Source: a virus (taxonomy: Duplodnaviria > Heunggongvirae > Uroviricota > Caudoviricetes). Taken from it: a stretch of DNA of 13,722 nt. The DNA lies in IMG/VR virus record IMGVR_UViG_2778261570_000018, positions 1 through 13,722 of that record. One strand, 5' to 3'. Numbering within the stretch: position 1 is the stretch's first letter; the number at the start of each line of letters is the position of its first letter. The translations under genes and the position numbers were made by a program. This document shows positions 1-13,722 of this stretch, piece after piece. Below the pieces are notes generated by a model. It saw only the letters and a program-made list of their open reading frames with translations. It did no database searches and was not told where the DNA came from.

Positions 1-215
1 GTGCTGCGGATGATTTCCTGTCGGTGATTAACCCGGAATCGCTGGTGATCAAACAAGGCTTTGCTGAACCGTCGCTGAAAGAAGCGGTAGCGGGTAAAGC
101 ATTCCAGTTTGAGCGTGAAGGTTATTTCTGCCTCGACAGCCGCCATTCTACGGCGGAAAAACCGGTATTTAACCGCACCGTTGGGCTGCGTGATACCTGG
201 GCGAAGTTAGGTTAA
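1..215 (+). CDS. glnS: 3' end of glutaminyl-tRNA synthetase gene (5'-truncated by window edge; reading frame starts at nt 3)
   Basis: Frame is open from the window start to TAA at 213-215. Translation ...[70 protein letters not shown] matches my recollection of the C-terminal region of enterobacterial GlnRS. The listed ORF start at 24 is an internal GTG, not a real start. Confidence 0.7.
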
Positions 216-240
216 TAGGTATTTCGCCACATGAAAAAGT

Positions 241-266
241 AAACGCCGCTACTGCGGCGTTTTTTA
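241..266. terminator. Rho-independent terminator shared by convergent glnS and the Dam-like gene
   Basis: Stem aaacgccgc (241-249), loop tact, stem gcggcgttt (254-262), followed by a T-run through 265. The minus-strand Dam-like stop codon (264-266) lies in the T-tract. Confidence 0.65.
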
Positions 267-1169
267 CTTCATTATTGCAATTATATCGTTAGCAACTACA
301 CGTGTTGACGCCTTGCAGGAAACCGACCGTCTGGCTGCCATATGATGTACTTTAAACCCGTTTCCTTCATATAGCTCACGGATGTTTGGAGCACCACTAT
401 TTGTTATCACTACCTTAGCGCCGCGCTGGTGGGCATCCACCAACAGTGATACAAGCCGTTTTTGTTCATCGAAACGGAAGCTATTTCCTGAATAGCTGGT
501 AAATCCCTCTGTATCCGGAAGCGGTTCATACGGCGGATCACAAAAAATCACATCGTCTTCACCAGCCGCCTCGATGACGCTAGCAAAGTCTCCTGATACA
601 AAGGAAGTGTTTTTGAGTACGTCATCAGCCAAAAATGCCTCCATCTCTGCATGTGGGAAGTAGGGCGCTTTGTATTTGCCATACCCCACGTTGAACTCGC
701 CATTTTGGTTGTACCGCGTTACGCCATTAAAACAGTGACGATTAAGGTACAAAAATGCGGCAGCATGATGTAGCTGGTCATATTTTCCTCTGTTAAATGC
801 CTCACGCACTTCGAGGTAAGCGTCAGCGTTGTTGTAATTTTTGAAAAAACTATATGACAGCGTGACGAGCGAATGTCCTTCTCGCTGCAATGTCTGATAG
901 AAGTTAATCAGGTCACCGTTAATATCATTAAGCAGGTTGTGGCGAAATCCTGCATTCGTAAATACGGAACCGCCACCAACGAATGGTTCTATTAACCGCT
1001 TACCGTGTGGTAGATGCTCAAGCACTGTAGGCAATTCTGAGAATTTACCACCTACCCATTTGAATATCGGACGCTCATATTCATCCGGAGTCCGAATGGT
1101 GCGCATATAGCTAATTTCAGCCATCGTATCCTGTTTTTCTATGGCTATGCTTGCTATAGATTTACTCAT
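264..1169 (-). CDS. Dam-family N6-adenine DNA methyltransferase (orphan; start codon uncertain, alternatives ATG 1124 or 1106)
   Basis: Translation contains FKWVGGK (AdoMet-binding motif, as in E. coli Dam LKWAGGK), PFVGGGSVF, LYLNR and the catalytic DPPY motif (VIFCDPPYEP). ATG at 1169 is preceded by AAGGGGG and overlaps the upstream gene stop (TATGAGTAA), suggesting translational coupling. Confidence 0.85.
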   Translation of the reverse strand: MSKSIASIAIEKQDTMAEISYMRTIRTPDEYERPIFKWVGGKFSELPTVLEHLPHGKRLIEPFVGGGSVFTNAGFRHNLLNDINGDLINFYQTLQREGHSLVTLSYSFFKNYNNADAYLEVREAFNRGKYDQLHHAAAFLYLNRHCFNGVTRYNQNGEFNVGYGKYKAPYFPHAEMEAFLADDVLKNTSFVSGDFASVIEAAGEDDVIFCDPPYEPLPDTEGFTSYSGNSFRFDEQKRLVSLLVDAHQRGAKVVITNSGAPNIRELYEGNGFKVHHMAARRSVSCKASTRVVANDIIAIMK

Positions 1170-1842
1170 AGAGCACCCCCTTATTCGCTTCGAAAACTGC
1201 CTTTGCGAATCCATGTGGAGTAGCACTTCGAAAATTAGCCCTGTCAGGCCCTGGTGGCGCGGCATGGATTCTGTTATCTGGCTTGCCTAATGATTCGTCC
1301 ATTAGGGCATCAGGCATGACAAAGCCCTGGCCGCTCCAGAGGCATGTTTTTTTGGTGTAGTTATCTTCCTGACAATATGCAGTGAAGAAGTAAGGGTGAA
1401 AGATGTGATCTGGCTTACGCCAGAATGTCGATATTTTGCTGACCGGATTTTCAATCATGTACGGACAACCGATCATCTTTGCAATGTCATAACACTGCCA
1501 GACAACCTGCATTGCTTTGAACTGGAAAACCGGATCTTTATTAGCCTTGTCCGAAAACCAGCGCGCGCCGGAAACAGCCAGGTCAGTACACGGTGGGAAC
1601 CCGGCCAGAAACACGATGCGCTGCAAATTCTTACGGAGAAAAGCGTATACTTCATCGCTATCGATGATCGCACTAATACGCGTCAGAACGGCACCTGATT
1701 GCATCCGCTCGTCACTGGTCGATAAGTGCTGTGGATCGACGATAGCGGCATCGACACCGTATTCCAGCCAGGGGGCAACCATTGCCCCCGTAAAATCACA
1801 AAGACTCACAACAAGCGGTCGGTTATTATCGTTCTGCTTCAC
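1162..1842 (-). CDS. Short DNA C5-cytosine methyltransferase-like protein (about 226 aa; start uncertain, GTG 1842 preferred over ORF-track TTG 1914 and ATG 1782)
   Basis: Ordered motifs with C5-MTase-like spacing: LCDFTGAM (motif I-like), GFPPCTD (PC catalytic Cys motif IV), IENPVS (ENV-like motif VI). GGAGG sits 9 nt upstream of GTG 1842. Starting at 1911/1914 would overlap RdgC by more than 80 nt. Confidence 0.5.
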
Positions 1843-2731
1843 CGCCAATGGCCTCCACCAGCGCGTTAAACAGTGCAGATAATTCGCCCGTAAAGAGCAC
1901 GAAATCAGCATCAAATCGTTGTGCTACATCCTCCCGGTCGATATCGTCGTTCTGGTCATAGAGATCATCACAGAATGTCAGGGCTTTGATACTCATATCA
2001 TCGTTGACTCTGAACGACGCACGGTCCATCCAGTTAATTGCAACGGTCGTAGCTACTTTCCCCGCCTCAATGTGAGACATAATCTCGTCGGACTGTAGAT
2101 CAACTTTGTTGCAGCGAACGGCACCACCATTATCGAGCAGACCCTTTAATGTGGCGTCTTCACCTGCTGTAAATCCGGCAGGGAAGCCGCTTTTAAACCA
2201 CTCGGTCATTGTAATTTCCAGCGGTTCGCGTGGTGTGAATGGAATGACAGGCAGGCTGCCGAGCGACTTTCGCAATAAAGCCAGCTGGTCCTCTGCCTTT
2301 TTGGCGCTGCTTGCCTCAACGAATACCAGATGGTTGCTGCGGTCGATCAGGATTTTGGCGAGTGATTTTCTCGTGAACGCGCGAGGCAAAAGTGAATGCA
2401 GGACTTCATCTTTAAGACTGTCTCTTTCCGTTTTCTTCAGCTTGCGGGCTTGCTCTTCTTCGAGTTTCAGGACTTTTTTCTGCAACTCTTCCTTGAGCAC
2501 CTGCGAGGGGAGAATTTTTTCTTCTCGCTTATGCTGTATTAGCAGAAAACCCTGGTATTCATGGGTGAGGTTGTCACCAAGAACAGGTGTCCAACCGACT
2601 TTAGCTGTGTCCTGAGAACCGCAAGGAGTAAACACGAATTTGCTAAGAGCATCGGATACTTCTGCGGCACTCCAGTTAACTTCACGTGAAAGACGATAGA
2701 TGAAGATGTTTTTGAAAGCGACTGATCTCAT
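1826..2731 (-). CDS. rdgC: RdgC-like recombination-associated DNA-binding protein (extra, island-borne copy)
   Basis: 301 aa, ATG at 2731. Collinear similarity to E. coli RdgC as I recall it ([83 protein letters not shown]-terminal GGEA.R). Confidence 0.85.
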
Positions 2732-2737
2732 GTTTCA

Positions 2738-2781
2738 CCAATTGTGTTAGAAAATTCTATTCAATTATCTAACACAATTGG
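2738..2781. promoter_or_regulatory. Perfect 13-bp inverted repeat with 18-bp AT-rich spacer in the spike-rdgC intergenic region (candidate operator)
   Basis: ccaattgtgttag (2738-2750) and ctaacacaattgg (2769-2781) are exact reverse complements. They lie between the spike-like gene stop (2791) and the rdgC start (2731). No U-tract follows on the transcribed strand, so a terminator is unlikely. Confidence 0.4.
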
Positions 2782-2790
2782 ATGTGTTTT

Positions 2791-3444
2791 CTATCCCTTC
2801 TTGAAATCAAAGTTGCTTGCGATAGCCTGGAAGGTGCCTCCAGCCTTGAAATCAATATTTTCGTCGGCTGTCACAGTAATGTTTTTGCCATTAACGCTGA
2901 TGTTATCGGCTGATTTGACGTTAACACTCCCTCCCGCATTCACTACTACATCAGCCGGACCAATGATGTATATCTGCCCTGATTCATTCATTCCAATCCT
3001 TGAGCCTGCTGCCGTATTCGCTATTTCATATCCACCGCCAGCCGTTCGCACTTCGAGCACATTGTTGCGGTGAATCACGAAATCTTTTGTCGCCGAAAAT
3101 TGCGGGCGGGGAGGCGCTCCGTCTACTTCTGGTGGCGTCCAGCCGCTACCATTGCCTGACGCCTCCGGCGCGACGTTTGGTACTCCGCCAGGCGCATCCT
3201 GAGCTGCGCCAACTATCATTGGGCGTCTGGTATCAATTCGACCATTAACATCCAGATAAGGAAACTCTACCCATACCAGGTCGCCTTTTACTGTAGGTAC
3301 AAAAGCGTTTCCGATGGGTAACAGGTATTCCGCCCAGGGTAGATCGTCATCAGGAACGCCATTCCAGTCAGGTAAAACACGGACTTGAGCACGCATAAGC
3401 CCTGCCGGGTGCACAGTTCCAACAATTTGCGCTCTACGCTTCAT
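2791..3444 (-). CDS. Phage baseplate spike protein, gpV/gp5-like (N-terminal OB-fold plus C-terminal beta-helix-like repeats)
   Basis: N-terminus GLMRAQVRVLPDWNGVPDDDLPWAEYLLPIGNAFVPTVKGDLVWVEFPYLDVNGRIDTRRPMIVGA fits the gpV/gp5/VgrG OB-fold pattern. C-terminus has G/N/V-rich repeats (VVVNAGGSVNVKSADNISVNGKNITVTADENIDFKAGG). The ATG overlaps the upstream stop as ATGA. Confidence 0.55.
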   Translation of the reverse strand: MKRRAQIVGTVHPAGLMRAQVRVLPDWNGVPDDDLPWAEYLLPIGNAFVPTVKGDLVWVEFPYLDVNGRIDTRRPMIVGAAQDAPGGVPNVAPEASGNGSGWTPPEVDGAPPRPQFSATKDFVIHRNNVLEVRTAGGGYEIANTAAGSRIGMNESGQIYIIGPADVVVNAGGSVNVKSADNISVNGKNITVTADENIDFKAGGTFQAIASNFDFKKG

Positions 3445-4421
3445 TTGTTCGGCACTCCCAATATCATTCGTGTTGTGTAGCCTACGCGGTCTTCAAAGTG
3501 CGCAACATTTTTTACTATCAGCTTACGGGGCATTGATTCATCAATGCGGTTTTCCTGGTCATAGCGGTATACGATAATCTCTATCACCATTCCCGGTTTT
3601 ATATCAGGATTGCCTGCGACTTCTATATCCATTTTGGGGACGAGAGACAGCTGCATATTGCGAAGAGTTTCCATATCAGAGTCGGATATATAACGCACTG
3701 GGAGTGAGCTATCGCCATATTCGACGTAGCCATCGGTCATGGAATACCCAACAAAACGATATTGATTCTTTGCTGTTGTCGCATGTTCCTGTTGGAGTAG
3801 GCGCATTTTGGACAAAGTGTATTCTGCTTTAGGGTTATTCCCCTCGTAGGTAAATGATGGCGTTTGCTTCATCAGATCAGCCAGGGTGTAAAAGTTAAAT
3901 TCCCCCCGGCATACCCAACATAATGCACCTTTGTCTCGCGCTATCTCCGAAAGCATTTTTGACGGTTTGTCACCGGCATTCAGATGATATGTAACTGCGC
4001 GTTTTAGCACGCTGCTGGTAATTTTAAGTTTGCCGGAATATGCCTTGAATATAGCGTCTGGTGTTTTGTTGGTATGTAAATTTGTGCGCGGGGAGGGGAT
4101 CTTAAACCTGCGCACGTCTTCACTGACAGCAATAACGGTAACAACATCACCAGCCAGCATTGCAGACGTAACAAAGAAATCTGTTTTAAAAGTGCCTGCA
4201 TTACCGTTTGGATCGCCCATTTCAGCCACCAGCGATGCACCGTATTTGGCTTTCCAGTCATCAATTACGGTGCCGGTAGCGTCATGAATTTCCAGTTTTA
4301 GCAAAGGGGCTTTGAGGCTGGTTTTTTCTACATATACTGCGGTAAAAATCCAGTCTCGTGGCACTTTGTTATCGTTAATGAGCACTGACTGTAGAAAATA
4401 TTGTTGTAACTCCTGGGCCAC
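3441..4421 (-). CDS. Hypothetical protein, 326 aa, in the tail/baseplate-like operon (possible hub-type protein; function not established)
   Basis: Long ORF with GTG start at 4421, 3 nt after the upstream stop, preceded by GGGGTGA. Its stop overlaps the spike gene start (ATGA). No family motif recognised with confidence. Confidence 0.55.
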   Translation of the reverse strand: MAQELQQYFLQSVLINDNKVPRDWIFTAVYVEKTSLKAPLLKLEIHDATGTVIDDWKAKYGASLVAEMGDPNGNAGTFKTDFFVTSAMLAGDVVTVIAVSEDVRRFKIPSPRTNLHTNKTPDAIFKAYSGKLKITSSVLKRAVTYHLNAGDKPSKMLSEIARDKGALCWVCRGEFNFYTLADLMKQTPSFTYEGNNPKAEYTLSKMRLLQQEHATTAKNQYRFVGYSMTDGYVEYGDSSLPVRYISDSDMETLRNMQLSLVPKMDIEVAGNPDIKPGMVIEIIVYRYDQENRIDESMPRKLIVKNVAHFEDRVGYTTRMILGVPNK

Positions 4422-4424
4422 TTA

Positions 4425-5192
4425 TCACCCCATAGATATCGAGGTTTCGGTAATAATACGTTTTGCGTCCAACTCCCATGCTGTGATCACGTCTGCAATC
4501 ACACTTATCGGCGCTTGTGTGGCATAAATACGCTCTTCTCCAATTGGTGCTGAAACATCCGTAAAGCCGACTTCTTTGGCATCCTGTATCGAGCAAATCA
4601 ACGGGACCGGGACACGAACAAGGTGAGTGGTGGCTTCAAATTGTGTACCTGTCATCAGGCGAAGCCGTGCGCCCAGCGAATTACACATCAGACTCATGGT
4701 CGCTTTATCAGTTGCCATTAACGTAACGTCATACGTCAGAATGGCCTGGGTGTATTCCAGTTCTGCTAAAGGCATTCCGGTATCCGGTTCGCAAAAACTG
4801 GCTACTTTTTTGCGGTCAATCTGCTGATCATCGTTGATATAATTGATATCCATAGTGCGTGAGATATTGACCAGGGGGAGAGCATCCCGGTTAATGTTCT
4901 GGTTTTCAGGTTTTCTCCCTTGCCCGGCATTTGCGCGACGAACTGCTTTAAGAAACTCGATCGCATTGTCGAAACGGGCCACATAGACACGCTCTGCTGG
5001 TGGACGATTCAGGAATGACGCAAAGCGTTTTTCTTCCGGCGCGGGGGCCACCAGTAAGATATCAGAAAAAATGTTGCTGATTAGCGTCGCAAACGCGTTA
5101 TCCACGTTTTCAAAGCCCGTGGTCTGGAATTTTCCTGTGCGTGAGGTTTGCCATTCACCTGTTCGCGCCAGGAGGGTTTTATTTGAAGTCAT
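4425..5192 (-). CDS. Hypothetical protein, 255 aa, in the tail/baseplate-like operon
   Basis: ATG at 5192 overlaps the upstream stop (ATGA). Uninterrupted ORF with position in a tightly coupled operon. No recognisable motif. Confidence 0.55.
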   Translation of the reverse strand: MTSNKTLLARTGEWQTSRTGKFQTTGFENVDNAFATLISNIFSDILLVAPAPEEKRFASFLNRPPAERVYVARFDNAIEFLKAVRRANAGQGRKPENQNINRDALPLVNISRTMDINYINDDQQIDRKKVASFCEPDTGMPLAELEYTQAILTYDVTLMATDKATMSLMCNSLGARLRLMTGTQFEATTHLVRVPVPLICSIQDAKEVGFTDVSAPIGEERIYATQAPISVIADVITAWELDAKRIITETSISMG

Positions 5193-5980
5193 TCGATCAC
5201 TCCGTTTTGAGTCGTATCAAAATTCCTGGCAGGTATGCAGTAGTAAAGCGAACCAACATGTTGTGTGCCGTAGCTAAAAATACGGTGCACGTACCACCAG
5301 CGGCGGGCTACGCCGTTTACCATCTCTTCATTCCATTCAAGAATTGATCCGACGGGGACTTTATTTGCTGCAATACGCAGAATCAGAACATCATCGGTTA
5401 AGCCATCCTGCTCACCGTCTGCGTCAATCGCATGGAAAGAGTCACGCCCGTCCGGGTTATCCAGCACATAAACGATTTCAGGTTCCTGGTAAGTCAGTTC
5501 GCGCTGGTTGTTATCCAGTTCAGTGAATGACTCTTCTCCTGTTTCGTCGCTGACTACCCCATATGTGCCAACATCTGGTCGATATAAGAGAGCCTGAAAC
5601 GCGTCTGGGCTGGATTCAATAATCAGCATCCAGTCTGCGCGGATTTGGTCGTTAAAGGCTTTATGCCCGTTATAGCGTGCTTTTAACTGTGGAGTCGGTT
5701 CTCTGCCAGCCAGGGAAGATGGAAGTATGGCTATATCTGATTCGCCAGCATCCGGAGTAAGGCCACCGTTGCTATCAGCAAAATTATCATGGCTATCAGC
5801 TTTGGCGGCGGGTTGCTCTTCCAGAATGCTGAATGAATCCGAACCGGTATTGCCATGTTCCGGCGCGCCTCCTGCATTCGCTTCAATCGGCGCTGGCGTT
5901 TCTCTCTGCGTGCTGTCATGTTCTGACTCCTTACTTGCCAGGTTTGCATCGTCAGCAAACCATTCGTCAAAACGGCCCAT
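5189..5980 (-). CDS. Hypothetical acidic protein, about 263 aa, first gene of the tail/baseplate-like operon (start ATG 5980; ORF-track TTG 5992 unlikely)
   Basis: GAGG sits 6 nt upstream of ATG 5980. The N-terminal half or so is D/E/S/G-rich low complexity; the C-terminal part appears globular (WWYVHRIFSYG...). Confidence 0.55.
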   Translation of the reverse strand: MGRFDEWFADDANLASKESEHDSTQRETPAPIEANAGGAPEHGNTGSDSFSILEEQPAAKADSHDNFADSNGGLTPDAGESDIAILPSSLAGREPTPQLKARYNGHKAFNDQIRADWMLIIESSPDAFQALLYRPDVGTYGVVSDETGEESFTELDNNQRELTYQEPEIVYVLDNPDGRDSFHAIDADGEQDGLTDDVLILRIAANKVPVGSILEWNEEMVNGVARRWWYVHRIFSYGTQHVGSLYYCIPARNFDTTQNGVIE

Positions 5981-6074
5981 AAGCATCCTCAAAGGTCGAT
6001 CTGTCAGGTATCGAAAGGAAGATTTTCGGGAGATTGTGATTTTGGATGAAGGAGGGGGAATTCATAAAATGCAC

Positions 6075-6103
6075 TTGCGCACAGTGCAACGGTGCGCTAT
6101 AGT
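6075..6103 (+). promoter_or_regulatory. Candidate sigma70 promoter of higBA-1 with an operator-like inverted repeat in the spacer
   Basis: TTGCGC (6075-6080), 17-bp spacer, TATAGT (6098-6103). Inverted repeat gcgcac (6077-6082) / gtgcgc (6092-6097) sits between the -35 and -10, a typical autorepression layout. GGAGG at 6126-6130 precedes ATG 6143. Confidence 0.4.
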
Positions 6104-6142
6104 TATGGCATTCAGTAATCCTCACGGAGGATCAAATGGCTA

Positions 6143-6445
6143 ATGACCAAAAAAATTAACATAAAGGATTTCAGGGATGCGTGGCTTGATGATTTTTTTG
6201 AATTTTCAACACCACATAGAAAGATACCTCCTGATATTCATATGACATTGTCACGGAAGTTGGACATTATCAATGCCGCAACTACCTGTAATGATTTAAG
6301 ATCACCACCAGGTAATCGGTATGAGGAACTGTCAGGGAAGCTAAATGGCTATTCATCAGTAAGGGTGAATAAGCAATATAGGTTAATTTTTAAGTGGGTT
6401 AACGGAAAGGCCGAGGACTTGTATCTCGACCCTCACAAATACTAA
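6143..6445 (+). CDS. higB: HigB-family toxin (Rts1 HigB / killer-protein type, RelE/ParE superfamily)
   Basis: 100 aa. C-terminal pattern EELSGKLNGYSSVRVNKQYRLIFKWVNGKAEDLYLDPHKY parallels Rts1 HigB (...LKGDREGYWSITVRANWRITFQFINGD..L..EDYH as recalled). Toxin-first gene order with a downstream HTH antitoxin. Confidence 0.8.
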   Translation: MTKKINIKDFRDAWLDDFFEFSTPHRKIPPDIHMTLSRKLDIINAATTCNDLRSPPGNRYEELSGKLNGYSSVRVNKQYRLIFKWVNGKAEDLYLDPHKY

Positions 6446-6515
6446 AACAGATACCCGGTTACGAACCGGGTTCTGACCAGAGTCCACTTAATACGCACGC
6501 TAGTAAGGGCAAAAA

Positions 6516-6854
6516 ATGAAACAGGCAACCAGAAAACCGACGACCGTAGGTGATATCCTGCTGTACGAATACCTGGAGCCGTTAGAGCTGAAGATCAACG
6601 AGTTAGCAGAAATACTTCATGTTCATCGTAACACCGTAAGTGCTCTTGTTAATAATAATCGTAAGCTAACGATGGATATGGCATATCGCCTGGCAAAAGC
6701 ATTCGATACTTCTGTAGATTTTTGGATTAATCTTCAGACCGCAGTAGATCTGTGGGAAGTCGAAAATGATATGCGCGTTCAGGAAGAGTTAAGTCGTATC
6801 AATACTGCTGAAAAATTTATTTCTCAGCGGAACCTGAATAAAAAAGCAGCCTGA
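6516..6854 (+). CDS. higA: HigA-family antitoxin (XRE-type HTH, addiction-module antidote)
   Basis: 112 aa. GDILLYEYLEPLELKINELAEILHVHRNTVSALVNNNRKLTMDMAYRLAKAFDTSVDFWINLQ matches the HigA antidote HTH pattern. TAAGGG is 6 nt upstream of ATG 6516. Confidence 0.8.
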   Translation: MKQATRKPTTVGDILLYEYLEPLELKINELAEILHVHRNTVSALVNNNRKLTMDMAYRLAKAFDTSVDFWINLQTAVDLWEVENDMRVQEELSRINTAEKFISQRNLNKKAA

Positions 6855-6873
6855 TATAGTAAAACACATACAA

Positions 6874-6905
6874 AAAGCCCACTTAGCAAGTGGGCTTTCC
6901 TTTGT
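6874..6905 (+). terminator. Intrinsic terminator after higBA-1
   Basis: Stem aaagcccact (6874-6883), loop tagca, stem agtgggcttt (6889-6898), then cctttgtaatt. Confidence 0.55.
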
Positions 6906-6910
6906 AATTA

Positions 6911-7270
6911 ATGAACATTAAACCCATCCGTACAGAACAAGATTATGAGGCCGCACTGCGTGCGGTCGAACCGATGTTCGATAACGAACCGGAAATGAAT
7001 ACTCCGGAAGGTGATTTCTTTGAGGTTATGAGTCTTCTCATTGAGGAGTACGAGAAAAAACATTACCCAATTGAGCCACCATCACCTATTGAGGCCATTA
7101 AATTCCGTATGGAACAGCAAGGGCTGACCGTGAAGGATCTGGAACCGGCAATTGGTAAGTCAAACCGTGTTTACGAAGTGCTTAATGGGACACGAAATTT
7201 GACGTTACCTATGATTCGTCGTTTACATGCCCAGTTTGGTATTCCACTGGAAAGCCTGGTTGGCGTTTGA
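6911..7270 (+). CDS. Stand-alone HigA-like antitoxin/regulator of the E. coli YgjM (K-12 HigA) type, C-terminal HTH
   Basis: 119 aa. C-terminal GLTVKDLEPAIGKSNRVYEVLNGTRNLTLPMIRRLHAQFGIPLESL parallels K-12 HigA (GLTLSDLPEIGSKSMVSRVLSGKRKLTLEHAKKLATRFGISPALF as recalled). N-terminal EQDYEAALRAVEPMF parallels EEQYTQALELVDHLL. No cognate toxin gene is adjacent. Confidence 0.7.
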   Translation: MNIKPIRTEQDYEAALRAVEPMFDNEPEMNTPEGDFFEVMSLLIEEYEKKHYPIEPPSPIEAIKFRMEQQGLTVKDLEPAIGKSNRVYEVLNGTRNLTLPMIRRLHAQFGIPLESLVGV

Positions 7271-7275
7271 GTTTT

Positions 7276-7299
7276 GCGGTCTGGATGACCGCTGTTTTT
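7276..7299 (+). terminator. Intrinsic terminator after the HigA-like gene
   Basis: Stem gcggtc (7276-7281), loop tggat, stem gaccgc (7287-7292), then tgttttt. Confidence 0.55.
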
Positions 7300-7333
7300 A
7301 TAAAAAATAGATACTAGAAATTTGGTAGCATAT

Positions 7334-8113
7334 ATGAGTACAGATTCATCAGTAAAGAAGACATCTGAATCAGATAAAGAAAATGAGTCCGTTGTTGATT
7401 CCGTCAAGAATACAATGGAATATGTTATAAAAGACAAAGTATTTAATAAGCTTTTTGCATATATTTTTATATCTTTTCTGGTTGTTAACTGGAGAGATAT
7501 ATTAATTTTGTTCAAATCAAAAGAAGATGTTCTATATACTCTGTCAATAGTTTTTACCGGTGAAAAAATACAATTTCTTGATGGCGAGATTTTACCTCCT
7601 TGGTTTGCCCACTTTTTCTTGCCGTTTTTCTATGGTGTGATTGCGTCGATTGTGGCACCAGTAATTACACTTGCGGTATCTTGCATTACAACTAAGGTGT
7701 ACTATAAAATAAAAATTTTGGACAATAAAACAGACGAAAACGAGAAAGAGAAATTAGCAAAAAGAGCCAAGAAAAGAGCTGAGCGTGAAATAGAGGCTAG
7801 CTATAGCCAACAAAAGCTGGATGAAAGAAAAAAAGAACTGGAAGACATTTTAAACAAAATAGAAGATGAAAAAGAAAAATATGATAAAATGAAAGAAAGG
7901 TTTGATGATGCCATAACGCTTACATATAAAAATATTCACATTTTGCCTACTCTGTATGAGAATAGGAAATGTAAAATTGAAACTCCGCAGGATTTATATG
8001 ATTTTATTGCAGCAATAAAGAAAACATCATTCTATAGTACTGATTTTAATGAATTGTTCTCTGATATTTCTCGATTGTATTCTGAAATGCAAACTGATTT
8101 ATCAGAAAAGTGA
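7334..8113 (+). CDS. Hypothetical membrane protein with two predicted TM helices and a long charged coiled-coil segment (AT-rich, likely foreign gene)
   Basis: 259 aa from ATG 7334 (the ORF-track start at 7322 is TTG). Hydrophobic segments LFAYIFISFLVVNW and FFLPFFYGVIASIVAPVITLAVSCI, then a K/E-rich heptad-like stretch (NEKEKLAKRAKKRAEREIEASYSQQKLDERKKELEDILNKIEDEKEKYDKMKERF). Coding region is visibly AT-rich compared with its flanks. Confidence 0.6.
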   Translation: MSTDSSVKKTSESDKENESVVDSVKNTMEYVIKDKVFNKLFAYIFISFLVVNWRDILILFKSKEDVLYTLSIVFTGEKIQFLDGEILPPWFAHFFLPFFYGVIASIVAPVITLAVSCITTKVYYKIKILDNKTDENEKEKLAKRAKKRAEREIEASYSQQKLDERKKELEDILNKIEDEKEKYDKMKERFDDAITLTYKNIHILPTLYENRKCKIETPQDLYDFIAAIKKTSFYSTDFNELFSDISRLYSEMQTDLSEK

Positions 8114-8114
8114 A

Positions 8115-8137
8115 AGCCTGGCATAGACCACCAGGCT
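8115..8137. terminator. Hairpin between convergent genes (weak candidate bidirectional terminator)
   Basis: Stem agcctgg (8115-8121), 9-nt loop, stem ccaggct (8131-8137). No tight U-tract on either strand. Confidence 0.3.
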
Positions 8138-8148
8138 ATATGTGTGGT

Positions 8149-9342
8149 TTATGCTTTTTTTACATACGCCATAAACATTTTTTCAGCATGTTCTTGTGGC
8201 GTTCCTGCCATGACAAGCGCATCAATGAACGCCTGCTTCTTCAGTGCGAACTGATCGGCCAGGCGTTGCTGAAGCTCCTTGTTTTTCTGTTTCTCACGTT
8301 GCAACGCCGCTTCTTTTGCTGCCGCCCGTTTTTTCTGTGCGTCTGACAACTTTCTGGCCTTGGTCAGTTGGTCACGTAGCTTGTCAATCTTGCCGTTGTC
8401 CTTTGCCAGTTTTGTGCTTAAAGCGGCCTGGCGCTTCTGATAGAGCCTCCATTCTCGCTTGGCAGCGTCAACGTTCGTTTTACTGCTACGATTGCGATTA
8501 AACTCCTTCTCGTCTTCTTTTGAGAAGTGTTTGGTTGTACGGCGGCGATCGTCACCAAATGCAATTTGCGTTGCAGCCTTTTGTAGCGCACGAGCAATAC
8601 TCATTTGCCAACTGGCGGACTGTAACCGCGTCATTGAGTGGATCACGTGTTTACAGGCGACGCCTTGCAGCTTCGGGTTGCGAACTTTTGGATAGGCGTA
8701 TTCTTTTGGCGGTGCCAGGGCAAAGTTACCCGCAGTGGCGATGTAACGATACCAGTATTGATGACGACCACAGTCACAATCGAAAGACACTCGCCCGGCG
8801 CACAGTGATTTAGTGATTTTGAGAGCTGATTTATCGTCTTCTGCGATGTCATCAACCATCTGATCCCATTCTTCAAAGCGTATCCGGACGATATGGTGCT
8901 GGTGGACGGATATATCCGATGCTTCTACGCGGATATTAATCACATTGTGGCGAAGAGATACGGGTGTAGCTCTTTTGATACCAGATCCGTCATCCACGGC
9001 GTTATTTGCACGCTTAATATCGATAGCCTGGCTGGATGCCACCAGCTGGGCGTATGTGATGCCAGCCGTCTTGCTGTCATATTTTTCGCGCGTTTTACTC
9101 CGTAGCTTTTCGAAGCCTTTCAGATCGTCTCGCGTAAAGAACGTGCCGCCTTTTTTCTTCCCTAACTTGAGAATATCTTCGACGGATTTGTTCCTAAGTC
9201 TGCCTGGCGTCAGCGTCCGGTGAGCTTGTCGGCGCTTACGGGTTTGTTCTTTCCTGATAAGGTCGAATAAACGCGTGAAGTCCTTAGAGGACAGACCGTC
9301 AGTGATATAGCGCCCGTCCTGGTTTTTCAGGAAATCAGGCAT
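8149..9342 (-). CDS. Hypothetical basic protein, 397 aa, with central Cys/His cluster and C-terminal coiled coil (possible nucleic-acid-binding zinc-finger protein)
   Basis: ATG at 9342 with GGAG 7 nt upstream, overlapping the upstream gene stop by 8 nt (ATGCCTGA). K/R-rich N-terminus, CAGRVSFDCDCGRHQYWYRY...GVACKHVIH cluster, and a K/Q/A/E-rich C-terminal region of roughly 100 aa. Confidence 0.6.
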   Translation of the reverse strand: MPDFLKNQDGRYITDGLSSKDFTRLFDLIRKEQTRKRRQAHRTLTPGRLRNKSVEDILKLGKKKGGTFFTRDDLKGFEKLRSKTREKYDSKTAGITYAQLVASSQAIDIKRANNAVDDGSGIKRATPVSLRHNVINIRVEASDISVHQHHIVRIRFEEWDQMVDDIAEDDKSALKITKSLCAGRVSFDCDCGRHQYWYRYIATAGNFALAPPKEYAYPKVRNPKLQGVACKHVIHSMTRLQSASWQMSIARALQKAATQIAFGDDRRRTTKHFSKEDEKEFNRNRSSKTNVDAAKREWRLYQKRQAALSTKLAKDNGKIDKLRDQLTKARKLSDAQKKRAAAKEAALQREKQKNKELQQRLADQFALKKQAFIDALVMAGTPQEHAEKMFMAYVKKA

Positions 9343-9664
9343 TTTCTATCTCCGGTTCCGCGCTCGCGTAATCACGGATCTTGTTCCTCAGCCATGCCAC
9401 ATCAGGAAGAGTTAACGTGGTCCCGGCGGGCATTTCTTCCATTTCTGACTCATGGCCCACCAGCACCCGGAATACCCAGCGCAAATCTGCATTGCCATAC
9501 GCCCTGTAGGCTGCAAGGTCTGAACGATATACTTCATCAATCTTTATCGTGTACTGGAAATTATCAGAGTGATACTCCGATACCCGCTTAATCATTTCCT
9601 GGTGAAACAGCGCACGAAAAATATCGTCTTCAATGTACCTATCGTCGAGTCTGCTATAGCCCAT
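9335..9664 (-). CDS. Small protein with LysM-like / phage tail protein X (gpX)-like C-terminal region
   Basis: 109 aa, ATG at 9664 with GAGGGG 7 nt upstream. YTIKIDEVYRSDLAAYRAYGNADLRWVFRVLVGHE..EMPAGTTLTLPDV resembles the P2 gpX pattern (GDTLDAICVRYYGR...VLAANPGLA...LPHGTAVELPDV as recalled). Assignment is tentative. Confidence 0.4.
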   Translation of the reverse strand: MGYSRLDDRYIEDDIFRALFHQEMIKRVSEYHSDNFQYTIKIDEVYRSDLAAYRAYGNADLRWVFRVLVGHESEMEEMPAGTTLTLPDVAWLRNKIRDYASAEPEIENA

Positions 9665-9725
9665 AACAAAGCCCCTCAGTCATAACCTGGGGGAAACTGT
9701 ATGTAGGGTGTGAAATGCGAGAAAG

Positions 9726-9751
9726 CAGCGTCACCGGGCCTGGTGACGCTG
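9726..9751 (-). terminator. Stem-loop downstream of higA-2 (weak terminator or attenuator before the gpX-like gene)
   Basis: Perfect 10-bp stem cagcgtcacc (9726-9735) / ggtgacgctg (9742-9751) with a 6-nt loop. On the minus strand it is followed by a C/U-rich stretch (cuuucucgc) rather than a clean U-run. Confidence 0.35.
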
Positions 9752-9756
9752 TGAAG

Positions 9757-10038
9757 TTATGCGTGGAAAAATAATGGACGGATGTTTGGGCGAGCGGTTT
9801 GCGAAGCAACCCAAAGCTCATACTGAGATTGCATACCGGTCCACATTTCGGCACTGGTTCCAAGAGCGGACTCCAGACGAAGTGCCATATCAGCAGAAAT
9901 GCCTGCTTTTTCGTTCAGAATTCGGGAAAGTGCCGTGCGAGTAATGCCTAATGCAGCAGCGGCGTCTGTGACTGACATGTCTCCCAAATATTCACGAAGA
10001 ACCGCGCCAGGATGCGCGGGATTATGCATACGACTCAT
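9757..10038 (-). CDS. higA: HigA-family antitoxin (XRE-type HTH), second module
   Basis: [72 protein letters not shown] parallels Rts1 HigA (HPGE...SRLL..K......[21 protein letters not shown] as recalled). ATG 10038 is preferred, with GAGGAA overlapping the higB-2 stop; the ORF-track start at 10050 is TTG. Confidence 0.8.
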
Positions 10039-10046
10039 AGTGTTCC

Positions 10047-10328
10047 TCAATGATAATCCTGATAGTCAACTAGAATTGCGTCTTCTCCTTCAAATCGGAA
10101 GGTAAGTCGCCAGTTACCGTTTACCGATATTGCCCAGTGACCTTTAAGGTCCGCCCCCTTTAGAGGGTGCAATTCCCATCCAGGCGCAGACATATCGTCC
10201 GGGCGTTTAGCTGTATTAAGAGCAGTCAATTGAATGCGTAGCTTAACCGCATGTTTGGCCTGAATGCCTGCGGTTGAACCTGTCTTGAAAAAGCGTTCAA
10301 GCCCTTTATGGCGAAATGACTTAATCAA
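10047..10328 (-). CDS. higB: HigB-family toxin (Rts1 HigB type), second module; likely TTG start at 10328
   Basis: Translation from TTG 10328 gives [18 protein letters not shown]...[43 protein letters not shown], closely paralleling Rts1 HigB (MIKSFKHKGLKLLFEKG...HPLKGDREGYWSITVRANWRITFQFINGDAYILNYEDYH as recalled). GGATGG lies 7 nt upstream. The ORF-track start at 10391 adds a non-conserved 21-aa extension. Confidence 0.8.
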
Positions 10329-10354
10329 AATAATTCCATCCGTGCGCGTAACCT

Positions 10355-10391
10355 GTGTATATACACTACACGCAGAGGGAGCGAAATGCAA
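10355..10391 (-). promoter_or_regulatory. Candidate higBA-2 promoter with a 12-bp perfect palindrome operator
   Basis: On the minus strand: TTGCAT (plus 10386-10391), 17-bp spacer, TAGTGT (plus 10363-10368). Perfect palindrome GTGTATATACAC (10355-10366) overlaps the -10 and predicted transcription start. Confidence 0.4.
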
Positions 10392-10664
10392 GCACTATCC
10401 GTATAGACAGAGTTTCTTCGCCGCCCTGGAATTTATTGACTGTCAACAAGTGACTTTCATTAATCTTAAGGCATGGACCAGCTCGATAGTGAGCTGGGTG
10501 TTATTTACCGATCGAATGGATTCGAAAAGATGAATATTTTTAATAAGCTGATTGATTTATTGAATAAATTCATTAGTGCTTCTTTAACTCAGCAGGTATC
10601 CACGTCAGTGTTTTTGTTACTCTTCTACCTGGTATTGAGGGAGTTAACAAAGCTACTAATGTGA

Positions 10665-11318
10665 TCAAAGTATCACGGTATCTTCATCAACTTCTTTCCC
10701 AGCCAGTGACTTTGGCTGGGAACTGCCTGCTTTAACTTTTTCATGCCCAATAATGGAAAGGAACGAAGTGAGTATGCCTGTTTTTTGCTCTTTCTCGACT
10801 GTACCGGTCATCTGCTCTACGTAATCCGCACTGGCAACGTTGTGGTATACGGTCGCGTAGCAACACAGGATCATCAGAATATGCTCCGGCCTGATATCCT
10901 GCCAGTTCACCCTGTAGACTTCTTCTCCGTTACCGTTGTATTCGGTATCAACGATAGAGTCGGGGATTTCGAAAGCACCTTTGTTATTTTGCGGCAGGGA
11001 TAATAGCTTCTGGAGTTTTAACTCTCTGTATCTTTCCATCCCGACGATGATTGCTGCTCTGCCATCGGCATGACGGGTCTTGAGAGTCACCTGGCTTGCT
11101 CCGGTGCCAGCGGAGATCGTTGGCGTAATTTCGTCTACCAGTACCTTAAATTTGCTTTTCCGCAGGGCTGCTATAGCTGGAGGAATTTTTTGCTTTTGCT
11201 CCAATGCTGACGCGGGAAGGGGTTTTACTTCGTTAATAATGAGAGCACCGTCTTTCAGTATTGCAGTGAGCATTTGAGGCTTGCTGGTGGTCAGGCTGAA
11301 TATTGCGATCTTTTCCAT
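10665..11318 (-). CDS. Hypothetical protein, about 217 aa, unknown function (start ATG 11318)
   Basis: ORF with GGAGAAAGGA immediately upstream of ATG 11318. The ORF-track N-terminal extension to 11360 runs into the terminator hairpin and is not credible. No family recognised. Confidence 0.55.
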   Translation of the reverse strand: MEKIAIFSLTTSKPQMLTAILKDGALIINEVKPLPASALEQKQKIPPAIAALRKSKFKVLVDEITPTISAGTGASQVTLKTRHADGRAAIIVGMERYRELKLQKLLSLPQNNKGAFEIPDSIVDTEYNGNGEEVYRVNWQDIRPEHILMILCCYATVYHNVASADYVEQMTGTVEKEQKTGILTSFLSIIGHEKVKAGSSQPKSLAGKEVDEDTVIL

Positions 11319-11344
11319 TGTCCTTTCTCCACGGATGACGGATA

Positions 11345-11370
11345 CAAAAAAAGGCCGCACATGGCGGCCT
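11345..11370 (-). terminator. Canonical rho-independent terminator on the minus strand, immediately upstream of the RBS of the 217-aa gene
   Basis: Minus-strand RNA: stem aggccgc, loop caugu, stem gcggccu, then seven U (plus 11352-11370 hairpin, A-run 11346-11352). Lies about 25 nt upstream of ATG 11318. Confidence 0.65.
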
Positions 11371-11601
11371 GCTTTGGCGTTATGACTCCCTACCGCGCTT
11401 CGGCTGAAAGTTAATCGTCAAAAGAACCTTCAACGGGAGCCGTTAGCGCGATGGATTATGTGCAGTTTGTGATTTCCAAAATAGTGTCAACTACTTTTTG
11501 TGGATTTTATTTTTTGTCCGAAATTTGGCCTAAATCATGTTGATTTGGCTGATTATTTTTATAACATAAAACTTCATTTTGTTTACATGAAGGACGGTGT
11601 A

Positions 11602-12216
11602 GTGAAGTTAAGGGTTTTAGGGACCGCGCTCGCGGCTATGTTGGGATGCGTATCTGTTAATACTGCCAATGCAACTGCGTTACCTGCAAAGTATTGGGCT
11701 GGTGTGAAAGTGTTGCGGAACGCTGAAAAAGGCAATACAGCTGATGATATTTTCAAGTTTTGCCAAAAAGAAAATATCCCTCTGCACCCGGTTGAGCCGT
11801 ACTTTACAGGAAAGAATGATTTCTGTGTGTTTGCGTATACCGCAGACCAAACAGATAAGGCTATACGCAAGACAGGGTATTCTACTCAAGACACTATGGC
11901 GTCCTTAAGTAAAAACTGGTTGCAGTTTGAGGTTTACCGTAGTGAAGGAATGGGAGAGCTATTGCAGCCACTGTATATGCTGGCGTTAGTTCCGGAAGGG
12001 CAGCAGTTCCTTATTCGAAAAGGAATGCTTCGGAAAAGCGATGTAACCGGATTCAATAACACGATGGAGCTTGAACGCTCAATGAAGCAAAAGCAAGCGC
12101 CTAAGCAGCCAACAGCCGAATGTATTAGCAGCGAGATACAAAAGGCATTAAGCGAGCAGCCTTACATTGATCGTGGTGTGGCGGAAATGGCTGCCAAAAT
12201 GAAGTGTTCCAATTAA
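11602..12216 (+). CDS. Hypothetical secreted/periplasmic protein with N-terminal signal peptide (start GTG 11602; alternative ATG 11587)
   Basis: AAGGA (11590-11594) is 7 nt upstream of GTG 11602. N-terminus MKLRVLGTALAAMLGCVSVNTANA is a typical signal peptide (ANA cleavage site or a weak lipobox). Mature part contains several Cys. The ORF-track start at 11500 lacks an RBS. Confidence 0.55.
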   Translation: MKLRVLGTALAAMLGCVSVNTANATALPAKYWAGVKVLRNAEKGNTADDIFKFCQKENIPLHPVEPYFTGKNDFCVFAYTADQTDKAIRKTGYSTQDTMASLSKNWLQFEVYRSEGMGELLQPLYMLALVPEGQQFLIRKGMLRKSDVTGFNNTMELERSMKQKQAPKQPTAECISSEIQKALSEQPYIDRGVAEMAAKMKCSN

Positions 12217-12259
12217 CGTCAAATAGAATAACAAGATAGTAAATTTTGGAGTTAATGAA

Positions 12260-13081
12260 ATGTTCTTTATGAAAAATGGAAAAAGATTTTCCGCAACAAT
12301 GCTTGCTACTATTGTCGCTCTTTTCGTTCCCACATTCACCTTTGCTTATGATTTTAGCAAAATTGACTGCAATGCCCCTAAAACCAGGCAGATGTTAATC
12401 GATGATTATAATGAACTACTCAAGGACGATCAGGAAGCAATCACTGTAATTGATGCTTATAATCAGATTAATGAAATAAGCGAAAAAAGTAAGCTCCAAT
12501 GTTTAGGCACGTATGAGTTCTCAGATGGAAGTGCGCTTAGAGTTAGATATAAGTTATATTTAAATAGCCTCGGCACACCCATATATGAATTTGCTCCAGT
12601 TGAGGAATTAACGCAGGATGATGTAAGCGCATCTATTCAAAATATCCCTGCAACCACAGCGAGTAGGACTGGGGGGAATGAAGAAACGTATGCCTGCAAG
12701 GTGGCTGTAACTTACAAGGGGGAGCGTTCTAACTATATGGGGGATTCCGGAACATGGGATCGTGTGATTACTGACTATGGCACTTATTTTTCATGGGATT
12801 TACCACGCGGAAACCGAGGCAACAGCACAGGTCAGGATGCTTTTAGTGGCATGGACGAATCAAAGCCTGTATTAGAAAATCAGCTAGTGAGAAAGGAAAC
12901 TGAAAAAGATGGTAGCGTGGTTGATGAGTTTAGGACAGAAGTGAGTTATGGAGATAAACAACCGGTACATAAGTTTGTATATGCCCGTAGAATAAAACCT
13001 ACAGGAACGAGAGAATATTATGTCACTGATTTGACGGACAAGCGGGCATTTATGTTTCTGAATTGCCAGCAAGATTCGTAA
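12260..13081 (+). CDS. Hypothetical secreted protein with N-terminal signal peptide
   Basis: GGAG is 8 nt upstream of ATG 12260. N-terminus MFFMKNGKRFSATMLATIVALFVPTFTFA. AT-rich coding region, 43 nt downstream of the preceding gene (likely co-transcribed). Confidence 0.6.
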   Translation: MFFMKNGKRFSATMLATIVALFVPTFTFAYDFSKIDCNAPKTRQMLIDDYNELLKDDQEAITVIDAYNQINEISEKSKLQCLGTYEFSDGSALRVRYKLYLNSLGTPIYEFAPVEELTQDDVSASIQNIPATTASRTGGNEETYACKVAVTYKGERSNYMGDSGTWDRVITDYGTYFSWDLPRGNRGNSTGQDAFSGMDESKPVLENQLVRKETEKDGSVVDEFRTEVSYGDKQPVHKFVYARRIKPTGTREYYVTDLTDKRAFMFLNCQQDS

Positions 13082-13086
13082 TTGAT

Positions 13087-13124
13087 AAAGCAGGCTTAAC
13101 GACTAAGCCTGCTTTTTGAATTTT
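13087..13124 (+). terminator. Intrinsic terminator after the secreted-protein operon (also abuts the stop of the convergent membrane-protein gene)
   Basis: 11-bp perfect stem aaagcaggctt (13087-13097) / aagcctgcttt (13105-13115), 7-nt loop, then tttttgaatttt. Confidence 0.6.
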
Positions 13125-13473
13125 ACTCGGTAATAGTTTTGCAGTTGTTTTGGTTTAAGACCAATCCAAGTTTGCTGGCGGCCAACTCATTTTCTGTGTG
13201 AGAGCCAGCAAATACAAATCCTTGTTTTATCTTATTTACGGTGAAATATTTATTGTATATAAATGCCCAGACAAGTGAAGCTACCCAAGGACCAATTCCT
13301 GCAGTGAGGAATGCCAGGATTAGCATCACAACGAACACCCCGATGAAAGTTATAAAGTCTTTCCTGAACAAAGCCGGGAAGGCACCAAAAAAGAACGTAG
13401 TCCAGGAGAATCCATAAAAGCCTGAGATGGACTCGCCTGTCCGAGGATTTTCTAAGTTAATTTTAGTAGCCAA
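13123..13473 (-). CDS. Small inner-membrane protein (116 aa, two predicted TM segments), TTG start
   Basis: Hydrophobic stretches FYGFSWTTFFFGAFPALF and FIGVFVVMLILAFLTAGIGPWVASLVWAFIY. AAAGGA is 9 nt upstream of TTG 13473. No in-frame ATG is available near the N-terminus. Confidence 0.55.
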   Translation of the reverse strand: MATKINLENPRTGESISGFYGFSWTTFFFGAFPALFRKDFITFIGVFVVMLILAFLTAGIGPWVASLVWAFIYNKYFTVNKIKQGFVFAGSHTENELAASKLGLVLNQNNCKTITE

Positions 13474-13530
13474 AGTTATTCATCCTTTAACGTAAAAAAA
13501 CAAATAATTATAAAGCTGTGTGAGTGTGCT

Positions 13531-13559
13531 ATTTTACTAATCTACACTATGTTATGCAA
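13531..13559 (-). promoter_or_regulatory. Sigma70-like promoter for the membrane-protein gene
   Basis: On the minus strand: TTGCAT (plus 13554-13559), 17-bp spacer, TAAAAT (plus 13531-13536). About 50 nt upstream of the TTG start. Confidence 0.5.
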
Positions 13560-13574
13560 TTTATTGGTATCATG

Positions 13575-13591
13575 CCCCGGCCTGACCGGGG
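13575..13591. other. GC-rich stem-loop (ccccgg / ccgggg) downstream of a truncated minus-strand ORF; no U-tract
   Basis: Perfect 6-bp GC stem with a 5-nt loop at 13575-13591. Lies between the stop of the edge-truncated ORF (13601) and the -35 of the membrane-gene promoter. Confidence 0.3.
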
Positions 13592-13600
13592 CAAAAGCTA

Positions 13601-13722
13601 TTAACTAACAATCCAGTCCGTAGCAACAACATCCTCTGGAGCTAAATCAATAGCATGGATTTTCCCATCCCGGATAGTGCGCCAGTGCTTTCGTGATCCA
13701 CCTTCGGGCCACACCCATATAC
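13601..13722 (-). CDS. Possible 3' end of a minus-strand CDS truncated by the window edge (unknown product)
   Basis: One minus-strand frame is open across the last 120 nt and ends at TAA (plus 13601-13603): ...IWVWPEGGSRKHWRTIRDGKIHAIDLAPEDVVATDWIVS*. No start codon lies inside the window, so this cannot be confirmed. Confidence 0.25.
   Translation of the reverse strand, partial: IWVWPEGGSRKHWRTIRDGKIHAIDLAPEDVVATDWIVS

Follow-up and report, generated by a model that had tools for sequence, protein, structure and literature searches.

The three-gene operon described here is the D6-type version of the hrdC-dmt operon of phage P1, carried on a ~90-kb Escherichia coli plasmid prophage. It consists of an rdgC/hrdC homologue, a short gene for a C5-cytosine-methyltransferase-like protein and a Dam-type gene, and most likely represents a repressor-controlled self-methylation module that carries an RdgC homologue. 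The whole explanation, i.e., a D6-type hrdC-dmt operon that is repressed by C1, methylates the DNA of its own element and contains a swappable C5 cassette, appears to us probable. The three-gene arrangement is already known: it is annotated as orf63-65 in phage D6 and is the counterpart of P1 hrdC-dmt. Since the operon has been annotated before in plasmid prophages of the D6/P1 type, there is little out of the ordinary in the finding. Potentially new are two details, namely the swappable cassette, which extends from the rdgC stop to dam codon 26, and a palindrome in which two operator-like copies lie over a weak promoter and the outer pairs covary. The window, i.e., the whole stretch of DNA that was analysed, has a length of 13,722 nt and contains the following features.

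24..215, plus strand: 3' end of glnS (phage-plasmid-borne glutaminyl-tRNA synthetase; Pfam tRNA-synt_1c_C2), corresponding to D6 orf62 and plasmid glnS
241..262, both strands: bidirectional intrinsic terminator between the convergent dam and glnS genes, with a 9-pair stem (6 G-C) and T-runs on both strands
264..1169, minus strand: Dam-type N6-adenine DNA methyltransferase gene, 301 aa, Pfam PF02086, with its ATG inside the ATGAGTAA overlap
1095..1825, minus strand: exchangeable cassette delimited by homology breakpoints (body of the short C5 gene and the first 25 dam codons)
1162..1842, minus strand: short C5-cytosine-methyltransferase-like gene, 226 aa, GTG start, overlapping rdgC
1826..2731, minus strand: rdgC/hrdC homologue, 301 aa, Pfam PF04381, the first gene of the operon
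2738..2781, no strand assigned: palindrome with 19-bp arms (2738-2756 and 2763-2781) found by inverted-repeat search, a probable bivalent C1-type operator
2764..2793, minus strand: weak sigma-70-like promoter found by consensus scan (TAGAAA, 18 nt, GATAAT; 9/12 match)

Organization and relatives of the operon

All three ORFs are located on the minus strand where the first-pass annotation had placed them: rdgC runs from ATG 2731 to TAA 1828-1826, the short C5 gene from GTG 1842 to TAA 1164-1162, and the dam-like gene from ATG 1169 to TAA 266-264. That annotation had described overlapping stop and start codons, with one overlap at 1162-1169. This was confirmed, as rdgC and the C5 gene overlap by 17 nt and the C5 and dam genes by 8 nt, the latter being exactly ATGAGTAA at 1169-1162. 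Because such overlaps are common in bacterial and phage operons, they are unremarkable in themselves. The start of the short C5 gene is preceded by GGAGG at 1856-1852, 9 nt upstream. The glnS gene at 24..215 is a neighbour of the operon and lies outside it.

Profile scans assigned the other ORFs of the window to tail and baseplate proteins, two HigB/HigA pairs and hypothetical proteins, and no restriction endonuclease was found among them. PADLOC gave no match for RdgC or for other accessory ORFs. D6 and two complete plasmids agree with the window in that the operon is flanked by glnS or par genes on one side and by tail genes on the other, and no endonuclease adjoins the methylase genes in the manner of a Type II restriction-modification (R-M) system. 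The first-pass annotation had seen a phage-borne module of two orphan methyltransferases that has no endonuclease partner in the window and is not an R-M system. With no nuclease nearby and the operon sitting on a D6-like plasmid prophage, this view is borne out. It had also called for profile searches of the three proteins; Pfam recognized RdgC and Dam and failed to recognize the middle protein.

The source of the window is a D6-like phage-plasmid with 99.6% identity to ~90-kb E. coli plasmids, and the operon shows 96.6% DNA identity to orf65-64-63 of phage D6. According to the GenBank annotation, on which the statements on the operon genes of D6 (MF356679) and P1 rest, orf65-orf64-orf63 have the same gene order, overlaps and neighbours as in the window (gene 5 upstream, glnS downstream) and encode an RdgC-family protein, a putative DNA-cytosine methylase and a site-specific DNA-adenine methylase. 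The D6 genome was reportedly described by Gilcrease and Casjens in 2018. The operons of D6 and the window have point differences only, whereas the accessory genes downstream of the tail genes differ. In every D6-like locus examined, the order rdgC, C5, dam is kept without interruption down to ~64-67% amino-acid identity, and an RdgC homologue followed by C5 and Dam functions was present in 26 of 26 related loci.

In P1 uhr-hrdC-dmt, an RdgC homologue likewise directly precedes cytosine-C5 and Dam functions with overlapping stop and start codons, i.e., coupled translation, and there is no nuclease partner. The differences are as follows. P1 Dmt is a fusion of PF00145 and PF02086 domains (754 aa), whereas the C5 protein of the window is a separate protein of 226 aa; moreover, the C5 module of P1 is a canonical PF00145 domain to which the window protein has no detectable sequence similarity. 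P1 has an additional small gene, uhr, which the window lacks. Finally, the P1 operon adjoins the plasmid replicon and ban, whereas the operon of the window directly follows tail gene 5.

The RdgC homologue matched PF04381 over profile positions 3-298 of 298 (E = 5e-103, 344.9 bits, cut-off 25) and NCBIfam NF001462 with 381 bits (cut-off 330), and this full-length match places it in the RdgC family. Along its entire length it shares 60% identity with E. coli RdgC (PDB 2OWL), and its identity to P1 HrdC is 51%. The 'LLPRAF' segment is conserved, and its R118 and F120 are, as we assume, the DNA-binding finger residues. E. coli RdgC is a dsDNA-binding ring protein and an antagonist of RecA. As the first-pass annotation had suggested, the gene is an extra copy, additional to that of the host. 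A literature search on the function of phage-encoded RdgC gave nothing informative. P1 can do without hrdC and dmt in a normal host (PMC10695390).

The Dam-type protein matched PF02086 (D12) with E = 7e-57 and 193 bits (cut-off 22) and TIGR00571 with 251 bits (cut-off 115), as expected of a D12-class enzyme, and its best PADLOC model was 'orphan methyltransferase'. It reached 240.9 bits against the host-Dam equivalog NF008152, well below the cut-off of 441. Judged by these scores, it is a family member and not a host-type orthologue; both RdgC and Dam of the window are phage-plasmid copies below the NCBIfam equivalog cut-offs for host proteins. The catalytic DPPY motif ('FCDPPYEP') and the SAM-binding glycine loop ('EPFVGGGSVF') align with the motifs of E. 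coli Dam, to which the protein is 40% identical. K9, N120, R124, Y138 and DPPY are kept, while Y119F, L122V and P134G differ in the recognition loop. The known GATC methylase P1 Dmt has F and G at Y119 and P134, as in the window, but keeps Leu at L122. The C-terminal half of P1 Dmt is 69% identical to the window protein, with the recognition loop NRHCFNG(V/L)TRYNQ-GEFNVGYGKYK in both. Given this identity and the shared DNA-recognition loop, the window Dam very probably methylates GATC. Compared with E. coli Dam, it also has a 32-residue N-terminal leader, part of the exchangeable cassette.

The palindrome upstream of rdgC

The palindrome holds two inverted copies of TGTGTTAGA(A/T)AA at 2743-2754 and 2765-2776. 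In D6, this motif occurs 14 times with at most one mismatch against 0.5 expected, an enrichment of about 27-fold. Twelve of the 14 copies are intergenic, including those upstream of c1, lpa, ref and icd/ant. The motif matches the P1 C1 operator ATTGCTCTAATAAATTT at 11 of 17 positions. The promoter overlaps this element, and its -10 hexamer falls inside the left operator copy. The T completing GATAAT is invariant in 15 of 15 variants despite causing the sole mismatch of the palindrome. In the P1 record, the C1 operator Op68 and the promoter Pdmt are annotated before uhr-hrdC-dmt; P1 has a single repressor operator copy at this promoter, against two inverted copies of the predicted operator in the window element. 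It should be mentioned that the D6 motif copies precede genes that C1 controls in P1. We consider the palindrome a probable C1-type operator that is also able to form a hairpin. Its position over the promoter points to an operon that would be repressed in the lysogen and expressed on induction or infection.

Alternatively, the palindrome may act as an RNA hairpin (3'-end stabiliser, attenuator or translational block) that ends the late tail operon, with the three genes being late genes read through from gene 5. We regard this possibility as rather unlikely, although several observations agree with it. As RNA, the palindrome would form a strong hairpin (-26.5 kcal/mol, z = -5.3), and gene 5 and rdgC are separated by only 59 nt. 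Part of the ribosome-binding site of rdgC, its GG, falls within the 3' arm. In an alignment of 15 distinct variants, pairing is kept in 98.7% of cells, and double changes occur in 6 pairs: five outer pairs and one inner pair covary. Of the 8 one-sided changes, 5 give G-U or U-G on the sense strand. A compensated change of this kind separates the window (AATTG/CAATT) from D6 (ATTTG/CAAAT). We also considered that covariation of the outer palindrome might reflect a lineage-specific operator consensus and rejected this, because in plasmid MINF_7C the 5' flanks of the 12 other motif copies are unrelated to those of rdgC. Since the outer flanks of the other copies are unrelated there, the outer pairing is specific to the rdgC site.

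However, the invariant inner 11 bp are exactly the motif found in 14 copies in D6, where it is mostly single and non-palindromic and precedes genes of early or regulatory function. The 22-bp offset between inverted copies recurs before ref and at one other locus, there without the outer pairing, and the one conserved mismatch of the palindrome creates the -10 hexamer. The stem is not followed by a U-tract, which also speaks against an intrinsic terminator of gene 5. Moreover, templated correction of quasi-palindromes during replication could mimic covariation without selection. Scanning the whole window for Rfam families and tRNAs gave no matches, and the palindrome is thus not a described RNA family.

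It should be noted that the operator and the hairpin are mutually compatible. The palindrome might have a dual role, acting as a bivalent operator in DNA and as an RNA hairpin that silences rdgC translation on late read-through transcripts, which is a more modest proposal than the RdgC clamp discussed below. The operon directly follows late tail gene 5, and late read-through transcription is possible.

Proposed role of the module

Based on the above, we suggest the following mode of action for the C1-repressed self-methylation module. The weak promoter under the two inverted C1-type sites would be silent in the lysogen and become active after induction or infection. A single mRNA would then carry rdgC, the gene of a putative short m5C methyltransferase and a presumably GATC-specific dam gene. 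The overlapping stop and start codons would couple translation, and the transcript would end at the terminator that also serves glnS. The two orphan methylases are proposed to mark the fast-replicating phage DNA. By analogy with P1, methylation may keep a GATC-rich pac site cleavable, with the DNA fully methylated, and an incidental effect could be protection against methylation-sensitive restriction once the DNA enters the next host. The RdgC homologue would probably shield the replicating phage DNA from RecA. The C5 position is swappable: relatives have either the short enzyme, in which no TRD is recognisable, or a Dam-fused C5 domain of the P1 type.

For the P1 homologue, Dam methylation of pac is the role with the best documentation: P1 needs this methylation at its packaging site, and dmt is therefore essential in dam- hosts (PMC12707154). 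In support of a role at pac, the densest GATC cluster of D6 lies outside the window and comprises 5 sites in ~130 bp of the 5' part of pacA, which alone is not strongly significant. The 5' part of pacA is presumably also where the P1 pac site is located.

Anti-restriction is a plausible second role of the module. It is doubtful, in our opinion, that it is the main one, i.e., that the operon is primarily a 'Trojan horse' that pre-methylates exported DNA against the type II enzymes of the next host, with packaging control secondary. The two orphan methylases on a mobile element without a nuclease partner, the Dar anti-restriction genes on the same element and the repeated exchange of unrelated enzymes in the C5 slot, which fits selection by changing host restriction repertoires, are consistent with such a role. 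So is the expression, probably confined to the lytic phase, as a review of R-M systems describes for protective methylases of phages (PMC12707154). However, E. coli hosts already make Dam and Dcm marks, and D6 shows no avoidance of GATC or CCWGG (325 GATC sites against ~353 expected; 224 CCWGG). Furthermore, pac is the sole place at which the P1 homologue has been demonstrated to be required (PMC12707154).

The short C5 protein and the exchangeable cassette

The N-terminus 'SLCDFTG' is conserved in 26 aligned homologues, and the short C5 gene thus starts at GTG 1842; the RefSeq start at ATG 1782 is a truncation. Sequence searches did not link the protein to canonical C5 methylases. There was no match in Pfam (none to PF00145 even at E<=1), no link through NCBIfam and PADLOC models, and nothing relevant in a profile search of the PDB, where only spurious ornithine decarboxylase matches appeared. 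BLASTP found no similarity to the N-terminal half of P1 Dmt, and hhalign of the family profile with the P1 Dmt C5 domain gave a probability of 0.2%. The relation to canonical C5 methylases was established by fold comparison and motif inspection only. The protein has a DNMT3-like fold and shows the catalytic motifs PC and ENPV, which are invariant in the alignment of homologues. On its Rossmann fold, motifs I (SAM loop), IV (Pro-Cys) and VI (Glu-Asn-Val/Pro) succeed each other as in canonical enzymes. No insertion resembling the TRD that canonical enzymes have between motifs VIII and IX was seen, and only ~95 residues follow ENPV.

The protein belongs to phrog_757 'Dcm-like' (E = 4e-78, residues 2-224), a family that has >7,900 homologues and occurs in ~1,500 phage genomes. 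The 'Dcm-like' proteins of BASEL phages PaulSarasin and PeterMerian have 231-246 aa against 226 here and align over their full length with 32-35% identity. Members of phrog_757 share the invariant motifs of the window protein, among them the residues targeted by mutation in phage K42 Dcm (the Cys, the Glu and the KK of YTKKT). In lytic Drexlerviridae and lambdoid prophages, the phrog_757 gene stands alone among early or nin-region genes, whereas here it lies between rdgC and dam. K42 Dcm, labelled 'Dcm-like C5 cytosine methyltransferase' in BASEL, makes 5mC on msDNA and triggers retron Ec86, and its 5mC formation in vivo depended on the equivalent Cys and Glu (bioRxiv 10.1101/2023.08.16.553469). 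The K42/KarlJaspers Dcm, the only protein of this kind with reported 5mC formation, was provisionally placed in phrog_757 by its BASEL label, size and positions of catalytic residues.

The absence of a recognisable target-recognition domain and of a PF00145 match could mean that the protein is not a DNA m5C methyltransferase and uses another substrate (RNA or a nucleotide) or cofactor, e.g., carboxy-SAM, like phage CmoX. We consider this improbable: the invariant PC and ENPV motifs define C5-pyrimidine DNA methylases, a presumed family member made 5mC on DNA in vivo in dependence on the equivalent Cys and Glu, and no CmoA-like carboxy-SAM synthase gene is annotated in D6.

When the window was compared with D6-like loci that have a P1-type fused Dmt, DNA homology stopped exactly at 1826 and resumed at 1094. 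This segment is the exchangeable cassette, which is of the short C5 type in 21 of 26 D6-like loci and of the fused PF00145+PF02086 type in the other 5. Both types use the identical GTG start. Depending on the relative, the C5 methylase is either part of one polypeptide with Dam or linked to it by translational coupling.

The linkage of the three genes might also reflect a physical machine, in which the short C5 protein works in complex with Dam and the RdgC ring serves as a DNA-encircling loader, clamp or gatekeeper. As no target-recognition domain is recognisable in the short enzyme, such a complex would be its way of working, and in the gatekeeper variant the ring may keep RecA off new DNA until it is methylated. 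We consider this machine very improbable; if it exists, RdgC-family proteins would acquire a role in epigenetic marking.

It is extremely unlikely that one or both methylase genes are decaying remnants, as the RefSeq/PGAP annotation of pLD93-1-90kb (Dam gene 'incomplete, missing N-terminus', short C5 gene started at an internal ATG) and the lack of any Pfam or NCBIfam match for the short protein might imply, since both ORFs are intact with ribosome-binding sites and every catalytic motif, tblastn found dam uninterrupted in 26 of the 26 D6-like loci that reach it (cut only by contig ends) and the short C5 gene in all 21 loci carrying it (63-100% identity for both methylases), and in another RefSeq record this dam gene is listed as a full methylase of the Dam family. 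The 'missing N-terminus' flag is explained by the closest relatives that carry a name, the fused and thus longer Dmt proteins of the P1 type.

The gene arrangement as such adds nothing, as dozens of E. coli plasmids with near-identity to the window have been sequenced. Its analysis allows two annotation errors to be corrected, namely the truncation of the short C5 gene in RefSeq and the wrong flagging of the Dam gene as a pseudogene. In addition, no Pfam model covers the short phage methylases of the 'Dcm-like' type, a very large family. Since a 'Dcm-like' member was reported to trigger retron Ec86, D6-like plasmid prophages may be sensed by Ec86 on induction. The role of phage RdgC could be tested in the compact D6-type operon. 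The swap of two unrelated C5 methylases in one sharply bounded cassette, the one fused to Dam and the other separate, neatly illustrates how domain fission and non-orthologous replacement occur in nature. It also shows that selection maintains the C5 function jointly with RdgC and Dam.

Gene organization and identity of the element

The first 6 kb of the window were 99.4–99.6% identical to ~90-kb E. coli plasmids, and at least 80% of this sequence was present in 95 of 5,426 complete E. coli genomes. Positions 264–2731 showed 96.6% identity to phage D6 (GenBank MF356679), a P1-like plasmid prophage. The three overlapping ORFs described in the first-pass annotation were correct in coordinates and overlaps, and all lie on the minus strand. 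The features considered here are as follows:

2731–1826, minus strand: rdgC (ATG 2731 to TAA 1828–1826)
1842–1162, minus strand: middle gene, encoding a short (226 aa) C5-cytosine-methyltransferase-like protein
1169–264, minus strand: dam
24–215, plus strand: 3′ end (last 63 codons) of a phage-borne glnS, downstream of dam and convergent with it
upstream of rdgC: tail and baseplate genes 7-24-6-5
6143–6445, 6516–6854 and 6911–7270, plus strand; 10391–10047 and 10050–9757, minus strand: HigB-like/HTH genes and an extra HTH gene
7322–8113, 11500–12216 and 12260–13081, plus strand; 13123–13473, minus strand: AT-rich (33–43% GC) accessory ORFs

GenBank labels the D6 counterpart of rdgC, orf65, as RdgC family and "similar to P1 hrdC"; that of the middle gene, orf64, as a putative DNA-cytosine methylase; and that of dam, orf63, as a site-specific DNA-adenine methylase "similar to C-terminal half of P1 dmt". 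The glutaminyl-tRNA synthetase gene is complete on the phage-plasmid (sequence L002, 7554–9215; D6 orf62) and shares a terminator with dam; it is missing from some D6-like relatives, namely MINF_7C plasmid 4 and several IMG/VR loci. Inserted between tail-gene blocks are two pairs of HigB-like toxin and HTH antitoxin genes together with the extra HTH gene, and the second pair is not found at the corresponding position in D6. The region of the accessory ORFs differs from the D6 simB region. None of these four ORFs had a family match, and ORF 7322–8113 has the appearance of a membrane and coiled-coil protein.

The N-terminus of the middle protein around SLCDFTG is conserved in an alignment of 26 homologues, so the start was placed at GTG 1842, which a GGAGG precedes by 9 nt, rather than at ATG 1782, the RefSeq choice; the overlap with rdgC is therefore 17 nt. 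The middle-gene TAA (1164–1162) and the dam ATG (1169) both fall within ATGAGTAA. Such overlaps are ordinary for operons. In RefSeq NZ_CP047663, the start at the internal ATG (GUU84_RS22930) removes the SAM-binding motif, and the intact dam gene (RS22925, 264–1169) is marked as an incomplete pseudogene; its "missing N-terminus" flag arises because the best-named relatives are fused C5-Dam proteins. A database protein of 305 aa (P0004, from a 1,053-bp contig) was 83% identical to the middle protein and also had a Pfam RdgC match; one assembly thus seems to contain an rdgC-methylase ORF that is either frameshifted or fused.

The cytosine methyltransferase slot

Profile searches bore out the assignments of RdgC (full-length Pfam and NCBIfam matches) and Dam (Pfam D12 and TIGR00571, far over cut-offs). 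The middle protein matched no Pfam, NCBIfam or PADLOC model, but it did match phrog_757 (E = 4e-78). More than 7,900 homologues of ~215–250 aa exist, with relatives in ~1,500 phage genomes, and residues that are invariant among homologues correspond to motifs I, IV (Pro-Cys) and VI (Glu-Asn-Pro-Val) of C5 methylases. The protein aligned over its full length with BASEL "Dcm-like C5 cytosine methyltransferase" proteins (32–35% identity). Phage K42 Dcm, likened to it through this BASEL family label, is reported to make 5mC on the msDNA of retron Ec86 and to trigger Ec86, depending on Cys, Glu and Lys-Lys residues (bioRxiv 10.1101/2023.08.16.553469) that correspond to invariant positions of the middle protein. 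Outside this setting, the short gene occurs by itself, as in the nin region of lambdoid prophages.

The P1 operon uhr-hrdC-dmt is transcribed from a promoter bearing the C1 operator Op68, and its Dmt is a single polypeptide of 754 aa in which a PF00145 C5 domain precedes a Dam domain. No similarity between the middle protein and the P1 Dmt C5 domain was found by BLASTP or hhalign; thus, the C5 slot of the window operon is filled by an unrelated enzyme. The P1-like Cronobacter phage JK004 (L015) carries an extra 191-aa gene (2752–3327), with no family match, between hrdC and a fused dmt.

Among 26 D6-like loci gathered via their RdgC, the order gene 5, rdgC, C5 slot, dam was kept in all 26. The short gene occupied the slot in 21 loci, whereas in the other five a P1-type C5 domain was fused in frame to Dam, beginning at the same GTG overlapping the rdgC end. 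DNA homology between the window and the fused variants is lost precisely at the stop codon of rdgC (1826) and restarts at 1094, dam codon 26 ("RTPDEYERPIFKW"). Even in a relative with just 64% identity, the slot holds the short type. The C5 slot between rdgC and dam is a swappable cassette. In one fused variant the C5 domain is 95% identical to that of P1 beside RdgC and Dam of D6 type, which points to a recent swap between these two lineages of phage-plasmids.

A palindrome upstream of rdgC

The 59-nt spacer upstream of rdgC holds a palindrome with 19-bp arms (2738–2781), each containing TGTGTTAGA(A/T)AA. D6 has 14 copies of this motif with at most one mismatch (0.5 expected; maximum of 2 in 60 shuffles), 12 of them intergenic; these include copies ahead of c1, lpa, ref and icd/ant, the kinds of genes that are under C1 control in P1. 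Compared with the P1 operator ATTGCTCTAATAAATTT, the motif agrees at 11 of 17 positions. The left copy contains the -10 element of a weak promoter (TAGAAA, 18 nt, GATAAT), and the T creating GATAAT is invariant in 15 sequence variants, though it is the only mismatch of the palindrome. Based on the repeated motif, the P1 match and the position of the -10 element, we read the palindrome as a putative bivalent operator of C1 type that covers a promoter belonging to the operon itself. Three inverted motif pairs in MINF_7C (L021+L022; 30035/30057, 59085/59107 and 70752/70774), one just upstream of ref, share an identical 22-bp offset, suggesting that bivalent operators of this geometry are general among D6-like elements.

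Across the 15 variants, the inner 11 bp are invariant, and five outer pairs vary by lineage while staying complementary (98.7% of cells paired). Two-sided changes occurred in six pairs (22 cells), and of the eight one-sided changes, five produced a sense-strand G-U or U-G. This outer pairing is peculiar to the site upstream of rdgC, and the operator motif alone is insufficient to explain it. Folded as RNA, the region reaches -26.5 kcal/mol (z = -5.3), and its 3′ arm partly overlaps the ribosome-binding site of rdgC; an Rfam scan gave no match. A hairpin acting on tail-operon read-through transcripts would be a reasonable second function of the putative operator. Templated correction of quasi-palindromes offers a neutral alternative for the covariation. 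A shifted operator consensus was ruled out, because in MINF_7C the sequences flanking the remaining motif copies are unrelated.

Methylation and the role of the operon

RdgC of the window shares 60% identity with E. coli RdgC and 51% with P1 HrdC. Dam is 40% identical to E. coli Dam, keeping DPPY and the contact residues K9, N120, R124 and Y138, and shares 69% identity with the C-terminal half of P1 Dmt, with a nearly identical recognition loop. It is very probably GATC-specific, because P1 Dmt methylates GATC; P1 Dmt is also required for pac cleavage in dam- hosts (PMC12707154). In a normal host, P1 hrdC and dmt are dispensable (PMC10695390).

Consistent with the first-pass annotation, profile scans of the ORFs found no nuclease in the window, and no nuclease adjoining the module was found in the full replicons. 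Its interpretation as an anti-restriction or epigenetic module was partly right, but the module had already been described in D6 and P1. The additions made here are modest: the cassette polymorphism, the operator-like palindrome with its covariation, and the corrected annotations.

In D6 (L004), GATC is most densely clustered at 3715–3846, outside the window in the 5′ part of pacA: five sites fall within ~130 bp, four of them in TGATC. The cluster is reminiscent of the methylation-dependent pac site of P1, which lies in this part of pacA, and its location would agree with packaging that depends on methylation as in P1. The evidence best supports a self-methylation operon under repressor control, translationally coupled, which would furnish the phage, as it replicates, with Dam and m5C methylases of its own and an RdgC homologue, with protection from methylation-sensitive restriction as a plausible added benefit.

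Follow-up and report, generated by a model that had tools for sequence, protein, structure and literature searches.

A short Dcm-like protein, probably an orphan cytosine-C5 methyltransferase, encoded between rdgC and dam in a D6-like phage-plasmid

Can a protein of 226 residues, with Thr and Pro at two hallmark positions of the cytosine-C5 methyltransferases (C5-MTases), still methylate DNA? This question is raised by an open reading frame in a 13,722-nucleotide stretch of viral DNA (hereafter the window, to which coordinates refer unless a locus is named). In the initial annotation, the product was described as an unusually short C5-MTase-like protein that could be minimal, inactive, or a different nucleobase-modifying enzyme. 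Here, its gene context, family, relation to canonical enzymes, and closest characterised relative were analysed.

The gene, its start codon, and its operon

Positions 1–5000 of the window were 96.2% identical at the nucleotide level to Escherichia phage D6, a P1-like phage-plasmid, and positions 200–2800 were 100% identical to ~90-kb E. coli plasmids, e.g., pLD93-1-90kb. Related sequence was plasmid-borne in 101 of 5,426 complete E. coli genomes (about 2%) and was found on no chromosome in the same 5,426 genomes. Nearby open reading frames correspond to baseplate and tail genes of the P1/D6 type, toxin-antitoxin modules, and the 3′ end of a phage-borne glnS. By its sequence, the window is assigned to a D6-like E. 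coli phage-plasmid. The features around the gene are as follows.

1826–2731, minus strand: rdgC/hrdC homologue, first gene of the operon (PF04381, 5e-103; D6 orf65, P1 hrdC-like)
1162–1842, minus strand: coding sequence of the putative Dcm-like minimal C5-cytosine DNA methyltransferase, 226 aa, GTG start (open reading frame; D6 orf64; PHROG 757)
264–1169, minus strand: Dam-family N6-adenine methyltransferase gene, last gene of the operon (PF02086, 7e-57; TIGR00571, 2e-74; D6 orf63)
1852–1856, minus strand: Shine-Dalgarno sequence GGAGG, 9 nt upstream of GTG 1842 and within the 3′ end of rdgC (read from the sequence)
2764–2793, minus strand: candidate sigma-70-like promoter upstream of rdgC, TAGAAA-18-GATAAT (consensus scan only)
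241–262, no strand assigned: bidirectional intrinsic-terminator-like hairpin between the dam and glnS stop codons (9-bp stem with 6 GC pairs, T-runs on both strands)

The dcm-like open reading frame ends at a TAA codon (1164–1162, minus strand) and has three candidate starts: TTG 1914 (250 aa), GTG 1842 (226 aa), and ATG 1782 (206 aa). The three-way ambiguity pointed out in the initial annotation is real, since public annotations conflict (GTG 1842 in D6 GenBank, ATG 1782 in RefSeq/PGAP). The evidence favours GTG 1842, because GGAGG is located 9 nt upstream, the D6 record has the same start, and homologues start near the LCDxTG motif I (residues 14–19). Homologous proteins begin 5–9 residues ahead of this conserved motif, and the GTG start would place 13 residues ahead of it, near the same point. 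The ATG start is disfavoured because strand beta1 and motif I would be lost, and the TTG because it lies deep in rdgC (89 nt within the gene).

The D6 product (orf64, ASR76422.1, "putative DNA-cytosine methylase") shared 99.6% amino acid identity with the window protein. It is an orthologue with matching coordinates relative to rdgC and dam, likewise has a GTG start, and shows no substantial difference. In the matching E. coli plasmid records listed, the RefSeq name of the gene was "hypothetical protein". In the one RefSeq record inspected, NZ_CP047663.1, the dcm-like gene begins at ATG 1782 (window 1162–1782; locus 12163–12783; 206 aa), and the adjacent Dam gene (window 264–1103; locus 11265–12104) is flagged as an incomplete pseudogene with a missing N-terminus. 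In D6 GenBank, Dam is intact (301 aa, from ATG 1169). Our guess is that the PGAP flag comes from a comparison with longer Dmt-type fusions.

Neighbouring genes overlap: rdgC runs 17 nt into the dcm-like gene, and the dam ATG overlaps the dcm-like stop by 8 nt (ATGAGTAA). From this layout, rdgC, dcm-like, and dam, in that order, are read as a translationally coupled operon. The promoter candidate upstream of rdgC is weak, since the number of sites in the scan was no higher than the chance expectation. The 59-nt gap upstream of rdgC (window 2735–2800, minus strand) holds this promoter-like site and two AACACAATTG-like copies, which make an inverted repeat (AACACATCCAATTGTGTT ... CTAACACAATTGGTG). 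By analogy, the repeat could be a repressor operator like the C1 operator at P1 Pdmt. At the other end, the glnS 3′ end (window 24–215, plus strand, running on upstream of the window; phage-plasmid glutaminyl-tRNA synthetase, D6 orf62) converges on dam, and the two genes share the terminator-like hairpin at 241–262.

Motifs, family, and distance from canonical enzymes

The motifs of the protein were located by conservation, profile alignment, and a structural model, as follows.

1786–1803, minus strand: LCDFTG (residues 14–19), motif I equivalent, predicted SAM-binding loop after strand beta1 (conservation, hhalign, model)
1585–1599, minus strand: FPPCT (residues 82–86), motif IV equivalent with the presumed nucleophile Cys85 (C85 invariant; hhalign to PCQ)
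1444–1452, minus strand: ENP (residues 131–133), motif VI equivalent with Glu131 as the presumed N3-protonating residue (conservation; hhalign to ENV)
1336–1359, minus strand: YTKKTCLW (residues 162–169), family signature on strand beta7, at the motif VIII (QxRxR) position (conservation, model)
1231–1329, minus strand: short variable segment (residues 172–204) at the position of the target-recognition domain (TRD; low conservation, mostly coil in the model)
1207–1230, minus strand: RSATPHGF (residues 205–212), motif-IX-like element leading into the C-terminal helix (at least 90% conservation; model)

The two substitutions that had drawn attention to the protein, FPPCT for PCQ (window 1599–1585) and ENP for ENV (window 1452–1444), were read directly. 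The Pro-Cys of motif IV is present and followed by Thr, not Gln, and the Val-to-Pro change in motif VI is family-wide. In motif I, L14, C15, D16, T18, and G19 were at least 90% conserved in a shallow family alignment. LCDFTG was aligned by hhalign with the canonical lFsGiG, and only one Gly is kept compared with FxGxG. The model has a strand (E10–14) before LCDFTG, a strand (E166–171, beta7) that carries YTKKTCLW, and a helix (H210–224) at the C-terminus, and its closest structural matches were C5-MTases (class I MTase fold). In our own reading, RSATPHGF resembles the canonical RxLTPxE; this likeness was not detected by hhalign.

The protein is no isolated oddity: besides being annotated as D6 orf64, it matched phrog_757 ("DNA methyltransferase") with an E-value of 4.3e-78, residues 2–224 being aligned to profile positions 8–222 of 247. 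With tblastn, 1,580 phage records contained homologues, among them Drexlerviridae, dhillonviruses, and 136–151-kb Escherichia and Cronobacter phages. A word-indexed protein search returned more than 7,900 proteins of ~215–235 aa; the best 120 of these had no Pfam domain on the dcm-like protein and were mostly named "hypothetical protein". When 1.84 billion cluster representatives were searched exhaustively with a profile, 2,633 clusters (50% identity) were retrieved at E ≤ 1e-3, with lengths of ~200–260 aa save for a few fusions. The gene is thus not new. The unusually small phage "Dcm-like" methyltransferases to which it belongs are a large family that had been recognised before, and the classification was already made by the D6 annotators and PHROGs; one member of the family has been characterised. 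The minimal architecture is found mainly in phages and prophages.

Conservation was scored in an alignment of 75 homologues that were 32–50% identical to the window protein. C85, E131, P133, K164, T166, and W169 were invariant (75/75), and F82, P83, N132, R205, S206, T208, P209, G211, and F212 were at least 90% conserved. The family consensus thus reads PPCT and ENP, and neither is a sign of decay. The shortness noted in the initial annotation also holds and is a property of the family: the window protein is a single domain of 226 aa, and homologues ranged from 202 to 249 aa (median 221). The same applies to the lack of an obvious TRD, as the segment at its position (W169/P177 to R205) was 23–69 aa long (median 27) and poorly conserved.

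In many phage homologues, only residues 78–220 were covered by tblastn. N-terminal truncation was rejected in the two that were checked, Shfl1 and KLPN1: with genes of 705 bp, they differ only in a more divergent N-terminus. A few family members are fused to far larger proteins (563 aa, 548 aa, and the BFVD entries A0A6J5NPY6, 1126 aa, and A0A6J5SE15, 1397 aa), one of which is annotated as Helicase/UvrB N-terminal. This suggests that the minimal MTase module is sometimes part of bigger DNA-processing enzymes.

Canonical C5-MTases (PF00145; E. coli Dcm, M.HhaI, M.HaeIII) carry PCQ and ENV, whereas the dcm-like protein carries PPCT and ENP. PF00145 (gathering threshold 22 bits) gave no match to the protein even at E ≤ 10, the NCBIfam scan gave none either, and a phmmer search and two profile hmmsearches against PDB sequences returned nothing significant. 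The KarlJaspers homologue (see below) scored 11.1 bits against PF00145 (E 0.27).

For profile comparison, the canonical set comprised eight phage proteins, all PF00145 members. With the shallow family alignment (Neff 2.1), the hhalign probability was only 5%. With a diverse alignment, made from representatives of 50%-identity clusters, it was 91.5% (E 8.5e-7) over residues 7–138, with LCDxTG/FsGiG, FPPCT/PCQ, and ENP/ENV all in register. Only motifs I–VI were linked to the canonical enzymes in this way; residues 139–226 showed no similarity to motifs VIII–X by hhalign. At motif VIII, the canonical set has an invariant RxR and the dcm-like protein has YTKKTCLW with the invariant K164. No motif X (GNAV) was recognisable in the protein. 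The distance from motif VIII to motif X was 130–265 aa in the sampled canonical phage enzymes, compared with ~27 aa at the TRD position of the dcm-like family, and the protein is ~100 residues shorter overall than canonical C5-MTases. The description as a divergent C5-MTase-like protein was borne out by these results together with the structural matches: neither a full-length alignment to canonical Dcm nor a better match to a non-MTase family was obtained.

In the Mycobacterium phage Ovechkin, gp69 (locus 1495–2205; 236 aa) matches positions 1–167 of 324 of PF00145 only. After it comes gp70 (locus 2288–3109), also a "DNA methyltransferase" gene. This arrangement would fit a canonical C5-MTase that has been split or truncated, i.e., a different route to a short C5-MTase.

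Activity and alternative readings

The characterised family member is encoded by phage KarlJaspers. In strain K42, a 711-bp "Dcm-like C5 cytosine methyltransferase" gene was identified as the trigger of retron Ec86 (Eco1) (Wang et al., bioRxiv 10.1101/2023.08.16.553469; Cell Rep 2024;43:114857). When K42 Dcm was expressed, 5mC on msDNA rose, as measured by LC-MS, and the retron was activated, and a C82A/E128A/K175A/K176A mutant produced neither effect (10.1101/2023.08.16.553469). The CCWGG specificity given for K42 Dcm was borrowed from E. coli Dcm and is backed only by mutation of the msDNA motif, the methylated positions being unmapped (10.1101/2023.08.16.553469).

In BLASTP, KarlJaspers (Bas06) bas06_0055 was aligned with the window protein from end to end, at 37% identity (E 2e-41). 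C82, E128, K175, and K176, the positions changed in the K42 mutant, pair with C85, E131, K164, and K165 in this alignment, and all four are conserved; the cysteine belongs to PPC, the glutamate to ENP, and the two lysines to YxKKTC. The two proteins (236 and 226 aa) have a common family and architecture, and RSxTPxGFAxAVFEAN is found in both. The KarlJaspers gene, too, stands alone in its phage genome, which also encodes a Dam. However, KarlJaspers is a virulent siphovirus (Drexlerviridae) and not a phage-plasmid, and its gene adjoins neither dam nor rdgC. Its protein also has a 14-residue insertion ahead of the YxKKTC strand and a TRD-position segment of different sequence, so the specificity of the D6-type enzyme could differ from that of KarlJaspers.

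On these sequence comparisons and the analogy with K42 Dcm, the dcm-like protein is likely to be an active stand-alone (orphan), minimal SAM-dependent DNA cytosine-C5 methyltransferase. The N-terminal ~140 residues form a Rossmann-type core, with predicted SAM-binding and catalytic functions, that comprises LCDFTG, the acidic residue D36 at the end of beta2, FPPC, and ENP. The mechanism of M.HhaI-type C5-MTases is established. By analogy with it, Cys85 would attack C6 of a flipped-out cytosine, Glu131 would protonate N3, the methyl group would move from SAM to C5, and beta-elimination would free the enzyme. The C-terminal ~85 residues are family-specific, with the invariant Lys164 of the YTKKTCLW strand in place of the motif VIII arginines, followed by the ~27-residue segment at the TRD position, RSATPxGF, and a terminal helix.

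Three other readings were weighed against this. Loss of catalysis, e.g., a DNA-binding or regulatory remnant kept for a non-enzymatic role, would fit the non-canonical motifs (PPCT, ENP, no QxRxR, no GNAV), the missing Pfam and NCBIfam matches, and the very small size. However, the Cys, Glu, and Lys presumed to be catalytic do not vary among 75 sequences that are 32–50% identical to the window protein, the family is very large with little spread in length, and the effects of the K42 homologue were lost on mutation of exactly the equivalent residues, which makes an inactive protein very improbable. Somewhat less improbable, though still not expected, is that the C5-MTase fold and chemistry serve another substrate (single-stranded or hairpin DNA, or RNA as in Dnmt2) or transfer another group. 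E. coli makes CxSAM, from which a carboxymethyl group could come. Against this reading, 5mC rose with the wild-type K42 homologue, the pairing with Dam in the slot of the P1 Dmt C5 module fits modification of double-stranded phage DNA, and the structural likeness to 8yf3 was no stronger than that to DNMT3B or 3g7u. The papers retrieved on DNA carboxymethyltransferases dealt only with engineered enzymes or applications, and none was linked to the short Dcm-like family.

If the protein were only a catalytic subunit and, as in the two-subunit M.AquI, relied on a specificity or TRD partner encoded by a separate gene, the lack of a TRD-sized segment would be explained, and phages appear to encode split or truncated enzymes of the canonical type (Ovechkin gp69). 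No conserved partner or specificity-subunit gene was found, however, in homologue neighbourhoods across D6, Drexlerviridae, Pseudomonas, and Agrobacterium prophage contexts, which argues against a split enzyme; the Pseudomonas and Agrobacterium homologues were situated amid prophage recombination and replication genes. Moreover, plasmid expression of the K42 homologue by itself was enough for activity, and the C-terminus has its own conserved closing elements (RSATPxGF and the helix), so that this is the least probable of the readings considered. Of the options offered in the initial annotation, "minimal" was retained, and "inactive" and "different nucleobase-modifying enzyme" are disfavoured, because the catalytic Cys, Glu, and Lys are invariant and 5mC formation by the K42 homologue depends on them.

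For an active minimal methyltransferase, a bolder proposal is that the family is a distinct C5-MTase architecture. Given the ~27-residue segment at the TRD position, its specificity could be very relaxed or very short, or it could prefer single-stranded or hairpin DNA, in contrast to the CCWGG recognition assumed in the literature. We regard this as possible but rather doubtful. If true, the enzyme would serve as a broad-spectrum anti-restriction hypermethylase, and methylation-sensing defences would be widely triggered by it.

Possible role and wider setting

In P1, the corresponding genes form the C1-controlled operon uhr-hrdC-dmt. In both P1 and the window, cytosine-MTase and Dam functions are encoded after hrdC (RdgC family), and the Dam parts are homologous. 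P1 Dmt is, however, bifunctional, with a canonical PF00145 domain fused to a Dam domain. Homology of the dcm-like protein to the N-terminal half of P1 Dmt (residues 1–440) was rejected, the best BLASTP E-value being 2.9. Compared at the sequence level, the dcm-like protein and the P1 C5 module look like a non-orthologous replacement at one operon position. The P1-like operon slot supports a role in DNA modification alongside Dam. The enzyme would probably modify the phage-plasmid DNA together with Dam, either against host restriction or for DNA transactions of the lytic cycle. In the BASEL paper, no simple link was found between such methyltransferase genes and resistance to restriction.

D6-like phage-plasmids may interact with methylation-sensing defences and Mcr-type restriction, as a related enzyme is encoded next to Dam and its homologue triggers retron Ec86/Eco1. 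For annotation, it matters that the short Dcm-like family is missed by both Pfam PF00145 and NCBIfam, and that the RefSeq start in the one record inspected deletes motif I. For enzymology, ~220 residues would be close to the minimum for a C5-MTase.

Elsewhere in the window, a second HigB-like toxin (PF05015) and an HTH antitoxin are encoded at 9757–10391 (minus strand), between homologues of P1 gene 26 and mat. In D6, the same interval is only ~330 nt and contains two tiny open reading frames, so the window seems to carry this toxin-antitoxin module as an insertion of ~0.7 kb with respect to D6. A further HigB/HigA pair, with an extra HTH protein, is located at 6143–7270. At 11500–13473, there are three open reading frames without a Pfam match (238, 273, and 116 aa, the 116-aa one on the minus strand), and the N-termini of the 238- and 273-aa products are signal-peptide-like. 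In the D6 annotation, a simB-like gene lies ~280 nt downstream of mat.

Follow-up and report, generated by a model that had tools for sequence, protein, structure and literature searches.

A four-gene viral locus that very probably represents the late operon 7-24-6-5 of a D6-like, P1-family phage-plasmid

The operon in phages P1 and D6

When considered from the point of view of gene order, the closest described systems are the late operons of phages P1 and D6. In P1, genes 26-25-7-24-6-5 are contiguous (NC_005856, 73704-78455) and served by the promoter LP26, and a CRISPRi knockdown screen scored genes 5, 6, 24 and 7 as essential, with the caveat, given in the same paper, that polarity complicates such calls. 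In the virion, P1 gp7 forms a hexamer that has the adaptor PmgC above it and the tail terminator as its docking partner (PMC12810830), and gp24 is this tail terminator, which closes off both the tube and the last ring of the sheath (PMC10304247). P1 Gp6 is described as the hub in structure 9vzk (PMC12810830), its HHpred matches to T4 gp27 and Mu gp44 standing at 99% (PMC9024508), and gp5 has no lysozyme domain (PMC9024508, PMC12810830); the muralytic activity of P1 belongs to Sit, its tape-measure protein (PMC9024508). The P1 papers (PMC12810830, PMC9024508) assign the same architectural roles and folds to T4 gp5-gp27, gp15 and gp14/gp13, although identity to the T4 proteins is only about 10% in our fold-search alignments and the T4 genes are not clustered in this way. 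In Escherichia phage D6, the corresponding genes are orf69-orf66 (NC_050154 / MF356679, 64162-67351), which the annotation labels "similar to P1 gene 7/24/6/5". The operon is already known: the D6 annotation includes it, and for the P1 genes there are a genetic map, a knockdown screen that scored them essential and cryo-EM placements of the products.

Organization and identity of the locus

The stretch of DNA analysed here, hereafter the window, comprises 13,722 nt and carries four coupled minus-strand genes between 5980 and 2791, with the spike gene in last position (Table 1). ATGA overlaps connect genes 7 and 24 (5192-5189) and genes 6 and 5 (3444-3441), while the 3-nt gap between genes 24 and 6 (4424-4422) is TAA, itself a second stop codon; the ORF coordinates thus bear out the coupled layout described in a first-pass annotation of this DNA. 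PHROG E-values of 6e-116, 4e-113, 3e-144 and 8e-42 for the four proteins are so low that the genes must be real and not chance ORFs. In Pfam, the three upstream proteins had no match, and the spike had nothing beyond a sub-threshold one to DUF2345.

The region is 96.8% identical to D6 at the nucleotide level over 3.4 kb, and the four proteins are 92-100% identical to their D6 counterparts (100% for gp24 and gp6; 98.5%, with 4 substitutions, for gp7). BLASTP identity to P1 amounts to 46% for gp5, 38% from end to end for gp6, 22% for gp24 and 45% over 158 aa for gp7. Every one of the four proteins matched a P1 cryo-EM chain in a PDB sequence search, including the three upstream proteins that had previously been deemed unrecognisable, which matched the gp7, gp24 and gp6 chains. 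The order 7, 24, 6, 5, the orientation and the tight coupling are the same in the window and in the P1 and D6 annotations. We are highly confident that the four genes constitute the operon 7-24-6-5, a late morphogenetic unit, in a D6-like plasmid prophage (phage-plasmid) that belongs to the P1 family and resides in Enterobacteriaceae. Homology, synteny, the replicon context of relatives, the intactness of the window genes and purifying selection are direct observations; the virion location and stoichiometry of the four products would be those of P1 by analogy. These locations are carried over from P1 proteins of only 22-46% identity.

Table 1. Coordinates of the operon, its signals and its neighbours in the window.
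Feature	Position	Strand	Remarks
Gene 5 homologue (D6 orf66)	2791..3444	-	217 aa
Gene 6 homologue (D6 orf67)	3441..4421	-	326 aa, GTG start
Gene 24 homologue (D6 orf68)	4425..5192	-	255 aa
Gene 7 homologue (D6 orf69)	5189..5980	-	263 aa, ATG at 5980
Parts of the gp7 homologue			N-terminal MGRFDEWF motif; disordered acidic linker, residues ~9-81; conserved C-terminal helix and beta-sandwich
49-nt palindrome	2736..2784		in the interval from the gene 5 stop codon to rdgC; ATTGTGTTAGAWAATT present twice, in inverted orientation
Candidate late promoter	6022..6042	-	~40-60 nt upstream of ATG 5980
Cargo block	6143..8113	+	between genes 26-25 and 7-24-6-5
Gene 25 homologue	8149-9342	-	PHROG match
Gene 26 homologue, baseplate plug	9335-9664	-	PHROG; PDB 9ay5_S/9vzk, E 1e-16
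mat homologue	10665-11360	-	same strand as the four-gene operon

The four predicted products

Sequence and model both predict that the first product is gp7, the hexameric neck "stopper" or head-completion protein. Its residues 96-256 match P1 Gp7 (PDB 9ums_B, E 4.8e-42), and a fold search with the AF2 model returned the same chain (E 4.4e-14), together with weaker matches to the stopper of phage 812 (probability 0.97, E 0.07) and to the T4 neck complex (probability 0.97, E 0.014-0.026). This stopper match is confined to the C-terminal ~170 residues. The N-terminus is of a different nature, as residues 1-95 contain 20 D/E versus 5 K/R and 52 of the 95 are G, S, P, A, N, Q or T, in agreement with the acidic, low-complexity character noted earlier for the first protein. 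In 35 full-length homologues, selected from the 73 found, an MGRFDEWF-type motif is followed by an acidic, hypervariable, disordered linker of 60-130 residues, and the acidic N-terminus is a disordered linker common to the whole gp7 family.

The N-terminal part of gp7 is the one feature that the P1 structures leave unexplained: the 9ums model covers 158 of the 242 P1 gp7 residues and lacks the N-terminal part. Six polyanionic gp7 tethers at the head-tail junction could gate or plug the neck channel by mimicking DNA or, alternatively, could recruit another virion or anti-defence component. That the tethers have such a separate role is, in our estimate, rather unlikely, as is a second and minor proposal, namely that the D6 lineage, through the evolution of a late promoter dedicated to gene 7, has made the junction of genes 25 and 7 a hotspot for toxin-antitoxin or defence cargo.

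The second product is likewise predicted, by sequence and model, to be gp24, the hexameric tail terminator. The match to P1 Gp24 (PDB 8jan_y) has an E-value of 1.6e-14 with the single sequence and of 3.2e-33 with a 21-sequence profile. The AF2 model (pLDDT 77) aligns with P1 8jan_A (E 5.9e-20, TM 0.74), and the next matches are T4 gp15 terminator chains (~2e-6), accompanied by T5 p142, Sf14, Bas63 and CIS caps. Fold searches with the gp7 and gp24 models gave meaningful scores for neck and terminator proteins only.

The third product is, judging from its homologues, gp6, a trimeric baseplate hub of the gp27/Mu gp44 type, with residues 6-325 matching P1 Gp6 (PDB 9vzk_1, E 7.6e-72). A hub had been among the families suggested for comparison, and this suggestion held for gp6; the Dit and ejection-protein families, suggested alongside it, found no match among the four proteins in Pfam, PHROGs or PDB sequence matches. 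Proteins of this kind frequently carry the RefSeq label of tape measure, an assignment that we reject for the gp6 homologue on the grounds of its length, 326 aa, and its hub homology. For P1, it has been argued that gp6 is too short for a tape measure and that Sit (1140 aa) has this function (PMC9024508); in D6, the sit homologue spans 3,783 nt in another part of the genome.

Finally, the last product is predicted to be gp5, a lysozyme-less trimeric central spike in which an OB-fold is followed by a beta-helix. The earlier proposal of a gp5/gpV-type spike is upheld by the match of residues 2-202 to P1 Gp5 (PDB 9vzk_q, E 5.4e-54) and by that to PHROG 430, "baseplate hub subunit and tail lysozyme" (7.5e-42). 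The C-terminal sequence appears to contain short V/I-x-V-x repeats, which are typical of beta-helices. No lysozyme or other enzymatic domain was detected in the 217 residues with Pfam or PHROGs, whereas T4 gp5 has 575 aa and includes a lysozyme domain. The P1 spike is capped by the PAAR protein UpfC, and the UpfC gene lies outside the window. Unlike the rest of the operon, the spacer ahead of rdgC and the last two-thirds of the spike gene represent a different allele from that of D6: nucleotide identity is 81-87% across 2732-3300 and >99% elsewhere, with a breakpoint near 3300.

Replicon context and alternative readings

The first-pass annotation regarded the four genes as an isolated tail-tip operon, either a prophage remnant or a spike module retained for a non-virion function. 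It was correct that no capsid, terminase, sheath, tube or tape-measure gene is present in the window, as ORF, Pfam and PHROG searches agree. However, the locus is not isolated, given that homologues of genes 25, 26 and mat lie on the same strand within the window. Its apparent isolation arises because the P1 family scatters its virion genes over many operons of a ~90-kb genome, because the window, at only ~14 kb, represents about 15% of that genome, and because a toxin-antitoxin cargo insertion parts the four genes from 26 and 25. In the 91-kb genome of D6, terminase, portal, capsid, tube, tape-measure (sit), wedge and fibre genes as well as lpa are found elsewhere, in an inventory that covers ~98% of the genome, shows the P1-type set of head, tail, lysis, immunity and partition genes and leaves the sheath gene in the remaining 2-kb stretch. 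A complete prophage continuing beyond the window, which the first-pass annotation itself held to tell against its reading, was found in each of the close relatives inspected. A survey of 5,426 complete E. coli genomes located the four-gene block in 97 of them, at 98 places in total, all 98 on plasmids and none chromosomal; a further 119 carriers are PLSDB plasmids from Escherichia, Salmonella and Shigella, and the carrier records listed are mostly about 87-98 kb long. The exact spike protein is encoded on contigs of 89-93 kb with the same layout and with par genes, PAAR and upfB nearby.

Could the genes nevertheless be still-intact relics of a defective D6-like element that is unable to form virions? 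Some carriers do show damage: pAPEC201603 has a gene 24 broken into two ORFs, and its dam, ref and rha have become pseudogenes. Some carrier plasmids also depart from 90 kb (59.5, 74.5, 80 and 129 kb). The intactness of the present copy, moreover, is known for its window part only. Within this part, however, all ten D6-homologous genes are full length and the promoter motifs are intact, and the gp24 and gp6 proteins are those of a viable phage, D6, without a single difference. Further evidence comes from the divergent 3' part of the spike gene, which has 87% nucleotide identity to the D6 allele and differs from it by 57 synonymous-only codons and 17 amino-acid-changing ones, the changes falling at residues 88-210. 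The resulting dN/dS of 0.06 means that the spike gene is under strong purifying selection and is not decaying. A remnant is very unlikely.

A non-virion role, be it as a tailocin, as a fragment of a T6SS-like or extracellular contractile injection system or as a domesticated puncturing device, draws on the fact that spike and hub folds are common to T6SS VgrG and contractile injection systems, and on weak matches of the spike to DUF2345 (E 0.0055) and to the CIS spike chains 7b5h and 7aef. The DUF2345 match scores 17 bits, though, below the gathering cut-off of 30.7, and two of the four products serve to join head and tail and would be useless without a capsid. The absence of the block from the chromosomes of the 5,426 complete E. 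coli genomes and the same P1/D6-type neighbourhood in D6 and the five contigs examined leave the non-virion proposal without support and with a negligible probability; a T6SS, tailocin or extracellular injection-system origin was rejected on this genomic context. The notion of a pure tail-tip operon, in which the three upstream proteins (Dit, hub, ejection) assemble around the spike, has in its favour that the genes adjoin the spike gene and are translationally coupled to it, that gp6 is truly a hub and that legacy annotations term gp24 "baseplate". Spike and hub do fit this description, but gp7 and gp24 are head-proximal: the gp24 homologue has a tail-terminator fold shared with P1 8jan, T4 gp15 and cap proteins, the gp7 homologue has its counterpart in the P1 connector stopper 9ums_B, with fainter similarity to the stopper of phage 812 and to T4 neck proteins, and cryo-EM places the P1 proteins accordingly (PMC12810830, PMC10304247). 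A purely tail-tip operon is hence extremely improbable.

Returning to the reading as a P1-type late operon, its products would supply both tail-assembly starters (hub and spike) and finishers or head joiners (terminator and stopper). Late expression would proceed from the candidate promoter at 6022-6042, presumably activated by the Lpa homologue of the element, with translation coupled through the ATGA overlaps. The gp7 hexamer would close the portal-adaptor complex of the DNA-filled head and present a docking surface for the tail, contacting the gp24 hexamer, which would cap the tail tube and the top sheath ring. At the opposite end, the gp6 trimer would turn the six-fold tube into three-fold symmetry and nucleate the baseplate, and the gp5 trimer under the hub, sharpened by a PAAR protein encoded elsewhere, would be driven through the outer membrane by sheath contraction.

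All this carries little weight as a discovery, and its practical value is corrective. A short window on a P1-type genome can give the false impression of an "orphan spike module", and wrong legacy labels are automatically propagated, such as "tail length tape measure protein" for the hub, "baseplate" for the terminator, "tail stability" for the stopper and "carbohydrate-binding domain protein" for the spike.

Upstream cargo and regulatory signals

The genes 26 and 25 homologues (8149..9664), located 2.2 kb upstream of the operon, matched PHROG 1269 and 1722, the gp25 homologue having no PDB match. Between them and gene 7, the cargo block encodes a HigB-like toxin, a HigA-like antitoxin, a second HTH protein and a 263-aa protein (Pfam, PADLOC), the last of these in DNA of ~33% G+C. 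Relatives have alternative cargo in the same position; this toxin-antitoxin cargo slot is variable and splits the P1-type six-gene operon. In contrast to P1, ~2.2 kb of opposite-strand cargo separates 26-25 from 7-24-6-5, gene 7 has its own copy of a late-promoter-like motif, and the downstream neighbour is rdgC/hrdC instead of dbn-ban. D6 shares the gene order, lengths and overlaps, the RdgC and methylase genes downstream and a HigBA-type cargo upstream, but the window has an extra HigBA pair at 9757-10391.

The candidate late promoter of gene 7 reads AAATCACAATCT-CCC-GAAAAT, that is, a box, a 3-nt spacer and a -10-like hexamer with A2 and T6. The underlying motif, A[AT][AT]T[CA]ACANN[CG]T-N3-nAnnnT, was found de novo and has 12 sites in 77 kb of D6 versus 0.23 expected, each directly ahead of a late or morphogenetic unit, an enrichment that is partly circular because the D6 upstream regions used for the count had also served to derive the motif. 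The window contains three sites versus 0.07 expected, among them 6022-6042 and 9696-9716, the latter ahead of gene 26. Where relatives have other cargo upstream, homology picks up again exactly at the 6022-6042 motif. D6 encodes an Lpa homologue, and the 6022-6042 motif is a candidate Lpa-dependent promoter. The annotated -22 box of P1 LP26 (AAATGACTA-N4-TAGAAT) has no convincing match upstream of gene 7 or gene 26, and the D6-type motif has none in the 12.5-kb P1 locus, so that the link to Lpa is one that we only infer.

At the other end of the operon, the palindrome upstream of rdgC folds into a predicted hairpin (-22.7 kcal/mol, z -5.9) and resembles the P1 C1 operator ATTGCACTAATAATTTT, and related sites occur in D6 near c1, lpa, ref, pmgR/S and rdgC. 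A sigma-70-like TAGAAA-18-GATAAT is found at 2793-2764. The palindrome, which delimits the late operon on its 3' side, is probably a bivalent C1-type operator that overlaps the promoter from which the downstream rdgC-methylase unit would be transcribed. The late-promoter motif and the variable cargo slot are small additions which, like the C1-operator-like palindrome, may already stand in P1 or D6 genome papers; motif and slot may aid the annotation of D6-like phage-plasmids, present in ~2% of complete E. coli genomes. A generic scan of 2600-6500 for sigma-70 promoters and terminators returned sites not above those in shuffles. The "terminator" predicted at 6088-6070, upstream of gene 7, has nothing to terminate and may instead be an operator of the divergent higBA promoter.

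Identity and layout of the block

The four minus-strand genes are the counterparts of P1 genes 7, 24, 6 and 5. Their closest known entity is orf69-66 of Escherichia phage D6, a P1-related plasmid prophage, followed by the P1 26-25-7-24-6-5 operon; the operon is already known, and no new kind of system is present. Read directly in the sequence, two of the junctions are ATGA overlaps (5192-5189 and 3444-3441) and the third, between the gene 24 and gene 6 homologues, is a 3-nt TAA spacer (4424-4422), in agreement with the four-gene structure described in the first-pass annotation. The first ATG is preceded at 8 nt by the Shine-Dalgarno sequence GAGGA. All four ORFs are real genes: tail/baseplate families of PHROG match them with E values of 6e-116, 4e-113, 3e-144 and 8e-42 (gene order 7-24-6-5). 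The Pfam search returned no family for the homologues of genes 7, 24 and 6 and only a sub-threshold DUF2345 match for the spike homologue, which explains why a reader unaided by databases was unable to place the proteins.

Features of the window and closest P1 structures
Feature	Position	Strand	Remarks	P1 match (PDB chain; E)	Identity to P1
Gene 7 homologue	5189-5980	-	263 aa from ATG at 5980; extended to TTG at 5992 in the mechanical ORF list	Gp7 (9ums_B; 4.8e-42), residues 96-256 only	45% over 158 aa
Gene 24 homologue	4425-5192	-	255 aa	Gp24 (8jan_y; 1.6e-14)	22%
Gene 6 homologue	3441-4421	-	326 aa, GTG start	Gp6 (9vzk_1; 7.6e-72)	38%
Gene 5 homologue (spike)	2791-3444	-	217 aa	Gp5 (9vzk_q; 5.4e-54)	46%
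Gene 25 homologue	8149-9342	-	P1 morphogenesis gene, 2.2 kb upstream of the block
Gene 26 homologue	9335-9664	-	P1 morphogenesis gene, 2.2 kb upstream of the block
mat homologue	10665-11360		maturation-control gene
Candidate late-promoter motif	6042-6022	-	before gene 7 homologue
Candidate late-promoter motif	9716-9696	-	before gene 26 homologue
Candidate late-promoter motif	11475-11455	-	before mat
Palindrome	2736-2784		49 nt, 3' of spike gene
Cargo slot	6143-8113	+	between gene 25 and gene 7
Second HigB-like/HTH antitoxin pair	9757-10391	-	between gene 26 promoter region and mat
glnS fragment	24-215	+	3' end of phage-borne glutaminyl-tRNA synthetase gene (D6 orf62)
ORFs of 238, 273 and 116 aa	11500-13081; 13123-13473	+; -	three proteins

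The two weakest assignments, those of the gp24 and gp7 homologues, were followed up with profiles and AlphaFold2 models. With a 21-sequence profile the Gp24 match of the former improved to E 3.2e-33, and its model (pLDDT 77) was closest to the P1 terminator (8jan_A, E 5.9e-20, TM 0.74), followed by T4 gp15 chains (about 2e-6). Further down came Sf14, Bas63, T5 and contractile injection systems with their terminator or cap proteins. For the gp7 homologue, modelled from 36 sequences, the P1 connector chain 9ums_B was the sole significant match (E 4.4e-14), with weaker matches to the phage 812 stopper and the T4 neck complex.

By cryo-EM, P1 gp7 is a hexameric stopper lying under the adaptor PmgC and docking a loop onto the tail terminator, itself a hexamer of gp24; the hub is a trimer of gp6, and the spike a trimer of gp5 that lacks a lysozyme domain and carries the PAAR cap UpfC (PMC12810830, PMC10304247). 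Earlier HHpred and proteomics had reached the same roles for gp6, gp24 and gp5, and the same work gave reasons against gp6 being the tape measure (PMC9024508); all four P1 genes were scored essential by CRISPRi, although, as noted in that study, knockdown polarity complicates such calls (PMC10695390). Since hub and spike belong to the tip whereas terminator and stopper are head-proximal, the operon is not a tail-tip module. The "tail-tip operon" proposed from the sequence therefore holds for the hub and the spike, the latter correctly recognized as a spike-type protein given its match to the P1 Gp5 chain, and is contradicted for the terminator and the stopper by the P1 structure matches and fold searches. 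The automatic RefSeq names of relatives are inconsistent and partly wrong, with the hub called "tail length tape measure protein", the terminator "baseplate" and the spike "carbohydrate-binding domain-containing protein", and many copies are merely "hypothetical protein".

The homologue of gene 25 has 397 residues. By eye, its sequence shows a C-x-C...C-x-H pattern (FDCDCGRH...GVACKH) reminiscent of a SWIM zinc finger and, behind it, a long tail of charged residues that looks like a coiled coil; Pfam did not find the SWIM family in this protein, and the PDB search yielded no solved-structure relative. The P1 cryo-EM paper never names gp25 in its main text.

The acidic N-terminus of gp7

Residues 1-95 of the gp7 homologue include 20 D/E versus 5 K/R, with small or polar residues making up 52 of the 95; the acidic N-terminus claimed for the first protein is real. 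P1 gp7 is likewise acidic (24 D/E and no K/R in residues 1-77), and the first residues are alike (MAGFFDDMFED in P1, MGRFDEWFADD in the window). Across 35 full-length homologues, selected out of 73 found, an N-terminal motif and the C-terminal ~170 residues are conserved; the 60-130 residues next to the motif are hypervariable, both in their sequence and in their number, yet consistently acidic and Ser/Thr/Pro-rich. In the model of the window protein pLDDT falls below 50 over residues 9-81, and in the deposited P1 gp7 chain 158 of 242 residues are present, all of them aligning to the C-terminal part of this model. By its hypervariability, its low pLDDT and its absence from the P1 chain, the region is a disordered linker, and it is a trait of the gp7 family. 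Existing work, that on P1 included, accounts for all of the finding except the function of this linker.

Genomic context and distribution

The 3.4-kb region is 96.8% identical to D6 at the nucleotide level, ungapped, and the circular D6 genome (91,159 bp) annotates the four genes, orf69 to orf66, as "similar to P1 gene 7, 24, 6, 5". The layout around the block is identical in both, with RdgC/hrdC, two methyltransferase ORFs and the phage-borne glnS downstream; in the upstream direction come a HigB/HigA-like pair, genes 25 and 26, and finally mat. As the first-pass annotation stated, no capsid, terminase, sheath, tube or tape-measure genes were found within the window. The stretches of D6 examined for gene content (1-50,000 and 52,071-79,471) contain c1, pacA/pacB and lpa; prt, pro, darA, hdf, darB and lydA/B; cin with the S/U/R fibre genes; 16, bplA and pmgA; sit, pmgB, tub, pmgC, bplB, pmgG, 21 and 23; and upfB with the PAAR gene upfC. 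The sheath gene 22 is probably located outside these stretches, at 50-52 kb.

At least 80% of the length of the window is matched by 33 E. coli plasmids, those listed being mostly ~90-98 kb in size. Among 5,426 complete E. coli genomes, 97 carry the four-gene block itself, at 98 sites in total, every one of them plasmid-borne and none chromosomal; the block is also present in 119 PLSDB plasmids (from Escherichia in 97 cases, Salmonella in 16 and Shigella in 6), and a protein identical to the spike of the window is encoded on contigs of 89-93 kb with a matching neighbourhood. The D6 gene set, the plasmid-only occurrence and these contigs indicate that a complete prophage extends beyond the stretch covered by the window in every close relative examined. 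The gene structure had been read correctly and the isolation of the module inferred mistakenly.

Matches to the window in 5,425 of the 5,426 E. coli genomes, mostly at 95-99% identity, are due to the glnS fragment. In one relative (locus L007, 13230-20607, on the 822-kb draft contig of GCA_900604155.1) the glnS of the element is fragmented into three ORFs and continues directly into chromosomal nagE, nagB, nagA and nagC. This junction reflects either homologous recombination at glnS that integrated the phage-plasmid or a chimeric assembly at the gene that both share.

Intactness of the block and the spike allele

The gp24 and gp6 homologues are identical to the D6 proteins, and the gp7 homologue differs at 4 residues. 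The spike gene has a recombination or mosaic breakpoint near 3300, with a D6-identical 5' part, whereas 2732-3300, comprising its 3' part and the spacer before rdgC, is 81-87% identical to D6 versus >99% elsewhere. In this 3' part 57 codons differ synonymously and 17 change the amino acid (dN/dS 0.06), all 17 changes lying within residues 88-210, which we take to be the beta-helix part; plasmid NZ_CP047663 carries the same spike allele as the window (99.3% over the block). The block is not decaying, and the suggestion of a prophage remnant is at odds with both the D6-identical proteins and the dN/dS of the spike. It is possible that this copy carries a defect elsewhere on its element, as some relatives are damaged: in plasmid pAPEC201603 (locus L002) the gene 24 homologue is split at 7425-8191 into two ORFs of 429 and 321 nt and several further genes are flagged as pseudogenes, so that some D6-like plasmids are probably defective prophages. 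Nothing of this kind is indicated here, however.

When compared with P1, the window differs in that its proteins are only 22-46% identical, its operon is split by cargo and an extra late-promoter-like site is found at gene 7; when compared with D6, it differs in the C-terminal allele of the spike and in an additional HigBA pair.

Candidate regulatory sites

In the P1 annotation, 26-25-7-24-6-5 form a single late operon behind promoter LP26. In D6 and the window, genes 26-25 and 7-24-6-5 are ~2.2 kb apart with opposite-strand cargo between them, and LP26 therefore cannot simply serve both halves. Comparison of the regions upstream of the D6 morphogenetic, lysis and dar units revealed a common motif, AAATCACA-NN-CT-N3-(T/C/G)ANNNT, with 12 sites in the 77 kb of D6 scanned versus 0.23 expected, a count that is partly circular because the pattern derives from some of the counted regions. 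The sites lie directly upstream of darB, the lysozyme-like orf16, prt, ddrB, lydA, R, pmgB/sit, 23, upfC, 7, 26 and mat, and none was found elsewhere in the scanned 77 kb; the window has 3 sites versus 0.07 expected. In three relatives with wholly different cargo 5' of gene 7 (loci L006, L007 and L009), homology to the window restarts exactly at AAATCACAATCT, which supports the motif independently. D6 encodes an Lpa homologue. Since the -22 box annotated for P1 LP26 is not matched by the motif, the site before gene 7 is put forward as a candidate Lpa-dependent late promoter by inference.

The palindrome 3' of the spike gene (fold -22.7 kcal/mol, z -5.9) consists of two inverted half-sites, ATTGTGTTAGAWAATT, that resemble the P1 C1 operator, and similar sites in D6 adjoin c1, lpa, ref, pmgR/S and rdgC. 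The palindrome is probably a D6-type C1 operator; we read it as serving the unit that follows (rdgC with the methylases) as operator and promoter, so that it would mark the 3' boundary of the late operon.

Cargo and other neighbours

Cargo varies among relatives in the slot that separates gene 25 from gene 7. In the window and D6 this slot holds a HigB-like protein (PF05015), HigA, an HTH protein of 119 aa matching positions 1-119 of 402 of PADLOC PD-Lambda-2_B (E 3.8e-43), and a protein of 263 aa that has a coiled-coil-like region and is encoded by DNA of ~33% G+C; in other relatives (loci L005-L009, ~5584-7319) it holds a different HigB_toxin (PF09907) and a 119-aa partner. The second HigB-like/HTH antitoxin pair is also present in pAPEC201603, whereas D6 lacks it and has two tiny ORFs there instead. 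Finally, the ORFs of 238, 273 and 116 aa occupy the position of the simB-like region of D6 with different content; no Pfam or PADLOC family was found for them, and the first two have N-termini that by eye resemble signal peptides.

Follow-up and report, generated by a model that had tools for sequence, protein, structure and literature searches.

A toxinless HigA-type antitoxin gene in a D6-like phage-plasmid as the probable remnant of a displaced higB2-higA2 module

Why should an intact antitoxin gene stand on its own directly behind the terminator of another toxin-antitoxin (TA) module? The question is raised by higA2, a plus-strand gene in the 13,722-nt stretch of DNA analysed here (the window), which was identified as part of a P1-like phage-plasmid of the phage D6 type: window positions 1-11644 are 99% identical to the E. 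coli plasmid pAPEC201603 (93,835 bp), and phage D6 itself matches the region at 97% with an identical layout, in which four plus-strand genes (orf70-73, with orf70-72 being higB1, higA1 and higA2) lie between minus-strand homologues of the P1 tail genes 7 and 25. The slot filled by this plus-strand insert (5993-8148) is a hot spot for swaps, its TA content and its downstream gene varying independently among otherwise near-identical plasmids. The first-pass annotation had left two explanations for the gene side by side, namely that it is the remnant of a displaced module or that, as a transcription factor, it has been given the new task of controlling nearby cargo. Comparison with sister plasmids favours the former, and higA2 is probably the stranded antitoxin of a displaced higB2-higA2 pair, left without function after a cassette swap.

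The orphan gene and its missing signals

The orphan reading frame is evidently a real gene, since its product has thousands of homologues (best E 7e-67). The protein, HigA2, aligns over its full length with the structures of E. coli K-12 HigA/YgjM (5ifg, 5ycl; E 1e-7, residues 6-112 against 21-129), which upholds the earlier assignment to the K-12 YgjM type, and the homology spans both elements of the layout, an N-terminal helical toxin-binding part and a C-terminal helix-turn-helix (HTH). HTH_3 is its sole Pfam match (residues 63-115, in the C-terminal half); the protein also matches phrog_1373 (E 2e-43), and an NCBIfam search with the 119 residues returned no family match. Close relatives of HigA2 are encoded right after a PF09907 HigB gene and behind palindromic operators, a likeness to the K-12 HigB-HigA pair (YgjN-YgjM), with which HigA2 shares the antitoxin architecture and whole-length homology. 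Unlike the K-12 locus, however, the window has no toxin gene, operators, promoter or ribosome-binding site for higA2, and identity to the K-12 protein is low. By its sequence HigA2 is therefore assigned to the YgjM-type family, but it lacks the locus context of that family: no PF09907 HigB gene lies immediately upstream, and no autoregulatory palindromic operator precedes it in a promoter of its own. The module formed by a PF09907 toxin and a YgjM-type HigA is presumably the one known as COG4680/COG5499.

How could such a gene be expressed? Its ATG lies 12 nt past the stem of the higBA-1 hairpin and about 6 nt past the T-rich tail, and the 20 nt before it (GGGCTTTCCTTTGTAATTA) contain no GGAG, GAGG or AGGA, whereas in paired relatives a GGAG stands 7-8 nt before higA2, within the last codons of the toxin gene. 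A scan of the plus strand from 6656 to 7187 found no sigma-70-like site. At its far end higA2 has a terminator (a hairpin at 7276-7292 plus a T-run) that has been kept with the orphan; in L012 and L013 the paired operon is closed by an identical one, so that this is the terminator native to the old higB2-higA2 pair. In all these points, the start just 6 nt beyond the T-tract of the preceding terminator, the want of a Shine-Dalgarno sequence and of an obvious promoter, and the presence of a terminator of its own, the first-pass annotation was borne out. Taken at face value, the lost signals suggest that higA2 would be expressed weakly or not at all and would have no current function. The higBA-1 hairpin upstream (centroid energy -15.5 kcal/mol, z -3.2), which TTTCCTTTGT follows, is kept in copies from E. 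albertii and Escherichia sp. with changes in the loop, and it is terminator-like on the minus strand as well. Read-through in the plus direction could nevertheless be substantial, as judged from the tail TTTCCTTTG, which is an imperfect U-tract.

Two side observations concern this stretch. By eye, TGATATAGT at 6852-6860, which overlaps the stop codon of higA1 and is replaced by TGATATTGT at the same place in L016 and L017, resembles an extended -10 element, and transcription from it would start immediately upstream of the higBA-1 hairpin. Minus-strand terminator-like hairpins occur in the slot at 6900-6872, 8137-8115 and 6471-6453.

Could the partner toxin have moved or been broken up? A tblastn search for HigB2-like coding remnants found none in the window or in the complete pAPEC201603 (best E 0.8), so that a relocated or fragmented higB2 was rejected, and the earlier statement that the gene has no partner toxin stands.

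The displaced module and the breakpoints of its replacement

Which arrangement occupied the site before? Among sister plasmids that agree in size class and in MOB-suite replicon (rep_cluster_1704), the slot is found in three forms. Form A has the layout of the window, higB1-higA1-terminator-higA2; in form B higB1-higA1 is present but higA2 behind it is reduced to its first ~182 bp; and form C, represented by L012 and L013, has an intact operon of higB2, a PF09907 toxin gene (E 3e-34), and higA2 in the same slot between the same two tail genes. An intact pair is thus present at the orthologous site in relatives, with the flank on the non-toxin side shared. The antitoxins themselves are nearly indistinguishable: HigA2 of the window is identical to that of L012 at 118 of 119 positions, C41S being the sole difference, and a single protein accession (WP_021551809.1) covers HigA2 in both orphan (L003, L004) and paired (L013) settings. 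Of 120 homologues, 116 have Cys at residue 41, and the only copies with Ser there are orphan or truncated ones. The same association is seen farther away, on the chromosomes of Citrobacter, Kluyvera and Xenorhabdus, where genes for HigA2 homologues of 82-86% identity start 4 nt past a 100-aa PF09907 HigB gene. Given that one residue separates it from a paired copy, it is possible that HigA2 of the window may still bind and neutralise HigB.

Alignment of the orphan and paired forms yields both breakpoints (Table 1), and with them and the intact pair at the same site the earlier suggestion of a displaced module is confirmed. On the left, the 14-mer GGAGATTGTGATTT is found again at L012 position 3104; beyond it divergence is complete, and rightward of it the sequence belongs to the higBA-1 cassette alone. 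On the right, megablast homology to the paired plasmids begins at window position 6904, and here the old operon has lost both its GGAG ribosome-binding site and the toxin stop codon. According to the alignment, about 380 bp went out (operators, promoter, higB2 and ribosome-binding site) and about 860 bp came in (the higBA-1 module with its own terminator). The junction is no assembly artefact, for it recurs in phage D6 and in many plasmids assembled independently, between which the hairpin loop shows point differences.

Table 1. Positions of the junctions, genes and terminators in the slot (window coordinates), with further genes of the nearest plasmid (coordinates of the named sequences)
Feature	Position	Strand	Description
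Left junction	6029-6042		GGAGATTGTGATTT, last block common with the higB2-higA2 plasmids
higBA-1 promoter region	6043-6142	+	Palindrome TGCACTTGCGCACAGTGCA at 6070-6088; region absent from form C plasmids
higB1	6143-6445	+	RelE-fold toxin, PF05015 HigB-like (E 2.2e-35); annotated as RelE/ParE family toxin
higA1	6516-6854	+	Cognate antitoxin of higB1; TIGR02607 (E 7.9e-30); HTH_3
higBA-1 terminator	6874-6905	+	Hairpin 6874-6898 (11 bp, 3-nt loop), then T-rich tail
Right junction	6901-6910		CCTTTGTAATTA-ATG in the orphan form, CTGGAGTAAATC-ATG in the paired form
Orphan higA2	6911-7270	+	119 aa, ATG start; YgjM/K-12-type HigA antitoxin; intact
higA2 native terminator	7276-7300	+	Hairpin 7276-7292 and T-run; kept with the orphan
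Extra genes of pAPEC201603, outside the window	L053 20430-21005, L053 31289-31890, L054 12166-13827

The incoming cassette appears self-contained. The palindrome in its promoter region, the probable operator of HigA-1, bears no relation to that of HigA2 (TCCCA-N3-TGGGA, see below). A search for a donor of higBA-1 together with the hairpin found chromosomal homologues of at most 88% identity, each with a different downstream sequence, and for that reason the arrival of the hairpin with the cassette stays an inference. The spacer between higB1 and higA1 (6446-6515) is, as a separate observation, unusually long at 70 nt and contains a strong hairpin (6453-6471), which might set the toxin-to-antitoxin ratio.

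We propose the following history. An HigB2/HigA2 module would once have held the accessory-gene slot between the gene 7 and gene 25 homologues of D6-like phage-plasmids, until a single recombination event, with crossovers at about window 6042 and 6901-6910, exchanged the operators, promoter, higB2 and the ribosome-binding site inside the higB2 end for the cassette made up of promoter, higB1, higA1 and terminator. The new arrangement would then have spread among sister plasmids by homologous recombination, for which, as the pattern of alleles suggests, the gene 7 flank and higA2 served as arms. This last step finds support in the divergence of the genes concerned: higA2 alleles differ at dS 0.13-0.27, whereas the adjacent higBA-1 is nearly identical in the same plasmids (dS 0 between the window and L003), which indicates that the cassette moved by recombination into pre-existing higA2 alleles that would have diverged while still paired. 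With only one residue different from a paired copy, the protein left behind would have remained competent as antitoxin and repressor. Since promoter, operator and Shine-Dalgarno sequence have gone, however, HigA2 would be made only by read-through of the higBA-1 terminator combined with Shine-Dalgarno-independent initiation on the AU-rich leader. It would be needed neither by higBA-1 nor by the downstream gene, and would now be decaying in sister lineages, an ordinary route of decay for TA modules. No description of this cassette-swap history was found in the literature, the D6 genome paper (PMC5800970) standing outside that comparison.

Decay of the orphan and alternative roles for HigA2

What has become of the orphan since the exchange? 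Among 109 PLSDB plasmids that match the cassette, the 3' half of higA2 is present in 36, half of which (18) also have higB2; the tally thus comprises about 18 paired copies, 18 intact orphans and about 73 truncated orphans. At least 17 of the 18 plasmids with an intact orphan keep an annotated, uninterrupted higA2 reading frame, and the viable phage D6 keeps the gene too. The truncation of form B, which PGAP calls a pseudogene with a missing C-terminus, ends at window position 7092 in all of the ~73 copies, and with one common endpoint these copies may stem from a single event rather than from repeated loss; by that event the downstream gene was exchanged for another allele as well. L016 from E. 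albertii is truncated at a second place, near 7000-7010, and a 169-kb Salmonella plasmid (H55) has a similar endpoint and is probably an instance of it also. L017, an Escherichia sp. contig from one draft assembly, has a 1-bp insertion that shifts the frame at about codon 62, together with five private replacements. These independent lesions in sister lineages (at 7092, at ~7000-7010 and by frameshift in L017) are what is expected of a dispensable remnant of a degraded TA locus, and they show that HigA2 is required by neither higBA-1 nor the downstream gene and that loss of the orphan does no harm. Among the orphan copies dN/dS is 0.04-0.06, which could reflect continued purifying selection; the same alleles also circulate in paired operons, however, and the low ratio is for that reason not decisive.

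Has the orphan perhaps been kept to act in trans, as an anti-addiction or counter-defence antitoxin against HigB2 encoded elsewhere? HigA2 would then be expressed at a low level by read-through from the higBA-1 promoter, and the HigB2 it met would come from competing D6-like plasmids of the same replicon, which could be displaced without post-segregational killing, or from resident lambdoid prophages, if HigB2 is used there to abort infection. The 118/119 identity to a paired antitoxin agrees with such a role, as does the fact that paired and orphan plasmids both belong to rep_cluster_1704 and are thus likely to compete. Potential chromosomal targets are plentiful, with about 151 higB2-higA2 loci in 5,426 complete E. 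coli genomes, and a lambdoid prophage of the O103 strain RM8385 has one such locus in its immunity region, with HigB2 and HigA2 90% and 93% identical, respectively, to the plasmid versions. The HigB2/HigA2 family is moreover related to components A and B of the abortive-infection system PD-lambda-2 (PMC9519451), orphan antitoxins of phages and plasmids have been demonstrated or proposed to act in counter-defence (PMC11257639, PMC11541004), and most full-length copies of higA2 have an intact reading frame and a low dN/dS. That ratio is, on the other hand, explained by exchange of alleles with paired operons, and the gene has no promoter, no Shine-Dalgarno sequence and a terminator 12 nt upstream. 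The HTH half of higA2 has been lost from about 80% of the higBA-1-bearing plasmids, and the gene is inactivated in two further ways; the derived C41S exchange affects a nearly invariant residue; and plasmid copies are not enriched in genomes that have chromosomal higB2, as at most ~4 genomes have two records and ~3 would do so by chance, given 115 plasmid and 151 chromosomal places among the 5,426 genomes. We therefore regard it as unlikely that read-through HigA2 immunises a minority of D6-like phage-plasmids against the HigB2 of incompatible sister plasmids and of lambdoid prophages in pathogenic E. coli. Were it so, HigA2 would be an anti-addiction or counter-defence antitoxin of phage-plasmids that arose as a by-product of a TA cassette swap, a type II HigA would be added to the few orphan antitoxins of phages that overcome exclusion by toxins, and a simple system for testing would be at hand, phage D6 being cultivable. 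As to the distribution of the chromosomal loci, those among the matches listed are mostly from Shiga-toxin-producing serogroups, and the RM8385 pair (L052 4001-4665) lies between dicB/ydfC and repressor-like genes.

A role closer to home, as a transcription factor over the downstream gene for a membrane or coiled-coil protein (7334-8113) or over the higBA-1 promoter, was the other explanation left by the first-pass annotation, and it can be confronted with the operator that HigA2 should recognise. The palindrome TCCCA-N3-TGGGA stands upstream of the toxin gene, in one or two copies, in all six paired promoters examined (6/6), and the second copy in L012 is placed between the hexamers TTTACA and TACTAT, 17 nt apart, which would be a classic autorepression layout. 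An exact copy of the palindrome occurs neither in the 13.7-kb window nor anywhere in the 93,835-bp pAPEC201603; in the window, matches with 2-3 mismatches are at or below chance expectation, and one match with an N4 spacer lies inside a coding sequence. It is true that the HTH domain is intact and that both candidate targets adjoin higA2, but a terminator separates higA2 from 7334-8113, higBA-1 is maintained in about 73 plasmids in which higA2 has lost its HTH half, and the phrog_8191 gene at 7334-8113 accompanies truncated higA2 (L014, L055) and is missing beside the intact gene (L003, L004). With the operator gone, the cargo gene occurring independently of intact higA2 and a terminator in between, the idea of a regulator repurposed for neighbouring cargo finds no support and is highly improbable. 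Hardly more than a nominal chance is left to the notion that higB1-higA1-higA2 is a true three-component TA system, in which HigA2 would act as an additional antitoxin or a dedicated regulator, as in PaaR-PaaA-ParE or in toxin-antitoxin-chaperone systems. The three genes are adjacent and co-oriented, and are inherited together in D6 and about 18 PLSDB plasmids; yet a terminator parts higA1 from higA2, most D6-like plasmids keep higBA-1 beside a truncated higA2, and HigA2 is elsewhere always paired with a toxin of a different family (PF09907). Homologues of higBA-1 in ~30 genomes of other genera have no neighbouring higA2, that is, the third gene does not co-occur across lineages, which argues against a conserved three-gene system. 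HigA2 was also considered as an antitoxin for the 259-aa product of 7334-8113 or as a second antitoxin for HigB1, and both ideas were rejected, as both genes persist beside truncated higA2.

Related systems and other variable genes

Orphan antitoxins are common in populations of Klebsiella and E. coli, where the usual interpretation is that of TA loci in decay (PMC7192599, PMC10790755). The stranded higA2 resembles these catalogued cases in being unpaired, in having kept the context on its non-toxin side (native terminator and downstream flank) and in having an intact pair in sister genomes. Unlike them, it lies on a phage-plasmid, both breakpoints are readable, and its toxin was not mutated or simply deleted but precisely replaced by a complete TA module of another family. 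If the remnant reading is correct, the locus offers a clean and fully readable example of TA module turnover on mobile elements, in which one module replaced the toxin half of another in a fixed accessory slot of a phage tail operon and the antitoxin remained as a footprint; the leftover gene probably also acted as a recombination arm before it decayed. It would likewise serve as a caution that an unpaired HTH gene beside cargo need not be a regulator.

Two other groups of genes invite comparison. In PD-lambda-2, component B consists of a HigA-like HTH and a C-terminal peptidase (~400 aa) and is encoded with a HigB-like component A and a third gene (Vassallo et al. 2022, PMC9519451). HigA2 matches the first 119 of 402 positions of the PD-Lambda-2_B profile (E 4e-43), and HigB2 of the sister plasmids matches PD-Lambda-2_A (E 1e-41). 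As a component of such a system HigA2 was nevertheless rejected: it has 119 aa, the window contains no C-terminal peptidase, A component or third gene, and the neighbouring 259-aa protein has no PADLOC match, so that the likeness is one of shared domains only. Phage orphan antitoxins such as the anti-DarTG1 factor of T4-like phages (PMC11257639) are, like higA2, toxinless antitoxin homologues on a phage genome. Unlike those genes, which are expressed and have a measured counter-defence effect, higA2 shows no visible expression signals, and most sister elements of the window have lost its DNA-binding half.

The gene downstream of higA2 (7334-8113, plus strand) encodes a 259-aa protein of phrog_8191, a family of unknown function. 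The protein has hydrophobic stretches, and its C-terminal half is rich in Lys and Glu and resembles a coiled coil; it gave no Pfam match above threshold and, as mentioned, none in PADLOC. In sister plasmids the alleles of the gene measure 729, 738, 780 or 828 bp, or the gene is missing altogether, and it may be an accessory gene of the exclusion or defence type. Variation extends beyond the slot. A second pair of RelE/ParE and HigA type, on the minus strand (9757-10038 and 10047-10328), is present in pAPEC201603 and L013 and absent from L002-L004, L012 and L014; with this presence in some sister plasmids and absence from others, it is another optional TA module. Toward the right end of the window, identity to pAPEC201603 drops to 88% at 12233-13561, against the 99% of positions 1-11644, and this drop is a mosaic boundary. 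Outside the region that corresponds to the window, pAPEC201603 also bears a gene for the Thoeris anti-defence protein Tad2, phd-doc and a gene for glutaminyl-tRNA synthetase (Table 1).

Follow-up and report, generated by a model that had tools for sequence, protein, structure and literature searches.

Genes 26 and 25 of a D6-like, P1-related phage-plasmid: a predicted baseplate plug and a possible tail-completion protein

The overlapping pair described here almost certainly consists of genes 26 and 25, two late morphogenesis genes of a phage-plasmid that is D6-like and related to P1. The pair lies in a 13,722-nucleotide stretch of viral DNA (the window), and at the DNA level it shares 98.1% identity with annotated phage D6 genes (69466-70981), where the two ORFs are orf75 and orf74 and carry the notes ‘similar to P1 gene 26’ and ‘similar to P1 gene 25’. 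The window operon keeps the order mat-26-25-7-24-6-5 found in P1 and D6 (Table 1). These are already known and annotated P1/D6 tail-assembly genes and their pairing is ordinary; what had been flagged is a piece of a P1/D6-type tail operon and no new regulatory or defence module. P1 gene 25 itself is among the few amber-defined P1 morphogenesis genes to whose products virion proteomics and two near-atomic structures have assigned neither location nor role. An invariant CxC-x38-CxH motif, a SWIM-like core, conserved positive charge and a 26-25-7 triad now offer testable handles on its product, gp25.

Table 1 Features of the gene pair and of the surrounding tail operon, in window coordinates
Feature	Position	Strand	Basis or remark
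mat homolog, first gene of the conserved operon	10665..11360	-	PHROG 1837, E 2e-94; D6 orf78 ‘similar to P1 gene mat’
GAGGGG Shine-Dalgarno-like site, gene 26	9672..9677	-	7 nt 5′ of ATG; from sequence
Gene 26 homolog, 109 aa	9335..9664	-	ATG start; ORF listing and PHROG/PDB matches
GGAG Shine-Dalgarno-like site, gene 25	9350..9353	-	7 nt 5′ of ATG; from sequence
8-nt overlap ATGCCTGA	9335..9342	-	Gene 25 start and gene 26 stop, read from sequence
Gene 25 homolog, 397 aa	8149..9342	-	ATG start; P1 ‘tail stability’ protein family
gp25 residues 1-90, basic helical N-terminal region, net +12	9073..9342	-	AlphaFold2 model and charge count
gp25 residues 91-262, conserved core	8557..9072	-	Predicted three-stranded beta-sheet and putative SWIM-like zinc-knuckle domain
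CxC-x38-CxH motif (C189, C191, C230, H232)	8647..8778	-	Invariant in 126 diverse relatives
gp25 residues 263-397 and stop codon, basic (net +17)	8149..8556	-	Poorly conserved, mostly one long helix
Terminator-like hairpin	8115..8137	-	Directly 3′ of gene 25 stop, between convergent genes
Gene 7 homolog	5189..5992	-	PHROG 1906, E 6e-116; D6 orf69
Gene 24 homolog, tail terminator	4425..5192	-	PHROG 1767, E 4e-113; D6 orf68
Gene 6 homolog, baseplate hub (T4 gp27 / P2 gpD class)	3441..4421	-	PHROG 1390, E 2.6e-144; D6 orf67 ‘similar to P1 gene 6’
Gene 5 homolog, spike	2791..3444	-	PHROG 430, E 7.5e-42; D6 orf66

The ORF listing places the two genes, with an 8-nt overlap, at exactly the limits reported in the initial annotation. 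The plus strand at the junction (9335-9342) reads tcaggcat, and because the corresponding minus-strand octamer, ATGCCTGA, holds the start codon of the 397-aa ORF (9342..9340) as well as the TGA codon that ends the 109-aa ORF (9337..9335), the overlap is real. The good ribosome-binding sites claimed for both genes are likewise present, as GGAG and GAGGGG. By sequence criteria the two ORFs qualify as real genes rather than chance reading frames, given their PHROG matches (E 2.3e-36 and 2e-196), their near identity to the D6 genes and the 444 clusters of gp25 relatives described below. The hairpin following gene 25 has a 9-bp stem with five GC pairs and a T-rich tail. Neither a sigma-70 scan nor a comparison of the regions preceding mat, 26 and 7 for a common late-promoter (Lpa) motif gave a convincing promoter for 26-25. 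That both genes lie on the minus strand went unmentioned in the initial annotation.

Homology searches identify the 109-aa product as a P1 Gp26 / T4 gp53-like baseplate plug, predicted to fasten the wedges to the hub. It matches PHROG 1269 ‘baseplate wedge subunit’ (E 2.3e-36) and the solved P1 Gp26 (PDB 9ay5_S/9vzk) at E 1e-16, improving to E 2.9e-30 with a family profile of 22 homologs. In P1, six copies of the Gp26 plug link the wedges to the hub (PMC12810830, bioRxiv 10.1101/2025.07.21.665459). P1 Gp26 is 125 aa long as compared to 109 aa for the window protein, and both genes are followed downstream by those for the hub and spike. The initial annotation had likened this protein to the LysM-containing tail protein X, which was right in kind only: P1 Gp26 has a relative in T4 gp53 and, at a greater distance, in the LysM-like ‘glue’ proteins of contractile injection systems (the P2 gpX class). 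The family profile gives weak matches to a LysM-domain protein of a contractile injection system (7aeb_M, E 0.17) and, at E 0.18, to the baseplate wedge subunit 9f4a_AL. The Pfam scores for Phage_tail_X (PF05489; 13.2 bits against a cut-off of 22, E 0.067, residues 48-90) and Phage_gp53 (PF11246; 13.6 bits against a gathering threshold of 21, E 0.053) are both sub-threshold, and the protein is therefore no demonstrable gpX family member. The relation of P1 gp26 to T4 gp53 rests on HHpred for the P1 protein (PMC9024508). PADLOC returned only an E of 0.017 for the 109-aa protein, and searches of both products of the pair against NCBIfam, Pfam (E ≤ 10) and PADLOC gave no significant family.

By its sequence the 397-aa product is orthologous to gp25, the ‘tail stability’ protein of P1. 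Its residues 2-396 align with PHROG 1722 ‘tail protein’ at E 2e-196; identity reaches 98% with D6 orf74 and, by tblastn over residues 1-334, 57% with P1 gp25 (E 2e-113). The P1 protein (405 aa) is of the same length class, occupies the same place in its operon (26-25-7-24-6-5) and carries the same invariant CxC…CxH motif; it differs in the C-terminal ~60 residues. Relatives fall into 444 clusters at 50% identity, nearly all of them unnamed, and the source names retrieved for distant members all read ‘hypothetical protein’. Sequence searches of the PDB with the 397-aa protein and its family profile returned only noise (a pectin lyase at E 0.04; coiled-coil proteins), Foldseek with the full 397-aa model against the PDB gave nothing usable (best E 0.31), and among solved virion proteins no structural homolog was found. 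The sole PADLOC match, to PDC-S66 (E 0.0062, 14 bits), is not significant and covers the low-complexity helix. The initial annotation was correct that this protein does not resemble a hub: it matches no hub family, and the hub is a separate gene, the gene 6 homolog. The hub (4421..3441) that would be expected after a gpX-like gene lies further downstream, as does the spike, the gene 5 homolog (3444..2791). A tape-measure identity was also considered and rejected, as in P1 that role belongs to Sit, encoded at another location (PMC9024508).

The remaining operon genes have P1 counterparts. In the P1 cryo-EM model gp7 is the neck ‘stopper’ (PMC12810830), gp24 is the tail terminator (PMC12810830, PMC9024508), and gp6 matches T4 gp27 with an HHpred probability of 99% (PMC9024508). 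Copy numbers are low throughout, with six each of gp26, gp7 and gp24 and three each of gp6 and gp5 (PMC12810830). In the window, as in D6, a 2.1-kb opposite-strand island (6143-8113) parts gene 25 from gene 7; this island and the terminator-like hairpin are a D6 lineage trait that differs from P1, and in distant loci gene 7 normally adjoins gene 25.

This neighbourhood is conserved well beyond P1 and D6. In 28 distant loci the genes follow the order mat-26-25-7-24-6-5; the gp25-like proteins encoded there share 29-50% identity with P0160, a family member that has only 29% identity with the window protein. In a second clade of 80 loci, a gp26-like gene lies upstream in 69 and a PHROG 4597-like gene downstream in 77. 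A tightly packed triad of 26, 25 and either gp7 or PHROG 4597 is found in 108 distant loci. The 26-25 junction overlaps or has a gap of at most 10 nt in 82 of 95 distant loci, as does the junction between 25 and the next gene in 89 of 104. The pairing that the initial annotation left unexplained is accordingly a conserved one, set in an intact P1-type tail operon. A profile of 74 PHROG 4597 sequences matches the gp7 profile at E 2.9e-4 (probability 40%, 141 columns), suggesting that PHROG 4597 may be a gp7 homolog; a profile of two sequences gave no support for the relation.

As first described, the 397-aa protein is rich in lysine and arginine (pI 10.07, net charge +36) and contains a Cys/His cluster, F187-D-C189-D-C191-G-R-H194 and C230-K-H232-V-I-H235. 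The long coiled coil reported alongside it appears in the AlphaFold2 model as a single long C-terminal helix spanning residues 291-378. Among 126 diverse gp25 relatives, the four putative ligands C189, C191, C230 and H232 are 100% invariant, as are E214, P218, N222, G227 and K231. All three segments of the protein (Table 1) are net positive in 99% of these relatives, while the C-terminal third is poorly conserved in sequence. No mention of the CxC…CxH invariance, the three-segment basicity or the tightly packed triad was found in the literature searched.

The core may be likened to the SWIM zinc finger (Pfam PF04434; solved example ZSWIM8, PDB 9rwz). The CxCxnCxH ligand signature of SWIM is present in the 397-aa protein with a 38-residue spacer. 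PF04434 itself does not match the window protein even at E ≤ 10, and 8 of 52 gp25 relatives give sub-threshold matches (best E 0.0024), none reaching threshold. Typical SWIM domains separate the Cys pair from CxH by fewer residues than the 38 of gp25, which carry their own invariant E214, P218, N222 and G227. The gp25 motif also sits in a phage tail operon, unlike the usual SWIM context. A literature search on SWIM-containing virion proteins and ‘tail stability protein’ found nothing relevant.

Amber mutants of P1 gene 25 exist, and the gene is treated as a known essential, needed by P1 to form plaques, and annotated ‘tail stability’ (PMC10695390, PMC9024508). CRISPRi knock-down of the gene lowered plating only ~10-fold, which the authors attribute to an ineffective roadblock (PMC10695390). 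In CsCl-purified P1 virions, gp25 was detected by LC-MS/MS with 2 peptides and 8.4% coverage; gp7 and PmgG gave an equal peptide count, gp26, gp5 and PmgA were undetected, and the prohead protease, which may be non-structural, gave a similarly weak signal (PMC9024508). Both gp7 and PmgG are hexameric in the cryo-EM model (PMC12810830).

On these data we tentatively favor, at slightly less than an even chance, a reading in which gp25 is a low-copy, virion-associated component of tail completion or the neck. Tight operon packing, probably with translational coupling, would yield gp25 at near-equimolar levels with the other single-ring tail parts gp26, gp7, gp24, gp6 and gp5. The CxC-x38-CxH cluster would bind one zinc ion and thereby stiffen a small beta+SWIM core that may dock on a partner. 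The two basic parts of gp25, its N-terminal region and its long C-terminal helix, could occupy an asymmetric or flexible position, a candidate site being the lumen of the tube or neck beside the tape measure or the DNA end. A protein so placed would be lost from symmetrised cryo-EM maps. If gp25 were missing, the head-proximal tail end would be badly completed and the tails unstable. The sequence and model data establish the orthology, the operon setting, an invariant motif and conserved charge, along with a tentative resemblance in fold; zinc binding, location, partners and copy number are inferred. Against the tail-completion model stand the weak LC-MS/MS signal and the modest effect of the knock-down. 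A basic zinc finger with a long helix is equally typical of nucleic-acid-binding proteins, and the PDB contains no gp25 relative by sequence, profile or Foldseek comparison. Because gp26 lies at the tail end opposite to gp7 and gp24, gene order alone does not place gp25. A more specific version, which we consider unlikely though not negligible, makes the gp25 family an unrecognised, zinc-stabilised SWIM-type virion component of the P1 supergroup that occupies an asymmetric neck or tube-lumen site, touches the DNA end or tape measure and is absent from the P1 cryo-EM models. Were this the case, the 26-25-7 triad would be a conserved stoichiometric assembly cassette linking both tail ends.

A somewhat unlikely alternative casts gp25 as a non-structural assembly factor, transient in tail or neck assembly and leaving a virion trace by carry-over, a chaperone or catalyst in the manner of T4 gp51/gp57A or a tape-measure chaperone. 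P1 gp25 is missing from both cryo-EM models (PMC12810830; bioRxiv 10.1101/2025.07.21.665459), and those who recorded its two peptides proposed that it may ‘serve as co-factor for virion assembly’ (PMC9024508); the lack of a structural homolog among solved virion proteins and the poorly conserved C-terminal third are in line with this. However, its peptide count equals that of the hexameric gp7 and PmgG, and several true structural proteins were undetected in the same experiment (PMC9024508). In over 100 loci gene 25 is tightly packed with low-copy structural genes, which fits a stoichiometric component, and a chaperone acting on basic or neutral partners would not usually carry a strong basic charge conserved over its full length. 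Nucleic-acid binding by gp25 is possible. We see as quite unlikely, but consistent with several features, a role for gp25 as a virion protein that binds DNA at the packaged end in the portal or neck channel, needed for head completion and stable joining, perhaps injected with the DNA and analogous to T4 gp2. The pI and net charge, the basic character of 99% of relatives and the putative SWIM-type zinc knuckle suit such a role. So does gene position: in 89 of 104 loci gene 25 abuts the gene for the gp7 neck stopper or the one that takes its place, and the gp25-like gene of phages ABMM1 and Rb1 lies among head genes. T4 offers a parallel arrangement, with gene 53 (the gp26 homolog) beside genes 4, 2 and 3 for head closure, DNA end protector and tail terminator. 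This 53/4/2/3 order prompted a direct comparison of gp25 with T4 gp2, which was rejected as a homolog (hhalign probability 0.1%): T4 gp2 has 274 aa and zero cysteines, and shares with gp25 only its basic nature and its gene position beside a gp53-class gene and a terminator gene. The P1 phenotype is moreover annotated as a tail and not a head defect, and SWIM domains also mediate protein-protein contacts.

A reading that follows the initial annotation makes the 397-aa protein a regulatory or defence-type protein that binds nucleic acid, has no part in virion assembly and is paired with a gpX-like gene by chance or for an unexplained reason. Its basic composition, Cys/His cluster and long helix invited this view, a distant homolog in Xanthomonas phage Rb1 is auto-annotated ‘transcriptional regulator MvaT’, and toxin-antitoxin cassettes flank the pair in the window. 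Nonetheless, these cassettes are lineage-specific insertions that are missing or different in relatives, and neither PADLOC, Pfam nor NCBIfam gave a significant match. P1 gene 25 is known from amber mutants and annotated ‘tail stability’ (PMC10695390, PMC9024508), and over 100 distant phage loci keep the family at its place in a tail/neck/baseplate operon. The evidence lends no support to a regulatory or defence role, and we consider that reading extremely improbable. The 397-aa protein instead aligns full-length with PHROG 1722 and the P1 gp25 family within an intact tail operon, which is the finding the initial annotation had itself named as speaking against its interpretation.

The gene pair is a known one that already carries annotation. 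Across its 1.5-kb region it shares 98.1% identity with positions 69466-70981 of Escherichia phage D6, which is a P1-related phage-plasmid. Enterobacterial plasmid records supply another 283 matches to the region, and the records listed are mostly ~90-96 kb in size. In the D6 record, orf75 is a 'baseplate' gene similar to P1 gene 26 and orf74 a 'tail protein' gene similar to P1 gene 25. ORF coordinates and a direct reading of the sequence match exactly the limits (8149-9664) and 8-nt overlap reported in the initial annotation, and place the pair on the minus strand, which had not been specified. The overlap reads tcaggcat on the plus strand (9335-9342) and ATGCCTGA on the coding strand, and holds both the gene 25 ATG and the gene 26 TGA. 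Both ribosome binding sites were likewise found, with GGAG (9353..9350) and GAGGGG (9677..9672) each lying 7 nt 5' of the start codons of gene 25 and gene 26, respectively.

The minus strand carries a complete P1-type late operon, beyond which lie an RdgC-like gene and two DNA methylase genes, and we firmly assign the pair to late morphogenesis. A gpX-class gene had been expected to precede the hub gene; the hub and spike genes are indeed downstream, with genes 25, 7, and 24 intervening. The gene 7 (stopper) homolog has a strongly acidic N-terminal extension of ~100 aa, which is missing from many distant gene 7 homologs of just 158-166 aa.

Features of the late operon, neighboring insertions, and distant PHROG 4597 genes (window positions unless a locus is named)
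Feature	Position	Strand	Remark
mat	11360..10665	minus	P1-type late operon
HigB	10391..10047	minus	Pfam HigB-like, E 1e-20
HigA	10050..9757	minus	HTH_3, E 4e-10
gene 26	9664..9335	minus	ORF, 109 aa
gene 25	9342..8149	minus	ORF, 397 aa
terminator-like hairpin, strong	8137-8115		3' of gene 25 stop codon, between convergent genes
263-aa coiled-coil protein	7322-8113	plus	PHROG 8191; island
HigA-like HTH protein genes, two	6516-6854; 6911-7270	plus	island
terminator-like hairpin, strong, bidirectional	6872-6900		13-bp stem, between the two HigA-like genes
RelE/HigB-like toxin gene	6143-6445	plus	island
gene 7	5992..5189	minus	P1-type late operon
gene 24	5192..4425	minus	P1-type late operon
gene 6 (hub)	4421..3441	minus	P1-type late operon
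gene 5 (spike)	3444..2791	minus	P1-type late operon
PHROG 4597 gene, function not assigned	L003 5699-6247; L004 9884-10387		3' of gp25-like gene in two distant loci

The small protein matches PHROG 1269 'baseplate wedge subunit' (E 2.3e-36) and the solved P1 Gp26 chain (PDB 9ay5, 9vzk; E 1e-16, improving to 2.9e-30 with a profile from 22 homologs). In P1, Gp26 is a six-copy 'plug' that holds hub and wedges together (PMC12810830; bioRxiv 10.1101/2025.07.21.665459), an assignment that rested on similarity to T4 gp53 (PMC9024508). Against Pfam, Phage_gp53 was sub-threshold (E 0.053), as was Phage_tail_X (E 0.067). The profile also matched, weakly, a LysM-domain protein from a contractile injection system (E 0.17) and, at E 0.18, a baseplate wedge subunit. 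The earlier 'gpX-like' description thus holds for the kind of protein but finds no significant support as an assignment to the gpX family.

The large protein aligns over residues 2-396 with PHROG 1722 'tail protein' (E 2e-196), and shares 98% identity with D6 orf74 and, across residues 1-334, 57% with P1 gp25. An exhaustive HMMER search collected relatives in 444 clusters (50% identity level), most of them in the range of 350-450 aa; where a name is given, it is 'phage tail protein', 'tail stability protein', or 'hypothetical protein'. The basic character (pI 10.07, net charge +36) and the Cys/His cluster (FDC189DC191GRH and C230KH232VIH) are as initially described. When 126 diverse relatives are aligned, C189, C191, C230, and H232 are 100% invariant, as are G94, E214, P218, N222, G227, and K231; from this pattern, the first four may bind zinc. 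The 'SWIM-like' impression holds as a resemblance and not as formal Pfam membership: SWIM (PF04434) was the sole Pfam family matched repeatedly among 52 diverse members, in eight of them, with a best E of 0.0024 and no match above threshold. A confident AlphaFold2 model (pLDDT 85.7, pTM 0.74) predicts N-terminal helices, a three-stranded sheet (124-156), a helix-strand-helix unit bearing the CxC, a loop, a helix beginning at the CxH, and a single 88-residue helix (291-378). Sequence conservation is highest over residues 166-262 and poor in the C-terminal third; each of the protein's three segments carries a net positive charge in 99% of relatives. The member in Xanthomonas phage Rb1 (L004 8800-9879), located between a tape-measure-like lysin protein gene and a capsid gene, was deposited as 'transcriptional regulator MvaT', probably a mis-annotation caused by the basic C-terminal helix.

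Genes neighboring distant gp25 relatives from IMG/VR were then scanned. The first clade comprises 28 loci encoding proteins 29-50% identical to the distant family member P0160, which shares just 29% identity with the window protein, and retains the order mat-26-25-7-24-6-5; 27 loci have a gp26-like gene upstream, and a contig end cuts off the remaining one. In a second, deeper clade (80 loci, L164-L243), a gp26-like gene is upstream in 69 and a PHROG 4597-like gene (~170 aa) directly downstream in 77. Junctions are overlaps or gaps of ≤10 nt in 82/95 loci for 26->25 and in 89/104 for 25->next gene, the latter often a 4-nt ATGA overlap in the first clade. The pairing, initially considered unexplained, is that of a conserved tail operon. 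The same triad occurs in Acinetobacter phage ABMM1; Rb1 has the gp25-like and PHROG 4597 genes, with no gp26-like gene detectable. Triad surroundings vary by lineage, with hub and spike genes in P1/D6, tail-fibre genes before it in L164 and ABMM1, and the major capsid gene after it in ABMM1 and Rb1. Profile comparison of PHROG 4597 with gp7 (hhalign E 2.9e-4, probability 40%, 141 near-full-length columns) is only suggestive of a remote homolog of the P1 stopper; an earlier comparison using two sequences gave no support.

What gp25 does is the remaining interest, with the invariant, putatively zinc-knuckle-like motif and the conserved triad as testable leads. P1 gene 25 is treated as a known essential gene because amber mutants exist, and stands first (5') in a polycistronic unit that also includes 7, 24, 6, and 5 (PMC10695390). 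Its product is annotated 'tail stability' (PMC9024508, PMC10695390), and HHpred returned nothing above 50% (PMC9024508). Targeting either gene 25 or gene 26 by CRISPRi lowered the EOP to ~0.1, which the authors read as an ineffective roadblock (PMC10695390). A regulatory or defence protein, the role initially preferred to a structural one, is very improbable, since the protein aligns over its full length with an established morphogenesis protein and sits within an intact tail operon.

We tentatively favor, at somewhat under even odds, a low-copy, virion-associated tail-completion or neck component, because the operon tightly packs single-ring tail parts (3-6 copies in P1), suggesting matched output. 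CsCl-purified P1 virions yielded two gp25 peptides (8.4% coverage; PMC9024508, main text/Table S4), a count equal to those of gp7 and PmgG, both hexamers in the cryo-EM model, whereas several true P1 structural proteins gave no peptides in the same analysis, and this argues for a virion component. The phenotype class also fits, since gp7 is likewise annotated 'tail stability' and gp24 'baseplate or tail stability'. Both cryo-EM studies, which assign gp7 as hexameric stopper, gp24 as terminator, gp6 as hub, and gp26 as plug, lack gp25 in their models (PMC12810830; bioRxiv 10.1101/2025.07.21.665459). Placement at an asymmetric or flexible site, e.g. in the lumen or neck channel, would account for the lack of gp25 in symmetrised maps; partners and location are what we infer. 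A factor acting only in assembly is a less likely, still plausible reading. A DNA-end-binding head-completion or pilot protein working like T4 gp2 appears unlikely: gene order does run parallel to that of T4 genes 53/4/2/3, but homology between gp25 and T4 gp2 is absent.

The pair seems isolated in the window because an island, a HigB/HigA cassette, and a hairpin surround it, which probably led to its being seen as a stand-alone module. The 2.1-kb island (6143-8113), on the plus strand opposite to the operon, parts gene 25 from gene 7; D6 has it too (orf70-73), whereas P1 and nearly all distant loci lack it, gene 25 abutting the next gene. Whole-window blastn against D6 revealed three differences. 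The HigB/HigA cassette (9729-10602), which lies between mat and gene 26 on the same strand as the operon, takes the place of 203 bp that in D6 carry two tiny ORFs; a perfect 10-bp hairpin (9726-9751) spans its left boundary (9728/9729). The 263-aa gene is a divergent allele in the slot of D6 orf73, without blastn similarity over 7352-8040, and looks like a hypervariable moron allele. Segment 11639-12232 is an insertion (ORF 11500-12216, 238 aa). The simB-like region at 12260-13081 (273 aa) is only 88% identical to that of D6. Positions 24-215 hold the 3' terminus of a glutaminyl-tRNA synthetase gene carried by the phage, corresponding to D6 orf62.

Follow-up and report, generated by a model that had tools for sequence, protein, structure and literature searches.

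The gene at 10665-11318 encodes, by sequence homology, the particle-maturation protein Mat that has already been named in phages P1 and D6, and it is preceded by a leader RNA with an intrinsic terminator that is deeply conserved, structured and, it appears, previously undescribed. We propose that mat is controlled by this leader acting as a transcription attenuator and that Mat is a non-catalytic or atypical assembly factor with no role in defence, and we assign a probability of roughly 0.6 to this account as a whole.

Identity of Mat and its genomic setting

The window (the whole stretch of DNA that was analyzed, 13,722 nucleotides) is a D6-like plasmid prophage of the P1 family. Its DNA was 99.8% identical to that of ~90-kb E. 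coli plasmids and its gene order was that of D6. The 217-residue open reading frame was found on the minus strand, with the product (MEKIAIFSLTTSKPQML...) exactly as quoted in the original prediction. An alternative GTG start at 11360 falls within a hairpin, and the longer version of the protein that would begin there showed no conservation. The coordinates of mat and of the features around it are collected in Table 1.

Table 1. Features of the mat region, with positions given in the window
Feature	Position	Strand	Basis and description
gene 25 homolog, tail protein	9342-8149	-	PHROG match
gene 26 homolog, baseplate wedge	9664-9335	-	PHROG match
higA	10050-9757	-	HTH_3; TA pair with higB between mat and gene 26
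higB	10391-10047	-	Pfam HigB-like_toxin, 1.2e-20
mat	10665..11318 (ATG 11318-11316, stop included at 10665)	-	217-aa ortholog of P1/D6 Mat (particle maturation control protein)
Shine-Dalgarno GGAG	11327..11330	-	sequence; 8 nt upstream of mat ATG
Intrinsic terminator of leader	11346..11370	-	terminator scan; cross-clade hairpin table
Whole mat leader RNA	11341..11454	-	cmsearch R1 window, 113.4 bits, E about 7e-31
Three-way-junction leader domain	11384..11441	-	MFE folds of several clades, covariation, covariance models
Outer helix P1	11441-11435 with 11390-11384	-	GGCUCCC with GGGAGUC
Hairpin P2	stem 11431-11425 / 11412-11406; loop 11424-11413	-	conserved 12-nt loop CUUUUGACGAUU
Short hairpin P3	11404-11401 / 11395-11392	-	GCCG / CGGU; contains invariant GCGCGG block
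D6-type Lpa-dependent late promoter (LPmat equivalent), predicted	11455..11474	-	motif evidence
-22 box and -10 of the predicted promoter	11474-11464; 11460-11455	-	AATCACAAACT; spacer gca; CATAAT
Conserved TTGACA block	11485..11490	-	alignment of upstream regions; upstream of late box
Two divergent genes	about 11587-12216 and 12260-13081	+	other side of mat from higBA

The protein had been described as matching no recognizable family, which proved to be incorrect. It matched PHROG 1837, the P1 Mat family, with an E-value of 3.3e-94 over residues 1-211. In tblastn searches it was 98.6% identical to the phage D6 "maturation control protein", and 31-35% identical, over 81-95% of its length, to the Mat proteins of P1, P7, SJ46 and JK004 (~33% across 95% of the length for P1 and P7). 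In addition, the RefSeq label for the protein on the ~90-kb E. coli plasmids is 'maturation control protein'. P1 Mat is gene 1, 'particle maturation control', and its D6 ortholog is orf78; the primary study on P1 mat is that of Lehnherr et al. 2001 (J Bacteriol 183:4105). Searches of Pfam and NCBIfam returned no family for Mat, and sequence searches of the PDB returned nothing meaningful, whether they started from one Mat sequence or from a profile. All of the 126 representative Mat clusters consisted of stand-alone proteins of ~200 residues. P1 genetics, as cited in PMC10695390, indicates that Mat is needed for infective particles. As regards identity, the protein thus belongs with confidence to a characterized, non-defence family, for which the biochemical role proposed below is a candidate one.

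The genomic setting of mat points in the same direction. The gene stands, as a conserved feature, at the head of a baseplate/tail module with the order mat-[higBA insertion]-26-25, and the homologs of genes 26 and 25 matched PHROG 1269 and 1722. The synteny of mat, 26 and 25 is retained in D6, in JK004 and in a very distant relative (L076); in P1, mat has been relocated away from genes 26 and 25 and now lies between ref and res. The original prediction placed mat next to a TA module, and this held in so far as higB and higA lie downstream of it on the same strand, with two divergent plus-strand genes on its other side. However, mat adjoins the TA pair because higBA was inserted there: the pair is missing from the corresponding position on the D6 map and is not part of the mat unit.

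Predicted promoter, leader RNA and terminator upstream of mat

A motif consisting of a late box, three nucleotides and a -10 element was found upstream of ~10 D6 late operons that are orthologous to P1 late-promoter operons, and from these we derived a D6-family late-promoter consensus, AATCACAAACT-N3-TAnnnT. The combined motif of box, spacer and -10 element was counted at 14 sites, compared with ~4.3 in shuffled sequences. The box upstream of mat in the window is, as a motif, a perfect match to the consensus from the ~10 operons, and the P1 record annotates LPmat, Pmat and Omat at the equivalent relative position. Transcription of mat would start at ~11448, as predicted from the position of the -10 element. 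The TTGACA block that precedes this box is the counterpart of the -35 element of the sigma-70 promoter Pmat in P1. Since 24 nt separate this block from the -10 element in the window, its function is uncertain, and no sigma-70 promoter was called upstream of the window mat. No C1 operator was recognized upstream of mat in the window or D6, and the dual control annotated in P1, with a second, sigma-70 promoter that C1 represses (Omat, Pmat), may or may not extend to them.

The terminator of the leader has a 7-bp stem (AGGCCGC/GCGGCCT at 11370-11352) with six GC pairs and a 5-nt loop (CAUGU), and its hairpin has a dG of about -12.5 kcal/mol. The stem is followed by TTTTTTG, with the U-run extending to 11346 (a U-tract of 6-7). 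The hairpin lies 33 nt ahead of the mat ATG, and the 27 nt between the U-run and the ATG hold the Shine-Dalgarno sequence alone. The leader-terminator that had been predicted ahead of the gene was borne out: a hairpin and U-run are present on the same strand, and they exceed what chance would give, as a GC-rich hairpin with a T-rich tail was found 16-34 nt ahead of the start codon in 57/57 distinct upstream regions. These regions were drawn from 74 loci, with encoded homologs that were 33-100% identical, and included loci of P1, P7, SJ46, JK004, Xenorhabdus, Erwinia, Pantoea and Rosenbergiella. The terminator cells were 100% paired in 20 distinct leaders, and the U-tract was weakened (UUUCGCC) in the Pantoea clade. 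As its stem core (GCCGC/GCGGC) is almost invariant, the terminator itself offers little covariation. The statement in the original prediction that no other gene in the window has a dedicated leader-terminator was checked over positions 9600-12400 and may or may not hold beyond them.

Upstream of the terminator, the leader folds into a three-way junction formed by an outer helix (P1 in Table 1) and the hairpins P2 and P3. Independent MFE folds gave the same junction for L024, L030, L032, L034, L059, phage P1 and JK004; in the MFE of the window's own sequence, an alternative helix (CGCGCU/AGCGCG) replaces the junction. Compensatory changes were evident, as 9/14 outer-helix pairs were altered on both sides. 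Double-sided changes were present in 10 leader pairs compared with 5.3 +/- 1.1 in shuffles (0/500), and 77-82% of leader cells were paired compared with 32-58% when the partners were slid. These figures draw on some 8-10 independent clades, in alignments that had themselves been fitted to the model. RNAalifold on a MAFFT alignment recovered the terminator alone, because the sequences of the upstream helices differ clade by clade, and covariance models resolved the rest. The R1 model scored the window leader as the sole strong hit within the window and found exactly one copy in the complete genome of D6, and the R2 model, which was built without the window's clade, identified the window leader at 48 bits (E=6e-12). 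A Q-type system, in which the leader motif would be present at every late operon, was rejected on the grounds of this single copy per D6 genome. Rfam gave no hit in the window at the gathering threshold, and the best sub-threshold hits in a permissive search of Rfam 15 scored 12-18 bits against cut-offs of 41-70; a search for tRNA and tmRNA was negative.

The leader has stayed with mat in P1 despite the relocation of the gene. Its conservation is at the level of the RNA and not of a peptide, as the frame of GGACGGCACA differs between P1 and JK004. Based on these observations, the 37-residue N-terminus annotated for P1 Mat is probably leader RNA, with the annotated start codon off by 37 codons and a Mat of 213 residues in place of the annotated 250. 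The D6 and P1 clades have different loop motifs, in step with the protein clades, and in one distant Mat relative the leader is missing altogether.

Predicted fold and candidate role of Mat

The fold predicted for Mat is RNase H-like and resembles the nuclease domain of TerL over residues 1-165, with a core that includes TerL-specific elaborations. The C-terminal tail was predicted with low confidence and ends in a conserved acidic motif (...DEDTVIL). In the predicted model, the resemblance to TerL is one of fold only. Terminase Pfam models matched 0/74 Mat members, an hhalign comparison of the Mat and PacB families gave a probability of 0.7%, and no TerL-ATPase fusions or other domain contexts were found in the 126 representative clusters. 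The beta1 position, S8, was S, T, C or A in 70/74 members and never D or E; V and N occurred once each among the listed residues. The conserved acidic positions were limited to a pair at the end of beta4 (97% D/E), D/E95 (80%) and D/N138, with position 138 being N in the window clade. As Mat lacks the beta1 catalytic Asp that is universal to this fold, we infer that it would be non-catalytic or atypical.

Two relationships between Mat and PacB were considered and rejected. A recent origin of Mat as a paralog of the PacB nuclease domain was rejected because there was no BLAST or hhalign signal. The suggestion that PacB lacks a nuclease and that Mat makes up for it was rejected because the PacB nuclease motif is intact: PacB had a TerL PHROG match over residues 32-473 and has the conserved xDVGxGRD nuclease motif.

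Mat, a non-virion morphogenesis factor that P1 needs for particle maturation, may bind nucleic acid or the portal and act in DNA packaging, in head completion or in tail joining. The synteny with baseplate genes, together with translational coupling to them, would favor a role in tail assembly over one in packaging. On the predicted model, Mat would not serve as a nuclease in the packaging motor and would play no part in defence. P1 is a classic model phage whose Mat protein is essential and has had an elusive biochemical role since the amber-mutant era, and the predicted stand-alone terminase-nuclease fold, which is probably catalytically dead, directs future work to the portal, packaging, head completion and nucleic-acid binding.

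Proposed control of mat and comparison with known systems

We propose that transcription of the mat unit would start at the Lpa-type late promoter and that RNA polymerase would make a leader of ~105 nt, comprising the three-way junction with its long outer helix, the hairpin with the CUUUUGACGAUU loop and the small GCGCGG hairpin, before it reaches the canonical intrinsic terminator. Because the stretch past the terminator is too short to hold a promoter, Mat would be made from read-through transcripts alone, and because Mat needs read-through, the leader would be a transcription attenuator. At a minimum, the leader would keep Mat at a low level. Most likely, read-through would depend on a trans-acting factor that recognizes the conserved junction and loops, and the terminated product would be a stable RNA of ~100 nt. 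It is from the sequence that we infer that termination occurs and is modulated, and likewise what kind of factor would bind the leader. The attenuator of the original prediction can be kept as an element, since it is placed after the predicted late promoter and ahead of the start codon, occurs across the supergroup and carries a covarying RNA domain, but the functional part of that prediction was not supported. An antiterminator formed by the 5' arm of the terminator and the 5' strand of the outer helix would be possible in the Pantoea, L059 and Xenorhabdus clades; in the window clade this pairing is weak, and L030, L032-34, P1 and JK004 lack it. As there is no universal antiterminator alternative, a simple riboswitch-like switch is not demonstrated. 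A strict dependence of genes 26 and 25 on read-through from LPmat was also considered and was softened because of other late boxes upstream of gene 26: the window and D6 have a degenerate box 38 nt ahead of it, and L030 and JK004 have clearer ones.

A competing explanation, to which we give a real but minority chance, is that the terminator is constitutively leaky and imposes a fixed cut in mat transcription and/or protects the 5' end of the mRNA, with no sensing. The lack of an antiterminator conserved across clades would fit such an element, as would the weak U-tract of Pantoea, which would be consistent with selection for partial termination of a terminator that is canonical and strong-looking in most clades. 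A low requirement for Mat, suggested by CRISPRi (PMC10695390), is also in keeping with a dose cut. However, a dose cut needs no ~75 nt of upstream structure with invariant CUUUUGAC and GCGCGG loop motifs, compensatory changes in that structure persist down to 33% protein identity, and a leaky terminator need not have stayed with mat after the relocation in P1.

It is improbable, in our view, that function resides in the terminated leader itself, either as a trans-acting sRNA or as an RNP partner of Mat, with mat expression being a by-product of read-through. The ~100-nt product would be sRNA-like, with a folded 5' domain that is joined through a single-stranded linker to the terminator hairpin and its U-tail, and it is encoded once per genome and always directly 5' of mat. 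The matched variation of loop motif and protein clade, and the predicted nucleic-acid-enzyme fold of Mat with its degenerate active site, would also suit such a partnership. Against this, potential targets of the P2 loop in D6, the window and P1 were at chance level (10 hits with <=3 mismatches compared with 6-16 for shuffled sequences), the distant Mat relative noted above does without a leader, binding of RNA by Mat is purely hypothetical, and the Rfam sRNA hits were far under threshold. A related and slightly more doubtful speculation is that the leader serves as a dedicated sensor, through which Mat or Lpa would gate expression of the baseplate operon, or as a structured RNA that Mat binds. 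If true, an RNA-protein complex acting in packaging or maturation would be an unrecognized RNA component of P1-family morphogenesis.

We consider it very unlikely that the leader acts through a translated peptide, by translation-coupled attenuation, where the place of the ribosome would settle whether the terminator forms, or as an N-terminal extension of Mat, from an ORF that begins at an NTG in the P2 stem. Most clades do have an NTG at the same spot (TTG in the window; ATG in P1, JK004, L064 and L059; GTG in Xenorhabdus), and it is in frame with mat in P1, where a 37-residue extension is annotated, and in L059. However, no Shine-Dalgarno sequence precedes the NTG, L032 has ACG there, the ORFs are anywhere between 7 and more than 40 codons long and in differing frames relative to mat, and the D6-clade ORF ends before the hairpin. 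In addition, the conserved nucleotides fall in different frames in P1 and JK004, and the annotators of SJ46 and JK004 used the short start. The suggestion in the original prediction that the gene is a regulated anti-phage defence or stress effector tied to the TA module is hardly credible, since the adjoining higBA and accessory 'moron' genes and the lack of a Pfam or NCBIfam family are set against orthology to an essential phage morphogenesis gene heading a baseplate/tail module, synteny with baseplate genes that persists over deep divergence while higBA is absent at the D6 position, a late-promoter motif common to structural operons, and the finding by PADLOC of no defence family at E<=0.01 for Mat or the four neighboring non-TA genes.

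The preferred reading, that of a recognized attenuator ahead of mat, bears on the published "dual promoter" view of mat control, which is likely to be incomplete because a covarying leader with a terminator precedes mat throughout the P1/D6 supergroup. The late-promoter consensus of the D6 family should in turn be useful for annotating the many D6-like plasmids of clinical Enterobacterales.

The closest known system is P1 mat, whose product is homologous over its full length to that of the window, in the same phage family, and whose start codon is preceded by the same leader hairpin and U-run. The P1 late promoter, with its -22 box and -10 element, is at the same relative position, with AAGTGACTT as the -22 box compared with AATCACAAACT in the window and D6. 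The systems differ in that TTGACA is too far from the -10 element for sigma-70 pairing in the window and D6, unlike in P1 Pmat, and in that mat is still joined to genes 26 and 25 there and not between ref and res. Furthermore, the P1 record treats the leader as coding, giving a Mat of 250 residues. Compared with the TerL nucleases of RB49/T4 gp17 (3c6a, 3cpe), G20c (5m1f), Sf6 gp2 and HCMV UL89, Mat has no ATPase domain, its beta1 Asp is replaced by S/T/C/A family-wide and its identity is 5-14%. The phage that encodes Mat already has a complete TerL, and Mat has no profile homology to TerL or PacB.

Phage RNAs with a role in morphogenesis have a precedent in the phi29 pRNA, the three-way-junction RNA of a DNA-packaging motor, and omega RNAs are encoded upstream of RuvC-fold IscB proteins. 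The mat leader would resemble the pRNA in being a structured phage RNA (~100-170 nt) built around a three-way junction, and its neighbor in the genome is the gene for a protein with the predicted fold of a packaging enzyme; this comparison is a pure analogy for the speculative RNP reading. Neither a Q-like factor, a leader peptide, an Rfam match nor a conserved antiterminator was found for the mat leader. At one copy per genome, the mat leader is not common to the late operons of this phage. It is nevertheless similar to the pR'-6S RNA-tR' arrangement of lambda in having a short leader that runs to an intrinsic terminator between the late promoter and the first gene, so that expression would need read-through. 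The 5' domain of the mat leader could be a recognition site, as in the trp leader and ribosomal-protein leaders, and the Xenorhabdus relatives have the 1:2 / 2:3 / 3:4 layout of alternative pairings that is found in attenuators.

Identity and neighborhood of the mat gene

The 217-residue ORF with an upstream leader-terminator described in the original prediction was confirmed, as the ORF gave exactly the quoted product and the hairpin and its T-run lay on the same strand. A longer, GTG-initiated ORF in the mechanical listing (start at 11360) opens within the terminator hairpin. The product had not been recognized as a member of any family, and neither Pfam nor NCBIfam holds a model for it, which explains this; however, a profile search, as that prediction had proposed, assigned it to PHROG 1837 (E = 3e-94). 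Escherichia phage D6 orf78, annotated as "maturation control protein, similar to P1 gene mat", is 98.6% identical to it, and the Mat proteins of P1, P7, RCS47, SJ46 and JK004 share 31–35% identity across 81–95% of the length (tblastn). The RefSeq name for the gene is likewise "maturation control protein". Based on this homology, the gene is a member of an already named family; the 3-kb region around it matches an E. coli plasmid of ~92 kb at 99.8% identity. In the account given by PMC10695390, which cites Lehnherr et al. 2001, P1 mat was classed as essential from amber mutants, and CRISPRi knock-down of P1 mat reduced plating only to 0.28 (PMC10695390). Mat is not mentioned in the P1 virion proteome paper.

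The gene order of the window (glnS-like, dmt, hrdC, 5, 6, 24, 7, accessory genes, 25, 26, mat, simB-like) is colinear with that of D6, which places the window among the P1-family plasmid prophages as a D6-like member. The accessory-gene insertions sit inside the tail module (see the table). The setting of mat beside a toxin-antitoxin (TA) module held in that higBA adjoins the gene, but since higBA is missing at this position in D6, the proximity reflects a local insertion. The suggestion of a defense or stress effector was unsupported, as PADLOC returned nothing for Mat or its non-TA neighbors, the gene belongs to the Mat family and the TA neighbor is that same insertion.

A very distant Mat-family member (L076, 4001–7766; profile E about 3e-6), found by profile only, retains the mat-26-25-7 order. 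Its mat start overlaps the stop of the upstream ORF, and its mat stop overlaps by 4 nt the start of a baseplate wedge gene resembling gene 26, with gene 25-like and gene 7-like genes next. Neither leader nor terminator was found at this mat locus, and so the linkage of mat to the baseplate genes looks, from gene order, to be older than the leader.

Features of the window, and outer-helix strands of the mat leader by clade
Feature	Position	Strand	Details
mat ORF	ATG 11318 to stop 10665	-	217 aa
Shine-Dalgarno GGAG	8 nt 5' of mat ATG	-	
Terminator-shaped hairpin	11370-11352	-	intrinsic type; stem AGGCCGC/GCGGCCT, 5-nt loop, 6 GC pairs, then TTTTTTG
D6-type late box of mat	11474-11455	-	perfect copy
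Conserved TTGACA	11490-11485	-	24 nt from -10
P1-type late promoter	10448-10466	+	caac AAGTGACTT tcat TAATCT; perfect; just 3' of mat, antisense into mat
63-aa ORF	10473-10664	+	hydrophobic C-terminus
higB/higA pair	9757-10391	-	between mat and gene 26; missing there in D6
9-bp hairpin	9700-9745	-	AGCGTCACC-aggcccg-GGTGACGCT; directly past higA stop; D6 carries a different palindrome there
Degenerate late box	within 9700-9745	-	TTTCACACCCT-aca-TACAGT; 38 nt 5' of gene 26; kept in D6
Gene 25 homolog	8149-9342	-	CxC...CxH pattern (FDCDCGRHQYW...ACKHVIH), SWIM-type zinc finger-like by eye
Second HigB-like/HTH pair, extra HTH gene, 263-aa coiled-coil/TM protein (PHROG 8191)	6143-7270, 7322-8113	+	between genes 25 and 7, likewise in D6
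D6-type late box, gene 7 homolog (start 5992)	about 6041	-	second window site
C-terminal end of phage-borne glutaminyl-tRNA synthetase gene	24-215	+	D6 orf62
Terminator-like hairpin after synthetase end	204-271		weak covariance-model match
Outer helix, window			GGCUCCC / GGGAGUC
Outer helix, Pantoea			GGUUCCC / GGGAAC
Outer helix, Rosenbergiella			CGAACC / GGUUCG
Outer helix, Xenorhabdus			GGUUCUGG / CCAGA-ACC
Outer helix, P1			GCCCGGUAC / GUACCGGGC
Outer helix, JK004			AGCCCGGUGC / GCGCCGGGCU

A conserved leader and terminator upstream of mat

Homologs with 33–100% identity were compared at 74 loci, the sources being annotated phages, viral contigs and a single genome for each species. A GC-rich hairpin with a T-rich tail was present 16–34 nt 5' of the start codon in every distinct upstream region (57/57). 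These represented 19 distinct hairpin types, with stems of 7–11 bp, dG of -10.6 to -18.6 kcal/mol and 3–8 T among the next 9 nt. The window hairpin lies 33 nt from the mat ATG, and that of phage P1 (AAGCCGCC-gct-GGTGGCTT, then TTCTTTTTT) is 20 nt 5' of ATG 2827. The leader-terminator is genuine and its conservation runs deep. Searches for tRNA, tmRNA and Rfam families found none anywhere in the window, and a permissive Rfam scan of the leader gave 12–18-bit noise and no family.

The blocks CUUUUGAC(A/G)A and GCGCGG in the leader are shared by clades with Mat proteins of only about 50% identity. Separate folds of the leaders of P1, JK004 and five further loci (L024, L030, L032, L034 and L059) gave the same architecture, comprising in order a long outer helix, a hairpin (P2), a short hairpin from the GCGCGG block, a linker and the terminator. 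The loop of P2 has ~12 nt with CUUUUGACGAUU, or CCCUUUUCAAAU in the P1 clade, and the outer-helix sequence is different in each clade. MAFFT with RNAalifold recovered the terminator alone because the outer helices were not alignable by sequence, and covariance models were therefore built. Model R1 placed the window leader at 11341–11454 (113 bits) and identified a lone copy in the complete D6 genome, all remaining matches (≤24 bits) being generic terminators. Model R2, built on seven sequences with the window's clade left out, still detected the window leader (48 bits, E about 6e-12).

In the first alignment, 82% of cells were paired, compared to 74.1 ± 1.1 in shuffles (0/500) and 35–58% with partners slid, and the terminator helix was 100% paired. 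The second had 77% of cells paired versus 32–54% with partners slid; both-sided changes occurred in nine of the 14 outer-helix pairs and, over all helices, in 10 pairs versus 5.3 ± 1.1 in shuffles (0/500), with all pair counts resting on only about 8–10 independent clades and on alignments fitted to the model. A low score of the terminator in the second set of counts stems from mis-mapped columns. The minimum free energy fold of the window leader favors an alternative helix, CGCGCU/AGCGCG, for which L024 has one compensatory change. Both tail-fiber variable regions of D6 (L078), S and S' (32600, +; 35959, -), carry on the sense strand ACGTCAAAAGA, a 10-nt contiguous complement of the P2 loop that, taken alone, is within chance expectation.

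In the P1 record (L002), Mat starts at 2716, 37 codons before ATG 2827 (250 aa), such that the conserved leader and terminator hairpin (2716–2826) are annotated as coding sequence. Homology with the D6 clade opens at ATG 2827, a start that is supported by the hairpin 5' of it and by an SD-like GGGGG; the SJ46 and JK004 annotators also used the short start. The length and frame of the P1-type N-terminal extension are not conserved and the conserved nucleotides GGACGGCACA are in different reading frames in P1 and JK004, which argues for conservation at the RNA or DNA level. Based on these comparisons, the real start of P1 Mat is probably ATG 2827 (213 aa) and its annotated N-terminus mis-assigned.

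Fold and role of Mat

The resemblance of the predicted RNase H-like fold of Mat (residues 1–165) to the TerL nuclease domain is structural only. The Mat family profile matched no PDB sequences, none of the 74 members matched terminase Pfam models, and hhalign of the Mat family against that of PacB, the phage's own TerL, gave 0.7% probability. An exhaustive profile search produced 126 clusters, nearly all of stand-alone proteins of 185–240 aa and none with an ATPase fusion; all distant members tested were PHROG 1837. That Mat is the missing half of a terminase was ruled out, as PacB alone makes up a complete TerL, conserved nuclease motif included.

A catalytic Asp occupies β1 in all RNase H-like nucleases. 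In Mat this position is S, T, C or A in 70 of 74 diverse members and acidic in none, from which we infer, given the predicted fold, that Mat is a pseudo-nuclease or, at best, an atypical nuclease. Residues that are conserved include two adjacent acidic residues where β4 ends (D62/E63, 97%), D/E95 and D/N138, the last being N in the window clade. With regard to the role of Mat, for which our confidence is low, fold and gene order point two ways: the modeled fold suggests a packaging, portal or DNA-end step, whereas the mat-26-25-7 order suggests baseplate or tail assembly.

Late promoters and a possible mode of action

Directly 5' of the leader, the P1 record has a C1 operator, a sigma-70 promoter and LPmat, the latter annotated with a -22 box AAGTGACTT, 4 nt and CAGAAT. 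The seven annotated P1 late promoters that were compared share the motif AAGTGACTT-N4-TAnnnT, whereas the D6 counterparts of P1 late operons (prt/pro, lydA/dar, R/S, sit, gene 23, gene 7 and others) carry AATCACAAACT-N3-(T/C)AnnnT upstream. This D6-type box was found at 14 sites, versus about 4.3 in shuffles; in addition to the window site at about 6041, there are ten further sites in D6 (L078/L079). Each clade has its own box type, at a constant distance to the leader, and mat transcription is predicted to start at about 11448, the base of the folded domain.

The P1-type box 3' of mat, which precedes the 63-aa ORF, is the only perfect one in the entire D6 genome, whose late operons use another box. 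The window, D6 and L029 carry the P1-type box, and more distant clades lack it; it may answer Lpa of a co-infecting P1-type phage. Reciprocally, in the first 48 kb of P1 (L080) the D6-type late box occurs once (AATCACAAAGT aca TACCGT), at about 31590 (-), before the holin-like lydC.

The 27 nt from the U-run to the mat ATG have the SD as their sole content, and Mat synthesis therefore requires read-through. The attenuator of the original prediction stands as an anatomical and evolutionary fact (conserved hairpin, structured leader) but not as a measured mechanism. We propose that it would be a promoter-proximal attenuator whose structured domain could be the recognition site for a trans-acting factor, with Mat itself, Lpa or a host protein as candidates; the main rival is a fixed, leaky terminator. 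A search for trans targets of the P2 loop gave matches not above chance. When each leader was folded after truncation behind the terminator 5' arm, this arm paired with the outer-helix 5' strand in the Pantoea clade, L059 and especially Xenorhabdus; at most 5 bp were possible in the window clade, and the L030, L032–34, P1 and JK004 leaders had no antiterminator pairing. Since such pairing is weak or missing in several clades, a self-contained RNA switch is not general. A leader peptide is unlikely, there being no SD, an ACG in one clade, and variable frames and lengths, and the leader motif not being on all late operons argues against a lambda-Q-like global system.

In P1, mat is separated from genes 26/25 with the leader still joined to mat, so the proposed attenuator is tied to mat and not to the tail genes. 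The dependence of window genes 26/25 on read-through is uncertain because of the degenerate late box 5' of gene 26.

The mat gene family had been named already; what appear to be new are the structured, conserved leader and terminator, a P1 Mat start that is probably mis-annotated, the predicted TerL-nuclease-like pseudo-enzyme fold and the D6-type late-promoter consensus. Compared to the "dual control" of P1 mat (C1 operator and sigma-70 promoter plus late promoter), the window has a perfect late box and, given the spacing of its TTGACA from the -10, a putative sigma-70/C1 arm. The Xenorhabdus leader, with its 11-bp antiterminator pairing and further 1:2 hairpin, resembles the classic attenuator layout.

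What the first reader, a model, noticed from the sequence alone, without database searches (positions are those of the whole stretch)
11319..11500. Intrinsic terminator sandwiched between a promoter-like TTGACA and the RBS of an unknown 217-aa gene
A textbook minus-strand terminator (GC stem plus seven U) sits about 25 nt upstream of the start codon of the 10665-11318 gene, with about 110 nt of untranslated sequence and a perfect TTGACA (plus 11485-11490) further upstream. There is no upstream minus-strand gene for it to terminate. This layout implies a leader-terminator attenuator or riboswitch-like element, or a small stand-alone RNA, controlling a gene of unknown function. I found no tandem repeats, so a ToxIN-type RNA antitoxin is not supported.
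Basis: seen in the sequence. Interest (0 to 1): 0.5.

Follow-up and report, generated by a model that had tools for sequence, protein, structure and literature searches.

The report
Phage small RNA matching capsid mRNA
The promoter-hairpin-terminator unit in front of the phage gene mat looks like a conserved, previously unannotated small RNA of about 100 nt, found in P1- and D6-type phage-plasmids, whose exposed loop is complementary to the leader of the phage's own major capsid mRNA, so it probably tunes capsid production.

Summary
A strong intrinsic terminator (11370-11352, T7 at 11352-11346, minus strand) lies 27 nt before the ATG, and TTGACA is at 11490-11485. The 217-aa gene is not unknown: it is mat (P1 "maturation control"), and the window is a D6-like phage-plasmid.

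About 60 distinct mat leaders, including phage P1, share one layout: promoter, then a roughly 70-nt three-way-junction RNA, then a terminator, then mat. The junction is supported by covariation (14 doubly changed pairs against 5.8±1.5 in shuffles). There is no Rfam match. The P1 reference record annotates this stretch as mat coding sequence.

The apical loop (GAAGGUUCUUUUGACG) is perfectly complementary to the 5' leader of the major capsid mRNA, 19 kb away and outside the window. This is the best partner in the whole 92.6-kb plasmid. Loop and capsid leader change together in eight lineage types, with Watson-Crick swaps and G-U wobbles; the cognate pair scores best in 7 of 8.

Best reading: a leader-derived, terminated small RNA that pairs in trans with the capsid mRNA leader, while its terminator also attenuates mat. 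I infer that pairing opens a structure hiding the capsid start codon and Shine-Dalgarno sequence. The transcript, the direction of the effect and any Hfq dependence are untested.

The parts
11485..11490 (-). TTGACA, a -35-like hexamer. In some relatives it marks the upstream edge of the conserved module.
   Evidence: Seen. In plasmids H88/H89 the homology begins exactly here. The equivalent hexamer in P1 is annotated as the -35 of sigma-70 promoter Pmat. Here it lies 24 nt from the -10, so whether it is used is uncertain.
11455..11477 (-). D6-type late promoter: GGAAATCACAAACTG (11477-11463) plus the -10 hexamer CATAAT (11460-11455).
   Evidence: The same motif, GAAAT[AC]ACAAA[CG]TG followed by a -10, precedes the capsid, tail, holin and PAAR genes of the near-identical plasmid pF719-4. 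In P1 the equivalent is the curated late promoter LPmat, with a -22 box.
11346..11449 (-). Predicted small RNA of about 103 nt: inferred start 6-8 nt after the -10, end in the T run.
   Evidence: The covariance model matches 11455-11344 at 130.6 bits and finds a single copy in the window and in the whole plasmid. Fold z-score is -2.68. The ends are inferred, not measured.
11435..11449 (-). 5' strand of the outer helix (GCGCUAAC-GGCUCCC) of the three-way junction.
   Evidence: Pairs with 11377-11390. In helix 1, 8 of 13 pairs have changes on both sides across 20 leaders.
11406..11431 (-). Hairpin HP1: GAAGGUU[CUUUUGACGAUU]AACUUUC, with a 12-nt apical loop.
   Evidence: helix 2, 94% of cells paired, 3 pairs with double changes.
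11416..11432 (-). Site 1, UGAAGGUUCUUUUGACG: 17 nt complementary to the major capsid mRNA leader (target lies outside the window).
   Evidence: Best partner in the whole 92.6-kb plasmid (score 41 against next best 31). 0 of 3000 shuffles reach it. Duplex energy -27.6 kcal/mol. It co-varies with the target across lineages.
11392..11404 (-). Hairpin HP2, GCCG[AAGCG]CGGU. It carries the invariant GCGCGG(U) at 11398-11392, a possible second contact with CCGCGC in the capsid leader.
   Evidence: helix 3. GCGCGG is invariant in all D6-like leaders, and CCGCGC is invariant in all D6-like capsid leaders. The pairing extends to 9 bp in the L288 and L318 types.
11377..11390 (-). 3' strand of the outer helix (GGGAGUC-AUAACGC).
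11346..11370 (-). Intrinsic terminator: stem-loop 11370-11352, T7 at 11352-11346.
   Evidence: Present in all lineages, with compensatory changes in two pairs (helix 4).
11321..11330 (-). Shine-Dalgarno region of mat (GGAGAAAGGA).
   Evidence: Read from the sequence.
10665..11318 (-). mat (maturation control protein, 217 aa), transcribed through the terminator.
   Evidence: Annotated as mat. It is 32-34% identical to P1 Mat. No Pfam domain. Matches PHROG 1837.

Best explanation
The element is a dual-function leader. Transcription starts at a late-type promoter (-10 at 11460-11455) and produces a structured RNA. The RNA has a three-way junction whose hairpin HP1 carries an exposed 12-nt loop. 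Most transcripts stop at the intrinsic terminator, releasing a small RNA of about 100 nt. The fraction that reads through becomes mat mRNA. The small RNA pairs in trans with the 5' leader of the major capsid mRNA (the homolog of P1 gene 23), which is made from a promoter of the same class. The main contact uses the HP1 loop and 5' stem (16-17 bp in this phage). A second likely contact is the invariant GCGCGG with CCGCGC. In D6-like phages the capsid leader folds so that its GUG start codon and its Shine-Dalgarno sequence are both base-paired. The two contact sites overlap the 5' strands of those helices. I therefore expect pairing to open the leader and switch on, or boost, capsid translation. 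Shown here: the sequence features, the conserved RNA fold, the complementarity and its co-variation. Inferred: that the short RNA exists, that it acts in trans, and the direction of the effect.
For: (1) Structure. The unit is conserved upstream of every Mat homolog, down to 33-35% protein identity (P1-type and L048-type leaders), and the covariance model detects it down to about 41%. The three-way junction plus terminator has 88% of cells paired, and 14 pairs are changed on both sides against 5.8±1.5 in shuffles (0/500); slid controls reach at most 56%. P1-type leaders have the same architecture from different sequence, with 3 compensatory pairs in the outer stem.
(2) Non-coding. The 37-codon extension in the P1 reference annotation hits a stop in L100, is out of frame with mat in L077, and is absent in D6 types (read from the sequences).
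(3) Target found without bias. A scan of both strands of the 92.6-kb plasmid puts the capsid-leader site first (17 bp, score 41; next best 31). The chance of a 16-mer anywhere is about 0.003 by my arithmetic.
(4) Same relation in P1 with different sequence: GGAUCCCUUUUC pairs with GAAAAGGGAUUC just downstream of late promoter LP23. Shuffle tests give 0/3000 (D6, L037, L043), 2/3000 (P1) and 7/3000 (L101).
(5) Co-variation between the two loci. In the L290 type, GAGGUUUUUUGGCG pairs with CGCCAAAAAACCUC (C-G to U-A and A-U to G-C relative to D6). In the L288 type, GGAAUUUUUGAC pairs with GUCAAAAAUUCC. In L101 against P1, CCC/GGG becomes CUC/GAG. In the L043, L037 and L580 variants pairing is kept only through G-U wobble. 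The cognate pair scores best in 7 of 8 lineages, with a mean of 31.0 against 17.2 for non-cognate pairs.
(6) Shared promoter class. The RNA and its target share a late-promoter motif in D6 types, and LPmat and LP23 are both curated late promoters in P1.
(7) Closed target leader. Its consensus fold pairs the start codon (2 compensatory pairs) and the Shine-Dalgarno sequence. Blocking the contact sites removes these helices in constrained folds.
Against: There is no expression data, so the short transcript, its ends and its abundance are unproven. In P1 alone the capsid site ties for 3rd to 5th genome-wide rather than ranking first. The L045 and L318 lineages carry a mismatch or a bulge in site 1. 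In P1, site 1 does not overlap the helix that masks the Shine-Dalgarno sequence, and constrained folding does not free that sequence there; in several D6-like leaders it frees it only partly. The sign of regulation is therefore weakly supported. Site 2 is invariant on both sides, so it offers little covariation evidence. In the window's own sequence the minimum-free-energy fold is a single long hairpin (S1, -41.1 kcal/mol), not the junction (-38.4 kcal/mol). S1 also has one true compensatory change. HP1 is exposed in both folds. The covariation alignment was fitted to the model, which biases pair counts towards it.
Confidence: 0.6

Rival explanations
1. A purely cis-acting attenuator of mat. 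The three-way junction senses a factor (Mat itself, another protein, a small ligand, or the capsid mRNA leader acting as an RNA signal) and sets how much RNA polymerase reads through the terminator. The short RNA is a by-product.
For: There is no room for a promoter between the terminator and mat (27 nt here, 12-15 nt in P1). The layout is a conserved structured domain followed by a terminator. Two near-isoenergetic folds exist in D6 types, S1 and S2. The 5' arm of the terminator, GCCGC(C), is constant across lineages while the loop and 3' arm vary.
Against: I found no conserved antiterminator pairing with the terminator arms (hand analysis of the sequences). S1 has no significant covariation overall (27/500 shuffles reach its count of doubly changed pairs and 68/500 reach its covariation score) and cannot form in the L288 group or in P1 types. 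The invariant loop nucleotides are accounted for by complementarity to the capsid leader. No riboswitch or leader family matches in Rfam. This reading is compatible with the best explanation as a second function rather than exclusive of it.
Confidence: 0.2
2. The shared 16-17 bp is a DNA operator, bound by one phage protein at both the mat and capsid promoters, present in opposite orientations. RNA pairing is incidental.
For: Both copies lie just downstream of late promoters. Co-evolution of two sites would also be expected if one protein's specificity drifted.
Against: Several lineages keep RNA pairing only through G-U wobble, which makes the two DNA sites differ: L043 has GAGGG against the reverse complement GAAAG, and the L037 and L580 variants behave the same way. 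The orientation is always RNA-antisense. The distance from the -10 differs (about +6 in the capsid leader, about +23 in the mat leader). The site is embedded in a hairpin whose stem covaries as RNA.
Confidence: 0.07
3. The region is coding or a relic. Either it is an N-terminal extension of Mat or a leader peptide (as in the P1 reference annotation, where mat is 250 aa), or it is a leftover terminator of an upstream operon (ref or icd) with a chance promoter-like hexamer.
For: The P1 reference record starts mat at 2716, inside HP1. In P1 and in plasmid L008, co-directional genes (ref; icd-like) lie upstream. In L322 the hairpin directly follows the stop codon of an unrelated upstream gene and may serve as its terminator.
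Against: The upstream reading frame is interrupted or out of frame with mat in L100 and L077, is absent in D6 types, and its frame is not kept between D6 and L288 types (read from the sequences). Substitutions follow base-pairing, not codons. In this window and in D6 no co-directional upstream gene exists. The module, including its own promoter, is conserved as a unit, and in some plasmids homology starts exactly at TTGACA.
Confidence: 0.03

Closest known systems
StxS, and the lambda 6S transcript from PR' to tR' (from memory: Sy et al., PNAS 2020)
   Same: A short RNA made by early termination just downstream of a phage late promoter, upstream of late genes. The terminated leader acts in trans as a base-pairing small RNA.
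   Different: In lambdoid phages, read-through is provided by the Q antiterminator and the known targets are host or toxin mRNAs. Here the late regulator (Lpa in P1) is an activator, no antiterminator is known, and the predicted target is the phage's own capsid mRNA. There is no sequence or Rfam relationship.
P1/P7 C4 antisense RNA (immI region; Rfam family 'C4 antisense RNA', accession cited from memory as RF01695)
   Same: It occurs in the same group of phages. It is a structured RNA of about 77 nt that uses two short loop sequences to pair with two sites upstream of a ribosome-binding site (annotated).
   Different: C4 is cut from the same transcript as its target, sits next to that target, and represses icd/ant. 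The element here has its own terminator, no Rfam C4 match, a target 19 kb away (56 kb in P1), and a probably opposite effect.
Anti-antisense activators: DsrA, RprA and ArcZ on rpoS; RNAIII on hla (textbook knowledge)
   Same: The small RNA pairs with the 5' strand of a self-inhibitory leader helix that hides the ribosome-binding site. This is the mechanism proposed here for the capsid leader.
   Different: Those are host small RNAs with their own genes. Activation here is only a structural inference.
Attenuator- or leader-derived trans-acting small RNAs: rnTrpL in Sinorhizobium, SreA in Listeria, IsrK in Salmonella Gifsy-1 (from memory)
   Same: One leader serves both as a cis terminator for the downstream gene and as a trans-acting RNA.
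   Different: They belong to different sequence families. The isrK model matches only the terminator (14.7 bits against a gathering score of 50).

Membership tests
Intrinsic (Rho-independent) terminator | G+C-rich stem-loop followed directly by a U run on the transcribed strand | tested here: met
   7-bp stem with 6 G-C pairs, 5-nt loop and seven T. Hairpin energy -12.5 kcal/mol. Kept in all lineages, with compensatory changes.
Trans-acting base-pairing small RNA | Own promoter and own terminator, defining a short non-coding transcript | tested here: inconclusive
   A late-promoter motif and a -10 are present, the terminator is present, and no conserved reading frame exists. The transcript itself was not observed and cannot be tested with these tools.
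Trans-acting base-pairing small RNA | A conserved, accessible seed complementary to a target mRNA, with co-variation between seed and target | tested here: met
   The seed lies in the apical loop and 5' stem of HP1 in both candidate folds.
Trans-acting base-pairing small RNA | Binding to Hfq or ProQ, and a measurable effect on the target | not testable with these tools
   Needs co-immunoprecipitation or RIL-seq, and reporter assays.
Riboswitch or transcription attenuator | Conserved structured sensor domain upstream of a terminator in the 5' leader of the regulated gene | tested here: met
   A covarying three-way junction lies about 7 nt before the terminator stem and 27 nt before the mat ATG is reached after the T run.
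Riboswitch or transcription attenuator | A conserved alternative (antiterminator) pairing that excludes the terminator | tested here: not met
   The only candidates were short: GCGGU with GCCGC (5 bp) in D6 types, and GGaCGGC with GCCGCC in P1 types. Neither was supported (hand analysis). The alternative fold S1 does not involve the terminator.
Riboswitch or transcription attenuator | Match to a described riboswitch or leader family | tested here: not met
   Rfam 15 gave no match at gathering scores across the window, and only isrK at E = 0.99 in 11200-11700.
C4 antisense RNA (P1/P7/P4 type) | Match to the Rfam C4 covariance model | tested here: not met
   No hit.
isrK (RF01394) | Score at or above the gathering score of 50 bits over the whole model | tested here: not met
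   14.7 bits, E = 0.99. Only the terminator hairpin aligns.
ToxIN-type RNA antitoxin | Tandem array of repeats of about 36 nt upstream of the toxin gene | tested here: not met
   No repeats within 11345-11500. The only array is a weak 11-nt, 2.1-copy one at 11513-11535.
RfaH ops element | A conserved GGCGGTAGnnTG sequence in the non-template strand of the leader | tested here: not met
   The window has GCGGTAG (11396-11390), but this reads GCGGTTG, GCGGACG or is absent in the L043, L045, L048 and P1 leaders.

The most novel reading that the evidence does not exclude
P1- and D6-type phage-plasmids encode an undescribed small RNA in the mat leader that is required to unlock translation of a self-inhibited major capsid mRNA. 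The lineage-specific loop sequence would act as a specificity code, so that each phage activates only its own capsid message. This could matter for cross-talk or incompatibility between co-resident phage-plasmids. Part of the classical 'maturation control' phenotype of the mat locus could then be due to the RNA rather than to the protein.
Probability: 0.3. Interest if true: 0.85.

Novelty: new variant of a known kind. Interest (0 to 1): 0.78.

Why it matters
P1 is one of the most used model and tool phages, and P1- and D6-like phage-plasmids are widespread carriers of resistance genes in Enterobacteriaceae. Mat homologs occur in 988 PLSDB plasmids. A conserved RNA regulator linking an early/late leader to the capsid message would add a post-transcriptional layer to P1 late gene control, which is currently explained by C1, Lpa and SspA alone. 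It would also correct the reference annotation of mat and provide a clean, compensatory-mutation-ready system for studying small-RNA control of virion production. The lineage-specific seed-target pairs suggest a natural set of orthogonal RNA switches. The library searches I ran found no description of this RNA, but the library lacks most subscription-journal papers, including the P1 genome paper and the paper on the mat promoter.

Tried and rejected
- Rfam at gathering and permissive thresholds found nothing beyond a terminator-only isrK match.
- A tRNA scan found none.
- An RfaH ops resemblance (GCGGTAG) is not conserved in other lineages and was dropped.
- Pairing of the loop with mat's own ribosome-binding site or first codons failed: the pyrimidine-rich loop matches many purine-rich sites, and changes such as GAAAAG to GAACAG are not compensated.
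- A leader peptide or N-terminal extension of Mat was rejected because the frame is not conserved.
- The long-hairpin fold S1 as the conserved structure was rejected: its covariation is weak and it cannot form in several lineages. It remains a possible alternative conformer in the D6 subgroup.
- Searching the window for TCACAAACTG as a general late-promoter motif found only one copy. A looser motif searched on the whole plasmid did recur before late operons.
- The degenerate DNA pattern scan of viral contigs was too unspecific. Of 100 hits only 4 were real leaders. This did serve as a specificity control for the covariance model.
- Klebsiella plasmid NZ_OW970446 was fetched as a possible extra lineage. 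The half fetched (1-50000) showed only ordinary resistance-plasmid genes, so I did not pursue it.
- A full RNAduplex scan of both genomes timed out and was replaced by an ungapped helix scan.
- The Lobocka 2004 and Lehnherr 2001 papers could not be read. What I say about the dual C1/Lpa control of Pmat rests on memory plus the curated features in NC_005856.
- Mat has no Pfam domain. I ran no further search on it.

Full report
**1. What the window is**

The 1.7 kb around the finding is 99.8% identical to E. coli plasmid pF719-4 and about 97% identical to phage D6. Both are D6-like phage-plasmids, relatives of P1. The 217-aa gene at 10665-11318 (minus strand) is annotated there as maturation control protein, "similar to P1 gene mat". 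It is 32-34% identical to P1 Mat. It has no Pfam domain.

**2. The observation**

One search finds the minus-strand stem AGGCCGC-CAUGU-GCGGCCU at 11370-11352, followed by seven T at 11352-11346. The T run ends 27 nt before the ATG, and that spacer holds only the Shine-Dalgarno sequence. TTGACA is at 11490-11485. The upstream neighbour is a divergent plus-strand gene (ATG 11587). So the description is correct.

The one caveat concerns the promoter. TTGACA is 24 nt from the only good -10 (CATAAT, 11460-11455), and the consensus scan calls no sigma-70 promoter here.

**3. Conservation**

In ten D6-like relatives, the block from TTGACA to the terminator is almost invariant, while the flanks and mat itself drop to about 80% identity. 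In some plasmids the homology starts exactly at TTGACA.

I collected Mat loci from genomes, viral contigs, metagenomes and exact-protein look-ups. This gave about 60 distinct leaders. Every one with an intact upstream region shows the same layout: a promoter-like sequence, then 60-70 nt of structured sequence, then a G+C hairpin with a T run, then 12-45 nt, then mat. P1 itself has this layout built from unrelated sequence.

A covariance model built from seven leaders finds the element upstream of all D6-type Mat homologs down to about 41% protein identity. It finds one copy per plasmid. In 0.88 Mb of unrelated viral DNA that shares a short motif, it finds only the real leaders. Rfam has no match.

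**4. Structure**

Single-sequence folds suggest two competing structures in D6 types.

- S1 is one long hairpin. It is the minimum-free-energy fold here, at -41.1 kcal/mol.
- S2 is a three-way junction: an outer helix (11449-11435 with 11390-11377), HP1 (11431-11406) and HP2 (11404-11392). It reaches -38.4 kcal/mol.

On 20 distinct leaders, S2 plus the terminator has 88% of cells paired. Fourteen pairs are changed on both sides, against 5.8±1.5 in shuffles (0/500), and slid controls reach at most 56%. S1 is weak by comparison (27/500 shuffles reach its count of doubly changed pairs and 68/500 reach its covariation score). It does have one genuine U-A to A-U swap in the D6 subgroup.

P1-type leaders fold into the same architecture: a 9-bp outer stem with three compensatory pairs, HP1, HP2 and the terminator. 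S2 is therefore the conserved fold. The alignment was fitted to the model, so the counts lean towards it. The slid controls and the independent P1-type result argue that the signal is real.

**5. The region is not coding**

The curated P1 record places the C1 operator Omat, the sigma-70 promoter Pmat and the late promoter LPmat just upstream. It starts the mat CDS at 2716, inside HP1, and reads through both hairpins. That 37-codon extension hits a stop in L100, is out of frame with mat in L077, and is absent in D6 types (sequences). All lineages share the downstream ATG with a Shine-Dalgarno sequence. This annotation probably explains why the RNA has gone unnoticed.

**6. The promoter**

The motif GAAAT[AC]ACAAA[CG]TG followed by a -10 occurs before the capsid, tail, holin and PAAR genes of pF719-4, as well as before the leader. 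In P1 the corresponding LPmat and LP23 are curated late promoters with -22 boxes. From memory, Lehnherr et al. (J Bacteriol 2001) showed that Pmat is controlled by both C1 and Lpa. I could not read that paper.

**7. The key result: a partner RNA**

I searched the whole plasmid for sequences complementary to the non-terminator part of the RNA. This gave a 16-17-nt perfect match.

- RNA: UGAAGGUUCUUUUGACG (window 11432-11416).
- Target: CGTCAAAAGAACCTTCA at plasmid position 50028, on the sense strand, about 30 nt upstream of the GTG of the major capsid gene and just after its late promoter.

In an ungapped helix scan of both strands, this is the single best partner (score 41; next best 31). The target lies outside the window.

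In P1, the HP1 loop GGAUCCCUUUUC pairs with GAAAAGGGAUUC at the equivalent place in the gene-23 leader. That site ties for 3rd to 5th genome-wide. Tested as an a-priori hypothesis, it is reached by 2 of 3000 shuffles.

**8. Co-variation between the two loci**

Each pair below comes from one genome. Pairing was by identical contig name where available, and otherwise by matching contig length between collections.

- D6: 16-17 Watson-Crick pairs.
- L037 type: the target changes C to U, giving a G-U pair.
- L043: the RNA changes A to G and the target changes C to U, giving 16 bp with three G-U pairs.
- L290/L336: GAGGUUUUUUGGCG with CGCCAAAAAACCUC, 14 perfect pairs, with two double swaps relative to D6.
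- L288/L335: GGAAUUUUUGAC with GUCAAAAAUUCC, plus a variant with a U-G pair.
- L045/L097: 14 of 15 pairs.
- L318: 10 bp, a bulge, then 6 bp.
- L101 against P1: CCC/GGG becomes CUC/GAG, and a U-A pair becomes A-U.

In an 8x8 matrix, the cognate pair is best in 7 rows, with a mean of 31.0 against 17.2 for non-cognate pairs. The wobble-only changes make the two DNA sites differ, which argues against a shared protein operator.

**9. A possible second contact**

GCGCGG (11398-11393) is invariant in D6-like leaders, although HP2's other strand varies. CCGCGC is invariant in all D6-like capsid leaders. The complementarity extends to 7 bp here and to 9 bp in the L288 and L318 types. P1 types have an invariant GGCAC opposite an invariant GUGCC. 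Because both sides are invariant, this contact is suggestive only.

**10. What pairing would do**

The RNAalifold consensus of 15 D6-like capsid leaders has two helices.

- Helix I pairs [C/U]UC[G/A]C[A/G] with the GUG start codon region. Two of its pairs show compensatory changes.
- Helix II pairs GCCC with GGGC and holds the Shine-Dalgarno sequence.

Site 1 overlaps the 5' strand of helix I in this phage. Site 2 overlaps helices I and II. Constrained folds lose these helices when the sites are blocked.

In P1 types, the extreme 5' end pairs with the Shine-Dalgarno sequence. This pairing covaries: CUCUUCC/GGAAGAG in P1 and UUUGUCCU/AGGACAAA in L101. Site 1 abuts that helix. Blocking site 1 frees the Shine-Dalgarno sequence in L101 but not in P1.

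I therefore favour translational activation by opening of the leader. That step is inferred and could be wrong in sign.

**11. mat itself**

No promoter fits between the terminator and mat, so mat must be expressed by read-through. The terminator thus also acts as an attenuator. I found no conserved antiterminator.

Three natural variants are informative.

- L283 carries an extra 90 nt with a second promoter-like motif after the terminator.
- L322 keeps only the terminator, which there directly follows the stop codon of an unrelated upstream gene.
- L325 has an IS1 inserted in HP2.

**12. Verdict**

The best-supported reading is a conserved, unannotated, leader-derived small RNA of P1- and D6-type phages that base-pairs with the major capsid mRNA leader. 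The kind of regulator is known: terminated-leader small RNAs such as StxS, and anti-antisense activators. This family, its target and its presence in P1 appear to be undescribed in the literature I could search.

Noticed in passing
L377 (NC_005856) 2716-3468, against window 10665-11318: The P1 reference annotation gives Mat as 250 aa, starting at an ATG inside the leader hairpin and reading through the terminator. PGAP-style annotations, and all homologs, start 37 codons later. The reference start is probably wrong.
   Followed up: yes
L283:400-600 (Raoultella contig JAWIBD010000023): About 90 extra nt lie between the terminator and the mat ATG. They contain a second copy of the promoter-like motif (TTTCACAC...ACATAG), so in this lineage mat may have its own promoter downstream of the small-RNA gene.
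   Followed up: partly
L325 and L322 (metagenome contigs OJTV01000222 and OGPE01003191): Natural disruptions of the leader. In L325 an IS1 end is inserted at the GCGCGG motif. In L322 everything upstream of the terminator is replaced by an unrelated gene whose stop codon directly precedes the hairpin.
   Followed up: partly
window 11513-11535, and the conserved GATTTAGGCCAAATT at about 11535-11521: Between the leader promoter and the divergent plus-strand gene lies a weak 11-nt direct repeat (TTTGGCCGAAA, 2.1 copies). Next to it is a block conserved across D6-like relatives. It may be an operator for the divergent promoters.
   Followed up: no
window 11587-12216 (+) and 12260-13081 (+): The divergent neighbour begins MKDGVVKLRVLGTALAAMLGC, a lipoprotein-like signal sequence with a lipobox. 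It belongs to a variable cargo slot: D6 carries a simB-like gene there and other relatives carry unrelated genes. The two genes match only PHROG families of unknown function. The second has a faint metallo-beta-lactamase-fold hit (E = 0.037).
   Followed up: partly
window 9757-10328 (-) and 6143-7270 (+): Two RelE/ParE-HigA type toxin-antitoxin modules are inserted among the tail and baseplate genes on either side of the gene 25/26 homologs. The one between mat and gene 26 is absent from D6 itself.
   Followed up: no
window 241-262, 6872-6900, 13087-13115: Three long, perfect hairpins flanked by A and T runs are scored as terminators on both strands. They look like bidirectional terminators between convergent genes.
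   Followed up: no
PLSDB hits: Mat homologs occur in 988 plasmids. Among them are 129 Klebsiella plasmids, many much larger than a phage-plasmid (195-272 kb among those listed), and 15 Vibrio plasmids. In the one Klebsiella IncFIB plasmid I sampled, the half fetched held only ordinary resistance-plasmid genes, and its mat locus was not examined. The L318-type leader, from viral and gut-metagenome contigs with the same 53% Mat identity, has an intact small-RNA gene.
   Followed up: partly
L375/L376 (pF719-4) 27702, 48260, 80965: The plasmid carries three separate icd-like/antirepressor (immI-like) modules, each of which might have its own C4-type RNA. I did not examine them.
   Followed up: no

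What the first reader, a model, noticed from the sequence alone, without database searches (positions are those of the whole stretch)
11587..13081. AT-rich two-gene operon encoding signal-peptide proteins of unknown function
Both products have clear N-terminal signal peptides and several cysteines (likely periplasmic disulfides). The genes are AT-rich and closed by a strong terminator, which is typical of lysogenic-conversion or moron cargo such as superinfection exclusion, immunity or virulence-associated periplasmic proteins. No family was recognised.
Basis: partly seen in the sequence, partly recalled or inferred. Interest (0 to 1): 0.45.

Follow-up and report, generated by a model that had tools for sequence, protein, structure and literature searches.

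The report
SimB-like secreted-protein cassette of D6-like phage-plasmid
The two genes are real and encode exported proteins in a variable accessory locus of a P1/D6-type phage-plasmid; one carries a domain homologous to phage P1's SimB ("superimmunity" operon), so the pair most likely blocks entry of related phages, though no experiment has tested this.

Summary
The observation largely holds. Two co-oriented genes (ORF1 11602/11587-12216; ORF2 12260-13081) each have a Sec-type signal peptide and paired conserved cysteines, and they end at a strong terminator (13087-13115). Only ORF2 is AT-rich (40.5% GC); ORF1 (45.6%) matches the window (45.2%).

The window is a D6-like, P1-related phage-plasmid of E. 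coli. ORF2 is not family-less. Residues 31-116 are 51% identical to the whole mature SimB of phage P1. They are fused to a roughly 130-aa C-terminal domain that no library describes, with the invariant motif WDLPxGNRGNSTGQD. That domain also occurs alone or behind other N-domains. ORF1 is an all-helical orphan found only in Escherichia, Shigella and Salmonella plasmids. Phage D6 itself lost it through a 588-bp deletion.

Both genes are under purifying selection (dN/dS 0.1-0.2). The locus, between mat and the immI region, is occupied in essentially every D6-like plasmid, but by alternative cassettes. Of 100 E. coli plasmids, 57 carry the ORF1 type, 45 the ORF2 type and only 3 both.

The best reading is a Sim-like periplasmic superinfection-exclusion cassette. 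This function is inferred at about 0.45. There is no SimC homolog, and SimB-like proteins also occur as chromosomal genes. I rate it a new variant of a known kind, of moderate interest.

The parts
11540..11567 (+). Putative weak sigma-70 promoter for ORF1-ORF2: TTGATT-N16-TAACAT (inferred only)
   Evidence: Read from the sequence. The TTG of the -35 and the TAACAT -10 are conserved in the ORF1-bearing and D6 loci (A4). It matches 8/12 consensus positions, below the scan threshold, so one search did not report it. No P1 C1-operator match anywhere in the window.
11602..12216 (+). ORF1: 204-aa exported all-helical orphan protein (209 aa if started at ATG 11587); signal peptide to 11673, predicted cleavage ANA|T
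   Evidence: signal peptide, Cys, pI 8.9; phrog_12786, unknown function; 15 clusters in 5.8e9 proteins, all Escherichia/Shigella/Salmonella; conserved Cys59/80/179/207; AF2: all-alpha, pLDDT 71; no fold match; dN/dS 0.11-0.37; GTG start conserved.
11645..12232 (+). 588-bp segment (body of ORF1) that is deleted in phage D6 and in most ORF2-bearing D6-like plasmids
   Evidence: D6 aligns to 10603-11644 and to 12233-13561. D6 orf79 begins with the remnant of the ORF1 signal peptide (VKLMVLGTALAA), fused in frame to the ORF2 leader; 97 of 100 hits cover only 67% of the query, in two pieces.
12260..12346 (+). ORF2 signal peptide (residues 1-29, predicted cleavage TFA|YDF); GGAG Shine-Dalgarno 8 nt upstream
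   Evidence: The cleavage position aligns with the mature N-terminus of P1 SimB. Fast-evolving but still hydrophobic (dN/dS 0.4-0.9).
12347..12607 (+). ORF2 N-terminal SimB-like domain (residues 30-116), one conserved Cys pair (C37, C81)
12608..12682 (+). ORF2 inter-domain linker (residues 117-141), poorly conserved and predicted disordered
   Evidence: pLDDT <50 for residues 115-140; dN/dS 0.37-0.73; alignment gaps and variation.
12683..13081 (+). ORF2 C-terminal domain (residues 142-273 plus stop): undescribed beta-rich exported domain with invariant YFSWDLPxGNRGNSTGQD and HKFVYARRIKPxGxREYYVTD motifs and a Cys146-Cys269 pair
   Evidence: invariant columns; the domain occurs alone (P0021, P0035, P0039) or behind other N-domains (P0017-P0020, P0023, P0029), with only 30 hits in 1.84e9 representatives; no Pfam, PADLOC, NCBIfam or PDB match; dN/dS 0.05-0.06.
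13087..13115 (+). Intrinsic terminator closing the operon (shared with the convergent 116-aa ORF)
   Evidence: 12-bp stem, 5-nt loop, T-rich tail; -19.4 kcal/mol, z -6.9.

Best explanation
The window is part of a D6-like (P1-related) phage-plasmid of E. coli. Between the maturation-control gene mat and the immI (icd/ant) immunity region lies a two-gene operon whose products are exported by the Sec pathway and probably stabilised by disulfides. ORF2 is a two-domain protein: a SimB-like domain (P1 superimmunity operon) joined by a flexible linker to a conserved C-terminal domain that no library describes. ORF1 is an all-helical orphan.

I propose that the operon is expressed from the plasmid prophage and acts in the periplasm, as the P1 sim operon is thought to. 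Related phages would still adsorb, but DNA delivery across the envelope would be blocked (superinfection exclusion). The shuffled domains and cassettes would set which phages are excluded.

Shown: gene reality, export signals, SimB homology, domain modularity, dispensability, and polymorphism of the locus. Inferred: expression in the lysogen, periplasmic site of action, exclusion as the phenotype, and any target.
For: Identity of the element: 98.8% identical to plasmid pF719-4 and 88-98% to phage D6, with the P1-type genes 6/24/7/25/26, mat, icd/ant and ref around it.

SimB homology: 51% identity over all of mature SimB, E 6e-26. PHROG hits are reciprocal. The D6 ortholog is annotated 'similar to P1 gene simB', and a D6-like Salmonella plasmid was reported to have simB but no simA or simC (PMC6799933).

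Shared architecture with P1 sim: simA, simB and simC are consecutive genes beside immI, and all three translated products begin with signal-peptide-like hydrophobic N-termini. simB and simC overlap by 8 nt, which suggests SimB works with a partner; here the SimB domain is covalently fused to a partner domain.

Export and disulfides.

Accessory and polymorphic nature: ORF1 is deleted in viable D6. Alternative cassettes occupy the same site. The census gives 57, 45 and 3 of 100 plasmids. Divergence is mosaic, with dS of 0.05 (mat), 0.27 (ORF2) and 0.87 (orf116) against D6. The P1 sim region is likewise one of eight hypervariable regions of P1-like plasmids (PMC9603915), and simABC are non-essential (PMC10695390).

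Sim is thought to keep superinfecting phages from injecting DNA (PMC8546580, citing Devlin 1982 and Kliem & Dreiseikelmann 1989).

Purifying selection on both folded domains shows a maintained function.
Against: No homolog of SimC is present. SimC is the only P1 sim product annotated with superimmunity itself, while SimB is annotated only as a 'putative accessory function'.

The position differs from P1. In P1 sim is upstream of and divergent from c4-icd-ant; here the operon lies downstream of and convergent with ant, next to mat.

Stand-alone SimB-like proteins occur as stable chromosomal genes outside prophages, so the domain is not tied to phage exclusion. A 41% ORF1 homolog sits alone among IS elements, an Ail/Lom gene and an M60 peptidase gene on larger plasmids.

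No match to PADLOC defence models. The promoter is weak and only inferred, and expression in the lysogen is not shown. The structure models are of low to moderate confidence (pLDDT 59 and 71) and gave no informative fold match.
Confidence: 0.45

Rival explanations
1. Host-directed lysogenic-conversion proteins. The exported proteins would modify or protect the host envelope, for example as periplasmic inhibitors of lysozymes, proteases or other hydrolases, or as stress or colonisation factors. They would benefit the carrier cell rather than exclude phages.
Confidence: 0.25
2. Accessory function in the phage's own lytic cycle, such as lysis timing, envelope remodelling for release, or virion or injection assistance. 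This would fit a gene pair embedded among tail/baseplate genes and mat.
For: The neighbours are late and morphogenetic genes (the P1 gene 6/24/7/25/26 homologs and mat). Exported phage proteins include spanins and lysis regulators.
Against: ORF1 is deleted in D6, a plaque-forming phage. Whole cassettes are swapped for unrelated ones. The operon is transcribed opposite to the flanking late genes and has its own terminator. P1 simABC are non-essential for lytic growth. There is no similarity to spanin, holin or endolysin families.
Confidence: 0.1
3. Immunity proteins against a T6SS effector or colicin, one of the first reader's suggestions.
For: Small exported disulfide-containing proteins are typical of periplasmic immunity proteins. 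Nothing more specific was found.
Against: No toxin or effector gene is adjacent in the window or in the relatives. No Pfam, NCBIfam, PADLOC or PDB-sequence hit. No structural match to immunity folds.
Confidence: 0.03

Closest known systems
SimB of phage P1 (simABC superimmunity operon; phrog_14329)
   Same: Exported small domain. 51% identity across the entire mature SimB, with both cysteines conserved. Encoded by a P1-family phage-plasmid in the neighbourhood of immI, in an operon of consecutive genes whose products all start with signal-peptide-like N-termini.
   Different: ORF2 is 273 aa, not 111: the SimB-like domain is fused to a C-terminal domain of about 130 aa. No simA or simC accompanies it. 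The operon lies next to mat, on the ant-distal side of immI and convergent with it, not divergent from c4. SimB's own function has never been shown; it is annotated 'putative accessory'.
Phage D6 orf79 (YP_009914756, 'putative superimmunity accessory function protein')
   Same: Ortholog of ORF2 (about 91% amino-acid identity) at the same locus, with the same downstream 116-aa ORF.
   Different: D6 lacks ORF1 through a 588-bp deletion. Its annotated 298-aa product starts in the remnant of ORF1's signal peptide. The window keeps the rarer two-gene state, seen in 3 of 100 E. coli D6-like plasmids.
SimC of phage P1 (the annotated superimmunity determinant)
   Same: Prophage-encoded protein of 25-30 kDa with a signal-peptide-like N-terminus, encoded next to a SimB-type gene. 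This is the function proposed here by analogy.
   Different: No detectable sequence or profile similarity to ORF1 or to the ORF2 C-domain. It belongs to a different PHROG, 14355.
Envelope-located superinfection-exclusion proteins of other phages (T4 Imm/Sp, T5 Llp, phi80/N15 Cor, P22 SieA); named from general knowledge
   Same: Small, prophage- or early-expressed proteins located in the envelope that block DNA entry or receptor use. They are accessory and variable.
   Different: No homology detected in Pfam, PHROG or PADLOC scans. Those proteins are membrane proteins or lipoproteins, whereas ORF1 and ORF2 are predicted to be soluble periplasmic proteins with no lipobox or TM segment.

Membership tests
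P1 SimB-like protein family (phrog_14329) | Significant sequence similarity over the mature SimB domain | tested here: met
   BLASTP 51% identity, E 6e-26, ORF2 residues 31-116 against SimB 28-111. phrog_14329 E 5.6e-22. P1 SimB hits the ORF2 family phrog_13054 at 2.7e-23.
P1 SimB-like protein family (phrog_14329) | N-terminal Sec signal peptide and two conserved cysteines | tested here: met
   n/h/c regions with TFA|YDF at the position of SimB's VFA|DE. C37 and C81 align with the SimB cysteines. No dedicated signal-peptide predictor was available.
P1 SimB-like protein family (phrog_14329) | Single-domain protein of about 105-120 aa | tested here: not met
   ORF2 is 273 aa with an added linker and C-terminal domain. 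It is therefore a fusion that contains the domain, not a plain SimB.
P1 sim superimmunity system (simA-simB-simC) | Presence of a SimC homolog (the annotated exclusion determinant) | tested here: not met
   BLASTP and hhalign of ORF1 and ORF2 against SimC found nothing. The same absence was reported for a D6-like Salmonella plasmid (PMC6799933).
P1 sim superimmunity system (simA-simB-simC) | Location immediately upstream of and divergent from c4-icd-ant (immI) | tested here: inconclusive
   The operon is near immI but on the other side: downstream of ant and convergent with it, separated by the 116-aa ORF and, in D6 only, a pmgF-like gene.
P1 sim superimmunity system (simA-simB-simC) | Confers exclusion of superinfecting P1-type phage after adsorption | not testable with these tools
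   Needs plating, adsorption and DNA-entry assays.
Bacterial lipoprotein | Lipobox [LVI][ASTVI][GAS]C at the end of the signal peptide | tested here: not met
   ORF1 has M-L-G-C21, which is non-canonical, and the Cys is Gly in homologs P0004-P0006. ORF2 has no Cys in its signal peptide.
T6SS / colicin immunity proteins | Adjacent cognate toxin gene and match to a known immunity family | tested here: not met
   No toxin gene in the window or the relatives. No Pfam, NCBIfam, PADLOC or PDB hits.
Known anti-phage defence systems (PADLOC-DB) | Match to a defence-system protein model | tested here: not met
   0 families at E<=1 for ORF1, ORF2, the 116-aa ORF, the alternative 130-aa protein and P1 SimC.

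The most novel reading that the evidence does not exclude
The mat-immI locus of D6-like phage-plasmids would be a modular 'exclusion-type' locus. Exported domains (SimB-like, a helical ADYG-type N-domain, the GNRG[ND]STG C-domain, the ORF1 helical protein and a 130-aa beta protein) are shuffled into alternative cassettes that split the natural population roughly 57:45. These cassettes would define mutually excluding phage groups. The undescribed GNRG[ND]STG domain would be a new periplasmic effector that intercepts the DNA-injection machinery, for example the Sit tape-measure/transglycosylase.
Probability: 0.25. Interest if true: 0.6.

Novelty: new variant of a known kind. Interest (0 to 1): 0.38.

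Why it matters
P1/D6-type phage-plasmids are common in E. coli, Shigella and Salmonella. About 100 of 5,426 complete E. coli genomes carry the D6 type, and the literature retrieved here includes P1-like phage-plasmids carrying bla(CTX-M) and mcr-1 resistance genes. What decides which phage-plasmid can enter a cell that already holds one is poorly understood. The P1 sim system has had little mechanistic study since around 1990, and SimB has no demonstrated role.

This locus shows three things. The SimB domain is a portable exported module. It is fused or paired with interchangeable partner domains. Natural D6-like plasmids fall into two main cassette classes. If the cassettes set exclusion specificity, they would be a simple marker for compatibility groups of these elements, and they would offer an experimental route into how periplasmic proteins stop phage DNA injection. 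If they do not, the finding remains a modest annotation improvement.

Tried and rejected
- Pfam, NCBIfam, PADLOC and PDB-sequence searches of ORF1 and ORF2 gave nothing above noise. The weak Pfam hits (UvdE, CIF, Lactamase_B_2; E 0.04-0.14, far below cut-offs) were rejected as chance.
- ORF1 or the ORF2 C-domain as a diverged SimC: BLASTP and hhalign were negative.
- ORF1 related to ORF2 or to the alternative helical N-domain of P0017: negative.
- The 130-aa alternative partner related to the C-domain: hhalign probability 1.6%, rejected.
- P1 C1 operator consensus in the window: 0 matches at up to 3 mismatches.
- Rfam scan: no family in or near the operon; the RefA9 hit over the terminator (E 0.82) is chance.
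- Lipoprotein reading of ORF1 Cys21: rejected.
- Positive selection: pairwise dN/dS is below 1 everywhere. Only the signal peptide and linker approach 1, so diversification comes from cassette and domain exchange, not from point substitution in the folded domains.
- The P1 genome paper (PMC523184) and the D6 genome paper (PMC5800970) could not be read.
Full report
**1. What is in the sequence**

The stated interval holds two same-strand ORFs. GTG 11602 has an AAGGA Shine-Dalgarno 7 nt upstream and is conserved in all seven related loci aligned. The ATG is missing in one of them, L017. Homologs P0002, P0003 and P0007 also begin MK[LV]R.

ORF2 (12260-13081) has GGAG 8 nt upstream. The genes are 43 nt apart, with no terminator-like site between them. 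A 12-bp-stem hairpin with a T-rich tail follows at 13087-13115; it folds at -19.4 kcal/mol, z = -6.9.

Each product starts with a positively charged n-region, a 15-17-residue hydrophobic core and a small-x-small site (ANA|T and TFA|Y). Neither has any other hydrophobic segment. The mature ORF1 has four Cys and the mature ORF2 has four Cys, all conserved in relatives. In ORF2 the pairs fall one per domain (C37/C81 and C146/C269).

The 'AT-rich' description is only half right. ORF1 is 45.6% GC, equal to the window (45.2%); ORF2 is 40.5%.

Both are genuine, constrained genes. Pairwise dN/dS is 0.11-0.37 for ORF1 and 0.15 for ORF2. Within ORF2 it is 0.05-0.11 in the two folded domains and 0.4-0.9 in the signal peptide and linker.

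**2. Where the window comes from**

The operon region (window 11400-13200) matches only plasmids of about 90 kb in E. coli. The best is pF719-4 at 98.8%. It also matches phage D6. Annotation of these records shows a P1-type phage-plasmid. The neighbours are homologs of P1 genes 6, 24, 7, 25, 26 and mat on one side, and icd, ant/Rha and ref on the other. The operon therefore lies between mat and the immI immunity region.

**3. ORF2 is a SimB-like fusion protein**

A tblastn search against phages hits P1 simB. Residues 31-116 are 51% identical (E 6e-26) to the whole mature SimB, including both cysteines. The PHROG matches are reciprocal between phrog_14329 and phrog_13054. The D6 ortholog is already annotated 'similar to P1 gene simB'. 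PMC6799933 reports a simB homolog, without simA or simC, in a D6-like Salmonella plasmid.

The architecture does not appear to have been noted in what I could read. SimB is 111 aa, whereas ORF2 continues through a variable, low-confidence linker into a conserved C-terminal domain of about 130 aa. That domain carries long invariant motifs: DYGxYFSWDLPxGNRGNSTGQD, HKFVYARRIKPxGxREYYVTD and FLNC.

A full HMM scan of 1.84 billion representatives found only 30 relatives. They fall into three groups: stand-alone SimB-like proteins (about 105-120 aa); stand-alone C-domain proteins (P0021, P0035, P0039); and the C-domain fused to other N-terminal modules (P0017-P0020, P0023, P0029). All begin with signal peptides or a membrane anchor. 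Both halves are therefore independent, shuffled, extracytoplasmic modules.

**4. ORF1 is an orphan**

**5. The locus is polymorphic**

D6 aligns to the window up to 11644 and again from 12233. It therefore carries a 588-bp deletion of the ORF1 body. That deletion leaves the first codons of ORF1's signal peptide fused in frame to the ORF2 leader, which explains the 298-aa D6 annotation.

Other D6-like plasmids carry different contents at the same site, directly after mat:
- an ADYG-type N-domain fused to the C-domain, with neither ORF1 nor the 116-aa ORF (L004);
- an ORF1 homolog (58-76% identity) followed by an unrelated exported 130-aa protein with two Cys, phrog_13864 (L013, L015, L017).

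In 5,426 complete E. coli genomes, a D6-type mat is present in 100, ORF1-family DNA in 57, ORF2-family DNA in 45, and both in only 3. Since 57+45-3 is about 99, the site is essentially always occupied, but by alternative cassettes. The window's two-gene state is rare. Because D6 retains the 5' end of ORF1, the window's state is probably closer to the ancestor of the D6 type.

Divergence is mosaic. Against D6, dS is 0.05 in mat, 0.27 in ORF2 and 0.87 in the convergent 116-aa ORF. Cassette type does not follow the adjacent mat allele: four loci whose mat is 98-99% identical at the protein level carry four different cassettes.

These are not conserved core periplasmic proteins present in all relatives.

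**6. Mechanism**

The P1 sim operon is the only characterised relative. Its three consecutive genes (simA, simB, simC) all encode products with signal-peptide-like N-termini and lie beside immI. They are non-essential (PMC10695390). They form one of eight hypervariable regions in P1-like plasmids (PMC9603915). Sim is thought to prevent superinfecting phage from injecting DNA (PMC8546580, citing Devlin 1982 and Kliem & Dreiseikelmann 1989). From my own recollection of Maillou & Dreiseikelmann 1990, which I did not check here, the active Sim protein is a Sec-processed precursor.

By homology, architecture, export, dispensability and polymorphism, the most likely role of ORF1-ORF2 is a Sim-like periplasmic block to entry of related phage DNA. 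P1 simB overlaps simC by 8 nt, and here the SimB domain is covalently joined to a different partner domain. This suggests, by inference, that the SimB module works with an interchangeable partner.

I give this 0.45, for four reasons:
- No SimC homolog is present, and SimB's own role has never been demonstrated.
- The operon is on the opposite side of immI from P1 sim.
- SimB-like proteins also exist as stable chromosomal genes in non-prophage contexts, and an ORF1 relative lies alone on larger plasmids near Ail/Lom and an M60 peptidase gene.
- Expression in the lysogen is not shown. I could identify only a weak promoter, TTGATT-N16-TAACAT at 11540-11567, whose TTG and -10 are conserved, and no P1-type C1 operator.

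The main rival (0.25) is a host-directed envelope function, such as a periplasmic inhibitor. A role in the phage's own lytic cycle (0.1) is unlikely given the D6 deletion and the cassette swaps. T6SS or colicin immunity (0.03) has no support.

**7. Novelty and verdict**

The SimB similarity of the D6 ortholog is already in GenBank and in one paper. I did not find the following described in the literature I could search:
- the two-domain nature of the protein and the new C-terminal domain family;
- the ORF1 family and its deletion in D6;
- the near-exclusive partition of D6-like plasmids between alternative exported cassettes.

I rate it a new variant of a known kind (a sim-type locus without SimC) and of moderate interest (0.38). 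It offers a useful experimental handle on phage-plasmid exclusion, but it is not a surprise to specialists and has no demonstrated phenotype.

**8. Side observation**

About 150 bp of the mat-ORF1 intergenic region (roughly 11345-11490) is nearly invariant in seven loci, even where mat has dS of 1.4-1.8. It is at least 99% identical in 82 of 121 plasmids. On the minus strand it reads as a conserved TTGACA, then a long stem-loop, then an intrinsic terminator whose T-run ends about 25 nt before the mat start codon. That leaves no room for a promoter.

The alignment shows one compensatory U-A to A-U change, shared by three sequences, and one C-G to U-G change. Several G-U pairs favour the minus strand as the transcribed one. 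No Rfam family matches. P1 has no such leader before mat. This looks like an undescribed leader, attenuator or small RNA controlling mat, and it deserves its own follow-up.

Noticed in passing
window 11345-11490, minus strand (between mat and ORF1): A near-invariant non-coding element of about 150 nt: a conserved TTGACA, a long stem-loop, then an intrinsic terminator ending about 25 nt before the mat start codon, so mat must be read through it. It stays conserved even where mat has dS 1.4-1.8, and is >=99% identical in 82 of 121 plasmids. One compensatory pair plus G-U pairs favour a minus-strand RNA. No Rfam match, and P1 has no equivalent. Possibly a leader, attenuator or sRNA controlling mat.
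   Followed up: partly
window 13123-13473, minus strand: A 116-aa basic protein with a strongly hydrophobic central region of about 40 residues (one or two TM segments), in phrog_4915 (unknown function). It is convergent with ORF2 and shares its terminator. It is present in D6 (orf80) but absent from the ADYG::C-domain locus L004. Its dS of 0.87 against D6 is far more diverged than its neighbours. It could be a second, membrane-located exclusion-type gene.
   Followed up: partly
window 7322-8113, plus strand: The most AT-rich gene in the window (31% GC, GC3 27%). It encodes a 263-aa protein, charged and repetitive in its C-terminal half, in phrog_8191 (unknown function). It is present in D6 (orf73) but absent from the otherwise 98.8%-identical pF719-4, so it behaves as an indel-type moron between a HigA-like gene and the gene 25 homolog. 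No Pfam or PADLOC family.
   Followed up: partly
window 24-215, plus strand (continues upstream in L001:1-1657): The window starts in the 3' end of a plasmid-borne glnS (glutamine-tRNA ligase) gene, so D6-like phage-plasmids carry their own GlnRS copy next to a Dam-type methyltransferase gene.
   Followed up: no
window 6143-7270 (+) and 9757-10391 (-): Two separate HigB/RelE-HigA toxin-antitoxin pairs plus an extra HigA-like antitoxin gene are interspersed among the tail and baseplate genes. The second pair (9757-10391) is present in pF719-4 but not in D6.
   Followed up: no
L002 (phage D6) 7202-8098; L001 12101-12817: Annotation artefacts. D6 orf79 (298 aa) is a chimera that starts in the remnant of the deleted ORF1 signal peptide. 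PGAP's 238-aa ORF1 in pF719-4 and the 253-256-aa versions (P0004-P0006) start far upstream of the conserved GTG/SD start.
   Followed up: yes
L013:4630-5022, L015:4786-5178, L017:4641-5087: In most ORF1-bearing D6-like plasmids the second gene is neither SimB-like nor C-domain. It is an unrelated exported 130-aa protein (mature N-terminus GNLQVKCGRFDIK..., two Cys, phrog_13864), a third cassette type at the same site.
   Followed up: partly
L010:5001-5336; L028:4001-4336: Stand-alone SimB-like proteins (P0024, P0025) are single chromosomal genes in non-prophage neighbourhoods. One lies between an ABC-transporter operon and a LysR-family regulator gene. The other lies among topoisomerase (Toprim/Topoisom_bac domains), NUDIX, CMD and rhodanese genes and is seen in 73 blocks of the collection. 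The SimB fold is therefore not phage-restricted.
   Followed up: partly
L019:5001-5606 (also L020, L021): A 41%-identical ORF1 relative (P0047) sits alone among IS elements, an Ail/Lom outer-membrane protein gene, a RepL fragment and a large M60-like peptidase gene (AcfD_helical and Peptidase_M60 domains), on 94-168-kb contigs from E. coli assemblies.
   Followed up: no
L008:2600-6100: The stand-alone C-domain protein P0021 lies in a run of at least five consecutive small lipoproteins or secreted proteins of unknown function. Some have helical C-terminal ends that look similar by eye to the ADYG-type N-domains. This may be a separated version of the same modular system.
   Followed up: no
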